Assembly: GCF_006345805.1 (NCBI RefSeq)
Contig: NC_043005.1
Coordinates: 54,002,001 to 54,066,000, forward strand
Length of the DNA stretch: 64,000 bases
DNA from: Octopus sinensis
Taxonomy: Eukaryota
Reading direction: 5' to 3'
Shown here: one piece after another, positions 1 to 64,000 of the stretch
How positions within the stretch are numbered: position 1 is the stretch's first letter
How the letters are laid out: every line of letters begins with the position of its first letter
The notes under the pieces: model-generated
Seen by the model: the letters and a program-made list of their open reading frames with translations, nothing else
Told to the model about the DNA's origin: nothing
Databases searched by the model: none
Position numbers and translations under genes: made by a program

Positions 1-782
1 GACCTGACTGGAAAGCACTCAGTATACGAAATAAAAATTGCCCGGAAGCTTGTAGAAGACAATAGAATTGACACAAAGCGTAGCCTCCCTTGGACACAAG
101 ACCACTACATCACATCACACTCTGAGAAACAGGAGATTGCCACAAAGTACCTGCGTGAACAAGAGAGACAGTGACGCTCTTGTAATCCTAAGGTGCAACC
201 GCATGTGTAGGCTATGTCATGTTTCTTTGGAAGACATCGTGCAAGTGATTAGCAGCTGTTCTAAAATGACATCACTGTACTACCTCCGTTCGTGGTACGA
301 TGTTGTTGCTAAAACAATTTACAATCCCATCCGCAAGAAAGACTGTCCTGAAATAAACAGAAAATCCCTCTATTATAGAAAACATTCACAAACACCAACT
401 CAAGGAATACTGGTGGAATATTCCCATCAAAACTTCTGTCAAGAGTAAACATAACAGGCTGGATGTTGTTGTTTGGGACAAAGGGGCAAAGGTATGTACC
501 ATCATAGGGGTTAGCTGCCTTGCAAATATAAATATCCCTTTGAAAATCAAAGAAAAAGAGGATATCTATGGACAACTGCTTTGAAACCTCTGGCTTCGAT
601 ATCCAAACTATGAATTCATATTCATACCAATAATAATTAGAGCACTAGATTTTGTTAGTAAATGGTTAAAGGAGGATCTGGATGAACTGGGATTTTCAGA
701 AAGAGAAATCGACCAGCTAATTCGTACATTACAAGTGCAATCTGTGAGTGGAACAGTAAAAATATGCAAGTTCCAAATGTGA
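1..782 (+). mobile_element. Decayed 3' coding end of a non-LTR retrotransposon with restriction-like endonuclease (R4/Dong-like)
   Basis: Frameshifted translation gives QEIATKYL, a CCHC-like knuckle CRLCHVSLEDIVQVISSC, then YWWNIPIKTSVKSKHNRLDVVVWDKGAKVCTIIGVSC...KEKEDIYGQL*...PIIIRALD, matching the RLE (PD-(D/E)xK) motif order. Contains stops and frameshifts. Confidence 0.85.
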
Positions 783-893
783 ATTTGTTTGTGTTAACTA
801 CATCCCAAAGACGGAGCCTTGTATCTTTGTTGGAAACTGGCTCCCTCCTTAGTGGAAGATTTACAACAATCAAAAAATAGAAGCGCATACATG

Positions 894-1953
894 CAGTGTT
901 TAGACTAAATTTGACATTTTATATGAAAATAAACGAAAACACAATACCCCATCGAAAAATAATTGTATTTAAAAATATTTCAAATAGATTGAGGCTGAGA
1001 GATGTGAGTTAACTCAAAGTAGCGGCCTTCAGCTTCCACCATGATCTCAAGATGTGTCTGGAACCCGACGCATGTCTTCTTCACTGTTTAAGAAGGTTTT
1101 CGAACACCTTCTTGATCTTGGCCATCAGTTCTGCCTTGGTTTTGCAGGAAGAGAGGTTGGTGTCTTTCTAAACTCCTGATCCATAGGGTTATAATCGGAA
1201 GAGTTGGGAGGCCAGAAGTTGGGGCTGTTGAAGTCGAAAATATTTTCAGACAACCACTTCTAATTCTTCCTGGAAGTATGGCAAGGAACCGAATCCTGCT
1301 GCAATACCAATGTTCGTCGAGCAGCAACCCTCTCTCGTCAAGGTTTGACCACAACCTCCAGCAGCTTCACATAGCCACCTGAATTGAGCCTGAAGTCTCG
1401 TTCAAAGATGTGGGGATGAATCCTGGCGTGCAGACGAAGACAGAACGCCTACTGTATCCCTGCCTTCTGGCCACGGTTTCCTTTTTCTCCATTACAGCTG
1501 TCCGTGTCAGAGCTTACAGTTTCTGCAATGTTTACGAAGCATTGAGCAGCAGTCATAACATCAGTATCTTTATACCCGGCGCTAATCATCATGATACAGC
1601 TAACTCTTTTCCAATATTCAGATGGCTTCTAGTCCTCCTCACCAGCTAACTTTTTCTTAACTACAAACTTTAATCTTTATGCTTTTCAGTGATCTTTGAC
1701 TTCGTGAATGCATCAGAATATTCCTATATTTTTTCTACTCTAGACACAAGGCCTGAAATTTTGGGGGAGGGAGCTAGTCGATTAGATCGACTCCAGTACG
1801 CAACTGGTACTTAATTTATCGACCACGAAAGGATGAAAGGCAAAGTCGACCTCGGCAGAATTTGAGCTCAGAAGGTTAAGACAGAAAAAAACATCAAAAT
1901 ATTCCTGAAAAAGGAGACATAAACAAATTGTCAAATTTAGCCTAGATACCCTG
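894..1953 (-). mobile_element. Internally deleted Tc1/mariner-superfamily DD37D (maT-like) transposon
   Basis: Imperfect TIRs CAGTGTTTAGACTAAATTTGACA (894-916) and TGTCAAATTTAGCCTAGATACCCTG (1929-1953). Minus-strand QQDSVPCHTSRKN*KWLSENIFDFNSPNFWPPNSSDYNPMD has 37 residues between the last two Asp. Confidence 0.85.
1726..1891 (-). mobile_element. SINE family A, 5'-truncated, nested in the maT element
   Basis: Core CCTTTCATCCTTTCG..GGTCGATAAATTAAGTACCAG (reverse strand). 15-bp TSD CATCA(G/A)AATATTCCT at 1711-1725 and 1892-1906. Confidence 0.85.
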
Positions 1954-1961
1954 TTCATGCA

Positions 1962-1993
<32 letters not shown>

Positions 1994-2117
1994 CACGTGC
2001 AGACATACCCACACGTGCGCACACAACACACACATGCACTTATGTATGTGAAGGCACGTGCTTTAGTGATTAGAGTTTGCACTCAGACTCAAAAGATCGT
2101 AATTTTGATTCCCAGAT

Positions 2118-2168
2118 TGGTGGTGGTGGTGGTGGCGGCGGTGGTGGTAGTGGTGGTGGTGGTGGTGC
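2118..2168. repeat. (GGT)n microsatellite
   Basis: Direct reading; it explains the poly-Gly and poly-Pro ORFs. Confidence 0.95.
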
Positions 2169-2467
2169 ACCTAAATTTATATTCTGGGCTTCAGACGAAA
2201 AAGGCACTGAACTACAAACAGTGAAACCTGTTGACATTCTCAACCAAAAAGTCATCAGGCTGATGAGTGGAATATAATATCCCTTGCTTGGAAAATAAGA
2301 AAGGTTTAGCAACAGGAAAGCCACCAATCTGTAAAACAATGCTTTAGCAATATGCATTCGTTTAAATCAGTGTTTCTGAACCATTTTGTGCCTATGGACC
2401 CCTATGATTCCAATTTTATTCTACTGGACCTCCATAGCGATTCAATGTATATGAAAAAATCCTACTA

Positions 2468-2619
2468 GAGTGGCTTTGTGGTAAGAAGCTTACATCCCAA
2501 CCACATGGTTCTGGGTTCAGTTCCACTGCATGGCACCTTAGGTTAGTGTCTTCTACTATAGCCTCAGGCCGACCAAAGCTTAGTGAGTGGATTTGGTAGA
2601 CGGAAACTGAAAGAAGCCC
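2468..2619 (+). mobile_element. SINE family B head (tRNA-derived, CORE-like segment)
   Basis: GTGGTAAG...GGGTTCAGTTCC box B, followed by GCACCTT-GG..AGTGTCTTCTACTATAGCC, which is shared with more than 10 copies in the window. Ends in (AT)n. Confidence 0.85.
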
Positions 2620-2629
2620 ATTTTGTGTA

Positions 2630-2690
<61 letters not shown>

Positions 2691-3213
2691 GTCAAATTTT
2701 ATCGCAATTTGACTTGTTTATATATATATATATATGAGGATGGAAATGAATTTGTATAATTCTAATCCAGAAACGCACCCATAATTAATCGAAGACTGTT
2801 TGATTTCGTTATTTTTCCTCTTTTTACCTATGTGAGTTACAAATATTGTTATCTGTGGAGTCTTATCTGTAGTAAAAAGAAATAAGCTGTTTTTTGGCTT
2901 CTATTTCTAAATTTTCGGTATGTGGTGAAGCAACTTGTTGCTTAACCCTTAATTATATTTATATTTCATAAGCACCAGTATAGGAACAAGGATCATATAG
3001 CCGTAAACTGTGAATTTTTATCTCACTGCAGCAGAAGCACAACCAACAGCAGACCGAATGAGAAGGGGTAACAACATCAACTGTGATCCTGTAGTGATGG
3101 AATCAACTGCGTTGCCCCATTTATTTTAATCGCAATATATATAAGGAAAAATGGACGAGTCCACATAAAACTCATACATGCCATGTAACTAGCAATTTTT
3201 AATTATTTAAGCA

Positions 3214-3286
3214 GCCGGGCTAGCTCAGTCAGTAGAGCATGAGACTCTTAATCTTGGGGTCGTGGGTTCGAGCCCCACGTTAGGCG
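3214..3286 (+). tRNA. tRNA-Lys-CTT: tRNA-Lys(CTT), variant or retroposed copy
   Basis: 73-nt cloverleaf GCCGGGC TA GCTC AGTCAGTA GAGC A TGAGA CTCTTAA TCTTG GGGTC GTGGG TTCGAGC CCCAC GTTAGGC G, close to the canonical metazoan tRNA-Lys-CTT. T5 terminator at 3291-3295. Confidence 0.9.
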
Positions 3287-3310
3287 TACGTTTTTATTGA
3301 GTTACTTTTT

Positions 3311-3729
3311 AAGGCGGCGAGCTGGCAAACACGTTAGCACGTCGGGCGAAATGCTTAGCGGTATTTCGTCTGCCGTTACGTTGCGAGTTCAAATTCCGCC
3401 GAGGTCGACTTTACCTTTCATTCTTTCGGGGTCGATAAATTAAGTACCAGTTACGCACTGGGGTCGATGTAATCGACTTAATATCTATGTCTGTCCTTGT
3501 TTGTCTTCTCTATGTTTAGCCCCTTGTGGGTAATAAAGAAATAGGTATTTCGTCTACCGTTACGTTCTGAGTTCAAATTCTGCCGAAGTCGACTTTGCCT
3601 TTCATCCTTTCGGGGTCGATTAAATAAATACCAGTTACGCACTGGGGTCGATGCAATCGACTTAATCCCTTTGTCCGTCCTTGTTTGTTCCCCCTATGTT
3701 TAGCCCCTTGTGGGCAATAAAGAAATAAG
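3311..3729 (+). mobile_element. SINE family A head-to-tail dimer
   Basis: AAGGCGGCGAGCTGGCA head, GAGTTCAAATTCC box B, tail ...AAAGAAATA. The second unit restarts at GGTATTTCGTCT (about 3544). Confidence 0.9.
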
Positions 3730-4530
3730 TTTTTAATTATTTAGGGAAATGTACAGCATTCTAATTTCAATTCCTGCTACAGATTTCAATGCATTCCTTC
3801 CATGCAGGGTCAGTAAAACAAGTAGTAGTTGCCCAATATTGGAATTCAAACTGTCATTTCCACTTTGCAGACTTGTGCCATTATAAGAAATCAATATTTA
3901 AATTAATCTGTAAGCAAGCATGCTGTCCTAGATTCGTACACTACATCCTTTCTGAATATATTTACAGCATTGAGAAATATGAAAGACGCTCCATGTGTAA
4001 ATGGGAAAACAATCTAGAGAACAAAAATATATATCAGATTTATTTATTTGGTTGTCTTATTTACAAAATGTGCCATTTATTTGAAAAAAGTAAAGATCGT
4101 GTAAAATAAAAAAAAATAGGCATTTATTGGAAAGATTAATATGTAGGAATACAGTTTAGTCTAGAATGAATATCTTTACAAGGTTTCTTTTCAACTGAAC
4201 ACTCGTTTTAGAAATGATTTGAGCTGTTGAAATAAACAGCTCCAAGGAATTAAAAAGCATGAACTCGAATGTTTACAACTGGAATGTATGTTTTTTTTCC
4301 TATTACCATTTTAAAATGTCAACTGAGATAAATATAATTTTTTTTTGTTTTATAAATGCCTTTATTTTTGTCTTTATGTATTCTTTATTTGTTTCTTTTT
4401 TTATTAGAATGATTATGTAAATTTTCAATACTGAAGTAAACAGATGCAAAAAAAAAAAAAAGAAAGTGAAAAACGAATGAGAAAAAGAAAACAAAATCTC
4501 ACTTTCGTGAATTAATACCAGGCCACTCAC

Positions 4531-4554
4531 ATTTTCAGCTTGTACACTTCTTTT
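4531..4554 (-). CDS. Candidate 24-nt micro-exon (unverified)
   Basis: Long polypyrimidine tract ...TTTCATCTTGTTTTTTTAG, then AAAAGAAGTGTACAAGCTGAAAAT, then GTGAGT donor. Two of three phases are open. Confidence 0.25.
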
Positions 4555-5030
4555 CTAAAAAAACAAGATGAAATAAAAAAAAGAAATTATTGAAAAAAAA
4601 AATTAAATTTATAAGAACTTCTCTGAATAAAGAATGTAGTTGTGATTTAGCTATTATCTATATGTTTTTGAAATGCTTCTGAATAAGATTTTTAAAGTTT
4701 TCAAAATTTATATGTACTAAAATAGAAAAAAGTAGGAATTGAGTAAACCCTTTGGATAAAAATTTCTATAAATGCTTTAAAATACAAATGTAAATAAGTT
4801 ATTTCTGTCATCTCTACATAGACCTGTGGATGGCCATGCCGATAAGATAACAGGCAAGCTACAAGTGGATTTGCAGGCAAGCCACATGTAGGTTTGCAAT
4901 CCAATGTTGTAGTTGTTTAGCCCCGTGCCTGTTTCAATCCAGGTCAATCTGAGATAGGATGGGAGGAATTTCAACCTAGATCATCCCTTCTTTTATTCAA
5001 ACAGTGTATCTAACCCTTTAATATTCAAAT

Positions 5031-5200
5031 TAATCTGTCAAGGATAATGCTTATTTATTTACATTGTTTTGAATTAATCATTCATTATCTCATAGCCTGA
5101 CGATTTTGATGATATGATTGTTTATTTTTAGAATGACATTATAGAGGCCAGATCTGGCCAGTTTGAAAATAAAACAGATAGAAGATTTGGGTCAGATATA
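5031..5200 (+). mobile_element. Partial piggyBac-like MITE (family with CCCTTTAGCATT TIR)
   Basis: TAACCCTTTAATATTCA start. Body similar to copies at 22061 and 43298. Confidence 0.6.
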
Positions 5201-5211
5201 AAATAAATAAA

Positions 5212-5465
5212 AAATAAATGCACCCTTTTAAAGCCTAGCCAGGCTCATGGGCCCGGTTTCCCGGTCTCTATGGCATATGTGTTCCCCAGCTGGACAAGAC
5301 ACCAGTTCATCGCAGCATTACTCATTTTTGCCAGCTGAGTGGACTGGAGCAACGTGAAATGAAATGTTTGCTCAAGAACGCAACGTGTCACCTGGTCCAG
5401 AAATCAAAACCACAATCTTACGATCATGGTGCTGACACACTAACCATTAAGCCACACACCTCCAC
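5212..5465 (-). mobile_element. SINE family C (tRNA head, V-domain-like CTGCGATGGACTGG segment)
   Basis: Reverse complement of the full copy at 51300-51560. Confidence 0.85.
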
Positions 5466-5667
5466 TTGGAGGAAGGAAAAATACACTCAGCACCAGAGCT
5501 GAAGACATCTCTGAAGAGGGGTCCCTACCACATCGAAAACAATCTTACAATCATGGTGCTGACACCCTACCCATTAATCCACGCACCTCCACTTGGAGGA
5601 AGAAAAAATGCACTCAACACCAGAGCTAAAGACATCTCTGAAGAGGGATCCCTGCCACATAGAAAAC
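5413..5667. repeat. Local tandem duplication, about 127-bp unit x2
   Basis: CAATCTTAC(G/A)ATCATGGTGCTGACAC...CTCTGAAGAGGG(G/A)TCCCT(A/G)CCACAT occurs at 5413 and 5540 and spans a SINE/flank junction. Confidence 0.9.
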
Positions 5668-6829
5668 AGTAGAAGAGTAGGGGCCAAAACCAGACGTGGT
5701 TCCTCCTGAAGATATCTTTAGCCACTGGATCCTATAAAGGAAGTGTTGAGATAGTGAACCATAAAACGTGGTTGGAATTCTTCCTATATATTTAATATGT
5801 ATGTGTGAACTTACACTGTATTTCTTTCTCTTTCATGCACTAACCTTTTCTTTTTCTTATGTTCTCTTTCCTTTATTCTCCCACAGTGTTTTTCTTTCTT
5901 TCCTTTACTGGTTCTTTTCCTTGACTTTTCTCTCAAAAATGTAACAGCATTTCTCTCTCACTTATTCTTCTCTCTTTCTGTTGTTTTATTTTCTTTACTA
6001 GATCCTCAAAAATGGACAAATCTCTCTAGGAAAAAAGGAAATTTTCCTTAACTGTTATCGATGTTAATTTGTGAAATTAAATTTTGGGATGATTAATCTG
6101 ACATTAAAATACAGTAAATGTACATTTTCCAACCAACTGCTACTATGAAAAGTGTCTATTCAATATCATCTTCCATCATACATCGAACATTTTATCTGCA
6201 TAAAAGGAATTCTGGAGAAACTTAATGCATCAATAAAACTAAAGAAGAGTTAAAAACAGAGGATAGATAAAATAAACATTTTAAATGAAATTATGCTTAT
6301 TTTTGTCAGATTTTAAAAGAATTACATGTTTCAAAGTGTAATTATGGTATGTACAAAGAAAATATGTTCTTTGTATTGTTAAAAACAGCAATGAATAAAA
6401 TATGCTTTATTTATATACCAGCGGTATAAAATATGCACAAGTTTACATTTATAGATATATGAAATTTACTTACTGAAACCAAACATTAGTGTTTATTTTG
6501 TATTATATCATTCATACATACACACAAACAGACTGTGAGATGTTAACATTTCAGAGTAGTTGTATATATTTCTACACACACATACACACACACACACACA
6601 CACACATGCTTATAACTCTATGTGCGTCTATTTGCATGTGCAAATGAAGACATACAATAGAAATACAAAATGGCTGACGGTTAGTAAGGAGAGATACAAA
6701 TTAGAAAGAAGAAAACAAAGGACCACTGATGCGGTCACAGGAATGTGACAAAAGAACTCTGGCGGAAATAAGATTAAGATTAATGTAAAAAATAAATAAC
6801 ACTGAAGCAAAGTAACACCAAATATATAG

Positions 6830-6877
6830 TGCGTGTGTTTTTATTGGCTAAACTGGCAAAATGACCATTCCGAAATA

Positions 6878-6922
<45 letters not shown>

Positions 6923-6928
6923 TATATA

Positions 6929-6991
<63 letters not shown>

Positions 6992-7098
6992 TATATATAT
7001 AGTTAATCCAAACAAGAAAACACAGAAAAAAAGAGAAAAAAACACAGCAACGCAGGACGTGGAACAATTAAAGTATTATTGACGCTCAGGAAAGAAGG
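6830..7098. mobile_element. Penelope-like terminal fragments embedded in (AT)n
   Basis: AGTTAATCCAAAC..GAAAACAC...GGACGTGGAACA..GACGCTCAGGAAAG is shared with 32877-33085. Family assignment is inferred from the hammerhead-like motif in the sister copy. Confidence 0.45.
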
Positions 7099-7125
7099 AT
7101 ATATATATATAGATAGATAGATACA

Positions 7126-7156
<31 letters not shown>

Positions 7157-7157
7157 G

Positions 7158-7225
<68 letters not shown>

Positions 7226-7254
7226 CATATATACATGTATGTATGTATTCTCTT

Positions 7255-7710
7255 ATTCTTTTACTTGTTTCAGGCATTTGATTGTGGCCATGCTGGGGAA
7301 ACACTTTAAAGGGTTTTAATAGAAGAAATCGTCCTCGGAACATTTTCTTTGTAAGTCTTCTACTAATTTTATTGGACTTTTTTTGCCAGACCGCTATGTC
7401 ACAAGGATGTAAACACACTAACATTGGTTGTCAAGCGATGGTTGGGGGCACATCGTCAGCATCATTTAAATAAGGGAGCCTCATCTATCCCTGTGATAGG
7501 GTTCTAACAGGTTCTACCATTGCAGGTTAGAATGGATCTGGGAGTAATGATATTTAAGGGGCAACTCTACACATTCCACAATTTCCAATCTGGAGCCTCA
7601 CCATGTGCACATGCACATACACAAAAGGCTTCTTTCAGTTTCCATATACCAAATTTAATCACAAAGCTTTGATCAACCTGGAGCTATAGTAGAAGGGACT
7701 TGCTGCAAAT
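7255..7710 (-). mobile_element. Fragmented SINE family B (tail 7255-7450, head about 7625-7710)
   Basis: TTTTACTTGTTTCAG.CATTTGA.TG.GGCCATGCTGG tail and CTTCTTTCAGTTTCC head motifs. Confidence 0.75.
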
Positions 7711-7904
7711 TATGTTTCCTCAAGAAACTTGATATATCTACATAAATAATATTTTCAAACATGACTTTCCATAACAAAAGATAGATTTCTGTATAAAATT
7801 GCTTTTTGCTCTTAAGAGTAATAGAATTTTGAGTTGTTATGTCTGATTTCTGCAACAAAAAATGTTAAAGATTATGATTTAATCACAAATGCATACCACA
7901 TATG

Positions 7905-8260
7905 CAAGGCGAGATTAAGACCCATCAAGACCCTAAGCACTTAAAAGATTTAGGTGCCCCCACAAAAGATTATGTAATTCAAAATATAAACAATAACAAA
8001 CCATAAAATAATGTTTTATTTTTCAAAACAAAGCAAAACAGTAAGAAGGAAAATAATGTTTATTCTTGTATAATTCCACTTTATTTATATTTGAAAGATT
8101 CCTCCCACTTTTTGGAATTGCAAGGTCTTTGATCAGATCCTCAAAATTAATCTTAGGTAACACATCTGTAGCTATACTTAGAGATAAAGGCATTCCAAAT
8201 ATTATTTTAGCAAGTTTAAAGGGATATTTTTGGGGTGCCATCTCCTTCCCTTGATGCCAA
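7905..8260 (-). mobile_element. hAT transposon 3' remnant (dimerisation domain plus terminus)
   Basis: LSIATDVLPKINFEDLIKDLAIPKSGR resembles the hATC C-terminal LSIExxxLxKIxFxDxIxxFAxxKxR pattern. The terminus CAAGGCGAGATTAAGA...CCCTAAGCAC...GGTGCCCCC is typical of hAT subterminal sequence. Confidence 0.6.
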
Positions 8261-8349
8261 CACTTGAATCAAAAACATTGTGAAAGATTACTCACACTGG
8301 TTTTACACCTCTCCTCCTCCTTTTCTCATGTTACTATTTAAAAAATGTT

Positions 8350-8565
8350 ACCTACTCAAGCCATACCAACTCATAACTGGTTTCTCGGTTTCAAGGTGTA
8401 TATATTTCCCACCTGGTATCTCATTTTTGCCAGCTAAGTGGACTGGAGCAACATGAAATGAAGTGCTTTGCTCAAGAACACAACATGTTGCCCAGTCCAG
8501 GAACTGAAACCACAATCTCACGATTATGAGTCTAACACCCTAACCACTAAGCCAATGTCTCCGCC
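8350..8565 (-). mobile_element. SINE family C
   Basis: CTCATTTTTGCCAGCT.AGTGGACTGGAGCAAC..GAAATGAAGTG.TTTGCTCAAGAACACAAC...CTAACCACTAAGCCA. Confidence 0.8.
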
Positions 8566-9411
8566 ATGTTTCTATTCCCCACACTCTTTTCCTTTAATTT
8601 CCTCTCTCCCCTGTGTAGTCAACGATTAGAGACCTTTCCAATTTGTTTCCAGGTAGGAAGAGCTCATACTTATACATAAACTTAATGCAAATTTATACAG
8701 AGATAAACATCACTCGTTGGGAATGGCTTTCTTTAATGGAACTGGCTGGAAGTGATAATATTTCAGACAATGAGAAGATTGTTACATCATGACTGCAAAC
8801 AGCAATATTTAAGAATAATGGGCAAAACTAACAATTTTTATAGATTATTTCAAATTTCATTACTGCTTGCTTATTGTCTGTCATTGGTAGAATTTCATAA
8901 GTGTTAAAAAAGATCAAAGAGACAAAGAATTGAAATTTAAAAAAAAATATTTTGTAGAATTTGATCACACAAATGTAAGATTAACTGGTAAGATGAAAAA
9001 TATTTGCTTAGCACAAACAAATATAACTAATTCATTATTATACATATGCTCTTTTTTTATATATATTTTCACTTTTCTTTTTAGCTAAAGGGAACAATTT
9101 TCATAAATTATCAGTGTTAGAATGTACTTTCACAATCGAAATTCAATTTCTGATATTTATCTTACTGTGCAAGTTTATCAAAATGAGAATCTAGCCACAC
9201 GGAAAAAAAGCAAGTTTCATTCCTATATTTTTAAAGTTTACTTCTTTATCTTTTAATAATTGTTTTGACTGTTTTTTTTTTCTTTTGACATATATTTTTC
9301 TTAATTTGGTGACTGATATTATTACCTGATGAGAATAAACCATGGATAATCAAGCCAAATAGTTTGTATTTTGACACTAGAGCTGTAATGGTGTCCATGA
9401 CATACATGTTA

Positions 9412-9452
9412 AATAATGATGGTGGTGGTAGTGGTGTTGCTGCTGCTGCTGC

Positions 9453-9489
<37 letters not shown>

Positions 9490-9490
9490 A
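9412..9490. repeat. Compound (GGT)/(GCT)/(GTT)n microsatellite
   Basis: Direct reading. Confidence 0.9.
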
Positions 9491-10168
9491 AGCAACAAGA
9501 TGGGTAGGGGTGATTAGGTGATGATCTAGGGCTTAGGGGCAGGAGACCCCAGACCTTGGAAAAAAGAAAAAAACTTTGGTCGTCTTGTTGTAGTCGAGGG
9601 CTCTTTGTTGATGCCTGACCCCACTAGGAGGTGGCCCTTGAAGTCACTGGAAATGGAGATCTCCAGGTCCAAATTCTTGAATGGCAGATGCTGCTGCTGA
9701 GGATGATGATGATGAAGTGACCAAGATATTTAACACTCAACAGCCTACTTATAGGCCAGTCAGTTGTTGTTATGATCAGAGACATTCCAGTAATAGTCAT
9801 TCCTTCTTTCTTTCAGATATTGTACATCTGAGAATAACTTATCCAGTGTGCCCTCCTTTCATTGTTTAATACAGTAGATAATAATTTGAAGAAAAGTTGA
9901 CTGGTATTTCTAGTCAATCACTTGCTAAAAGAAATGACAACACTGTCACACTGGTGAGAGATTTTGTTTACATGCAGTGCTGAGTTCAGTTGTACCTGGG
10001 AAAATATCGTTTAGATCAACATCGCCTCCAGTAGGTAATTTGTTTGTCACTAACATAAATCAGAATTAAATGCCCAATGTAGTAGATTCTGATGTTAATC
10101 AAACTATTTGATGAGGTATCCCTGAAGCTAAGTCTTAAGATCAAGCTATCTCTTTGTTCATACTCTTA

Positions 10169-10384
10169 CAAGGATGTACTGAAAAGTTCCAGGCTTTGGG
10201 TAAAAAAAAATACAGGAGGATCAGTTAATTATGATTTTCTTCAATATATTCCCCTCTCAAATTTACACACAGTTTAGAGCAATCCTTCAGTTTTCCTAAG
10301 CCCTGTAAAAAACTCAGAAGGTTGAGCCTCCAACCAGGCCTTGCATGACACCCTTAAAGCCAGGAACTTTTCAGCAGCCCCTCA
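10169..10384. mobile_element. Mariner-like MITE (irritans/Hsmar2-type TIR)
   Basis: TA-flanked. Left CAAGGATGTACTGAAAAGTTCCAGGCTTT is inverted to right AAAGCCAGGAACTTTTCAGCAGCCCCTCA. Second copy at 51569. Confidence 0.8.
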
Positions 10385-11067
10385 TATATTACAAAGTAAG
10401 TGTACCAATCTATCTTAACTTAGATATTGTAATATACCAGTTTATCTTAACTAAGACAGAATAGCAGCCTAGCTCACTTTCTAAAACTTGGTTCCCTTCA
10501 TAAAGCCAAAACTAATAATAAATTTGGCACTTAGCCACAGTTTGCACAATATTTCATGAAATACGAAATGTAAATATAAGATAATTTAATAAATATAGTT
10601 TATAATGCTTTCAAGTCTAAACTATCCCCTAAAGTCATATGAATTAATTTCTGTATTAAAATATCAGTCATATTAATAAATTCCTATAAAATTAAATGCA
10701 CACCAAACTGTGGGATCCATAGAGACAAACATATTTCAATTGTATTTTGTAAAGGCTTTATCCATTGAGTTAATCAAACAACACTGATGTCTTCATCTCC
10801 ATGCATTGATTAAAAGAAAAGTCACAATGACTTAGATTACTATTACTTTCTCACTTCTAGTTTAGAAGGAATTTAATACAGATTTGATAGGTGACAGAAC
10901 AGTTGTCAAATTATACAGCGTTGATGTTCAATGATTACAGCAATGTACATAAACTCATATTTTAAGCCAGGCATAGACTACATTTTATGAGAAGCAGGCC
11001 ACATAAGACATTGCACATAATCAGACAAGCCACACTACCAAAATAATTCAAGGTTATGCTGGCATAT

Positions 11068-11265
11068 AAGGTGGTGAGCTGGCAGAACCGTTTACATGCC
11101 AGACAAAATTGCTCAGCTGCATTTTGACCGTCTTTATGTTCTGAGTTCAAATTCCACCAAAGTCAACTTTATCTTTCATCCTTTTGAGGTCAATAAAATA
11201 AGTACCAGTCATACACTGAGGTCAATGTAAATTGCTGACCTTGCACCAAAATTTGAAACCAATAT
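11068..11265 (+). mobile_element. SINE family A (older copy)
   Basis: AAGGTGGTGAGCTGGCAGAA...GAGTTCAAATTCC...TCTTTCATCCTTTTGAGGTCAATAAA. Confidence 0.85.
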
Positions 11266-11475
11266 TATTCTTTCACTTGTTTCAGTTATTTGGTTGTGAC
11301 CATGTTGTAGCACTGCCTTGAAGTGTTTTAGTTGAACAAATCAACCCCAGGACTTATTTCTTAACCCTAATACTTATTCTCTCCTGACATATCATTAAGA
11401 AAGTCCCATAGACTGCATGCCTCGCAAAGGCAGCGGTTTACCCATGACAAGATTAAGCATCCTAATGTGGATGCT

Positions 11476-11630
11476 TAACTCTTTAGCCTTTAAACCAATC
11501 ATATCCAGCCTAAATATTTTATCTATTTTTATGTTTAAGCAAACCACATTTTGCCTCTTACACCTGTCCTGCAATACCGTTCCAAAAATAAATGATTACA
11601 TCATCAAAATCTTGAAACTATGAGACGATA
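11476..11630 (-). mobile_element. Partial piggyBac-like MITE
   Basis: TTAACTCTTTAGCCTTTAAACC start. Similar to 43298-43517. Confidence 0.6.
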
Positions 11631-11639
11631 TTCGTTTCT

Positions 11640-11997
11640 TCTTTTATTCTTTTATTTGTTTCAGTCATTTGACTGCAGCACCGCCTTTAGTCGAGCAAAT
11701 CAATTATTCTATCGGTCTATCTTGTTGAACCGCTAAGTGACAGGGACGTAAACACACCAGCATCGGTTGTCATGCGATGTTGGGGGGACAAACACAGACA
11801 CACAAGTGCATACACACACACATACATATACATATATACGATGGACTTCTTTCAGTTTCCGTCTACCAAATCGACTCACAAGGTTTTGGTCAGCCTGAGT
11901 CTGTAGTAGAAGACAATTGCCCAAGGTGCCATGTAGTGGGACTGAACTCAGAACCATATGGTTGGTAAGCAAGCTACTACCACATAGCCACTCCTAC
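11640..11997 (-). mobile_element. SINE family B, near full length
   Basis: Tail, internal (CA/TA)n and head are all present in reverse orientation. Confidence 0.9.
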
Positions 11998-12099
11998 ACC
12001 TATATATATGTGTGTGTGTATATATATATGTATATATATATATGTGTGTATATATATATATATGTATATATATATATGTATGCATGTATGTATATATCT

Positions 12100-12322
12100 A
12101 TGTGTGTCTTTGTATGTGTGTTTTTCTCTCATGATCACTTGACAACCAGTGTTGGTGTGTTTATGTCCCCGTAACGTAGAGATTCAGCAGAAAAGACTGA
12201 TAGAACAAATACTAGGCTTAAGAAATAAGTCCTGGGGCTGATTTATTCAACTGAAACCTTTCAAGATCGTGCTCCAGCATGGCCGCAGTCAAACGACTGA
12301 AACAAGAAAAAGAATAAAAGAA
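12100..12322 (+). mobile_element. SINE family B tail, inverted relative to the 11640 copy
   Basis: CTTGACAACC..TG.TGGTGTGTTTATGTCCCCGTAAC...GTGCTCCAGCATGGCCGCAGTCAAA.GACTGAAACAAG. Confidence 0.85.
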
Positions 12323-13004
12323 TACCGTAAAACAAACATATAACAGTCATTATGATCAGAATCCTTTTGTTTATTTAAATCTGCTCAATCAGGACTAATT
12401 TGGAGATTAAAAAATAACAACAACAACAATCCATACCACGCTTGCTAGACTGAGTGGTCGTTCTTAAAAGATAATTAGTTTAGCATTGGATTTTCTGCAT
12501 TGAAATTGATGAGGGATAAACCATTAACTTTTCAACTTTATTAAGTCAGACACCAGCATCTTTCAGGAATGGGTTGTCTATTTTAACTTAAGTCATTTTA
12601 TGAAAACAATGAAGTAAATTCAAACTAGTTATCGGAAATGCATTTCTGGGCTGTAATTAAGTATCATAAAGTACTATGTCATCAGATTACAATTACAGGG
12701 GGGGGGAAATTATTTTGAAATTTTTTTTTTGTTTTGTTGATAATATTAATTCAAAAACTGCAAAAGTGAATACATCAAGAAATAAATAATATGAATATAA
12801 TTTTTTTTTAGAAATACTCAAAATTCCTGCAAGCAATAAATAGATTCCTTGAAAATTACATCATCGTTTCAATATACAATAAATTTTTACCTTGATTAAT
12901 TCTTTTAAATTGTGCATATATATGCATACATAAATACACACACAAAAACACACCTACACACATACATACAAATTGTTGAATTTCTTCTGGGCTTTTGGGA
13001 GCTG

Positions 13005-13300
13005 TGTGTGTGTATACATATATGTATGTATGTATGTATGTATGTATCTATCTATCTATCTATACATACATATATATATATATATACATAAATACATATA
13101 TATATATATATATGAGTATATATATGTATATATATATATACATACACCCACACATAGATATGTGTATGCACATATATATATGCATAAATATACATATATA
13201 TACACATATATATGCAGAAGCATATATACATACATACATACATACATACATACATACATACATACATACATACATACATACATACATACATTCATACACA

Positions 13301-13336
<36 letters not shown>

Positions 13337-13360
13337 TAGAGAGAGAGAGAGAGAGAGAGT
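13005..13360. repeat. Compound microsatellite (ATGT)/(AT)/(ATAC)/(AG)n
   Basis: Direct reading. Confidence 0.95.
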
Positions 13361-14334
13361 TTAATTAATTTGATTCATTATTACTATTAATATTTTTTCT
13401 GTTCTTGCCATTTATTATGTTATTGCTATTATTTATTTTGTATTAAAATTTAGAGAAAGAAAACCAAAATTAAAAAAAAAAAGACATAATTTAAGTTGAT
13501 ATTTAAATTATGAGTGAAAGTATTTAAAATTTAATATTTTTGTTATTTCCCTTGAGAATCTTAAAGATTTATTTGACAAAACACACTCTATTACTAAATT
13601 GAAACGTTGTGAACTGTTGCTGTTCTCGTGAGGGATTCCTCTATATATCTCTTAATAAGTTCAGATAGAAAAAAAGAATTCTTTCACAATGATGACAAAA
13701 AAAATCCTTTCTTTCTAAACCAACAAGGACTTTGAGAGCAATGATACAAATATTACATTAAGGTAGAAAAAGAAAAAGTTCATTGATTTAATGCTAAATG
13801 TCCTTTATAATAATTTTTTCGATCTTGATTTTCTTATAAATTTCTGTAAACATTTTTCAAATGTAATTGTCAAAAGCATTTGGCAAATATATTTTTTCTT
13901 CTAGACTGAGACCGTTCATTCAATGAACACAAATTCCAAATGTCCCCAAAGCACATAGATTTGCTGAAATTTTAATAGACTACATGTGAGAAAATAGATA
14001 TTCTCAAAAGTAATCTTAAATGAATAGTCTTGATGTATAAAATTGTCTGTAGAATATTCTCGCAATAAAAAATTATCTGCACATACAGGTGTCTATACTT
14101 ACACACATAATATATGCATATGTGTGTGTAAGCAGGGAGATGTTTATAACGTATGTGCATATCTATATATATATTCATGTACTTAAGCATTTATACATAA
14201 TTACATTCAAATACATACCTACATATCTATATAGAAAGAGAGAGAGAGAGAAAGTGGAACTTGCATACATACCTGTATATTTAGTATCTCTCTCTCTCTC
14301 GCTCCCTCTCCCTATATATATATATATATATTAG

Positions 14335-14830
14335 AGTCTAACGAGTTGTTAATGGGGCTAGGCCCTTTATGGATGTGAAAGCATTGGTCAGACATAAATT
14401 TTACTGCATATAAATATATATACATAGAGAGAGACAGAGACAGGGATAGATAGATACAGACAACACACAGTGTAGGGGTGGGTGCTACACAGACAGACAG
14501 CTACTAAAGGTTGTATATCAAAACAGTTATGTATGAATGACATAAAAGCTACAAAATAACATGATAGTATAATAGAAAATTGACAATATAACTGAGATGT
14601 ACTTGCAAAGCAAGTGACCTGATCAAAGATTGTGTCCTGGAACAAAAACAATTGCAGCCTGAAAGGTGTTTATAAACTATTTAAGAAACACACAAAAACC
14701 ATTAGATTCACTTCAACATTTAAATTTAATTTGCCAAAATATTTTCGTCGGTTTGAGACCGCAACCTCTTCACTGACAAAATTCCATGCTGCATCTGAGA
14801 TGTTTGATAATATAACTGACTGACTGGAAG
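14335..14830. mobile_element. Probable retroelement (Penelope-like?) terminal fragment
   Basis: Starts abruptly after (AT)n and contains a CpG-rich hairpin-forming segment at 14741-14781. No coding motif recognised. Confidence 0.3.
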
Positions 14831-16462
14831 ACTTTTTTTTGGTCTAAGTTTCCTTGCTTAAAACTGATTGATTTATTTGTGTTCACATCAGTAAAATCAG
14901 TAAATTAGTGCTCAACACACAAATTGAACACACAGATATATATACTTTTTCATAGCTTGGAGTTGCTAAACATGTATTTAAGTGTGTTACTGATTCCCTT
15001 ATTTGTTTAGGATAGTGTTCTGTTTCTTAATGAAAGATGTCTCTCTAGTTTGGTGGTTGACAGCATCTGTGTGTCAGGTTAAGATCTGTGATTTTTCTAT
15101 TTCCTCAGCATGTTAATCAGAGCGGAAATGAATATTTCAATACAGATTAATATGCATAATTGCACAGATATGCTTCATTATGAAACAGATTACCTCCATT
15201 GAATGCGGAGGGAGAACAAATCACATGAAAACACAGTTTTAGCGTCTCAACATCTTTATCATTATTGACAGTCAGTGTTATCATCGTTGTCACCATCATC
15301 ATCATTGTCATCATCGTCTTCATCGCCATCATCGTTGTTCTCACTGTCATTATCATTTAATGTCCATTTTCCATGTTGGCATGGGTTGGATGGTTTGACA
15401 TGACCAAGCAGGCTGCAAGACCGTGTTGCCAAGCACCAATATCAAGCTTTGGCATGTTTTCTATGGGTGGAGAGCAATAAAGTTTACACTCCTATAAAAC
15501 ATACTTTCCAAAATATACACTCACCCATACCCAGCCCCAACTTCCAGTTTATTTATTTATGGAGGAGAACACCAATAAGTCAATCAGTCCAGCCCAATGG
15601 ATAAAGAGTTATAAACTTGAAATTGCTTGAAGTTACAGCAATGCATAGTTTTATTGTTAATTTATTATAGACTGATATTTTAGCTTAGTGTCATTTCAAT
15701 CATCTTTACACTCTGAGTTCAAATTCTGCTGAGGTCAACTTTGCCTTTTATCTTTTAAGGGACATTGAAATTTAGAAGTACTGAAATAAAAATTAAATAT
15801 TAGACAAGCTTAGCTGTGATAATGAACTATAGCAATGTAAACAAATCTGTACTTCTAATTCACTCACTTGTGCATTAATTGTATATATTTTTTAATTAGT
15901 GATAAGTTGCTAAAACACAAATATGCAAATTACGCTATCCACCACAGTAATAGCTTGTTTCCATTCTGCTTTACATAGCAACTGAATGCTCCAGCCGTCA
16001 ATTGTAAAAATAATTGGTTACATCTGAGAGGAACTTCCATAAATTATGAATTAGTGCATGAGGAGATTTCCCTTCTTTTTCCACGCAACAAAAACATGGA
16101 AAAAATGTATATACATTCTCATATTACAGCTACAGCTTTCTAATATTTAAATTTATTTCTGTTGTTTTGATTCATGCTGAGTTGTGCATAAAATATAGTT
16201 TGTTCAATTAATAATAAACAATCTAAAGAAAAAAAAATGTAATTTAAACCATAATAATTTTGTGACTGCTTTATAAAGTCTCTGAATACTCTATTCTGCT
16301 GACTGAAGATTTGATACACCTTCTCTGAAGAGTAATCAACAAATAACACAGTCTTTCAAGCAATTCCTCCCACTATTTTCTACACATCAAAAGCAAAGAA
16401 GGAGTGTATTTACTAACTTATATTTTATTATTACTACTGAAGCTTCCCAAGGTATAAATATG

Positions 16463-16496
<34 letters not shown>

Positions 16497-16498
16497 CA

Positions 16499-17010
16499 GA
16501 CCTGTTGAAGCAAGTGAAATCGAAATCAAATTCGATGACAGCACCGCATGACTGGCATCCATGCTAGTGGAACACTAAGAGCACCATCCGAGCATGATCG
16601 TTGCCAGGGCTGCTGACTGGTTCCGGTGCCGGTGACACGTATAAAGCACCATTCGAGCGTGATCGTTACTAGTGTTGCCTTACTGGCTTTTGTGCCGATG
16701 GCACGTGAAAAACATTTGAGGTCGTTACCAATGCTGCTGGACCGGCTCCTGTGCAGGTGGCATGTAAAAAACACCATTTGAGCATGGCCGTTGCCAGAAT
16801 CGCCTGACTGGCCCTCATGCCGGTGACATGTAAAAGCACCCACTACACTCCCAGAGTGGTTGGCGTTAGGAAGGGCATCCAGCTGTAGAAACTCTTCCAG
16901 ATCAGATTGGAGTCTGGTGCAGCCATTTGGCTCTGCCAGTCCTCAGTCAAATCGTCCAACCCATGCCAGCGTGGAAAGCGGATGTTAAACGATAATGATG
17001 ATGATGGTGA
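16499..17010 (+). mobile_element. Retroposon family D (internal VNTR, (GAT)n tail)
   Basis: GACCTGTTGAAGCAAGTG head. Five degenerate units at 59-66-bp spacing (16551, 16616, 16682, 16741, 16807). GTGGTTGGCGTTAGGAAGGGCATCCAGCTGTAGAAA...GTTAAACGAT(GAT)n tail. Confidence 0.85.
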
Positions 17011-17557
17011 TATATATATTCAATATATATGTACACATACACATTCATATGAAGTTATAAGGTATACATATACATATATATGAAGTTATGAATAATAAGA
17101 GAAAATCGTATTATGAAATCTATTCAACCTTCAGGAATTCTTATATCACAACAATTGTTTTGTGACTTAAAACATGCAAAGATAATTTTTTCATTATATT
17201 TTAAAATAAGTGACTTACTATATATTCTACATGTTTTGTAAAATAATACATTAAGGAGCTTTTTTAATGAGTACCACTAGATTATTGTGGCTTAAATATA
17301 TATAACATATATATTTGTGAGCCCTAAAAAATCAAGCCCAAGACCTGAATCTAACATATCTAAATAGACCAACCTGTTTACAAAGTTTTACATGCATGAC
17401 TGAATTCTGAACAATAACACAACTCCAAATTTAATCAAAAGACAACCTTCTATAATATCTTTCTATAAGAACTTAACCTGCAACTTAATTATCATTCAAT
17501 GCAGCTCCACTTGCCCCAGAAAAAATAAGCTTACCAGAACCTATATATATATAAGCC

Positions 17558-17599
<42 letters not shown>

Positions 17600-17744
17600 A
17601 AGGGGGAGTGAGAAATAGAGAGAAGATGTAATTTCCTCATAAGGGATTGTTAATAACAATCCAGATATCAACTGGCATTAAACAGTCTAATAAATTATAA
17701 AGTTAATAAAAGAAAACGGAGAAGAAAAAATGTAATAAATTCTT

Positions 17745-18150
17745 GGTTCGTTTTATTTGTATCACGACGGAAAAATAATAGAATGAAAATGTGATAGACA
17801 TAAGAATAAAGAAAGTGGATTAACAAAACAACCAAAAAATAACAAAAAATCCTACATATGTTTCAATCGGACAGTATGCTTGAACCGTCATCATTCAAAC
17901 GATTTTAGATATGCAAAACAATATTCTGTCGGGTATCTTCAAAGATAGAAATTATATTTTCCGGTCTTGAATTACGAAATAACTAATTTGAGGACTATAT
18001 TTTGAAATATTCAAATGTAAACAACAACGTTTTAGGACGCCCGGTTCATGTGATTAGATATTAAATAACTTACACAAGGAGACAACCTAAGAGAGTTGCA
18101 GAAGATTCCGAAGTCGTCTGGAGACGTGGTTGAGGCCAAAAGCAATTTTA
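17745..18150 (-). promoter_or_regulatory. CpG-enriched unique segment; candidate promoter and non-coding first exon with GTAAGT donor
   Basis: About 15 CpGs in about 400 bp against a CpG-poor background. Minus-strand ...CTCCTTGT|GTAAGTTATT donor at 18068-18073. Confidence 0.35.
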
Positions 18151-18270
18151 TTGAATAAATTTACTCCTTAGTATTTAAAGATATTTTAATGTAATTTTGG
18201 TAAATATATGTTAAAATGAGAAAGTCAGTCTTATTTTCGTTTTTGCATAATTTAAATAGTTTATTGACCT

Positions 18271-18302
<32 letters not shown>

Positions 18303-18330
18303 CACATAGATACATGCACACAAACACACA

Positions 18331-18366
<36 letters not shown>

Positions 18367-18367
<1 letters not shown>

Positions 18368-19247
18368 TGGGTCATCCATTAAATAATGCGGTTTTTATAT
18401 TTTTATTTTTCAAAATTAAGATAAACAAAGTTCGTTTTTAATCTAAAATATATTCTCCATTTCCTACAATTCTCTTCCATCTATCTGGAACACTTGAAAG
18501 GCTCCCCTTCCAAAAATTCCCTTGTCCATCACAAAAAGTACTCCTCCACTACCGTTCTGACCTCGTCTGTAGAATTCATATTTTGTCTGTCCAAATAATT
18601 TTAAAGATTGCAGAATGGCGGTGGGGCATTGTTTCCCATTCAAACTGCTCCAGCATTTGGAATGTCATCCTCGCTGTATGCAGCCGAGCATTATCCTGAT
18701 GGAAGAACACCTTTCATCATGAAACCAAAGATGATCGTTTGCTTATGGGAGGCAGGTGTCGATGGAAGGTTGAATGACCAAATCCAAGCATCTCTGCTAC
18801 TTCCTCAACAGTTACGATGGGATTTTGTTTCACCAGGGTTTGCAGGACGTCCTTGTCCAGCTCTGCAGATCTTCCAGGACGAGGCTCGTCTTCTAGGCTG
18901 CAGTTTCCGGCTCAGAATTTCTGGAACCACCGTTGACACTGGCTTACGTTTATTTCCGATCCCCATTTATTGCATTAATATTCCTCACACTTTCCACTGT
19001 ATTGTTGCCTTTATTGAATTCATAAAGCAAAATATGTCAAATATGCTTCTTTGCCACTCCCATTGTAGCTTTGAAAAAATATCTGTTAAAATCGAAATGC
19101 ACTCTTCAAAATTTGTACTAAGAATAAGTACAAGGTAACATTACTACCTGCTTTTATAGGAAGTTGGTGCAGGTAGTTTATCCCGTCACCCTCCAGCTTT
19201 TAGCTCATGCAACTAAAAAAAAGTACATTATTTATGGGATAACCCAA
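18367..19247 (-). mobile_element. Internally deleted mariner transposon
   Basis: TA-flanked TIRs TTGGGTCATCCATTAAATAATG / CATTATTTATGGGATAACCCAA. Minus strand encodes HILLYEFNKGNN (HTH), QCQRWFQKF*AGNCSLEDEPRPGRS, and FHQDNARLHTA, with stops. Confidence 0.92.
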
Positions 19248-19549
<302 letters not shown>

Positions 19550-19589
19550 CATACGTGCATATATATGCATATTTTGCTATTTCCCTTAG

Positions 19590-20812
19590 GCATAGGGAGA
19601 CTAATAACCTCGTGCAGAATTCAATATACGTCTGGTCTAGAACACAATGTTATATGAATATTGAGGGGTATAAAAGAAATAAAGAGATGACATATTTATA
19701 CAACAGAAAGATTACCAGTGACTTTGAAACAGTAACTAATTTTTGATTTTTCGAGCTCTATATATAGTTGTGTTTTGGTTTTTTTTTTCCTGAGAAGGGG
19801 TTTCACCAGGCAGGTGGTACCATGAATATAAGTAGATGTAGTGTTAATAATAGATAAGGTTCTAGAGAGAAGGAATTGGCTTTATGAGATTGCAAGAAGG
19901 AAGTGATTTTATAAGTGAGGATCTAGAAGGTGAGGAAGAACATATATGTTTATAAGATGTGGTGCAGAAGTAAAGGTGGTAAAAAATATTTCTGGTCACA
20001 AAAGAACAAAGGCTGTGTTGGGTTAACAGCAACTTTTGACTTGGTTATATTTAACTTGATGTGTTGTTGTTTGTTTACGCTATTTTGGGTGTTCCTTCAA
20101 GTACATATAACCAGTGTTAGTAGATAAATTTGAATAGGGGTTCGTGTGGTCAATAGGATAATATCAGTTTGAAATTTTTGGTTTGGCAAAGGTGTGACAT
20201 GTTGGATTTGTATGAGAGCATAGGTCAAAGATAGGTTAAAAATAACTAGTTAGTGTTAAAGGTTTGCTTCTAAGTGAGTTTTCAACTGGTTTTGAAATAG
20301 TGGCTTTGTTAATATACATTTTTTATTAGTAGAAATGAAAGGGGAAGAGTGAGAGAGAGAGATATAGTAAAAACAACTAGAAAATAAAGGTAGAAAAAAG
20401 AAAAGAAGTATACATACATACATACATATATATATATATGTATATATTTATTTATTCATATATTTATATATACTTATACATACACACACACACACACACA
20501 CATACACAAACACACACACACTGTCCTGTTTTGTTACCATTTTTACCCCTCTGCAAAAAGATCTCAAATTTTATTTGATTTGCTTTTCGCAGGAAGGAAA
20601 GTTTCTATCGAAGATACGTCTCGCCTTCACCTTCGGGGTGTGGAGTGGATGAAGCCATGGCGACTGAAGAAGGGGTTTTTCCTTGTGTTATTTGACCTGT
20701 ACTCTATTTTTTTTTTGTTTAAGAAAAATGTCCAGTTCCTTGGGTTTGTGTCTGTGTTTTCGTTTCTCATTGTGTTCGACGTTTTTTTGGTGTCCTGTAC
20801 TCATATATGCGT
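19590..20812. mobile_element. Degenerate retroelement-like segment (Penelope-like?) with CpG-rich terminal part at 20570-20812
   Basis: Strong strand-skewed composition and bounded by microsatellites. No intact motif, so the family call is a guess. Confidence 0.3.
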
Positions 20813-20868
20813 GTATATATACATGTAGAGGTGGGTACGTACATATATGTATGCATATGTTTTGTTTA

Positions 20869-20908
<40 letters not shown>

Positions 20909-20909
<1 letters not shown>

Positions 20910-21267
20910 TAGCTTAAAATCTGCACTCGATGCGAATATTTAAGCTAGCTTCTGTGAAGATCTAATTGGACCTGTGGCCTAAATCTAAAGAGAGCAATAA
21001 TAAATTATTTATTGGTACCCTACCAATATGGTAGTACTTTAAATTCAGTTTAAATGAAAACTTTGTAAGAACAGAAATTTTGGGACTTCTTTTCTTAATT
21101 TGAATTCTCATTTGTTAGCATATAACAAATCCGGGCAGATTTTCAATCCTGGAATCATCCTGATTCCAAAATGGTCTAATATGTCTATGAAGATCAAATG
21201 CAAACTGAAATACAGGGGTCCCAGTTGGACAGACAGACAGACAGAATTTCACATTTATTATTATTGA
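20909..21267 (-). mobile_element. Non-autonomous Helitron (359 bp)
   Basis: Minus strand reads A|TCAATAATAATAAATGTG...(TCTG)n...short GC hairpin TCGCATCGAGTGCAG...CTAG|T. It has 5' TC, 3' CTAG, an AT target and no TSD. Confidence 0.7.
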
Positions 21268-21432
21268 TATGTAATTACACACATCTTTAGAAAACTTCAA
21301 CATGAGAACCATACATATAAACAGCCATAACATATATACAAAACATATAAACACACCCATAATTGTGTAAATTTACACAAATAACCCCAACAAACACAGT
21401 ATGTTTGACACACAATTATTTGTACATATATA

Positions 21433-21850
21433 GGCATAGGAGTGGCTGTGTGGTAAGTGGCTTGCTCACCAACCACATTGTTCTGGGTTCAGTCCCACTG
21501 CATGGCACTTTGGGCAAGTGTCTTCTACTATAGCCTCAGGCCAATCAAAGCCTTGTGAGTGGATTTGTTAGATGGAAACTGAAAGAAGCCTGTCTTATAT
21601 GTATATATATATATATATGTATGTATGCGTGTGTATATGTTTGTGTGTCTGTGTTTGTCCCCCCAACATCGCTTGACAACCGATGCTGGTGTATTTAGGT
21701 CCCCATAACTTAGCGATTAGGCAAAAGAGACCGATAGATTAAGTACTAGGCTTACAAACAATAAGTCCTGGAGTCGATTTGCTCGACTAAAGGTGGTGCT
21801 CCAGCATGGCCACAGTCTAATGACTGAAACAATTAAAAGAGTAAAAGAGT
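21433..21850 (+). mobile_element. SINE family B, full length
   Basis: tRNA head, CORE-like segment, internal (AT/GT)n, tail ending (GTAAAAGA)n. Confidence 0.92.
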
Positions 21851-22060
21851 ATATACACAAGGGGACTCTGCTTCAATCTGATGTACATCATATTTTAAAT
21901 ACCTCTAAAGTAGTCTAATGAATTTTTTTTTAAATCATTTACCAAGAATATGATCACTGAACACAGCTTTATCTTTGGTGTGAGTAGAAAGTAAAGCAGT
22001 GATGATAAACATGCTAACAACTAAAATTTAATTGATGCATAAAGTTTAATTCTTTAACTT

Positions 22061-22513
22061 TTAACTCTTCAACATTCAGATTCCTTGATCAAATGCAATG
22101 CTTATTTATTCATATTGTTTTGAATTAATTACATATTATCTCACAGATTTTGAGATTTTATTGATAAAATTGTTTATTTTTTTGAATAACATTGAAAAGT
22201 AAGTGTTAGAGTTTGGATGTGGCCAGTTTGAACATAAAACAAGATAGAATATTTAAGGTGGTGAGCTGGCAGAAACGTTAGCACGCTAGACGAAGTGCTT
22301 AGCGGTATTTCTGAGTTCAAATTCCGCTGAGGTCGACTTAGCCTTTCATCCTTTCGGGGTCGATAAATAAAGTACCAGTTACGCACTGGGGTCAATGTAA
22401 TCAACTTAATCCCTTTGTCTGTCCTTGTTTGTCGCCTCTATGTTTAGCCCCTTGTGGGCAATAAAGAAATAAGAATATTTGGGCCTGGTATGGCTGATTT
22501 AAATGTTAAAGGG
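22061..22513 (+). mobile_element. piggyBac-like MITE interrupted by a SINE A (22255-22471)
   Basis: TTAACTCTTCAACATT...AATGTTAAAGGG ends. SINE TSD AGAATATTT at 22246-22254 and 22472-22480. Confidence 0.8.
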
Positions 22514-22723
22514 CAGTCATGTGTGGCCAAAAGATTCTATGTGTTGTATGTTCAAACTGACTGGATCTGGCCTCTCGCACCTAGACTACAATGTCATTCT
22601 AAAAATAAACATGTGGCTACGTTGGAAGAAGCCTGCTTCTCAACCACATGATTCCAGGTTCAGTCCTACTGTGTGGCACTTCGGGCAAGTTTCTTCTATT
22701 ATAGCCTCATGAGTTGATTTGTG

Positions 22724-23236
22724 AAGACCTGTTGAAGCAAGTGAGGATCAGAATCGAAATCGATCAATGGAAATTGCAGATGTGTTACCAGTGCCAGTGG
22801 CATGTCGAAACTCTACTTGTGTAGACCCGTTGAGGCAAGTGAGGATCAGAATGGAAATCGATCAATGGAAATTGCAGATGTGTTACCAGTGCCGGTGGCA
22901 TGTAAGAGAACCTTCCGTTTCGCGACCGTTGCCAGCACCGCCCCGTTTCGTGTCCGTTGCCAGCCTCGCCTGGCCCTTGTGCCGGTGGCACATAAAAAGC
23001 ACCATCCGTTCGTGGCCGTTTGCCAGCTCTGTCTGGCACCTGTGCGCGTGGCACGTAAAAAGCACCCACTACACTCACGGAGTGGTTGGTGTTAGGAAGG
23101 GCATCCAGCCGTAGAAACACTGCCAGATTTGACTGGGCCTGATGAAGCCTTCTGGCTTCACAGACCCCAGTAGAACCGTCCAACCCATGCTAGCATGGAA
23201 AACGGACGCTAAACGACGATGATGATGATGATGATG
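22724..23236 (+). mobile_element. Retroposon family D with duplicated 5' unit
   Basis: GACC(T/C)GTTGA(A/G)GCAAGTGAGGATCAGAAT occurs twice about 100 bp apart, followed by VNTR units and a (GAT)n tail. Confidence 0.85.
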
Positions 23237-23362
23237 AAACTGAAAGAAGCCCATCATATATGCATACATATGTGTGTGTGTGCATTTATGTGTGTGTGTT
23301 TGTCACCCCATAGTCACTTGACAACTGATGTTGCTAAAAGGTTAAATATGGTACCATAGCAA

Positions 23363-23400
23363 CTAGAGGGAGACCTTGTCTGCCTACGTGCAGGCAACTA
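23363..23400 (-). mobile_element. Isolated Helitron-like 3' end
   Basis: Hairpin TGCCT-ACGTGC-AGGCA lies about 14 nt from CTAG|T on the minus strand. Confidence 0.4.
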
Positions 23401-23689
23401 ATTTTCTTATCATTAAGGGGAAAATTATAAGTGCATAAAAGATAATTAGTAACTCACCTTCATATGTTTAAGTTTTGATGTGTATGTCTCTGTAGGGCAT
23501 ATATATATATATATACATGCTTGTATTTATATGTATATAAGTATATATGTATATATGCATTTATGTGTGCACGTGCGTATGTGCATGTATGTGTGTGTAT
23601 ATGTTGTGGGTGCAAACAAGTAGTTGAAGTGCATTGAAATAAAATACTAGGTCCTTGAGTCATTAATCTCATTTTCTCATTTCAATACA

Positions 23690-23734
<45 letters not shown>

Positions 23735-23918
23735 GTGAATATATATATAAATGTACATATATGTGTGTATATGTGCATATATACATATATGTATATATGT
23801 ACATATATATGTATAAATATCTACATTTTTGTATCTATGTTTATATATATATATATAAATATCTATATTTTTGCATATATTTGTGTATGTGTGAGCCTGT
23901 GTATGTGTGTGCGCGGCG

Positions 23919-23965
<47 letters not shown>

Positions 23966-24890
23966 TATGTGTGTGTGTGTCAATTAGTTTTCAAAATCAA
24001 TAACAGACATTTTTATTATATGAGCTTGAACTTAGAAATGATATTAACTCCCAAAGGATCTGATAAAATTAATACAAAAAATACACACATATGTACATAC
24101 GTACGTATGTACATACATACACACTTACATACATAATTACATACATATGTGTATGTATGTGTGAGAGAGAGAGAGAGAGAGAATGTGTGTTTGTGTGTGT
24201 GTATAAATCCTTCTCATTTAATTTTTTTTTATTTTATTTTCTATTTTTCTTTTTTCCTGAGCCTTTGAATTGATCTATGCAAACTATGTCAATTTTGTTT
24301 AATATCTAATTGAAATGAAAAAGCTATTAAGTAATAACATTCAATAGAGCTACCTTATGCACAGATGGGAATTCAAATTAATGACAGCAGAACCAAAGAG
24401 TTATTAATTGCCTTATTAACCATTGGGTATTTCAAATCTTACAAGATAACTTTTTACTATGGTCAGAGAAGTTATCAAATCAGTTAGGTTTTTCCAATTT
24501 TTTTGTTGTTATTTGTTTTTCTTTTTAGCTTTAGCTAGCTTTATGTGGCAAAATTAAATAATCTAATTCCACCTTGTTAAAATTGCCAATCAAATGTAAG
24601 CATTAACTGATTTTCATTTTATATAAAAAAAAAAAAACAGTAAAAATAAAGAAAGAAAAAGTAAAAAAATAAAAATAACCTCAAATATTTTTTCAGCAAG
24701 GTTTTTAAGTAGCAATAATGTCTGTTATTATTAATTTATAGAGCAAGCATCGGAGAAGTTGAGACAAGGAAAGGATTTCAATTCCCTGTTGTGCAAAGCT
24801 AATTCTCTTCACTCCAGTTATCATGCTAATGCTATTCAATTTCATTTTCACATGTGCATAGCTGTTATTAATTGTTTCATTGTTGTTGCT

Positions 24891-24922
<32 letters not shown>

Positions 24923-25739
24923 TGTTGTCAGTCATTATTGAACATTCCTATGTCCAAAATGTCTTTTATTCAACTATTATGTATCTGAAGCTACATTCCT
25001 GAATCTGTTCTTCTATATTTATGAAACTAAAGCTTGATATGGGTGACATTTGACTCTTATTTTTAGCAGTTCCTACAGCTACTATGTCATTTATTCAGGC
25101 CTATTGTATCTTAGAGACTATATTACCAAATTTGTCCTTCCATATTTATGCAACAGTAAAGTGTGATATGGAGGAGATTTGGCTATTATTTCTATTGTCC
25201 TAGACTGAATATGTAAATTATGAGCCTTTATGTTCTAGGACTTCATTACTGAATTTGCTCTTTCATATTTGGCTGTTATTTCTAACAAGTCCATAGACCA
25301 CACAGAAGATTTTTTTATTGGCTTAGATATTTTAGTTATCAGTCCTGGGTAAAAAGAGATTAATCTCAGTCAACCTGAACCTAGCAATGGTCTCTCAATC
25401 CCCTATGGATATTGTTTCTCTTCATTTTCCTTTCATATTTTGAGCGTTCAAAACATTTTGTGTTTTTTGTTTTCACCCTAATTGAAATTAATGGAATAAG
25501 TACCAGTAATTTATTGACTATTCCTGGCATTAGTGGAAAGTGTTAATTGTAATGAAAAAACAAAACAAAACAAAAGCAAATATTTTGGATCAAGTGTTAT
25601 GGAAATTCTTCTGGTTTTCATTTTATATCGACAATTTTGAAATAATTTGATGTCAGCTTATGAAGACAGGCTTACAACAAAATATAAGTAGAAATAAGGT
25701 AAAGTCTTTATCAGCAGACCCTATAATAAAATTTTGAGC

Positions 25740-26430
25740 ACTCGTCTGGAGCCTATACAAAAAGTCAGTAAGCAAAGTGAGACTCAGTGATTTCAGTGTA
25801 TTTAGTGTGAGAGTAGGAGGCTATCAATTCTCACACCCCAGCCTGCTCCTATACATCATAGTCCTACAGGCTATCATAGAGGAGTTTAAAAATTGCTGTT
25901 CATGGAACTCTTACTGATGACCTAGTTCTTATAGCTAAATCTATCGGGAAATTAGAGAGAAAATTCCAGTTTTGGAAATTAAACCTAAAATTCAAAGGTC
26001 TGAAGGTAAACTTAGCAAAGACAAAGGTTTTAGTAAGAAGTAAAGAAGACAGGACCCTGGTATTTTCAAGGAAATTGCCTTACTTGATAGGAGTAGGTAT
26101 AAAGCCTATATGCTGAATCCAATGTATGCTAGGGTTGCACAAGAGAAGTAATGAAGACACTGGCAACTAACAGAGAAAGTAGGCTTCATACGTGATAGAT
26201 GTACTGGAGTAGCATGTACAACGAACCCACCAGAAATCAATTCTCTTAAATACCTGGATGGCCCACTAGATGTAGATGATAGCTTTTGCTACATAGGAGG
26301 TGTCCTCATGAAAGGAAATGGTTGCTCTGAAAGTATAGTAACAAGAGTAAGAATGGATTGGAAAAAGTTCAGGGAGCTATACTGCTGTTGGCCACAAAGG
26401 TCTTTTTGCTCAGAGTGAAGGGCTTTATAT
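25740..26430 (+). mobile_element. Decayed RTE-clade LINE reverse-transcriptase fragment
   Basis: LYIIVLQAIIEEFK..W..(Y)TDDLVLIAKSIGKLERKFQFWKLNLKFKGLKVNLAKTKVL and DSFCYIGG..GCSESIVTRVRMDWKKFREL match RT domains 4-7. Frameshifts and stops present. Confidence 0.85.
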
Positions 26431-26529
26431 GCTTTTGTTTTTAAAAAGTTGTTTATATTATCCTATCTCATATATTATATTTTATAGTATATTATATTTT
26501 ATTATAATGTAATTAATTGTTAGATTGTC

Positions 26530-26715
26530 AATTGTATTTCTCTATGGAATTTATCATTTCTAATTTGTATTTATCATGTGTTTAAGGATGTATTAGTATA
26601 ATGCTCAGGAATAGAAAAAGTCTTTTACGTTTCGAGCCAACGCTCTTCTACAGAAAGGGACACAGAAAAAAACAAGGAGAGAAAAAAATGTGTGTAGTAG
26701 CTAATGATCTATCAT
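26530..26715 (-). mobile_element. Penelope-like terminal fragment containing a hammerhead-like motif
   Basis: Bounded by AT-rich/(AT)n sequence. Related to 30000-30165 and 32405-32590. Confidence 0.55.
26622..26657 (-). ncRNA. Minimal type I hammerhead-like motif (variant core CUGUAGA)
   Basis: CTTT CTGTAGA A GAGC GTTG GCTC GAAA C GTA AAAG: 4-bp stem I, 4-bp stem II, palindromic ACGU stem III, GUA cleavage triplet. Confidence 0.55.
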
Positions 26716-26728
26716 ATATATATATAGG

Positions 26729-26990
26729 GGAAGGAGCATAACCTAGTGGTGAGGCTGTTGCACTTACAACTGATAGATCATGTGTTCAATTCCTAGACCA
26801 GATGGCATATTGTGTTCTTGAGCAAAGCACTCCATTTCATGTTGCTCTGGTCACCCTTTCAATCAGTGGGGAATGTTGGCTTACTTACCTAGCATCATTC
26901 AAAGGTTATAACGAGGCAAAGCACATTGTGACCAGTGATGTGTAACAACATCTAATTAGCCTGGTTGGTCACATGTCATGTGGGATGTAA
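26729..26990 (+). mobile_element. SINE family C/E variant
   Basis: CCTAGTGG...GTTCAATTCC tRNA boxes, TTGTGTTCTTGAGCAAAGCACT segment, CATTGTGACCAG.GATGTGTA.CAACATCT tail shared with 34344. Confidence 0.75.
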
Positions 26991-27000
26991 CCTATAAATA

Positions 27001-27036
<36 letters not shown>

Positions 27037-27071
27037 TGTATGTATGTATGTATGCTGTGCTTCATTCATAT

Positions 27072-27307
27072 ATATTTCTTTACTACCCACAAAGGGCTAA
27101 ACATAGAGAGGACAAACAAGGACAGACAAAGGGATTAAGTCGATTACATCGACCCCAGTGCGAAACTGGTACTTTATTTATCGACCATGAAAGAATGAAA
27201 GGCAAAGTCGACCTTGGCGGAATTTGAACTCAGAACGTAATGACAGACGAAATACCGTTAAGCATTCCGCCCGGCGCGCTAACGTTTCTGCCAGCTCGCC
27301 GCCTTGA
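27072..27307 (-). mobile_element. SINE family A, full length, young
   Basis: Near-consensus with CpGs retained. 16-bp TSD TGT(G/A)CTTCATTCATAT at 27056-27071 and 27308-27323. Confidence 0.92.
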
Positions 27308-27404
27308 TGTACTTCATTCATATCCAGGTGTTGCATAGTGGCATTGAATTAAAAAAAACATGCTGTTGTGAAACAAACTTCCTAACCATGCAGCTAGGCC
27401 AGTT

Positions 27405-27823
27405 ACTCTTTACTCTTTTACTCTTTTACTTGTTTCAGTCATTTGACTGCGGCCATGCTGGAGCACTGCCTTTAGTTGATCAAATCGACCCCGGGACTTA
27501 TTCTTTGTAAGCCCAGTACTTATTCTATCGGTCTCTTTTGCCGAACCGCTAAGTAACGGGGACATAAACACACCAGCATCAGTTGTCAAGCAATGCTAGT
27601 GGGACAAATACAGATACACAAACATATACACACATAATATATATATATATACATATATACGACAGGCTTCTTTCAGTTTCCATCTACCAAATCCACTCAC
27701 AAGGCATCGGTCAGCCTGGGGCTATAGCAGAAGACACTTGCCCAAGATGCCACGCAGTGGGACTGAACCCAGAACCATGTGGTTGGTTAGCAAGCTACTT
27801 ACCACACAGCCACTCCTGCACCT
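27405..27823 (-). mobile_element. SINE family B, full length
   Basis: Reverse complement of the 21433 structure. Confidence 0.92.
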
Positions 27824-28681
27824 AGTTAGTTTTTTTTTGGGGGGGGGGGGTTTGGTTTTTGTTTTTTTGGAGGGTGGGTTATTCGTTTTGAGGTAAAGGA
27901 AGGATAAAATTATTATTTCAAATGACCATTGTTGGTTTCATCATGATAATGGACTTCACATGTTAGCATTGTTTAACTGATTAGCTCTACTGTGGCAGCA
28001 TGAAATATTAAGATACAAATTACAATATCGCTGCAGCTTGAAACTATAAATATTTAACATAAAATGTGTTATCAATTAAACGTCTAAATTAATTCCAGAT
28101 AATGAAGCCATTCTTATCAATAATTGATCATGTCAGCAAATGGCACAATTATCCATGTGACTAATTATGTTAATATGAATATGAAATATTCCTACTCTTC
28201 ATACAATTCTTCATCAAATATTCCCCGTTACACAAGGGTTAGTCAGACAAGTAACCACAAGCACATACTCCGTAAGGGAAGCTGCTGCATGGTTACTCAT
28301 ATTGCAAGAAATAGCTGTCACATCTACCCTTTGAATCAAATTGCATCACTATAAGCATCAGATACTTGTCTTGAACAAAGTTCTATTTGATATCCTTAAC
28401 TATCTCCAAAGTTTTTCAAATAACCATGATAAGAATAAATTCATGAATGTGTGTTTTCATGGGCACTTGACTATCTAGAAATAGCAGCTGAATCTTCTCA
28501 TATCACACTTTACCATCTTCAGGAAGATAAGGACACATTGGATATCATAGTTCTTGAAATGATATACTGCTTTAAAAGTCAGACTCTTTTATAATACATT
28601 ACAGGTATGCTCTTTCAGAGCTCACCTGGGCTGAACAACAACAGCAGCAACAACACCACCAGCAAAGCAGCAGCAACAGCA

Positions 28682-29047
28682 GTGGAGACGCAATGGCCCA
28701 GTGGTTAGGGCAGCGGACTCGTGGTTGGAGGATCGAGGTTTCGATTCCCAGACTGGGCATTGTGTGTGTTTATTGAGCAAAAACACCTAAAGCTCCATGA
28801 GGCTCCGGCAGGGGGTGGTGGCAACCCCTGTTGTACCCTTTCGCCCCAACTTTCTTTCACTTTTTCTTCCTGTTTCTTATCCCCGACTTCCTACGCAACC
28901 GCTGAGCCTGGATGCACATTCATCCATCCGTCGATGTTCTCGGGGTCGGGGGTTGACCTGCTTTCTCTTCTGCGAGTCTTACAAATAGCGAAGGACCACG
29001 ATTCGGACTTCTCCCACTGCGAGCTCTGGGACAAAGACTGCTTCACT
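28682..29047 (+). mobile_element. SINE family E (tRNA-Arg-like head)
   Basis: TGGCCCAGTGGTTAGGGCAGCGGACTCG...GGTTTCGATTCCC. Related copies at 34343 and 57493. Confidence 0.8.
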
Positions 29048-29877
29048 CAACAGCAACATCAGCAGTAACAGCAACAACATCATCAACAACAACAATATCG
29101 TACTTGAATCAAAATGTTCCCTAACTCTTGAATATTAATTTCAACAATAGAGCTGGAAATGACAGAGATACAAAAGTAACAGAAACTTTTATTGCGTTTA
29201 GTTTTGATCTGCTCTGGTTTTTATAATTCAGTTTCTGTTAAGGTCAGTTTGCAGCTATTTGATCTTGATTGATAAAATATATAATTGTAGAGCTTGTAAT
29301 AAGCAAGAATTTATCCAGCAAAGTGTATCATTCTCTTAATTTTTTTTCGAAAAATAACGAAAACTTGAAACAGAAATAGATTTGCACTCCAAAGAAAAAA
29401 ACAAATCAATAATATTCACTTTAAAAAAATTTAGAATCAATTATAGGAAATATGTATTTAATAAGAATTAAAAACAAAAATGACATACAGAAAAGGTTTT
29501 AAGATTTCTTAAAGTATATCTTTCAGTCAGTTACACACACACACACATATAGTGTGTGTGTGTGTGTGTGTGTGTAAAATGAGGTAGTTTGGGTGAAGCA
29601 TTGTGAGGTATAACTTTAAAGAATGTGGTTGTGTAAAGCTGGGATAATGCGAGGTGGTACAAAGTAAAGTACAAAAGAGAAAAACAGAACAAAGCTGAAG
29701 TTTTACCTTGTATTTCTATATTTTGGGGTGAAATATACAAATAAATATATAAATGAGATGACAAAGGAATTAACAATTATCTTATGAACTTTGATAACCA
29801 TTTATTTCTTTGTCATCTCATCTTATTACTGTTCTGTGCTCAAGCAACTCTTATATACATACATACATATATATATA

Positions 29878-29952
<75 letters not shown>

Positions 29953-30030
29953 GTATATATATGTATATATATGTATATATATATATATATTAAAAAAACA
30001 AAAGACGAAGACAGGTGGTGTACAAAACAA

Positions 30031-30253
30031 AAGGATGTATTAGTATAATGCTCAGGAATAGAAAAAGTCTTTTACGTTTTGAGCCAACGCTCTTCTACAG
30101 AAAGGGACACAGAAAAAACAAGGAGAGAAAAAAAATGTGTGCAGTGGCCAATGATCTATCATATATATATATATATATAGGGGAAGAGGCATAGCCTAGT
30201 GGTGAGGCTGTTGCACTTACAACTGATAGATCATGTGTTCAATTCCTAGACCA
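30031..30253. repeat. Local duplicate of 26584-26800 (Penelope-like end + (AT)n + SINE head)
   Basis: Near-identical sequence across two unrelated repeat junctions. Confidence 0.9.
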
Positions 30254-30876
30254 TATATATGTATGTATGTATGTATATAAATATGACATAACAAACGAAG
30301 GAAAAACGTTTCCTTCAAAGGGGTGTAAAACATACAGTTCACTGGTACAGCAGTTGAATATCACAGAAATAGGGGTATAAATACAAATTAGAAATGATAA
30401 ATTCAATAGAGAAATACAATTGACAATCTAACAATTAATTACATTATAATAAAATAAAATATACTATAAAATATAATATATGAGATAGGATAACATAAAC
30501 AACTTTTTAAAAACAAAAGCATATAAAGCCAACAGTTTGTTTAGACTTATATACATTATTTAATTTATAAAGAATTAATATCTGTGTATACAAGTCTCTT
30601 CAGGGCCTTGGTTCAAATAGACAGGTGTAGTTCCATGTAAAAGACTGCTAGATTGCATAATGCTGATTGAAAATACCTATTTGTAGGAGTGTGAGCTTTA
30701 ACAATTCAAATACATAATAAGTACAATAAAAGAACAAAAAAATGCAAATGGATAAAATAATAATTAAATAAAGAAAATTTACAACGGTCAAAAAATGTTT
30801 TTATATATCTCCAGTGATATTAATCTAAATGTATTTAAATCAAAAGTAATCACTGGCCATTTTAATAATGATTATA

Positions 30877-30884
<8 letters not shown>

Positions 30885-30949
<65 letters not shown>

Positions 30950-31520
30950 TAAATGCCCTGATGCAGTACCAGACAGTGGCTCTCATGGTTTCTGATATTA
31001 ACTGATTGGAAGTGTTATCATGTACATTGTTTTGTCTTGGTATAAAAGATGGGCTACAGCAAATATTCTACTCAATACCACAAATTTGCTTGTCAGTTGT
31101 TTGGCCTTAATCAGTTGAGCATGTCCCTTGGTGGCTGATATGTGCCTCTCTGATCACGAACAGTAGTGGGGGAGCATCATAACCATGTGTTGAGAGGGAT
31201 TCTTTGGGGTTTGAATAATTCACCTCTGAAAACATGGGTGTTTCATTCAACATCCTTCAACAACCCTTATTCAGGGACCTTTTGAGTGGGATGGGTTACT
31301 CTACCAGAAGAAAATTCTAACTGGGCCCCACCTGCAAGGTCATGTGCTGTTTATCTTGATATGAGATCACCATGTCGTGCACACATAGTTGTGATGCATG
31401 TGCCTAGTGTACCCTTATCAGACGGGTAGTTATGATAGGTATACTGGACTTCGTATATTTTACCCCAGTGTCACTTTGATGGCATGCACCTCTCTCTCAC
31501 TCAATAATAATAATAATGAG
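30885..31520 (+). mobile_element. 3' UTR-like fragment of a Dong/R4-like LINE between (TAA)n arrays
   Basis: Preceded by (AAT)n at about 30885-30947 and ends in (AAT)n. Its 3' 150 bp is shared with 50096-50250, which follows RLE coding sequence. Confidence 0.6.
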
Positions 31521-32366
31521 AAGAAGAAGAAGAATAACAACAACAACAACAATAATATATAAAGTATGAGAGTTTTACTTAGTTTTAGAGACAGATAAAT
31601 TGTGTAAATCAATATTTATTCTATAAATAAGCCTATACATGTTTGAAAGAACATATTCCTAGTATATCAACTAACTATTTATTTCTATGTGCTACTTTTC
31701 ATATATTTCTGATTACTCAAAGAAAATATATATAAACTATATACAATGATAGTATATAATATCTCCTCTCAGTTATTTATTGTTATTGATATAAAGATTA
31801 TTCAAAGTATCTAACAAATAATGGTCCTTATGTATGCAGTTTATTGAAGTGAGAACTCCGTAAATTAATATAAACAAAAAACATGGATCTGCGATAATTA
31901 TAATCTATATTATTCTTTTTAGATAAAAAAATAATTAACTATAAATAAAAAATATATATCTAAATTACACTAAGTCTTTCAGAAGTAATAAAATTAGAGC
32001 ATTGCAATATATATATAAGCTCTAAAGTACACAATATTATAAAAATTATTAGAATTATTGAATTTAGTTTGTATCATAATTAATACATATATTTACGATT
32101 ATTCAAAAATATATAATTATATATAATAATTGTTGTAATCTACTTATTCATATTTACATAAACATTGTTCCTAGAATAAATACCAAATTACTTAGTTTAT
32201 CAGAGTAAAAAAATAACTAATTGTTGGCTTTATTTGTTTTCTTTAAAGAAAAGATTGGTTATGTTATTTTATATTATATTATACTTTATCATATATTATA
32301 TTATATTTTAATGTAATATATTGATAGATTATCAATTGTATTTTTCTATTTAATTTATTGTACATA

Positions 32367-32404
<38 letters not shown>

Positions 32405-32412
<8 letters not shown>

Positions 32413-33085
32413 CATGGTGAAAATATTTTAGAAAAACTCTAAGGCATGGTAAGAAAACAGAGTGTATTAGGTTCACACTCAGGAAGAATAAAAGGAAAAA
32501 AACATTCATATTTCAAGCATGTGCTCTTCAGCAGAAAGAATACACAAAGAGAGATAAAAATGGAGAGAATAGAATAATAAATGTGCCTCAATTAGACAGT
32601 CACTGCATGCAGAAAAGACTGGAAGAGTAAAACATACATATCCTCCTCCACTTCCTCCTCCTCCTCCTCTTCCTCTTCATCATCATCATCATCATTATAA
32701 TGATCATTTAATGTTTGCTTTTCATGCTGGCATGGGTAAGACAGTCTGACTGGAACTGACAAGTCAGAAGATTGCAGCAACCTCACTTTGCTCTTTCTTT
32801 CCCTCTCTCTGTCTCTCAGTCTCTGTCTGTCTGTCTGTCAGTCTGTCGGTCTGTCTCTCTTTCTTTCTGTATATAAAGTTAATCCAAACATGAAACACAA
32901 AGAGAAAGCACAACAACGTGAGGATGTGGAACAAGTATAGTGTTATTGGACGCACAGGAAAGGAAAGAAAGAAGGAGGATTTAACGTTTCAAGTGGAGCA
33001 CTTCATCAGAAACATAGGAAGAGGAAAGATCCAAGGAAGGGAAGACGGAGGAAAAAAATCGCCAATGGTACACATGTGGTCACAT
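32405..33085 (-). mobile_element. Two Penelope-like terminal fragments (32405-32590, 32877-33085) flanking a family D tail (about 32590-32780)
   Basis: Both contain hammerhead-like motifs. The D tail has CATGCTGGCATGGG and (CAT)n. Confidence 0.55.
32980..33013 (-). ncRNA. Degenerate minimal hammerhead-like motif (canonical CUGAUGA core)
   Basis: TTT CTGATGA A GTGC TCC ACTT GAAA C GTT AAA; stem II is decayed. Confidence 0.5.
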
Positions 33086-34134
33086 TATATATATATATAA
33101 ACATATATGTATGCATGCACACACATACATATATATCATTGTTTACTTCAGTCTGTCTTTCCATGCTAGCATGGGTTGCACAAAGGTTTATTTGAGGCAA
33201 GGTCTCAACAATTGTTCTTTTCCTGAAAGAACGATTAAAAAGAAAAGTAAGAAAAACACTAGATAAAAATAGCTTTCATGAGATAATGCACACACACGCA
33301 CATGCACACTCACTCACACACACATACACACACGTATGTTTGTTATCTCTTAAAATTTAGTTTAACCGTTTATTTTTTTTTTAGCAGTTGTTCTTTTGGG
33401 AACTATACTTGCCCATTCCAGTTACTGGCCTTGTGCCTAGTCAAAACTAATCAGCAATTTTTTTGGCTTGAAACCTCATAATTAGACCTAGTAGATATTA
33501 ATTGATAACACTGTATTTTATCAATTTTAAATGATTCTGAATAGTTTCATAGAAATAATAATATTCTGCTAATATCCCAGTTCCTATCTCACAGAAAATA
33601 TTTGAGATATTCATCAACGTAGAATTAACATTTATCCTGCTAACCCCTTATCTGATAAACATCAAGACTTCTAAAGATTTTCTTTAATTTTCTTGATTAA
33701 GCCATCAACAATTCTTAGTACATTGACATTTACATAAGTAGAATTTATAATTATTTTTAAATTTATGGAAATATTTATTGAATTAAACAGTTTTGTATTT
33801 CAGACTAATATTTTCTTCTGATTTCCATTAAAATTTTATTATTTACTTTCTTCTTAGTTTCTTTGTAATGAAGTGTAGCGAGTTATTGTAAATTTTGGAC
33901 TAAAGAATCTTGTTCAGGCTGTTTGTATTCTCAGCTCAAATCAGGCTGATGTTAATTTTCTGAATCACCTTCTTTGTTTTAATGAGTCTAGTTCCTGCTA
34001 CATCACATATTTAATATTTTCAGCCAGGTGAGTTGGTGTTAACATATATAATGCATGGAGTCAAAAAAACTGACAAGAAATAATTATAGTGTAGACAGAT
34101 ATGTTTCAGTGTTATTATCAACTTATCAGTCATA

Positions 34135-34653
34135 AGTGTAAGTGTGTGGTAAGAAGTTTGTTTGAGAACCACATGGTTCCAGGTTCTGTTCCACTGCATG
34201 AGACCTTGAACAAGTGTCTTCTACTATAGCTTCAGGCTGACCAAAGTCTTGTGAGGGAATTTGATAGAAACTAAAAGAAGCCCATTGTATATCTGTATGT
34301 ATGTGTATATATGTGCGTTTGTGTGTGTGTGTGTGTGTGTGTGTGGAGGCACAAAGGCCCAGTGGTTAGGGCAACAAACTCGTGGTTGTTGGATCGTGGT
34401 TTCGATTCCCAGACCAGGCGTTGTGTCTGTTTATTGAGTGAAAACACCTAAAGCTCCACGAGGCAATGGCAGGGAGTGGTGGCGATCCCTGCTGTACTTT
34501 TTCGCCACAAATTTCTCTCACTCTTTCTTCTGTTGGCCTGCTTGCTTAGCCAGCAGGGTGACGTCATTTGAAGGCTAAAACAATGTGAAGTGCATTGTGA
34601 CCAGCGATGTGTAGCAACATCTGATAGCCTGGTCAGTCACAGTGATCACAGTG

Positions 34654-34655
<2 letters not shown>
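34135..34655 (+). mobile_element. SINE B head (34135-34300) followed by SINE E (34343-34655)
   Basis: Family motifs as above. Confidence 0.8.
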
Positions 34656-34688
<33 letters not shown>

Positions 34689-34808
34689 GAGAGAGAGAGA
34701 GAGAGAGAGGGTGGGTGGGTAGGTGTGGTAATTATGTGGATAAATAAATTAGATACATCATATATATTAAATATATTAGATTGGGTATATATTTAACATA
34801 CTTGATAT

Positions 34809-35204
34809 ACTCTTTTACTTGTTTCAGTCATTTGACTGCAGCCATGCTGGAGCACCGCCTTTAGTCAAGCAAATCGACCCCGGGATTTATTCTTTGTAAG
34901 CCCTGTACTTTTTCTATCGGTCTCTTCTGCTGAACTGCTAAGTGATGGGGACGTAAACACACCAGCATCGGTTGTCAAGCAATGCTAGGGGGACAAACAC
35001 AGACACACAAATACACACACATACATATATATATACATATATACGACAGGCTTCTTTCAGTTTCTGTCTACCAAATCCACTCACAAGGCATTGGTTGGCC
35101 CGGGGCTATAGCAGAAGACACTTTCTCAAGATGCCACGCAAGGGGACTGAACCCGGAAGCATGTGGTTGGTTAGCAAGCTACTTACCTCACAGCCACTCC
35201 TGCA
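34809..35204 (-). mobile_element. SINE family B, full length
   Basis: Tail, microsatellite and head in reverse orientation. Confidence 0.92.
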
Positions 35205-35959
35205 TATATTAGATATATTTGCTGTATCTAATTTGTTTATCTGCATAATTGCCTCTATGCCTGCTCAACTTGATCCCTCTTTTAGCCTTTCTTTACCTTG
35301 TGGAAATGATCCCTGGTAAAAATATCAGAGTCTAAGTTTGAATCTTTTGAACACTGCTAAGTGTCTTCTGTACTAAGAATCTCTGGATCTCATCTGTGAA
35401 CTACACACATACACACGTGTGCATGCGCACATGCATCTGTGTGTGTGTGTAAAAGAATATTTAATGCAGGGAGCATTAAAATATCAACTAGTAAAACTTT
35501 GAAGAGTTATGAGAAAAGTCCTATTAGTGGGGTAGAAAGGGCTCCTTAGCCGTAGTGAAGGCAATCTATCTAGGGAGATAACCTTACAATAAATCACTTG
35601 GTCCGTAGCTGAGAAATACTGGGTTGACGTCCAGCGGGAACAGCTTTGTTTCATGGAGGAGGAAAGATCTTCTTTAGTACTTGGTTGTACAATGCTTTCC
35701 AATGTGTGTAGGTGTGGCGCGCGCACACATTATTAGCCATTTGAAAAGACTATGGAATTTACGTCTCGACCACGGTCGAACAATGATGATGATGATTAGT
35801 CAATGATTGTTGTGACTATATCAGCAAGTATGGGAAATAACTCCAGATATTTTCAGTCTTATAATGAACTCACCAGTAACACACAGACTTTACTGTACTT
35901 TCACTAATAACATTAAGTTACAAAATTGATTTCCATCAATTTGAGATGGAGTCTTTTTT

Positions 35960-36345
35960 TTCTTTTATTTGTTTCAGTCATTTGACTGCGACCATGCTGG
36001 AGCACCACCTTTAGTCAAGCAAACCGACCCCAGGACTTATTCTTTGTAAGCCTAGTACTTATTCTCTCAGTCTCTCTTGCCGAACCACTAAGTAATGGGA
36101 GCATAAATACACCAGCATCGGTTGTCAAGCGATGTTGGGAGGACAAACACAGACACACAAATAAATACATACACATATCTATATATCGACGGGCTTCTTT
36201 CAGTTTCCATCTGCCAAATCCACTCACAAGGCTTTGGTCAGCCTGAGGCTATAGTAGAAGACACTTGCTCAAGGTGCCATGCAGTGGGACTGAACCCGGA
36301 ACCATATGGTTGGTAAGCAAGCTACTTACCACACAGCCAATTCTA
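35960..36345 (-). mobile_element. SINE family B, full length
   Basis: Tail, microsatellite and head in reverse orientation. Confidence 0.92.
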
Positions 36346-37714
36346 TGTCAGGAATTTTTATTTAAAACATTACAATTTCAAATTATAGATTTCTACTTCT
36401 TGACAATAGTTTTTGAAATTATTTTTTTTTTAAAAAGTAGATGTTTCTCCCCTGTTCCAGAATTTAATGTATTAGCTGCATACAAAAGAGAGTGACTTAT
36501 ACATAACACCTTCGCCACTGTCTATCTAGATGACAATGCATTTCACTCCTGCTTAACAGTCAATTTGTGTCAGGATAGGAATCTTCCCATGCTGTAAAAA
36601 TGACACATAAATATCCTAATTCCTTGAAGTTACTTGAATGATGGAAATGCAAAATTAAATATCTTGACCAGAAACACATAAAGCATTTACAGCAGGTCAC
36701 ATGACCCAGGAAACCAAATTGCCCAAGCCAACTTCATTCCGCTTATGCTCACATATCTCAGAGTCTCCACTGGTATCTTATGTACACACCTGAAAATATC
36801 TTGTTGTAACCTATTTTACAATCTACTTATTTGTCCAACTCTGGTTTGCCTTATTCTGGAACTCCTTTTCATTTGGTTATTCTTTATCAAGAGTCTAATA
36901 GTTCAGATATTTGCATATAAATTTGCATAAATCTATGTTATCTATTGTTCTTTACTTTCGCTTTCCATGTTTAAGAGAACAGAAAAAGAAAAGGGCTTCA
37001 AGAATAATCCCTCCACTACAGATCGAATAAAGCCTGCACCAAGTCAATGAGCTCATTTGACAACCATTATACAAGGACATCACCCCAAACAGAACACCAA
37101 TGCATCATAGGATTAGTTCTCTACATACCAATACTGCTCATTTTCAGCTGAATGGACTTAAGTAATGTGATATTAAGTGCTTTTCTCAAGGACACAGCTC
37201 TTCATAATGCCCAGGAATCAAACTCACAAATTAACAATTGTGAGAGCTCAAAACCACAACCACCAGAACACAATATCACACAGACTAAGTGGTAAAATAA
37301 AATAATTTTGCTAACCAAGTGTCAAACATACATGATTTTCAAAAATTACGATGCACATCACCATTAGAGTATTCTATGATGCACAGATTTCTTGAAAACA
37401 TTTAAGAGCCACTATGATGAGTTTAAAATTCCATCATAATATTGCAGAAATGAGTTTAGAAATGGAAGCATATTGAATTACGTGCTTTCTTGAAAATATT
37501 TCACACAATCTTTCTCCAATAGATTAACCAATTCAGAATACTTCATTAAATTCCTTAGTATTAAATTTTTCCACTACTACGGAACAATTCAATTGCCTTA
37601 AAGTCCATCTGCTCCAGAAATCCATATTTCTTTTTTTGCTTAAATATTTTTTCTCTCTGTCTTTAAAATTTTATGAACACGCTGGAGTGTATTGATTGTG
37701 AAGGGACACTTTGA

Positions 37715-37749
37715 TTAAAGAGAGAGAAAGAGAGACAGACAGAGTGAGT

Positions 37750-37781
<32 letters not shown>

Positions 37782-38484
37782 GAGAGAAACAGACAGATAG
37801 ACAGATAGAGACAGAGAAACAAGAGACAAAAGCAAAAAAGAAAAGACAGCAGAAGTTTTGAGTTTAATAGTCTCATGCTTTAAAAAAAACAGAATGACTT
37901 TTTTTCTAATAACCTGACACAGAAACACTATGTACACATATACATACATATATACACATATGTACATATATGTGTGTGAGTGTGTGGGTATATACATATA
38001 TATACACATATATTTGCATACTCACACATATACATACATACATACATAAATGTATATATATATATATATATATGCAATTTATATTTGCATATATATATAT
38101 GCAGAAATATACACATATATATATATATATATGCAATTTATATTTGCATATATATATATGCAGAAATATACACACACACATATATATATGCATTTATATG
38201 TACCTATATAACCATTAGAACATGCAGACTTTTACATTGCTACTTATTCATACTATCAGATGCATGCAAGTATGCAAAAAACAAACAAAACTTCATCCTT
38301 ATAATATAGAATTTCAAATTATATATAAGTATAAGCATTCTCTTTATACATACACATATACATATACAAATATATGCATACTTAAGTATACATGTATAAA
38401 TATATATATGCATGTGCATATACATATATATATATATATAATATATATATATATATAATATATATATATGCATATATATATATG

Positions 38485-38529
<45 letters not shown>

Positions 38530-38992
38530 TATGTATGTATGTATGCATATATATGTGCATTTATGCTGAAGCATACACAGAACAAATAAACAACTTTGTA
38601 AATTTTCTATATTCATGCATACAGAGTTGTATTAATAGCTGTCCAAGTTCTTTATTACAATGCTGAAGGTTCTGTCAACTGGAGTAGAAAATGGAAAAAG
38701 AATATTCTAGATTGTATATGAAATCCATTGCTCATATATAATCTTCTTTTCGAAACAAATATATAAAAAAAAATAATTTAAAAAAAAGCTAGAAAGAAAG
38801 AAAAATTTACAGAACATTGCTGGTCCATTCTTTCCTTCTTTCTTCTTTTTTTTTTATAGATATTTCTGTTCTTTGCAACAAAATGGCTTATTGGTTCATT
38901 CAAATACCCAAGTTTCTTCCCTAATTTTCATTCTCTACATCTTTGTCACTATCTATATGTATTTATATATACATGCATACATACATACATGT

Positions 38993-39023
<31 letters not shown>

Positions 39024-39851
39024 TATACATACATATATGTACATATATATATATATATATATATTTATACTCACTCACACTCACACATATCTATACACTC
39101 TCACACACAAACACACATACACACATACACACATTCACACACATAAATATACATATTTTTTTCTGATGCTCTCTATTTCTCAGGTTTTCTACACTTGTTA
39201 TTTTCTTTTTTAACATACTTTCTCTTTTATATTCTCCTTCCCTCTTTGGTTCTCTCTCTTATTTGTTCTTTTTTTTTTTTTTTTTTTTGCTTTTCACTGT
39301 TTGAATAAATTGGTGATATTCCTTTTACATGAATACACATCAAGTTTTTCTTTCCCCTCAATTTTCCATATAAGTTTTATTCTATTTCTAAACTGCTTAT
39401 ATGGAGTATATCTTACTCCTCACCAACCATATACAATAGTGTATATATATATGTGCTTATATATATGGATATATGTATATATGTGCATGTCTGTATGCAT
39501 GTATATCTATATACATATTCATATGCATATGCATATGTATATAAGTGTATGTATATTATGCCTCATTTATATATATACATATATATATACATATATATAA
39601 ATAAATGTATGTATGTATATATCATGCATACGTACATATACAAACTTTATATAAACCCATAAACCTAATTACCTTCTTGACAAGGATGTAAACAAAGTGG
39701 AAATGAATAACATAGAAAGTTTATCTAATAACCGAAGCTGTAAGACCAGCTAACTTGCAGCATGTTATTGCTTGAATGCAGTTGAGATGACATTTTTCTT
39801 CTACCTTTCCTTTTATTTTTCTCTAATATATACACATGCATATGTATATAT

Positions 39852-39903
<52 letters not shown>

Positions 39904-39982
39904 CATATGAAGGTAGATAAATAGATAGACAGATAGGTAGATAAAGATATATATATATATGTTTATGGAGAGGTAGGCATAT

Positions 39983-40024
<42 letters not shown>

Positions 40025-40422
40025 ATATATATATGCATGAACACATGCTTGTATGCATATGTGTGTGTGTATGTAGGTATACAGTCGTATGTAGTGGCCT
40101 AAGTATACATAGGAGTGTTATGAGGGAATAACAAAGAACAGTTTGAGTGGAAAAAAAGCAGAAAGTGTTTCAGATTGTAAAATGAAGGAGAAATAAGTAA
40201 TTGGAGAAAGAACGTGACTAGGAAATAAAGAGGAAAGGATAATGATGATGATGATGATGATGAGGATGGTGGTGGTAATGAATGAAGTAAAAGGAACAAA
40301 CGGACAAAACAAACAGACAGACTGAAAGATATGTGCTTAGTTTCATAAATAAATAGCTTGATATATAGGAAGATAGATAGATCAATAAATATATAGCTCA
40401 ATAAACAGAAAGATAGATAGAT

Positions 40423-40498
<76 letters not shown>

Positions 40499-40594
40499 TA
40501 GTAGATTAGAATGTAGGTAAATAGGTTGAAACACAGAGTTTGCAAGCTCATTAACAAGGTATATCACCTAGCTATATATATGTGAGCCAAATAC

Positions 40595-40630
<36 letters not shown>

Positions 40631-41120
40631 CGTGCTAAATGGTCAATTGACTCTGTTAGACATGGCAGTCAAATCTCCTCCAAACTGCATCCCACCATTA
40701 TAAAAATTTGATATAGAAGGAAGGACTCAGTAGGCAGTCTGATTCTGAATATCAAAATAAGGAAAAAAATGTCTGGAGAGTTATGGCTGAAATTCCATTT
40801 TTCAACAACCTGATAATATTACTACTTAACTACTACTTACCTAATGGATAGTATATTGATGGGTTTTTAGATAGTCAGGTAAACAAGATATATGTGTGCA
40901 TATGTATGTGTGCATATTTATATATATATACAAACATGCACACACCCATGTATATATATATATATATATACATATAAATATATATATAGATAGATACATA
41001 CATACATATATATATATATATGTATGTATAGAGAGGTAGATAGAAAGACAGAAACATATATGTGTGCGCATATGTATACACATATACACATGTGTGTGTA
41101 TGTGAATGTGTATGTGTTTG
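37715..41120. repeat. Microsatellite-dense zone: (GA)n, (AT)n, (CA)n, (GATA)n at 40370-40500
   Basis: Direct reading; interspersed with unique AT-rich stretches. Confidence 0.85.
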
Positions 41121-41335
41121 TGTTTGCACTGTGTTCGTCCCCCACTGCCACTCTCTTTTAAACCTGGGTTTGTTTGTTTACATCCCCATAATTTAGCAGT
41201 TCAGCATATGAGACCAATACAATAAGAATCAGACTTTAAAAAATTGTTAATACTGGGGGTCAGTCTGTTCAGCTAAACCCTTCAAGGCAGTGCTCCAGCA
41301 TGGCTGCAGTCCAATGACTGAAACAAGTACTGCAA
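41110..41335 (+). mobile_element. SINE family B tail (diverged)
   Basis: CCCTTCAAGGCAGTGCTCCAGCATGGCTGCAGTCCAATGACTGAAACAAG. Confidence 0.75.
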
Positions 41336-43297
41336 AACAAGAAAAAATATAAACGACATACATATGTAGATAGACAGCTCTGCAGCTAGAAAGTTGGTTG
41401 GAATATGTAGATAGATTGAAGTAACAAGAGGAAGAATTTGTAACGGCTGGCATTTATTTATCAGCTATATGTGTGTGTATGTGTGTGTCCGTGTGTGTGT
41501 GTGTGTGTGTGTGTACATGTGTGTATATGTATATATATGTGTGAATCTAGTTTGGAATATTGCCATGACTGTATAGACATGAAAATTGAACATTTTACTT
41601 CAGTAATTGAAGCACCATTTGTGTGTGTGTGTGTGTTTGTTTGTGTGTGTGTGTGTCTTTGTGTGTGTGTGTGCGCGAGCATATATATATGAATGTATTT
41701 TCACACATATGTCCAACTGGCTGAAACATTGAATGAGCATCCATTAAATTAGAAGAGCCGAAAGAACTGTTTTAGGCTAAAGGTCATGGAGGCACAATAA
41801 AACTTTTCTCCAGGCACTCTGTCTGTTGTGACCACAAGGGTTCCAGTTGTACTGATCGGTGCAGGCGGCGGAGTATTCCTTGGACATGCATACCCTTAAC
41901 ATAGTTCTCAGGGGCACTCGGCATGATACAGAATATAGCAAGGCTGGCTCTTTGAACTACAGGTACAATGCAGTTCTAAAACATCAAATCTGAAGAGCTG
42001 ATGAAGGCTTTTAAGAGAAGAAATAGTTTTTTGAATGAAATACCTTATCATCATCATCATCGAAGTCAGTAGCCTAAGGTAGTCACAAACCATATGTGCA
42101 CACAGCAAGAATCACAACACACCTCTGCGTCATTTTTTTCTGATCATCAAGCAACTTAAAGTTGCTTTCATCAACTAGCTTCAAAGAGCAGATGTGATCC
42201 ACTGCAGTCTGCATTAACTATTGCCCACTGTCCAAAAATTTCAAACAACCGATCTTATTTGAATTAACTTCCTTCCCTATTTTTTCTTCTTTTAGATTTT
42301 AAACACTTCTAAGGGGAATAGAGGGAGCTTTTGTCTCCTAATTTCATGGGTAGTCTCAAATGATCTTTTTCCACTTCCTTTACCACATATGTGTGACCTT
42401 ATCATGTCAACTAATCAAATGTTCACCATTTTGTCTGCGAACACTATGATGTTATTCAGTCAAGCCTTTTGTGATCTTCAATAGCATCTTATACTCTGGA
42501 TTTTTCCATACATGATCCTATTTGCTAAAGGTTTAGTATCATGTTACATGGCTAAAGCGCTTGATTTTTCCATCTTGTAACATGTTAATTGCCACGGCCT
42601 CTTACTGGAACTTACCACATATTTCCAATCACATTGTACAGTTTAATTACAAGGAAATGTAATTTTGTTTGCGTTTTTACAATATTTCATAATTAAATTT
42701 TAATATTTAGCACACATATTATTTAGATATCCTCGAAACCAGGTCAAAGATACAGAATAATATATTTTCTGAAATTATGAAAATGTATCACTAGTGGTGC
42801 ATATGACAGTTATGTGTAGTTTGCAGTGAACCATCGGTTGTGTATGTGGTGGTTAATATGTTAATAGATGACAGGAAAGTTTCATCCACTACACGATCCA
42901 GATCTTATTGCAGTGCCTGGCTTGTGCGGGGCAATCACCCTGAGAGCTACACTGGCAGAGCACAAGCTCCTGGTAGGATCTCTCACGTGGATATGTGAAA
43001 GAAAAAAGGCCAGACTAAAATGAATCACCTTTTCCCAAAGGTAAAAATAAGTTCGTTTAGAGTCAACATCTCTACATAGAAAAAAATGCACAATTACAAA
43101 GTATTTATGACAATTCAAAACAAATAAGACCTGGGAGAAGAAGGCTTTCCCTAAAGGAAACACAAGCAGGTTTCTGAAGCAAATCTGAAGAAAGCAGGGA
43201 GGATCCAACTAAAGAGAAGCAGAAAAGATAGCATTGAGTTGAGAACAGTGAAGAAAAGTCATGATGGTCTATGCTCTGTTGGGAGCAAAGTGCTTTG

Positions 43298-43517
43298 CCC
43301 TCTAGCATTTAAACCAGTCATATCCAGCATGGAATGTTTAACCTATTATACATTCATACAGACCAGATCCAGCTTCTCACACCTAGCCTACAATGTCATT
43401 CTAAAAATAAGCAATAACCTCAAAGGGATCTTGAAGTTACAAGATAATGCATGATTAATTCAAAATTATGTAAATAAAAAGAATTACATTTGACAAATAA
43501 ATCTGAATGCTAAAGGG
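43298..43517 (-). mobile_element. piggyBac-like MITE, near full length (about 220 bp)
   Basis: TIRs CCCTCTAGCATT / AATGCTAAAGGG with TTAA at the right flank (43518-43521). Confidence 0.75.
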
Positions 43518-43999
43518 TTAAGTAAAGAAGCAGAGTTTTATGGTTTGCCCTGTTCTTAATAATTTCTTGAACATTATAGAGAAATATCTACATTTAAAAA
43601 AAATTTTTTTCATGTAATTCTATCTCTCCTAAAAGACATTTTATCCTTACTTCTTATTTTTACTTACTGTAAAAGAGATTCTGGAAACAAAAATCCAAGT
43701 TCATTTGTTCAGCTGTATTTTTTCTTTTCTTGTTGTGCTTCTTTTTGTTTAGTTTGTTTTAGATGTCAAGTTTAAGGCTGTACTTGAGAAATGCTTTTTG
43801 AGTTTTCTCTTTAGAGAATGCAAACAGAAATCATGTAATAATAATATAATAGCTATTTTTGAATTTTCAAAATAAAATAAAATTTATCAAATATGGAGAA
43901 ACCATACAGTTTGAGCTGGCACTTTCAAATCATACAAATAAGAGGACACATCCCAGTTTCTGGGTAGACTCTTTGGTTGGATTTTATATCCAACCAAAG

Positions 44000-44400
44000 A
44001 TATGATAATCCATAATCCTGTGAAGTGTCCGAGTACCAAAGGAGTCTAGCATCTTCTAAGGGCCCTGGACAGTGTTCAAGTCTCACAATTACAGAGAAAA
44101 GAAAGCCGGAGACCTACAGACGCAAGCCTTTTTCCTCCTGCAGCACTATACACCCATGTCCAGTGAGTCCACAACTGCACCAGTTCATCCAAGTCTCCTT
44201 AGAACTTCAGACTTGTAGCTAATGCCTCTATGAATCTCACTGCCAAGATAAGTGAAGCATTCACCAATTTTCCCCTGCAACAGAAACAGACAAAATGGAG
44301 TCCTCCAAGAAACCAATGAAAGACCTGGATATTTGTCTTGAACCCAAGATCCTGTAGGATTGATGGCTCGTGTTGGTTGACCACATGCTTGAAGATCATG
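44000..44400 (-). mobile_element. Decayed RTE-clade LINE fragment (post-RT region)
   Basis: DLGF-KTNIQVF...FTYLGSEIHRGISYKSEVLRRLG*..VVDSLD, then LDSFGT-like sequence. Confidence 0.8.
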
Positions 44401-44509
44401 GCAAATGACCCTGTGGCATGCAGAGTTGGGTACTGACAGGTCATCTGGAAGGAACTGTGAATATACCAACAAATAGTCAATGCAGAAATGCACTGCAAGG
44501 GCACATGTC

Positions 44510-45500
44510 CTCACATTTGTCCTGACCCTAAATAAGGAGAGAATTAGTTGATTTCTGATATTTTAAGCATGTCTTTTTCTGTGAAGAAATCTGATGTGAA
44601 ATAGTACACTAGAAAATGTCAACTCTCACCTCTTTTCACGAATCATGTGCATATTGTTATATCAAGTGCCTTTTGCTACCAAAAAACCATCGTTAGTTGC
44701 CTCATGTTCAGTTCTGTTTTTAACTGTTTTTGGAATACTGATTGGTTCCTATTAATACATGCCTGAAATTCTGTACAACCTCACCTTTATATGCCCACAT
44801 ATATAAAATGCATTTTCTCCCGAAGACCATTGTTAGTTCCTTCAGATTCAATTCTTTTTTTAGCAGTTTTTTGAATAATGATTAACTGGCATACTGATTT
44901 CCACATTAGGTGAAATGCTTAGCGGTGTTCCATCCATTTTCACGTTCTGCAATGGTGCATGCCCTCACACTTGTCCTGACCTGAAATAAGGAGAGAGTTA
45001 ATTGATTTCTGATACTTCAGGCAAGTCTTTTCTAAGAAATCAGATGTGTAACCTTTCATGGTTGATAAAATAGATACCAGTTGAATATTGGGGACAATGT
45101 AATCAACTATCCACCTCCCCCAAATTTCAGGCCTTGTGCTTATAATAGAAAGGAGTATATACCTGGAATTCTGTACAACCTCACCTTTATATACTCCCAT
45201 ATCAAGTGCAATTTGCTACCAAAAACTATCATTAGTTCCCTCAGATTCATTTGTTTCTTAGCTATTTTTTGAATACTGGTTGGTTCCTAATTGTATGTAC
45301 CTGAATTTCTGTACGTTCTCACCTTTATATATACACATATATCAAGTGTTCTTCACTACCAAAGACCATTATTAGTTACCTCACATTCAGTTCTTTCCTT
45401 AGCAGTTTTTTGAATAGTGATGGGTAGTGATTAGTATATTCCTGAAATAGTGATTCCTGAAATTTTATACAATCTCACCTTTATATTCCAGCATATACCA
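44510..45500. repeat. Degenerate minisatellite, about 138-156-bp unit, about 5 copies in two blocks
   Basis: CTCACCT(TTATAT) anchors at 44625, 44780, 45180, 45318 and 45474. A separate 75-bp duplicate lies at 44512 and 44967. Confidence 0.8.
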
Positions 45501-46279
45501 AATGTGTGTGGTGACTGATAGATATTTCTGCCCAAGCTATGTTTTATTTAATTGACTTTCCATCAGAATATTTTGTATAGTGTTTGTTGATATAACGGCA
45601 ACTTAGCATGAAATATAATAACCAGCTGTGCTATGTCTGATGACATTTTAACTACAGTAGAAAACAACATAAGCTATGGCTACTGAAATAACTTCTTTGT
45701 TGTTTGTTATTTAGCACCTAGTCAGCCTTGATCAAGCAAGCCCATAAACAAAAGCTTTCCATTTATGGCCATACAACGTCATTTTTTTCCTGTTTTAAAG
45801 ATATATTTAGGACTATATTATTCAACGTGCCCAGCACTTCTTTAAGACAGTAGGGTGTAATGTGAGGGAGATTTAGCTGTTATTTCTTGAAAATTTATTT
45901 ACCACATAGAGGTTTATTTATTCCCTTCCTTGCAAGTATATAAATCCTTCTTTATTTGGTTGTAACCAGGAAACTGGATCTATTATCCTTATTATGCTAT
46001 AACCTGGAAACAATCTCACAGTGATTAAAATATGTTCACATATTTTTACGTGTACCAGTTTAATGTATCACACACTAATACATATTTACACATATATACA
46101 CATGCATAAATGCAAGGAGATTTCTTTTCAAGGTATTAAAAGCTCTTCTTTGTTCTGTTTTAATGTATTTGAATTTTAATTTTTGCATAATCCTTTGGTT
46201 TTTATATTTTATATTTTAAACCAGTTAAGACAAGTGACACCTCTTTCTCTCCCTCTCTCTAGCAATATTTTCATCTTCC

Positions 46280-46711
46280 TAAGGTGGCGAGCTGGCAGAG
46301 TCGTTAGCACGCCGGGTGAAATACTTAGCAGTATTTCGTCTGCCGCCATGTTCTGAGTTCAAATTCCACCAAGGTCGACTTTGCCTTTCATCCTTTCGGG
46401 GTCGATAAATTAAGTACCAGTTACACACTGGGGTCGCTGTAATCGACTTAATCCCTTTGTCTGTCCTTGTTTGTCCCCTCTATGTTTAGCCCCTTGTGGG
46501 CAATAAAGAAATAAGAAACATTAGCATGCTGGATGAAATGCTTAGCTATATTTCATCTGTCTTTATGTTCTGATTTCAAATTCCACCAAGGTCAACTTTG
46601 CCTTTCATCCTTTCAGGGTTGATAAATTAAGTACCAGCTGCATACTGCGGTCGATCTAATTGACCGGCCCCTTTCCCCAAAATTTCGAGCCTTGTGCCTA
46701 GAGTAGAAAAG
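46280..46711 (+). mobile_element. SINE family A dimer bounded by one TSD
   Basis: 16-bp AATATTTTC(A/C)TCTTCC at 46264-46279 and 46712-46727. Confidence 0.88.
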
Positions 46712-46835
46712 AATATTTTCCTCTTCCAGTAAGGACAATTGCTTTACATGAATATTTTTACCAGCAGTTAAAAAAACAAAAACAAAAAAAATATAGCAGA
46801 CCAGAGGAAATTAATTTTTTTTTATTTTGTCAGAA

Positions 46836-47120
46836 ATGGCTTAGTGGTTAAGGTACTGAGCTCGGGATTGTAAGGCCTCGAGTTTGATTCCTAGAGGTAA
46901 GTTGTGTCTTTGTTCAAGAAACTTTATTTCCTGTTGCTCCAGTCCATTCAGCTGGCAAAAATGAGTAGTACCTCTGTTTCAAACAGCCAGTCTTGTCACA
47001 TTCTGTGTCGTGCTGAATCATCCTGAGAACTACATTACGGGTATGTGTATTTGTGGAGTGCTCAGCCACTTGCACATTAATTTCACAAGCAGGCTGTCCC
47101 ATTGATCAGATCAGCTGAAA
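46836..47120 (+). mobile_element. SINE family C variant
   Basis: TGGCTTAGTGGTTAAGG...GAGTTTGATTCC...GTTGCTCCAGTCCATTCAGCTGGCAAAAATGAGTA. Confidence 0.75.
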
Positions 47121-47454
47121 CTGATGGAGTGCCAGTCATAATACATCAATATTTGAAATCTTAGTGTTCAGCAACATAACTCTACTCATAATGACACATG
47201 ACCAGGAATTTATGGGGAAGTGACAGCCAGTGTAAAAAGATATGAGCAAGGAAATGATTACAGATGGCATTGAACTTGAGAAAAATATCTTGGAATAATG
47301 GTTAGTGTCAGATTAAGAGATGGATGTTCCAAAAGCGGGAAGATAAGTAGGTTGGGTTGTCTGATTGGTGGAGGTAGGAGACAAACCAGTCAACTCTGAG
47401 GAACAGAGGCCATTTACACAGTCGTACCTGCACGTTATTATCATTGTTATATCT

Positions 47455-47668
47455 AAGGTGGTGAACTGGCAGAAACATTAGCACACCAGGCAAATTGCTT
47501 AGTAGTATTTGTCTGTCTGTATGTTCTGAGTTCAAATTCCGCTGAGGTCAACTTTGCCTTTCATCCTTTCAGGGTAGATAAATTAAGTACCAGTCACGTA
47601 CTGGGGTTGATCTAATCGACTGGCCCCCTCCCCTAAAATTTCAGGCCTTGTGCCTAGAGTAGAAAAAA
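47455..47668 (+). mobile_element. SINE family A
   Basis: 17-bp TSD TTATCATTGTTATATCT at 47438-47454 and 47669-47685. Confidence 0.9.
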
Positions 47669-49031
47669 TTATCATTGTTATATCTGAGCTAAATAGGGAG
47701 TTTCCTTGAGGTCAATTAACCTACTAGAAATAGCAAACAAGTTTCCTTGAAATCAAACCTGCCATCCATAAATAAGAAAGGAATCCATTAGATAATGTAG
47801 GTCAACACAGAGAAAATCTGTGACTCAATAGTTAGGTTGTAGGAATCCCGATCATAGGATCACAGATTCAATTCTTAGGCCTGGCAGCATGTTGTGTTCT
47901 TGGACAAGACTCTTCATTTCCTTGCAAAAGCAGGATGTTCATGGCCTTTGATGGCAATGGCACACTAGTTTTGATGAGTCCTACATACCCCTAGAAAGAT
48001 GGGAGAATGATGGTACGAATGTATCTGATCACAAGTCTGTCTTATCAGAGTTGACCTAGGGTTAAAAATTCCTTGACAACAACAATAATATTATGTGTGT
48101 TATACTACTTTTACAAGGAACGTATCAAGCAATAAAAACACTTCAAATGCATCAGCTGCTGCTTGCAGTACAGATATTTTAGTTGTAATAGTTGTAGCTA
48201 AACTGAACTAATTCCTTACAAAAGCCCTTATATCAAAAGGTGATGCCTTTATCTCACTTAACTCAATAAATTCCCATGTAATGGATTAAATTTCTAAGCA
48301 ACGAGTTACAGATTAAAAAACAAAAAAAAAAACAGTCGTTATATTGCTATGCAGGTAAAAAAAAATTCTTTTTAAAGTGTCAATATTTATTTTAAAACAA
48401 CAAAATTTTTACTACTACTACTACTACTACTGCTAATAATAATAATAATAATAATAATGTTATTTATTGTATTTTTTATTTTTATTTTATTTTCCTACAT
48501 GTGTTTATTTATTTTTTTCCAAGAGTTATTAAATAATTTAAACGATTCCCACGATTCTCTCTGTTTAATGATTCAAGGTTAATGGCTTAAATTAAAAAGG
48601 ACATGGTAATTACTGCATGATCTGTTTAATAGAGCATGCAGTAATTTGCTAATGCTTCATTTGAGTACAACTTCAGCGATTTTTTTTTATACTCATCATC
48701 TGTGTTTTGGCTCAGGTGAATGAACAGGGTTATAATAAATTTATGACAAAAAAAAAAAACAAGAAAAAAAAAACATTTAAATGAATAATGCAAGCAAAGA
48801 AGAGAAAAGAAAAGAAAAAACAAACAAAAATAAGGAAAATAATTAAATGTAATTTCTAGTTTCATGCCAATTTTTAATGCTTTCTCTGTAGACATTTTAA
48901 ATTTACAGCATATGTTACAGAGTGGTACTAATTTCTCAGAGAAATTTAATGCTTTTAATTAAAGGAACAGGATTAATCAACCACACATATATCTATTATA
49001 TGTACATACACATGCACACACACGCACACAC

Positions 49032-49074
<43 letters not shown>

Positions 49075-49110
49075 TGCCTAAGTATATACATGTATAAATG
49101 TATTTACATA

Positions 49111-49152
<42 letters not shown>

Positions 49153-49654
49153 TACACACACATACATGCACACATGCACATGCACACACACACACATACA
49201 GGAATACCCTACACTATGGGAGAAATGCATCCTGTAAAACTTGCCATGACTGAAAATATTGCAACACAAAATTAATTTTCGGATTTATTTTCCCTATTAT
49301 AATAATGCATTCTGACAGATATTTAAAAAAGAAGAAATGAACAACAGGAACAAGCAACACAATCGCTTTTATGCATGAAAATAAAAATTTCAAGACATTC
49401 ACAGTACATAAATGTGCATATATGAAAACATTTGAAGAGAGATACATTATAGAATAAATAAGAAACATAATATCGTGCCTGGGCACAAACTTCTCACAAA
49501 AGATGTGCACTACAGTCTGAGAGGTGGTGATGGTGGTAGCAGTGACAGTGGTGATGGTGTGGTGGTGGTGGTGGTGGTGGTGGTTGTGTTGAGATAGACA
49601 AGATTGACAAAAACCAAGTAGGTTCCCGATGTAGGTTATGGAAATCAAAAGAGG

Positions 49655-50246
49655 AAAACATTACTCATAGAGTATACAAGAAAAGACATGACAACCTAGG
49701 GAGAGTAACCCACTGGGAGTTATGTAGAAAGATAGGATTTGAACATACTGATAAATGGTACGAACATGAACCTAGTAAAGTACTAGAATGTAAGAAATAG
49801 AAGTTATTGTGGGACTTTAACATTCAGACTGGCAGAGTAATAGAAGCTAGAAGGCCTGATTTAGCAGTAGTAGATAAAGAGAATATAAAGTGCCAGGTAA
49901 TTGACTTTACAGTCCCAAATGATGAAAAAAAATCAATATGAGAGGTATAAAATAATAGCAAAGTACCAGGACCTAGCCATTGAATTGCAGAGACCATGGA
50001 AAGTGCAGGTAAAAATGTATCCCAGTAGTTATAGGTGCAATGGAAACTATAGCTAAAGATTTGAACAGATGGTTACAGGAAATAGGTTTTTAACCTCTTG
50101 ATATGAGATCACCATGTCGTGCACATATGGTTGTGATGCATATGCCTGGTGTACCCTTATCAGACAGGTAGTCATGATGGGTATTCTGGGCTTTGTATAT
50201 TATTTACCCCAGTATCACTTTGATGGCATGCTCTGCTCTCTAACTC

Positions 50247-50308
<62 letters not shown>
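49655..50308 (+). mobile_element. R4/Dong-like LINE RLE fragment with 3' tail and (TAA)n
   Basis: YKKRHDNLGRVTHWELCRKIGFEHTDKWYEHEPSKVLE..LLWDFNIQTGRVIEARRPDLAVVDKE..CQVIDFTVP..KYQDLAIELQR.W..PVVIGAM. Classic RLE motifs. Confidence 0.9.
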
Positions 50309-50310
<2 letters not shown>

Positions 50311-50700
50311 CCAGCGCCGCCTCGACTGGCTTCCGTGTCGTTGGCACATAAAAAGCACCTTCCGAATCATAGCCGAAGCCAGTGCCGCCTTGACTGGCTT
50401 CCATAAAATGCACCATCCGAATTGTGGCCGATGCCAGTGCTGCCTCGACTGGCTTCCATAAAATGCACCAATCCGATCGTGGCCGATGCCAGCCTCGCCT
50501 GGCACCAGTGCAGGTGGCACGTAAAAAGCACCCACTACACTCACGGAGTGGTTGGCGTTATGAAGGCATCCAGCTGTAGAAACTTTGCCAGATAAGACCG
50601 GAGCCTGGTGCAGCCTTCTGGCTTCCCAGATCCCCGGTCGAACCGTCCAACCCATGCTAGCATGGAGAACGGACGTTAAACGATGATGATGATGATGAGG
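50309..50700 (+). mobile_element. Retroposon family D, 5'-truncated, in the (TAA)n tail
   Basis: GACTGGCTTCC..AAAA.GCACC units and a (GAT)n tail. Confidence 0.85.
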
Positions 50701-51299
50701 ATGAATGATAATCTGTATTTATGCTCTTGAAGAAGCATAATCATCACAATATCTCACATCTTCATAACTTTGAAGTTCTATATAAAAAAAATTTAATTCT
50801 TTCAAAACCTAATGAAATTTTTGAGATCATCATACCTCACATGATCCACTGAATCAGAAATGTAGATGAACATCTATGACTAGTGTATTGCAGCTTAACA
50901 GAATTTACTCCTTTCTCAGGAATATCAACTGGATAGATTTATTTCAACATACTTGTTAATTTCATTGTTTTCTGTATTTACCTCAACAAGTTGTTCTTGA
51001 CTTGTAGATCCAGTTTTAGATCAGAACAGCTCCAATTGAATTCTAATGTCTTGAACACATACAATGTGATGCAAACTTTCCACTTAATGTCTGACATTTT
51101 GTTTACTTAGATGTCATCACCAAAGCTTAATTCTAGCTTCTATACCATTTAACGATTAGTAATCGACAATTCTACTTAATCATTTATTATTTTTTTTTCA
51201 TTGTAACATGAATATATTCTGGAATATTTATATAAAAAACATTGGATAATAGCTATTTCTTCTTTTATTAATAATTCTTATGTATTATTATATATGAGA

Positions 51300-51560
51300 G
51301 TGGAGGCATGTGGCTTAGTGGTTAGGGTGTCAGCATCATGATTGTAAGATTATGGTTTCGATTCCTGGACCGGGCAACGCGTTGTGTTCTTGAGCAAAAC
51401 ATTTCATTTCATGTTGCTCCAGTTCTCTCAGCTGGCAAAAATGGGTAATGCTGCAATGGACTGGTGTCCCATCCAGCTGGGGAACACATACGCCATTGAA
51501 ACTGGGATCCCAGGTTCATGAGCCTGGGTAGGCTTTAAAAAGGGTGCATTTATTTTTTTT
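51300..51560 (+). mobile_element. SINE family C, full length
   Basis: TGGCTTAGTGG box A, GGTTTCGATTCC box B, CTGCAATGGACTGGTGTCCCATCCAG segment, GGGTGCATTTATTT tail. Confidence 0.9.
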
Positions 51561-51568
51561 ATTATATA

Positions 51569-51783
51569 TGAGGGGTTGCTGAGAAGTTCCTGGCTTTAAG
51601 AGTATCACAAAGGCCTGGTCGAAGGCCCAACTTTCAGAGTTCTTTTACAAGGCCTAGTAAAACTGAAGGCCTGCTGCAATAAGTGTTTGTATCTGAGAAG
51701 GGAATATGGTGAATAAAATCATAATCAACTGATTCTCTAGTATTTTCTTTTACTCAAAGCCAAAAACTCTTCAGAACCCCCCA
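51569..51783. mobile_element. Mariner-like MITE, second copy
   Basis: TA + TGAGGGGTTGCTGAGAAGTTCCTGGCTTT ... AAAGCCAAAAACTCTTCAGAACCCC. Body is the reverse complement of 10169-10384. Confidence 0.78.
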
Positions 51784-52424
51784 CCCCACCCATTGTACTT
51801 AGTGCATGCTATTATATTCATGATTTGTTTATGAATAAATTGAGTATTGATTCCTGTACCAACTGTAATTAAACTTGATGTATCTCGGGGAGTGTAGATC
51901 AATTTTGGTTTATTATTATTAAGTATATATTTTATTTTTGTAATAGGCAGAAGTTACAAAATTACTCAAAGGCCAAAAGTTTCATACATAACACTTATAA
52001 AAGTTTCATACAAGCCAAATATAAATAATAAAATAGATGCATATATTCTTGTTCTGAATTTAATCTATTCTGTTTGTACTAACTATTATATTTACAGGAC
52101 ATTTCTAAGCTACAACTAACTTACATTTCTCCAAGAAGTATAACATAGCTAAAGAAACATTCATCAGTTTTAGAGCACAGTGAACAACAATAACGATTAT
52201 AAACTAACAGAGTGGTTAGAGACATTAGGTAGAATGTCTTGCAGTATTTGTTCTGGATCACTGTGCTGTGAGTTCAAATCCAGCCAAAGTCACCTTTACT
52301 TTTCATTTTTTAGGATCCAGGGTGGTGGATTGTTTTAACTCTTTGAGCATTGGATGGGATAACTAGCAGTATCTTTTCAAACTCTTTGCAATGACACTGC
52401 TACCTAACTATATTGGTCTTTCAG

Positions 52425-52474
52425 TTACACTGGACATCGTTGGTTGAACATAGAGAAGGGACTTGCATGCACGA
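52425..52474 (+). CDS. Candidate 50-nt exon (unverified)
   Basis: CTAAC branch-like motif, TATTGGTCTTTCAG acceptor, GA|GTAACT donor. Open as YTGHRWLNIEKGLACT or LHWTSLVEHREGTCMH. Confidence 0.25.
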
Positions 52475-54389
52475 GTAACTGTTAATATTTCCACACATGT
52501 ACACAAGATATAAACAAAAAAACTTGCTTAGGTTTGCACCATGGAAAAATGCTTCAATTCTCATAATATTTTGTTTAGATATAGCAAGTAACAATATTTT
52601 GTCAATCCAAGGGAAAGTAGAGAGAGGAAGGATGACGGCATGAATTAGAAGATTCTAGACTAGAATCTTCTATGGATCCAATAGCACAATATGCAGGTCA
52701 TATAAACTTTATTTTTAATGTCAGCACTCAAATTTAGGTTGTTGATAATTACACCAAAGTCACTAATATCCCAGGGACAGAAATCCATTATCAACCATAA
52801 ACAAAGGCGGCCCTATGTAGAGCTAGAACACCATGAGGGACCAACTTACATCTACCAAGTTTATTTGCATTTTTACAGTGTCAGCATTAGACACAGTAAA
52901 ATTTCAATACTCACAAGATATGAGCTACTGATTCCTCACCATGTTGTCTGTTTATACCCCCACTGACTCAACTTCTGCTGCTCCAGTGTTTTATAGCTAA
53001 TTAAGAAATCAATAAATAGCCTGAAAATAGGACTTTGTCAGAGCTGTTAAGTTGACTTGTTCTATCTGTCTGCTAATATTTGTCATTGCTAACCTAAACA
53101 TAATTGAAAATAAACTCACTCATGAATTGTCATCTGCAGAAGACTTGTAGAAATTACTTTCAAAACATTAGTTACCATTATTGCTCTCAAAGTGCTTATA
53201 ATATTTTTCTTTTACATTTTAACACCAATTTAATACATTTTAGGAATATTCTAACATGATAGCTTTTTTTATGTAGTTTTATTGTAAACTCATAATGTAT
53301 AATACCAAATGTATAAACGATTTTTCTATTACATTTCATTTTAACTCTTTATGTCTATGAGTCATTATCAACTATTAAAACATTAGTTCACCAATAATGC
53401 AATATGTGTGTGATATACATATATGTGTATACACTCACATGTATATAATTTGTATAGTATATATACACACATGTATCTAATTTATATAAAATATATATAT
53501 ATACATATATACACACATTTGTATATAAATATTCACATATTCTCATGTTTATATATATATTTATATATGCATGTATGTGTACATATATATATAATGTACA
53601 TACATATAAACATATACACAAACACACATATATATATATAAATATGCAAACACAAATGTATATGTACATATACATATATATTCATATGTATATACATATA
53701 TATTTATATATACATATACATATGCATATGTATATATGCATGCACAAATACACACACAAATATATACACATGTCTATATATATGTATATATATATATGTA
53801 CATATATGCATATATACATAAATATACTCACACTCACACACACATATATGCAGATATATCGATACATTTGCATATGTGTATGTATGTGTGTAAGTAAGTA
53901 TGTATTAAAAAAAAATACAGCACTTTTTTTAAATCACAAATTTTATGAAATAAACTAATAGCATTCTGCCAATCCTAGTAGCAAATAAATTATATTTTGT
54001 TTTCAATCTATTAGAGGTAGCCTAACATTTTGTTTTTTAGCTTTTTTTATTATTTAACAGATTTTTCACTTAACTCATTGCTTGTGGCTTAAATTAACAT
54101 TTTAACTATTGGTTATTTTAATTCATTAGCTGCAACTAATCTGTCTGATAAGTGGTGCCTGTTCTTACATAGGACCCATCATCTCCATCCCCCAATTTTT
54201 CCTCCTTATATATTAGCAGACAATACTTTTACTTCCTCTATCTTGGAGTTTCTGAACTCCATCTTCTCAGTTCACCTAGTAACTCTGCTCTTCTTCAGAA
54301 TTCTGAAATTACCTACAGATATTTGATAATCCATCTGTCTACATTGAGGACAACTGTCTGAATTCTCTATGGAGTCATCATACCTGGTT

Positions 54390-54635
54390 GTGGAGGCACT
54401 TGGCTTAATGGTTAAAGTGTTGGATTCATAATCCTAAGATTGTTGTTTCAGTTCCTGTACTGGGTAACACATTATGCTCTGCAAGCAAAGCAATATATTT
54501 CACATTGCTCCAGTCCAATCAGCTGGCAAACACAAATAATCCTGTGATGAACTAGTGTCACATCCAGTGAGAGAAAATATGGGCCACAGAAACCAGGAAA
54601 CCAGCCCTACATGTCTATATGATTAGGGAAGGACC
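54390..54635 (+). mobile_element. SINE family C (diverged)
   Basis: GTGGAGGCACTTGGCTTAATGG...TTGCTCCAGTCCAATCAGCTGGCAAA. Confidence 0.75.
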
Positions 54636-55001
54636 TTTATCATATCCATTATACATGGTTAAATTAATGCAGTAGCTCACAACCTTTTGTAGATCAGTAC
54701 CTTTCCGTCTCCCTAAATGGCATTTTATAAATATCATTCCCCCTCCATACCTGCAACCCTACATGATTGGGAGCCAAACTTCTTAATCATTCAGTCATCT
54801 CTGCACCTACACATATCCCGTATCTTTTATTACTTACTTCTTTCAGTCAGTGTACTGTGGCCATGCTGGGGCACTGCCTTGAAGGGCTGAGTAAAAAAAA
54901 TTGATCCCAGTACTTATTTTAAAGCCGGATACATATTCTATCAATCGTGCACGTGCACACACACACACACACATATATATACACATATATACATACATAT
55001 A

Positions 55002-55570
55002 CAGGGTGTTTGGACTAAATTTGACAGGTTGCATAAGAGGAAAGGAAAACAATATCCCATCCAAATGTAAAAGTATTTAAAAATATTGAAAAATATCACC
55101 TAGATTATGGCTGGGAGATAACAGATTACTCAAAGTAGCCACCATCAGCATCCAGTATAGCCTCAAGATAACTCCAGAACCTGCCTTCCTCACTATGTAC
55201 CTGGGAAGAACCTTGAACACCTCCTTGATCCTGAGCACCAACTCAGCCTTGATGTTGTAGGCAGAGTAGTTGGTGTCTTTCTTAACCATGCCCCACACAC
55301 GGAAATCCATGAGATAACAATCAGAGGGATTGAGAGGCTAGGAATTTGGGCAGGTGAAGTCATAGAAATTCTCCAACAAATACTTCTGACCCTTTCCAGA
55401 AGTATGCCAAAAAGCCTAATCCTTCTACCTCACATGTGGCCTTTCAGCTGCAACCATCTCCAACCAGAGATAAACTACAGCCTCCAGCAACTTCACATGG
55501 CCATTTGAATTGAGCCTGAGGCTCTAATCATAAGTTGTTGGATGAATTCTAATGTGTGGACACAGTCAGA
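55002..55570 (-). mobile_element. Second DD37D (maT-like) relic, one TIR plus transposase C-terminus
   Basis: TA + CAGGGTGTTTGGACTAAATTTGACA TIR (55002-55026). MDFRVWGMVKKDTNYSAYNIKAELVLRIKEVFKVLPR is collinear with the 894-1953 copy. Confidence 0.85.
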
Positions 55571-55748
55571 ACACCTGTCAAGACTTAGTGGTTTGGTAAA
55601 AGAGACTGACTAAATAAATACTCGGCATAAATTTTTTTTTTTAAATAAGTACTGGGGTTAATTCATTGGTCTAAAATATTTTCAAGGTGGTGCTGCTGAA
55701 TGGACACAATTTGATGACTGAAAAAAATGAAAGATAAAAGATATATAT

Positions 55749-56150
55749 AGGTGCAGAAGTGGCTGTGTGGTTAGAAGATTGCTTCCCAACCATATAGTTC
55801 CAGGTTCGGTCTCACTGCATGGCACCTTGGGCAAGTGTCTTCTACTATAGCCTTGGGTCAACCAAGGCCTTGCTAGTGGATTTGGTAGAAGGAAACTGAA
55901 AGAAGCCTGCTGTATAGGTATATGTATATACCTGCTGTGTGTGTGTCTATGTCTGTTTGTCCCCCACTGCTGCTTAACAACTGGTGCTAGTGTGTTTATA
56001 TCCCCGTAACTTAGAGGTTCAGCAAAAGAGACTGATAGAATAAGTACCAGGCTTAAAATAAAATTCCTGGGGTTGATTTGTTTGACTAAAACACTTCAAG
56101 ACGTTGCCTCTGCATAGCCACAGTCAAACGATTGAAATAAGTAAAAAAAA
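55749..56150 (+). mobile_element. SINE family B, full length
   Basis: Head, microsatellite and tail. Confidence 0.88.
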
Positions 56151-56648
56151 AAAATAAAAAATAAAATATGTATGTATGTATGTATATACGTATGTATGTA
56201 TGTATACATATTCATATTTACAATTCTCAAGATATCAACTGCTGTCATTTATTTCACTGCATGTTTAATGAGAAGAAATGCCATATTTTAATAATCTTGA
56301 ATGTTTGAAATTCTGTGTTATAAAGCAAAGTAAGACTTTTGACTTTAGTAATTAAACTGTCATCCAAAAGAAGCTTGGGTGACATTTGATGTCAGTCTAT
56401 ATCAAATGTTCTTTTCTTATTTATGCTGACAGAATTAGTAAAAAAATATGAAAGTGAATGATTTCCTAGTGTAAAGTATAGCACTAAATTAGAAACTGTT
56501 TCGTTTTTTCATATATATATATATATTTTTTTCTTTTTCACATTTTGTTAACTGGATATTTATAATGCAAAAATCACTGACATAAGCAAGTAGTAAAGTA
56601 GTGTATTTTTAAAAAGAAATCACCGCAATGCATATATTATACATGAAT

Positions 56649-56698
<50 letters not shown>

Positions 56699-56702
56699 TA
56701 TT

Positions 56703-56927
56703 TATTCTTTTATTTGTTTCAGTCATTTCACTGCGGCCATGCTGGAGTACCACCTTTAGTCGAGCAAATCGACCCCAGGACTTATTCTTTCTAAGCTTAG
56801 TACTTTTTCTATCGGTTCTTTTTGCTGAACTGCTAAGTTACAGTGACATAACACACCAGCATCAGTTGTCAAGCCATGCTGGGGAGACAAACACAGATAC
56901 ACAACATATACACATATATATATATAT

Positions 56928-56999
<72 letters not shown>

Positions 57000-57162
57000 G
57001 ACGGGCTTCTTTCAGTTTCTGTCTACCAAATCCACTCACAAGGCTTTGGTCGGCCTGAGGCTATAGTAGAAGACACTTGCCCAAGGTGCAGCACAGTCGG
57101 ACTAAACCCAGAACCATGTGGTTGGTAAGCAAGTTACTTATCACACAGCCACTCCTGTGCCT
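56703..57162 (-). mobile_element. SINE family B, full length, with expanded internal (AT)n
   Basis: Tail, about 90-bp (AT)n and head in reverse orientation. Confidence 0.92.
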
Positions 57163-57191
57163 ATGTATGTTTATATATATATGAATATATC

Positions 57192-58120
57192 ATTATCATC
57201 CTTCTTTTATGTCCATTTTCCATGCTGGCATGGGTTGAAAACTGGTAAACTGAGGAGTTCCACCGGGTCCCAGTCTTATTTGGCATGGTTTCAATGGCTG
57301 AATGCCCTTCCTAATACCAAACTCTCCAAGAGAGTAGTGGGTGCTTTTTACATGCCACCAGCATGGGTGCCAGTTATGTAACACCAGCATCAGCCACAAC
57401 TATGCACAGTGTATCACAAACGATGTCAGTCACTTGCCACTGCCTCTGTGAGGCCCAACATTCAAAGGGTGCTTTCACATGCCACCAACAACCGTGTTTG
57501 TTCCTTCTCGAGTAATGTCTGGCTCATAAGGGCCAGTTTCCTTGTTTCCTTGGCGTACAGGTTCCCCACCTGGACGGGACGCCAGTCTGGCGCAGGTGAG
57601 CTGCAAGATGCAGGAGGAAAGAGTGAGAGTAAGTTGTGGCGAAAGAGTCAGCAGAACTTTGCCATTATCTTCTGCTGGAGCCACATGGAGCTTAGGTGTT
57701 TCGCTCATTAACACACACATCACCCGGTCTGAGATTCGAATCCACGATCCCTCGACCATGAGTCCACTACTCTAACCACTAGGCCATGTGCCTCCATGGC
57801 ATCAACCATGACTATGATCTCACTTGGCTTGACAGGTCTTGTCAAGCACAGTATATTGCCAAAGGTTTCTGTCAAGCACAGCATATTGCCAAAAGCTTCT
57901 GTGAGGGCCAACATTCGAAGGGTACTTTTTATGTGCCACCAGCATGGGTACCATTTACATAACACTGACATCGTTTATGACTACGATTTCACTTGGCTTG
58001 ACAGGTCTTCTCAAGCATGGCATACCACCTAATGTTTGAAGTGTGCTTTTTACGTGCCACCAGCATGGGTGCCTGTTATGCAACACTGGCAGTGGCCATG
58101 AGTACGATATCACTTGCCTT
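57192..58120 (-). mobile_element. Retroposon family D with nested SINE E (about 57493-57796)
   Basis: (CAT)n + CCATGCTGGCATGGGTTG tail. Repeated GATTTCACTTGGCTTGACAGGTC units at about 57815, 57985 and 58105. Confidence 0.8.
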
Positions 58121-58513
58121 AACGTGATATCCAAGTAAAGATATAGCTATATTACACTAAAACTCAAAAAGTTTTTCTGCTTTTCTGTCATTTGATTAAG
58201 ATGATTAAGACTACAAATAAATTTTCTCTCTTTAAGAAAAAGAAAATGAAAATGTCGACACTTCAAAGAGTTGTCGTAGTTACCGCGATCTGTCCTTTTT
58301 CATTACTTTCTTTTTTCTTCTCTTAATTATTTGTACAACTTTCAAGTGATAGAAATTCTCCCTATATTTTTATGAGATATTTTTTGGAATCATGGGTACT
58401 TGATTATTTTTTTCCTTTTAAAGGGGAAAATTATCAATTTATTTAAAATAAAATATTAATCGAAATAGTATTATTTCTAAATCTCTATGAGAGAGACATA
58501 CATGTAACATTTC

Positions 58514-58677
58514 TTTAAAGTTAAATTTAATTGCCAACATAATATGGCTGTCCTGGAAGGGACGTTGTTACTGTTTATTAGCCACAAGAAACATCGATGT
58601 TTCTTATGGCTAATAAACAGTAACAACGTCCCTCCCAGGACAGCCATATTATGTTGGCAATTAAATTTAACTTTAAA
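58514..58677. repeat. 164-bp spacer-less palindrome
   Basis: Two 82-bp arms centred on ACATC|GATGT (58595/58596) with only 2 mismatched pairs. Confidence 0.97.
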
Positions 58678-58789
58678 ATATTCATCTTTATCCTCTTAGT
58701 CAAAAAGCAGAAAAATAGACAGTGTGACTATCTCTTTATTGACAAAGATGAGTTGCAATGGGAAGAGTTGAATCTGATAAACATGGAAA

Positions 58790-58960
58790 AACAAACAACA
58801 GTAAATGGGTTGTGCCTTATAATGAAGTACTTTTAAAAGCATTCAAATGCCACAGCAACGTTGAAGTCATTGCCTCAGTGAGGTCAGTTGAGTACGTCAT
58901 CAAGTACATGCTGAAAGGAAATGACCAAGCTGCTGTTCAAATAAACAATGATAACAAAAT
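58790..58960 (+). mobile_element. Helitron Rep/helicase fragment
   Basis: KWVVPYNEVLLKAFKCHSNVEVIASVRSVEYVIKYMLKGNDQA matches the Helitron motif WVVPYNxxLLxxFxxHINVExxxSxxSxKYxxKYxxKGxD. Confidence 0.88.
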
Positions 58961-58985
58961 TAGTCCATGTCAAGTCATACTGCAT

Positions 58986-59156
58986 TTAAAGTATTCTCAG
59001 AGCATTGAACAGCAGTAATGAGGTCAGCATTTTGATATCAGGTGTAAAATCATCAGATAGCTGTTTCCCAATATTCCAGGCCTCCATGTCAGCTAACTTT
59101 TTCTCAACTACAGCCTTAATCCTTATGCTCTCTAACACTAATACATCAAGCTGTTC
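58986..59156 (-). CDS. Candidate host exon, 56 codons, product unknown
   Basis: TTTATATCTCCTTTTCAG acceptor, then EQLDVLVLESIRIKAVVEKKLADMEAWNIGKQLSDDFTPDIKMLTSLLLFNALRIL*. Non-repetitive, with protein-like composition. Confidence 0.4.
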   Translation of the reverse strand, partial: EQLDVLVLESIRIKAVVEKKLADMEAWNIGKQLSDDFTPDIKMLTSLLLFNALRIL

Positions 59157-59430
59157 CTGAAAAGGAGATATAAAACACCTTGTACACACACAGGCACAAG
59201 CACACGTGCACACACACACAATTGTTTTCTGTTCTTCAGTATAGCTTCTACCAAATTTCGCTTAACAGATATGATCAAGATTAGGATATAGTTGAAGAGA
59301 GATCAGTGCATAGGATACAACACAAGAAGACCAAATCCAGAAACTTATAGTTGTGAAGCTACTTTTTTACCTAACAGCTACATCTATATCTTCCTCTCTC
59401 TAGCTCTCTCTCTCTTTCTCCATATATATA

Positions 59431-59461
<31 letters not shown>

Positions 59462-59543
59462 AACACACATTTACATACAAACACACACACACATATGTAT
59501 ATATACTTATACATATGTATATATGTATATACATATATATATA

Positions 59544-59582
<39 letters not shown>

Positions 59583-60289
59583 TGCATGTGTGTATATATA
59601 TATATATATATAAATGCATGTGTATATATATATATATATATTTAACTTGATTTGTAGCAAATAAACCATTGGCCACAGTTCTACTTTGTTGCATATTAGT
59701 CCAGTTAATGAAATTTACTATTCAAACTAACTGCTTTATTAAATTTAATTGCAATCAGCAAGAAATAAATCAAGTTCATTATAAATGAAAATTGTAACTG
59801 TAATTATATTTTTAATTTAATAACCCAGAAATTTTTTTTTGCCATGTTTTAAATTCAATTTGTCATTTTCTGCACCTCTTAAAACAGGTTCAATGCTGAG
59901 TATAATGTTTAATATTTGCACTTTGAATGTGAGAACGTCCTCCACAAAAGTAAATGAGGTTACTGTCTCTTTTCGTTTATAAGAACATATAACATCTTAT
60001 TAATGAGATAAGAACTAAAGGTAATAAATATTTTGTGAAAGTAGGAAGACATGTAATGTGAACGGTGCTAATTTTGGTAAGAATTAGTTGATTGTTGCAC
60101 TGCACGCTGTGATTCTACAGATGTAAATGTTGTGCTAAATTAGATGATAGGAAATAATAATGAATGAAATTAATGAGAGATAGTCTCTAAATAGTTCTTT
60201 GACATGCTAGAAATAGCATCCAAATATCCCTGAAACTACTTCCTATTTTCAGAAAGCAAAAAGAACATATTGAATAATGTGATTTCACA

Positions 60290-60505
60290 TATTGGTTTCA
60301 AATTTTGGCATAAGGCCAGCATGTTCGAGAGGAGTAGGGAAATCCATTGCATCAGCCCCAGGGCTCAGCTAGTACTTATTTTATCAACTCTAAAAGGATG
60401 AAAGGCAAAGGTGACCCCGGCAGAATATGAACTCAGAACATAAAGACAAACAAAATGCTACTGAGCATTTCACCTAGCATGCTAATGATTCTGCCAGCTC
60501 ACTGC
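60290..60505 (-). mobile_element. SINE family A (older)
   Basis: GGATGAAAGGCAAAGG.GACC.CGGCAGAAT.TGAACTCAGAAC...CTGCCAGCTC. Confidence 0.8.
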
Positions 60506-60759
60506 CTTACTAGACTGAAATATTAGCCTTATGCCTGTTGGGTTCCTTTTTTTAACTCTTTATATCCAATTTTCCCATGTTAGCATGATTTAGAAAAAAT
60601 TGTGATAGTAGTATTCTATGACTTAGGTAATCTTCCTCTTACCAATCTCTGTTTTATGTAAACTTGTTATTCATTTAGCTAAGCCCATGATGAACTCCAA
60701 AATGGCTTGTGATATTGGGATTTGTTTATTTTTTCATTCTAGGCTTAAACAATAATACC

Positions 60760-61090
60760 ACATTAACCCCAGTGCATAACTGGTAGGTACTTCATTGACC
60801 CTGAATGGATGAAAGTGACAAAGCTCACTTTGGCAGAATTTGAACTCAGAACAAAAAGCCAGAAGAAATGCCTATTTCTTTTCTACCCACAAGGGGCTAA
60901 ACACAGAGGGAACAAACGGATTAAGTCGATTATATAGACCCCAGTGCGTAACTGGTACTTATGTTATCGACCCAAAAAGGATGAAAGGCAAATTCGACCT
61001 TGGCGGAATTTGAACTCAGAACAAAATGCCAGAAGAAACGCCATTAATCATTTTGTCCAGTATGCTAATGATTCTGCCAGTATGCTGTCT
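60760..61090 (-). mobile_element. SINE family A dimer or nested pair
   Basis: Two GAATTTGAACTCAGAAC units. Junction GAAATGCC|TATTTCTTT at about 60872. Confidence 0.8.
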
Positions 61091-61899
61091 CTGACATGCT
61101 AAATATGAATAACAAAATATAACTTTCCCTTTTATGGGGTGTTTCAGAGCATCAGAATAAAACAATAGATAAGTGATTTCTATAAGAAATGTGGCAACAC
61201 GACTGAAGTAATCAATGGCCCCCCCAAAATAAACTGAAGCAACATACTTTTAAGTGCTGGTAAGTTGATATACGAATAAGGCTAAAGCAATTATTTAAAA
61301 GAACAGAATTTACATATTGCAATGAATATTTATTAGTATACATACTTACTCACTTAGAGAATTCTTTGAAAAAAATTTTTCTCTATTTTGGGTTTTGGAT
61401 ATCAGAGAATATGTTTTCCTAATTGAGTAATTATTCATTATATTCTTTCCGGTGAAGAAATTAAAGCAGAGTTTTTAGTAGAGAGAAGAGGTAATTCTCT
61501 AAAAATATATTTCTTGTTTGTATTCTCAGACACGGTTATGGTTTCTCGGCATCATGTCAGTCATTTTTGCTTCACTTGATAGCCACGTAAATTCTACAGT
61601 TTAGTTATTCCATTTCATTTGATTTAATTTTATTTCAATGCAATGCCAAGAACCCAAATACTGTTATGTTACAGTTTCAGTAGCATAATTTTAATAAAAT
61701 AATTCAGAAATACAAACAAGATAAAGTTTGGTTCATATTAAATGACCCATATAAAATATATATATATCACAGACTAGAAGAATACACCCTTGGAAACAAA
61801 ATTAAAAGAAAAAAGTATAATTCCTTTTGATTTCTCTTTAGGCATCACTTTGGTATTAAACTAGATGCTAGGTGCCCCAGTTAAATACTTTAATGAAAT

Positions 61900-62016
61900 G
61901 AAATGCTAGTATACATGTGTATATACATATATATATGTGTGTGTGTATGAATGATTAACCACGTATGTAACTAAAGAATGTGACCTATACATGCACATGC
62001 ACACACAGACACACCC

Positions 62017-62059
<43 letters not shown>

Positions 62060-62244
62060 TAATATATATATACATATATACATACATAATATACATGTAT
62101 ATTATATTATATTTCTAATGTATTATTTATATAAATAATATATATATATTATATATCTATACACATGTATATATATATATATATATATACATATATACAT
62201 ACATATATACATGTATATTATATTATATTTCTAAATGTATTATT

Positions 62245-62282
<38 letters not shown>

Positions 62283-62874
62283 ATTATATATATATATAAT
62301 ATATATACATGTATATATATATATATATGTTCATGCATACAGATGTATACATACATATACATGCATACAAACAGATATCATGCACATATATATATATGTA
62401 TGTTTACATTTGTGTGTATATATATATAATATATATATACATACATATGCATATATACATGTATATACGTATGTAGACAAACATGAAGTTGTTGATTAAT
62501 AAAAAAAAAAAGCAGACAATATTTCTAGCTTTCCTTACATTGATAATGGCAAATATTAAACTACAAAAATATGAAAAAAGAAAAAAAGAAATAAATAGAT
62601 AGCATTTACCAGAATATTGCAGATCATCAATCAAGCATAGAAGCAATATCATTTTAATCTCCAATATGAACATGAGCAATTTTAAATTGATATATTTACT
62701 ATTTAAAATAAATGGAAAAAAAACACGCAAATGAAAAAAGATTGCCTAGCGTGGTTTCAATACGTATATTCGTGTATATCTCTCTATCTATCAATTTCTC
62801 TCTCTCTCTCTACACACACATATATATCATGTGGATTGCATGCATATATCTACTTATGTATACGTATGTATGTG

Positions 62875-62912
<38 letters not shown>

Positions 62913-63223
62913 GTGATATATATATTCATGTATGTTTGTGTACATGTATATATATATATGTGTGTGTGCATATGCATGTGTGTATGTGTGTGTTTCTGTG
63001 TATATGTGTGTGGTTATATAGATAGACATAGATATAGACAGACAGAGATAGCTAGACAGATCTTGATATATATATATATATATCTTTACACACACACACA
63101 CACATAATATGTGTATATATATATATATATACAATCATATACATATATATATATATATACAAACATATACATATATATATATATATATACAAACATATAC
63201 ATATATATATATATAAACATATA

Positions 63224-63274
<51 letters not shown>

Positions 63275-63335
63275 TGCAGACATATATGCACACAAAAATA
63301 CATAAATACACAAACATGCATGTGTGCACATGCGC
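61900..63335. repeat. Microsatellite-dense zone (AT/GT/CA/AG)
   Basis: Direct reading; includes a short internal duplication at about 62092 and 62205. Confidence 0.85.
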
Positions 63336-63824
63336 ATATATTTACAATGAACAAATTCTATTAAATTGTCTTTATGAAATATTTTTTTAACGATATTTCT
63401 CATCTGCAGCCGATTTTGTTCCTTTCTTGTAATTCTTTTAATATTTTTTTTTTTTTTCAAGAGGATATTTTTTCTATATTCCATTCTTAAAGTTTCCCAC
63501 TTATCTTGTCTGCATGCTGAACTATGCTACAATGAGTGAATGAGCACTGGAAGAATTTAAAGCAAAAATACACACAAAAAAAAGAAACAACTATAAAACC
63601 AACAGTAGCATCTCCTTAACCATAACAACTACCACCACCACCACCAACACCAACAACAAAAAACATACTTCAAACATATCCACATTGCATGAAACTGAGG
63701 AGAAGCAAATGGCTTACAGTCAAATTTAACCCTAGTATGTCTCAGATAGTTGTTTCAACACGAAAAGAGGAAAATCTAAGTCGTCCTCAGGATTGACTTA
63801 AAATCAGAATTTTAAGAGATGTAA

Positions 63825-63945
63825 ATAATGATGATGGTGGTGGTGGTGGTAGTGGTGGAAGTCGTAGTAGTAGCAGCAGCAGCAGCAGAAGTAGTAGTAG
63901 TAGTAGTCATAATAATAATAACAACAATATTAATAATAGTAATAA
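63825..63945. repeat. Compound trinucleotide array (GAT/GGT/AGT/GCA/AAT)n
   Basis: Direct reading. Confidence 0.9.
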
Positions 63946-64000
63946 AGGAGCTTTTGTGGTAGCAAACCATGAGACGTGGTTGGAATTCCTCCAATAATAA

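What the first reader, a model, noticed from the sequence alone, without database searches (positions are those of the whole stretch)
3196..3743. tRNA-Lys plus SINE dimer enclosed by a single 14-bp direct repeat: candidate co-retrotransposed tRNA-SINE chimera
Seen: TTTTTAATTATTTA occurs at 3196-3209, 4 nt before the tRNA, and again at 3730-3743, immediately after the SINE-A tail. Other SINE-A copies here have 9-17-bp TSDs of the same style. The enclosed unit is a 4-nt leader, a tRNA, a trailer with T5, and a SINE-A dimer, which is what a read-through Pol III pre-tRNA transcript would contain. Inference: a tRNA gene was mobilised using a downstream SINE's LINE-recognition tail. This would be a route for tRNA-gene dispersal, or a snapshot of the birth of a new SINE. 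Alternative: the SINE alone inserted at TTTTT/AA (7-bp TSD) and the longer match is chance in AT-rich DNA. The CpG-enriched upstream flank could also indicate a native locus.
Basis: partly seen in the sequence, partly recalled or inferred. Interest (0 to 1): 0.75.

Follow-up and report, generated by a model that had tools for sequence, protein, structure and literature searches.

The report
Pre-tRNA fused to SINE retrocopy
A decayed lysine tRNA gene copy, still carrying its short leader and terminator trailer, sits fused to a dimeric SINE inside one 14-bp target-site duplication, most likely because both were pasted into the genome in a single retrotransposition event; this is a tidy example of a known process, not a new one.

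Summary
TTTTTAATTATTTA occurs only twice in the 64-kb window. One copy ends 4 nt before a tRNA-Lys(CTT); the other starts right after a SINE tail. Chance expectation is about 1e-6 to 1e-5.

Refinements:
- The SINE starts at AAGG (3311), so a SINE-only duplication is just TTTTT (5 bp). Other copies have 9, 16, 18 and 18 bp.
- The trailer has two T5 terminators.
- The "dimer" junction recurs at another locus, so the dimer is an inherited SINE form.
- The tRNA differs at 5 of 73 positions from canonical Lys-CTT, including a broken acceptor pair and loss of G18. That 6.8% matches the SINE copies (5.0-6.5% from consensus), so it is a pseudogene of SINE age.

Best reading (about 0.4): a single retrotransposition event in which the reverse transcriptase finished the SINE RNA and switched onto the U-tail of a Pol III pre-tRNA transcript.

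Rivals:
- Two nested insertions at the same nick (about 0.2).
- A native but decayed tRNA gene plus a chance repeat (about 0.1).

No cephalopod DNA was reachable, so the ortholog and paralog tests could not be run. I found no support for a new SINE family. Moderate interest.

The parts
3196..3209 (+). 5' copy of the 14-bp direct repeat TTTTTAATTATTTA (candidate target-site duplication)
   Evidence: Exact match to 3730-3743; the only two occurrences in the window; sharp edges.
3210..3213 (+). 4-nt leader AGCA (candidate 5' leader of a Pol III primary transcript, starting with a purine)
   Evidence: Lies between the repeat and tRNA position 1. That it marks a transcription start is an inference from general knowledge of pre-tRNA leaders.
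3214..3286 (+). tRNA-Lys(CTT) copy, probably a pseudogene
   Evidence: ARAGORN. Rfam RF00005 scores 53.1 bits, with pair 4-69 flagged as non-standard. It differs at 5 of 73 positions (C4G, G18A, C42T, A43G, G69A) from the published human tRNA-Lys(CTT) (PMC8216282; comparison). Cloverleaf energy is -20.7 against -28.0 kcal/mol.
3287..3310 (+). 3' trailer TACGTTTTTATTGAGTTACTTTTT with two Pol III terminator-like T5 runs (3291-3295, 3306-3310); no CCA
   Evidence: The second T5 directly abuts the first base of the SINE.
3311..3544 (+). SINE unit 1, full length (starts AAGGCGGCGAGCTGGCA, ends AAAGAAATAG)
   Evidence: Alignment with six other heads and tails in the window. It lies 6.0% from the window consensus. 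It has no TSD of its own.
3545..3729 (+). SINE unit 2, 5'-truncated (starts GTATTTCG, ends AAAGAAATAAG)
   Evidence: It lies 5.4% from the consensus. The unit1/unit2 junction is identical to that of the dimer at about 60865-60881.
3730..3743 (+). 3' copy of the 14-bp direct repeat. Its first five bases (TTTTT) also match 3306-3310, immediately upstream of the SINE.

Best explanation
This is a chimeric retrocopy made in one target-primed reverse-transcription event.

Proposed steps:
1. A LINE-encoded enzyme nicked the target at the left edge of TTTTTAATTATTTA.
2. It began reverse transcription on the 3' tail of a dimeric SINE RNA and copied it to its 5' end (AAGG...).
3. It then switched template onto the 3' oligo-U end of a nuclear Pol III primary transcript of a tRNA-Lys(CTT) gene. 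That transcript had terminated at the gene's second T5 run.
4. It copied that transcript back to its start site, 4 nt upstream of the mature tRNA.
5. Staggered second-strand cleavage 14 bp away produced the duplication.

The tRNA copy was not under selection afterwards and decayed at the same rate as the SINEs.

Shown: the anatomy, the improbability of the repeat by chance, the family's TSD lengths, a second composite insertion with a single TSD, and the equal ages.

Inferred: the order of events, the template switch itself, and that the leader and trailer ends are transcript ends.
For: 1. The 14-mer is exact, unique to these two sites, sharp-edged and improbable by chance (1e-6 to 3e-5).
2. 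Fourteen bp falls within this family's TSD range of 9, 16, 18 and 18 bp. A SINE-only TSD would be only 5 bp.
3. The enclosed tRNA segment has the boundaries of a Pol III primary transcript. It has a purine-initiated 4-nt leader, no CCA, and an end inside a T5 run that abuts the SINE's canonical first base.
4. One-event composites do occur with this machinery. The full A-type unit plus 5'-truncated B-type unit at 46281-46711 is enclosed by a single 16-bp TSD, and neither unit has a TSD of its own.
5. The ages agree. The tRNA lies 6.8% (JC 0.072) from canonical Lys-CTT. The SINE units lie 5.4-6.0% from their consensus and the other copies 5.0-6.5%. The canonical sequence is documented in PMC8216282, PMC10878346 and PMC10341043.
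6. The tRNA is structurally damaged, with a G4-A69 mismatch and G18 changed to A. It is therefore not a selected native gene.
7. Precedent in Doucet 2015 (PMC4476161): U6 and U6atac are thought to be favoured switch acceptors because they are nuclear Pol III transcripts ending in U-stretches. LINEs of the stringent clades (L2, RTE) make only chimeras, never stand-alone copies. A U6atac/Alu chimera with a 14-nt TSD exists.
8. Further precedent: a switch from SINE RNA to tRNA was proposed for the origin of PittSINE (PMC5729268).
9. The SINEs here lack poly(A) and carry three interchangeable tails on a common head and body. This fits tail-specific (stringent) LINE partners.
Against: 1. The TTTTT immediately upstream of the SINE equals the first 5 bases of the 14-mer (7 bases if the SINE's own AA is counted). 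A SINE-only insertion predicts this. Under the one-event model it is a coincidence, since T5 starts at 0.6% of window positions. The alternative is an ad hoc assumption that the SINE RNA's own U-tail annealed to the target.
2. The acceptor transcript must have read through the first T5 (3291-3295).
3. The four clear TSDs of other copies all begin with A, whereas this one begins with T.
4. No empty site, source gene or second copy could be examined. No cephalopod DNA is present in any reachable collection.
5. The partner LINE is not in the window, so its stringent character is inferred.
6. The canonical tRNA used for comparison is vertebrate, not cephalopod.
Confidence: 0.4

Rival explanations
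1. Read-through or 5' transduction. At a source locus, a SINE dimer had inserted just after the second terminator of a tRNA-Lys gene. A rare Pol III transcript started at the tRNA start site, ran through both T5 runs and the SINE, and was retrotransposed through the SINE tail, producing the 14-bp TSD here.
For: It accounts for the same 14-bp TSD, leader and age agreement as the best explanation. The SINE dimer contains no T4 or longer run, so Pol III could traverse it. If the SINE at the source had a TTTTT duplication, the downstream copy would terminate the transcript. Its U-tail could then anneal to a target beginning TTTTT, which would explain the T5 identity without any coincidence (inference).
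Against: Two consecutive T5 terminators must be read through. The model gives no reason why the tRNA segment should end exactly in a T-run at the SINE's first base, unless the source insertion had an unusually short 5-bp TSD. The other SINE copies show no T-run between tail and TSD, so U-tail priming is not the norm for this family. No source locus was seen: there is one tRNA in 64 kb, and nothing outside the window is reachable.
Confidence: 0.2
2. Two nested events at the same nick. First, a pre-tRNA transcript alone was retro-copied as a tailless retropseudogene, with its U-tail annealing to the AAAAA-3' primer at the nick. This gave the 14-bp TSD. Later, a SINE dimer inserted at the junction between the retrocopy and its 3' TSD, duplicating TTTTT.
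For: It explains both the 14-mer and the T5 identity without coincidence. It also explains why the TSD begins with T5, through microhomology with a U-tail. Doucet 2015 notes that tripartite structures can arise from a second insertion into the 3' end of the first (PMC4476161). A short TSD is not unheard of in this family, given the 9 bp at 22255.
Against: It needs a second insertion at exactly the same phosphodiester bond. SINE density is about 9 loci per 64 kb, or roughly 1.4e-4 per bp. A 5-bp TSD would be shorter than all four measured ones. Stringent-clade LINEs are reported to make only chimeras and not stand-alone small-RNA copies (PMC4476161). The tRNA and the SINE show the same age, which the model allows but does not predict.
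Confidence: 0.2
3. A native tRNA-Lys gene that later decayed, with a SINE dimer inserted after its back-up terminator (TTTTT duplication). The upstream 14-mer would then be a chance match in AT-rich DNA.
For: The T5 identity is what a SINE-only insertion gives. Two downstream T5 runs and an AT-rich upstream region are normal for native tRNA genes (general knowledge). The upstream flank is relatively CpG-rich, with observed/expected 0.64-0.72 against 0.39 for the window.
Against: It requires an exact 14-mer flanking the tRNA before the insertion, with probability 1e-6 to 3e-5. The left copy would also have to sit, by chance, where a Pol III start site would be. The tRNA is not canonical: 5 of 73 differences, a broken acceptor pair and loss of G18. 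CpG retention extends into the inserted SINE units themselves, at 21/22 against 34/50 in other copies (p = 0.014), so CpG richness does not mark an ancient native locus.
Confidence: 0.1

Closest known systems
U6/LINE and U6atac/Alu template-switch chimeras (Buzdin 2002-2003; Garcia-Perez 2007; Doucet 2015, PMC4476161)
   Same: A full-length small Pol III transcript ending in its U-stretch is fused, in the same orientation, to the 5' side of a LINE or SINE sequence. One TSD encloses the whole; the U6atac/Alu case has a 14-nt TSD. L2 and RTE clade LINEs are also reported to make such chimeras.
   Different: Here the acceptor is a pre-tRNA with leader and trailer rather than U6. The donor is a full-length dimeric, non-poly(A) SINE rather than a 5'-truncated L1. 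The host is a cephalopod-like genome. The enzyme is unidentified.
PittSINE origin model (Suh et al. 2017, PMC5729268) and the Gilbert-Labuda / Ohshima-Okada model of SINE birth
   Same: A reverse-transcriptase switch from a SINE (or LINE) RNA onto a tRNA during target-primed reverse transcription, giving a tRNA-headed chimera flanked by a TSD.
   Different: In PittSINE the new tRNA replaced the old head and founded a family. Here the tRNA is added in front of an intact SINE head, is separated from it by two terminators, and there is no evidence of amplification.
tRNA/LINE-1 chimeric insertions in primates (bioRxiv 10.1101/2025.02.02.635956)
   Same: tRNA sequence and a retroelement inside one 9-19-bp TSD.
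   Different: Those are mostly half-length tRNAs in antisense orientation, attributed to twin priming. This one is a complete tRNA in sense orientation with precursor leader and trailer.
Tailless retropseudogenes of small RNAs (Schmitz et al. 2004, cited in PMC4476161)
   Same: TSD-flanked retrocopies of tRNA or small RNAs without a poly(A) tail. This is the first step of the two-step rival explanation.
   Different: That class was described for L1 in mammals. Here a SINE lies between the tRNA unit and the 3' TSD.
5' transduction by L1/SVA
   Same: An upstream promoter drives a transcript that carries 5' flanking sequence along with the element to a new site, within one TSD.
   Different: It would need Pol III to read through two T5 terminators. 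It is not documented for tRNA-SINE pairs in anything I could read.

Membership tests
Template-switch chimeric retrocopy (U6/LINE type) | One target-site duplication encloses both parts | tested here: met
   Exact 14-bp repeat at 3196-3209 and 3730-3743, unique in the window, with chance probability 1e-6 to 3e-5.
Template-switch chimeric retrocopy (U6/LINE type) | Both parts in the same orientation, with the small RNA on the 5' side | tested here: met
   The tRNA (+) lies upstream of the SINE units (+).
Template-switch chimeric retrocopy (U6/LINE type) | The small-RNA part runs from its transcription start to its 3' end (U-stretch) at the junction | tested here: inconclusive
   The sequence fits: a leader AGCA starting with a purine, and a trailer ending in T5 that abuts the SINE base A3311. 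However, the transcript ends of the source gene are not known.
Template-switch chimeric retrocopy (U6/LINE type) | Neither part has a TSD of its own | tested here: inconclusive
   Unit 1 and unit 2 have none, but the SINE dimer as a whole is flanked by TTTTT/TTTTT (5 bp).
Template-switch chimeric retrocopy (U6/LINE type) | Empty site (one copy of the TSD, no insert) in an allele or related species | not testable with these tools
   No cephalopod DNA is present in the reachable collections. The flanks are unique in the window.
Functional native tRNA-Lys(CTT) gene | Canonical cloverleaf with standard pairs and conserved G18/G19 | tested here: not met
   G4-A69 is flagged as non-standard by Infernal. 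G18 is A. There are two G-U pairs in the anticodon stem. Cloverleaf energy is -20.7 against -28.0 kcal/mol.
Functional native tRNA-Lys(CTT) gene | Sequence identity with the conserved animal isodecoder | tested here: not met
   5 of 73 differences from human tRNA-Lys(CTT) (PMC8216282). The 5' half of that sequence is identical in mouse and zebrafish. The cephalopod reference itself was not available.
Functional native tRNA-Lys(CTT) gene | Scores above the Rfam tRNA threshold, with a downstream T-run terminator | tested here: met
   53.1 bits against a gathering score of 29. T5 begins 5 nt after the tRNA.
New tRNA-headed SINE family (founder or member) | Several copies of the same unit with different flanks | tested here: not met
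   Within the window only: one tRNA, and the leader-tRNA-trailer unit has no other match. A genome-wide test was not possible.
New tRNA-headed SINE family (founder or member) | Pol III can transcribe from the head through the body (no internal terminator) | tested here: not met
   Two T5 runs lie between the tRNA and the SINE.
5' transduction / read-through retrocopy | A source locus with the same contiguous sequence and different flanks | not testable with these tools
   None in the window. No genome was reachable.
CORE-type tRNA-derived SINE with LINE-derived tail (octopus OR1-like) | tRNA-like head with A and B boxes, conserved body, variable LINE-type 3' tail, TSDs | tested here: inconclusive
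   The window shows a common head and body with three tail types and 9-18-bp TSDs. Similarity to the CORE domain or OR1 is only recalled from memory; no reference sequence was available (PMC4824008 names OR1 as an octopus CORE-SINE).

The most novel reading that the evidence does not exclude
The unit may not be a dead one-off. It could be, or descend from, a transcribed composite in which a retro-copied tRNA-Lys promoter sits in front of a dimeric SINE. On this reading, the unusual CpG retention across the upstream flank, tRNA and SINEs reflects Pol III/TFIIIC occupancy, and further copies exist genome-wide. That would be a nascent tRNA-Lys-headed SINE lineage, or a real route of tRNA-gene dispersal in cephalopods.
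Probability: 0.07. Interest if true: 0.65.

Novelty: new member of a known kind. Interest (0 to 1): 0.4.

Why it matters
Models of SINE birth and of head or tail swapping rest on reverse-transcriptase template switching onto Pol III transcripts. Most of the evidence comes from family consensus sequences or from mammalian U6/L1 chimeras.

A single locus that still keeps the leader, the full tRNA and the terminator trailer joined to a SINE's first base would be a direct snapshot. It would show a nascent pre-tRNA being used as the acceptor. It would do so in a mollusc, with a non-poly(A) SINE that is probably served by a stringent LINE.

The locus also points to a simple genome-wide screen: look for a Pol III transcript, a T-run and a SINE head inside one TSD. 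Such a screen could measure how often this happens in SINE-rich cephalopod genomes. As a single unverified locus it does not change current understanding.

Tried and rejected
Attempts to reach external data:
1. Orthologous or allelic locus through protein space. The 106-aa spurious ORF at 3789-4109 was not on record and had no homologue.
2. Paralogous units through the frame that stays open across tRNA, trailer and SINE head. No homologue was found, so the protein collections hold no cephalopod SINE translations.
3. A metagenome scan for a Lys-type tRNA 3' end, a 10-40-nt gap and the SINE head. It gave two hits. Both are GC-rich bacterial coding sequence and are chance matches.
4. A viral-contig scan for the SINE core found nothing.
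5. Paralogous empty-site proxy. The flanks at 2730-3195 and 3744-4400 are unique in the window.
6. A partner LINE in the window. There is none; all long ORFs are microsatellite translations or other repeats.

Ideas rejected:
- The dimer as a fresh double template switch. The same junction recurs at 60865-60881.
- CpG-rich flank as evidence for a native tRNA. The inserted SINEs share the CpG retention.
- Tandem duplication or a DNA-transposon origin for the repeat. Nothing matches beyond 14 bp and there are no inverted ends.
- The Rfam pestivirus 3'UTR hit at 2505-2683. It is a (TA)n artefact, scoring 37 bits against a gathering score of 90.

Correction: my first coordinates for the SINE start (3321/3323) were wrong by 10-12 nt. 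They were corrected.
Full report
**What is there**

The window is AT-rich (33.7% G+C), rich in microsatellites, and has no credible coding gene. The locus reads as follows.

| Coordinates | Feature |
|---|---|
| 3196-3209 | TTTTTAATTATTTA, 5' copy of the repeat |
| 3210-3213 | AGCA leader |
| 3214-3286 | tRNA-Lys(CTT) (ARAGORN; Rfam 53.1 bits) |
| 3287-3310 | Trailer TACGTTTTTATTGAGTTACTTTTT, with T5 runs at 3291-3295 and 3306-3310 |
| 3311-3544 | Full-length SINE unit, from AAGGCGGCG... to ...AAAGAAATAG |
| 3545-3729 | 5'-truncated second unit, from GTATTTCG... to ...AAAGAAATAAG |
| 3730-3743 | TTTTTAATTATTTA, 3' copy of the repeat |

My first coordinates for the SINE start were off by 10-12 nt. 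I corrected them.

**Is the repeat more than chance?**

- The 14-mer occurs only at these two places, on either strand.
- It is not low-complexity by a periodicity filter.
- Only one 1-mismatch relative exists in 64 kb.
- There is no similarity on either side of the two copies.
- Its probability at a given position is 1e-7 (order-3 Markov) to 2.3e-7 (independent bases).
- Allowing any leader of 1-15 nt gives 1.4e-6 to 3.5e-6. Allowing 130 positions gives 1.3e-5 to 3e-5.
- Simulated sequences carry 1.48 comparable pairs within 600 bp per 64 kb.
- In the real window, such pairs are mostly SINE-internal matches, tandem repeats or true TSDs.

Chance is a poor explanation.

**The SINE family and how it inserts**

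Seven heads in the window begin AAGGYRGYGA immediately after their 5' flank. The AA at 3311-3312 therefore belongs to the element. Copies share the head and body but carry three different 3' tails, and none has poly(A).

| SINE head | Strand | TSD | Coordinates |
|---|---|---|---|
| 22255 | + | 9 bp | 22246-22254 / 22472-22480 |
| 27305 | - | 18 bp, 2 mismatches | 27306-27323 / 27054-27071 |
| 47455 | + | 18 bp | 47437-47454 / 47668-47685 |
| 46281 (composite) | + | 16 bp, 1 mismatch | 46264-46279 / 46712-46727 |

The composite at 46281-46711 is a full A-type unit joined to a 5'-truncated B-type unit. Neither unit has a TSD of its own. This machinery therefore does produce multi-template insertions in a single event.

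The dimer at the locus under study has the same unit1/unit2 junction (AAAGAAATAG|GYATTTC) as an older dimer at about 60865-60881, which has different flanks. The dimer is most simply an inherited SINE form, not a fresh fusion.

For the SINE dimer alone, the best TSD is TTTTT (5 bp). That is shorter than every measured TSD in the family.

**The tRNA**

- It differs at 5 of 73 positions (C4G, G18A, C42T, A43G, G69A) from the published human tRNA-Lys(CTT) (PMC8216282; comparison).
- The 5' half of that reference is identical in mouse and zebrafish (PMC10878346 and PMC10341043).
- Infernal flags pair 4-69 as non-standard.
- The near-universal G18 is lost.
- The cloverleaf is 7 kcal/mol weaker than the reference.
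- There is no CCA, so the template was a gene or a precursor and not a mature tRNA.
- The 6.8% divergence (JC 0.072) matches the SINE units here (5.4-6.0%) and the other A-type copies (5.0-6.5%).
- It also matches the SINE/LINE expansion at JC 0.065 reported for Octopus vulgaris (PMC13282606).

The tRNA therefore looks like a sequence that has drifted neutrally for about as long as the SINEs. Caveat: the reference tRNA is vertebrate, because no cephalopod reference was reachable.

**How it most likely arose**

The tRNA segment has the limits expected of a Pol III primary transcript. It starts with a purine 4 nt upstream, and it ends inside a T5 run that touches the SINE's first base.

The simplest mechanism that predicts these limits and a single 14-bp TSD has three steps:
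1. Target-primed reverse transcription starts on the SINE tail.
2. It runs to the 5' end of the SINE RNA.
3. It then switches end-to-end onto the oligo-U 3' end of a nascent pre-tRNA.

Doucet et al. (PMC4476161) make several relevant points:
- U6 and U6atac are thought to be favoured switch acceptors because they are nuclear Pol III transcripts with U-stretches.
- L2 and RTE clade (stringent) LINEs make only chimeras, never stand-alone small-RNA copies.
- A U6atac/Alu chimera with a 14-nt TSD exists.

A switch from SINE RNA to tRNA was proposed for the origin of PittSINE (PMC5729268). I give this reading about 0.4.

**What argues against it, and the rivals**

The main difficulty is that TTTTT at 3306-3310 equals the first five bases of the 14-mer. 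A SINE-only insertion predicts this. In the one-event model it is a coincidence, since T5 begins at 0.6% of window positions. The only alternative is that the SINE RNA's own U-tail annealed to the target, and the other copies show no sign of that.

Three rivals remain.

It can explain the T5 identity through a source-locus TSD that acts as terminator and then as a microhomology tail. It must pass two T5 terminators, and it gives no reason for the T-run at the junction.

2. **Two nested events (about 0.2).** A tailless pre-tRNA retrocopy with the 14-bp TSD comes first. A SINE dimer then inserts at the very same nick with a 5-bp TSD. This explains everything without coincidence. It needs a second hit on one phosphodiester bond, when SINE density is about 1.4e-4 per bp. 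It also needs an unusually short TSD and a kind of stand-alone copy that stringent LINEs are reported not to make.

3. **Native but decayed tRNA gene plus a SINE-only insertion and a chance 14-mer (about 0.1).** It is penalised by the 1e-6 to 3e-5 chance figure. The left copy would also have to sit, by chance, where a start site would be.

A rough count favours one event over two steps by roughly 3-40 fold, unless the site is a strong insertion hot spot. These weights are inference, not measurement.

**Claims not supported**

Nothing indicates a new SINE family or a general route of tRNA dispersal:
- There is one tRNA in the window.
- The leader-tRNA-trailer unit has no second copy in the window.
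- The tRNA is damaged.
- Two terminators separate the tRNA promoter from the SINE body.

**A side observation on the "native locus" idea**

- The two SINE units here keep 21 of 22 ancestral CpGs, with sites defined only from other loci. The other copies keep 34 of 50 (p = 0.014).
- With a looser site definition the figures are 26/30 against 35/61 (p = 0.008).
- Their non-CpG divergence is the same as that of the other copies.
- The upstream flank has CpG observed/expected of 0.64-0.72, against 0.39 for the window.

The CpG-rich patch therefore includes the inserted elements. It is a property of the locus after insertion, perhaps germline hypomethylation or Pol III factor occupancy. It is not evidence that the tRNA is native.

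**Limits**

No cephalopod DNA or protein could be reached:
- Exact and homology protein look-ups failed.
- The metagenome scan returned two bacterial chance hits.
- The viral scan returned nothing.
- The flanks are unique in the window.

The decisive tests (empty site, source gene, copy number) are therefore listed as next steps. The host species and the partner LINE were not identified. Any resemblance of the SINE body to CORE/OR1 SINEs is recalled from memory only.

**Verdict**

It is best read as a chimeric retrocopy of a pre-tRNA and a dimeric SINE. That makes it a new instance of a known kind of event, of moderate interest (0.4).

Noticed in passing
window 46264-46727: A composite insertion. 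A full A-type SINE (46281-46515) is joined to a 5'-truncated B-type SINE (46516-46711), and a single 16-bp TSD (AATATTTTCmTCTTCC) encloses both. Neither unit has a TSD of its own. This is direct evidence of multi-template insertions by this machinery.
   Followed up: yes
window about 60700-61090 (- strand), junction 60865-60881: An older SINE dimer whose unit1/unit2 junction (AAAGAAATAG|GCATTTC) is identical to the junction at 3535-3551. This implies a dimeric SINE form that transposes as a unit. Its second unit has a different, partly deleted tail.
   Followed up: partly
window 2996-3729: A CpG-protected patch. The SINE units at 3311-3729 keep 21/22 ancestral CpGs against 34/50 in the copies at 22255, 27305 and 46281 (p = 0.014), although non-CpG divergence is equal. 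The upstream flank has CpG observed/expected of 0.64-0.72, against 0.39 for the window and 0.33 downstream. Possible germline hypomethylation or Pol III factor occupancy.
   Followed up: partly
window 11068-11266 (+), 47455-47668 (+), 60289-60508 (-), 1768-1885 (-): SINE copies share the AAGG head and the central body but carry three different 3' tails: A ...AATAAAGAAATAAG, B ...GCCTTGTGCCTAGAGTAGAAAAA and C ...CCAAAATTTGAAACCAATATT. This suggests tail swapping between LINE partners. The two C-type copies have no recognisable TSD.
   Followed up: partly
window 22990-23240, 50457-50705, 16744-17011, 57189-57373: Another interspersed repeat family (73-87% identity between copies). It gives similar spurious ORFs (...EARRLHQA...NHSVSVVGAFYVP...) at 22785-23183 and 50245-50655, and is associated with short tandem duplications (98-bp period at 22719-22903; 55- and 123-bp periods at 50319-50480). 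Its identity is unknown.
   Followed up: no
window 5423-5650 and 44672-45473: Tandem or segmental direct repeats unrelated to the SINE: a 127-bp period at 5423-5650, and several 14-26-bp exact repeats at spacings of about 140-540 bp in 44672-45473.
   Followed up: no
window 2505-2683: The Rfam 'Pestivirus 3'UTR' match (37 bits, against a gathering score of 90) is a (TA)n microsatellite artefact and not a viral sequence.
   Followed up: yes
L001 2143-2182; L002 6934-6973: The two metagenome contigs that matched the tRNA-end plus SINE-head pattern are near-identical GC-rich bacterial sequences. The match is coincidental, with no tRNA and no SINE.
   Followed up: yes
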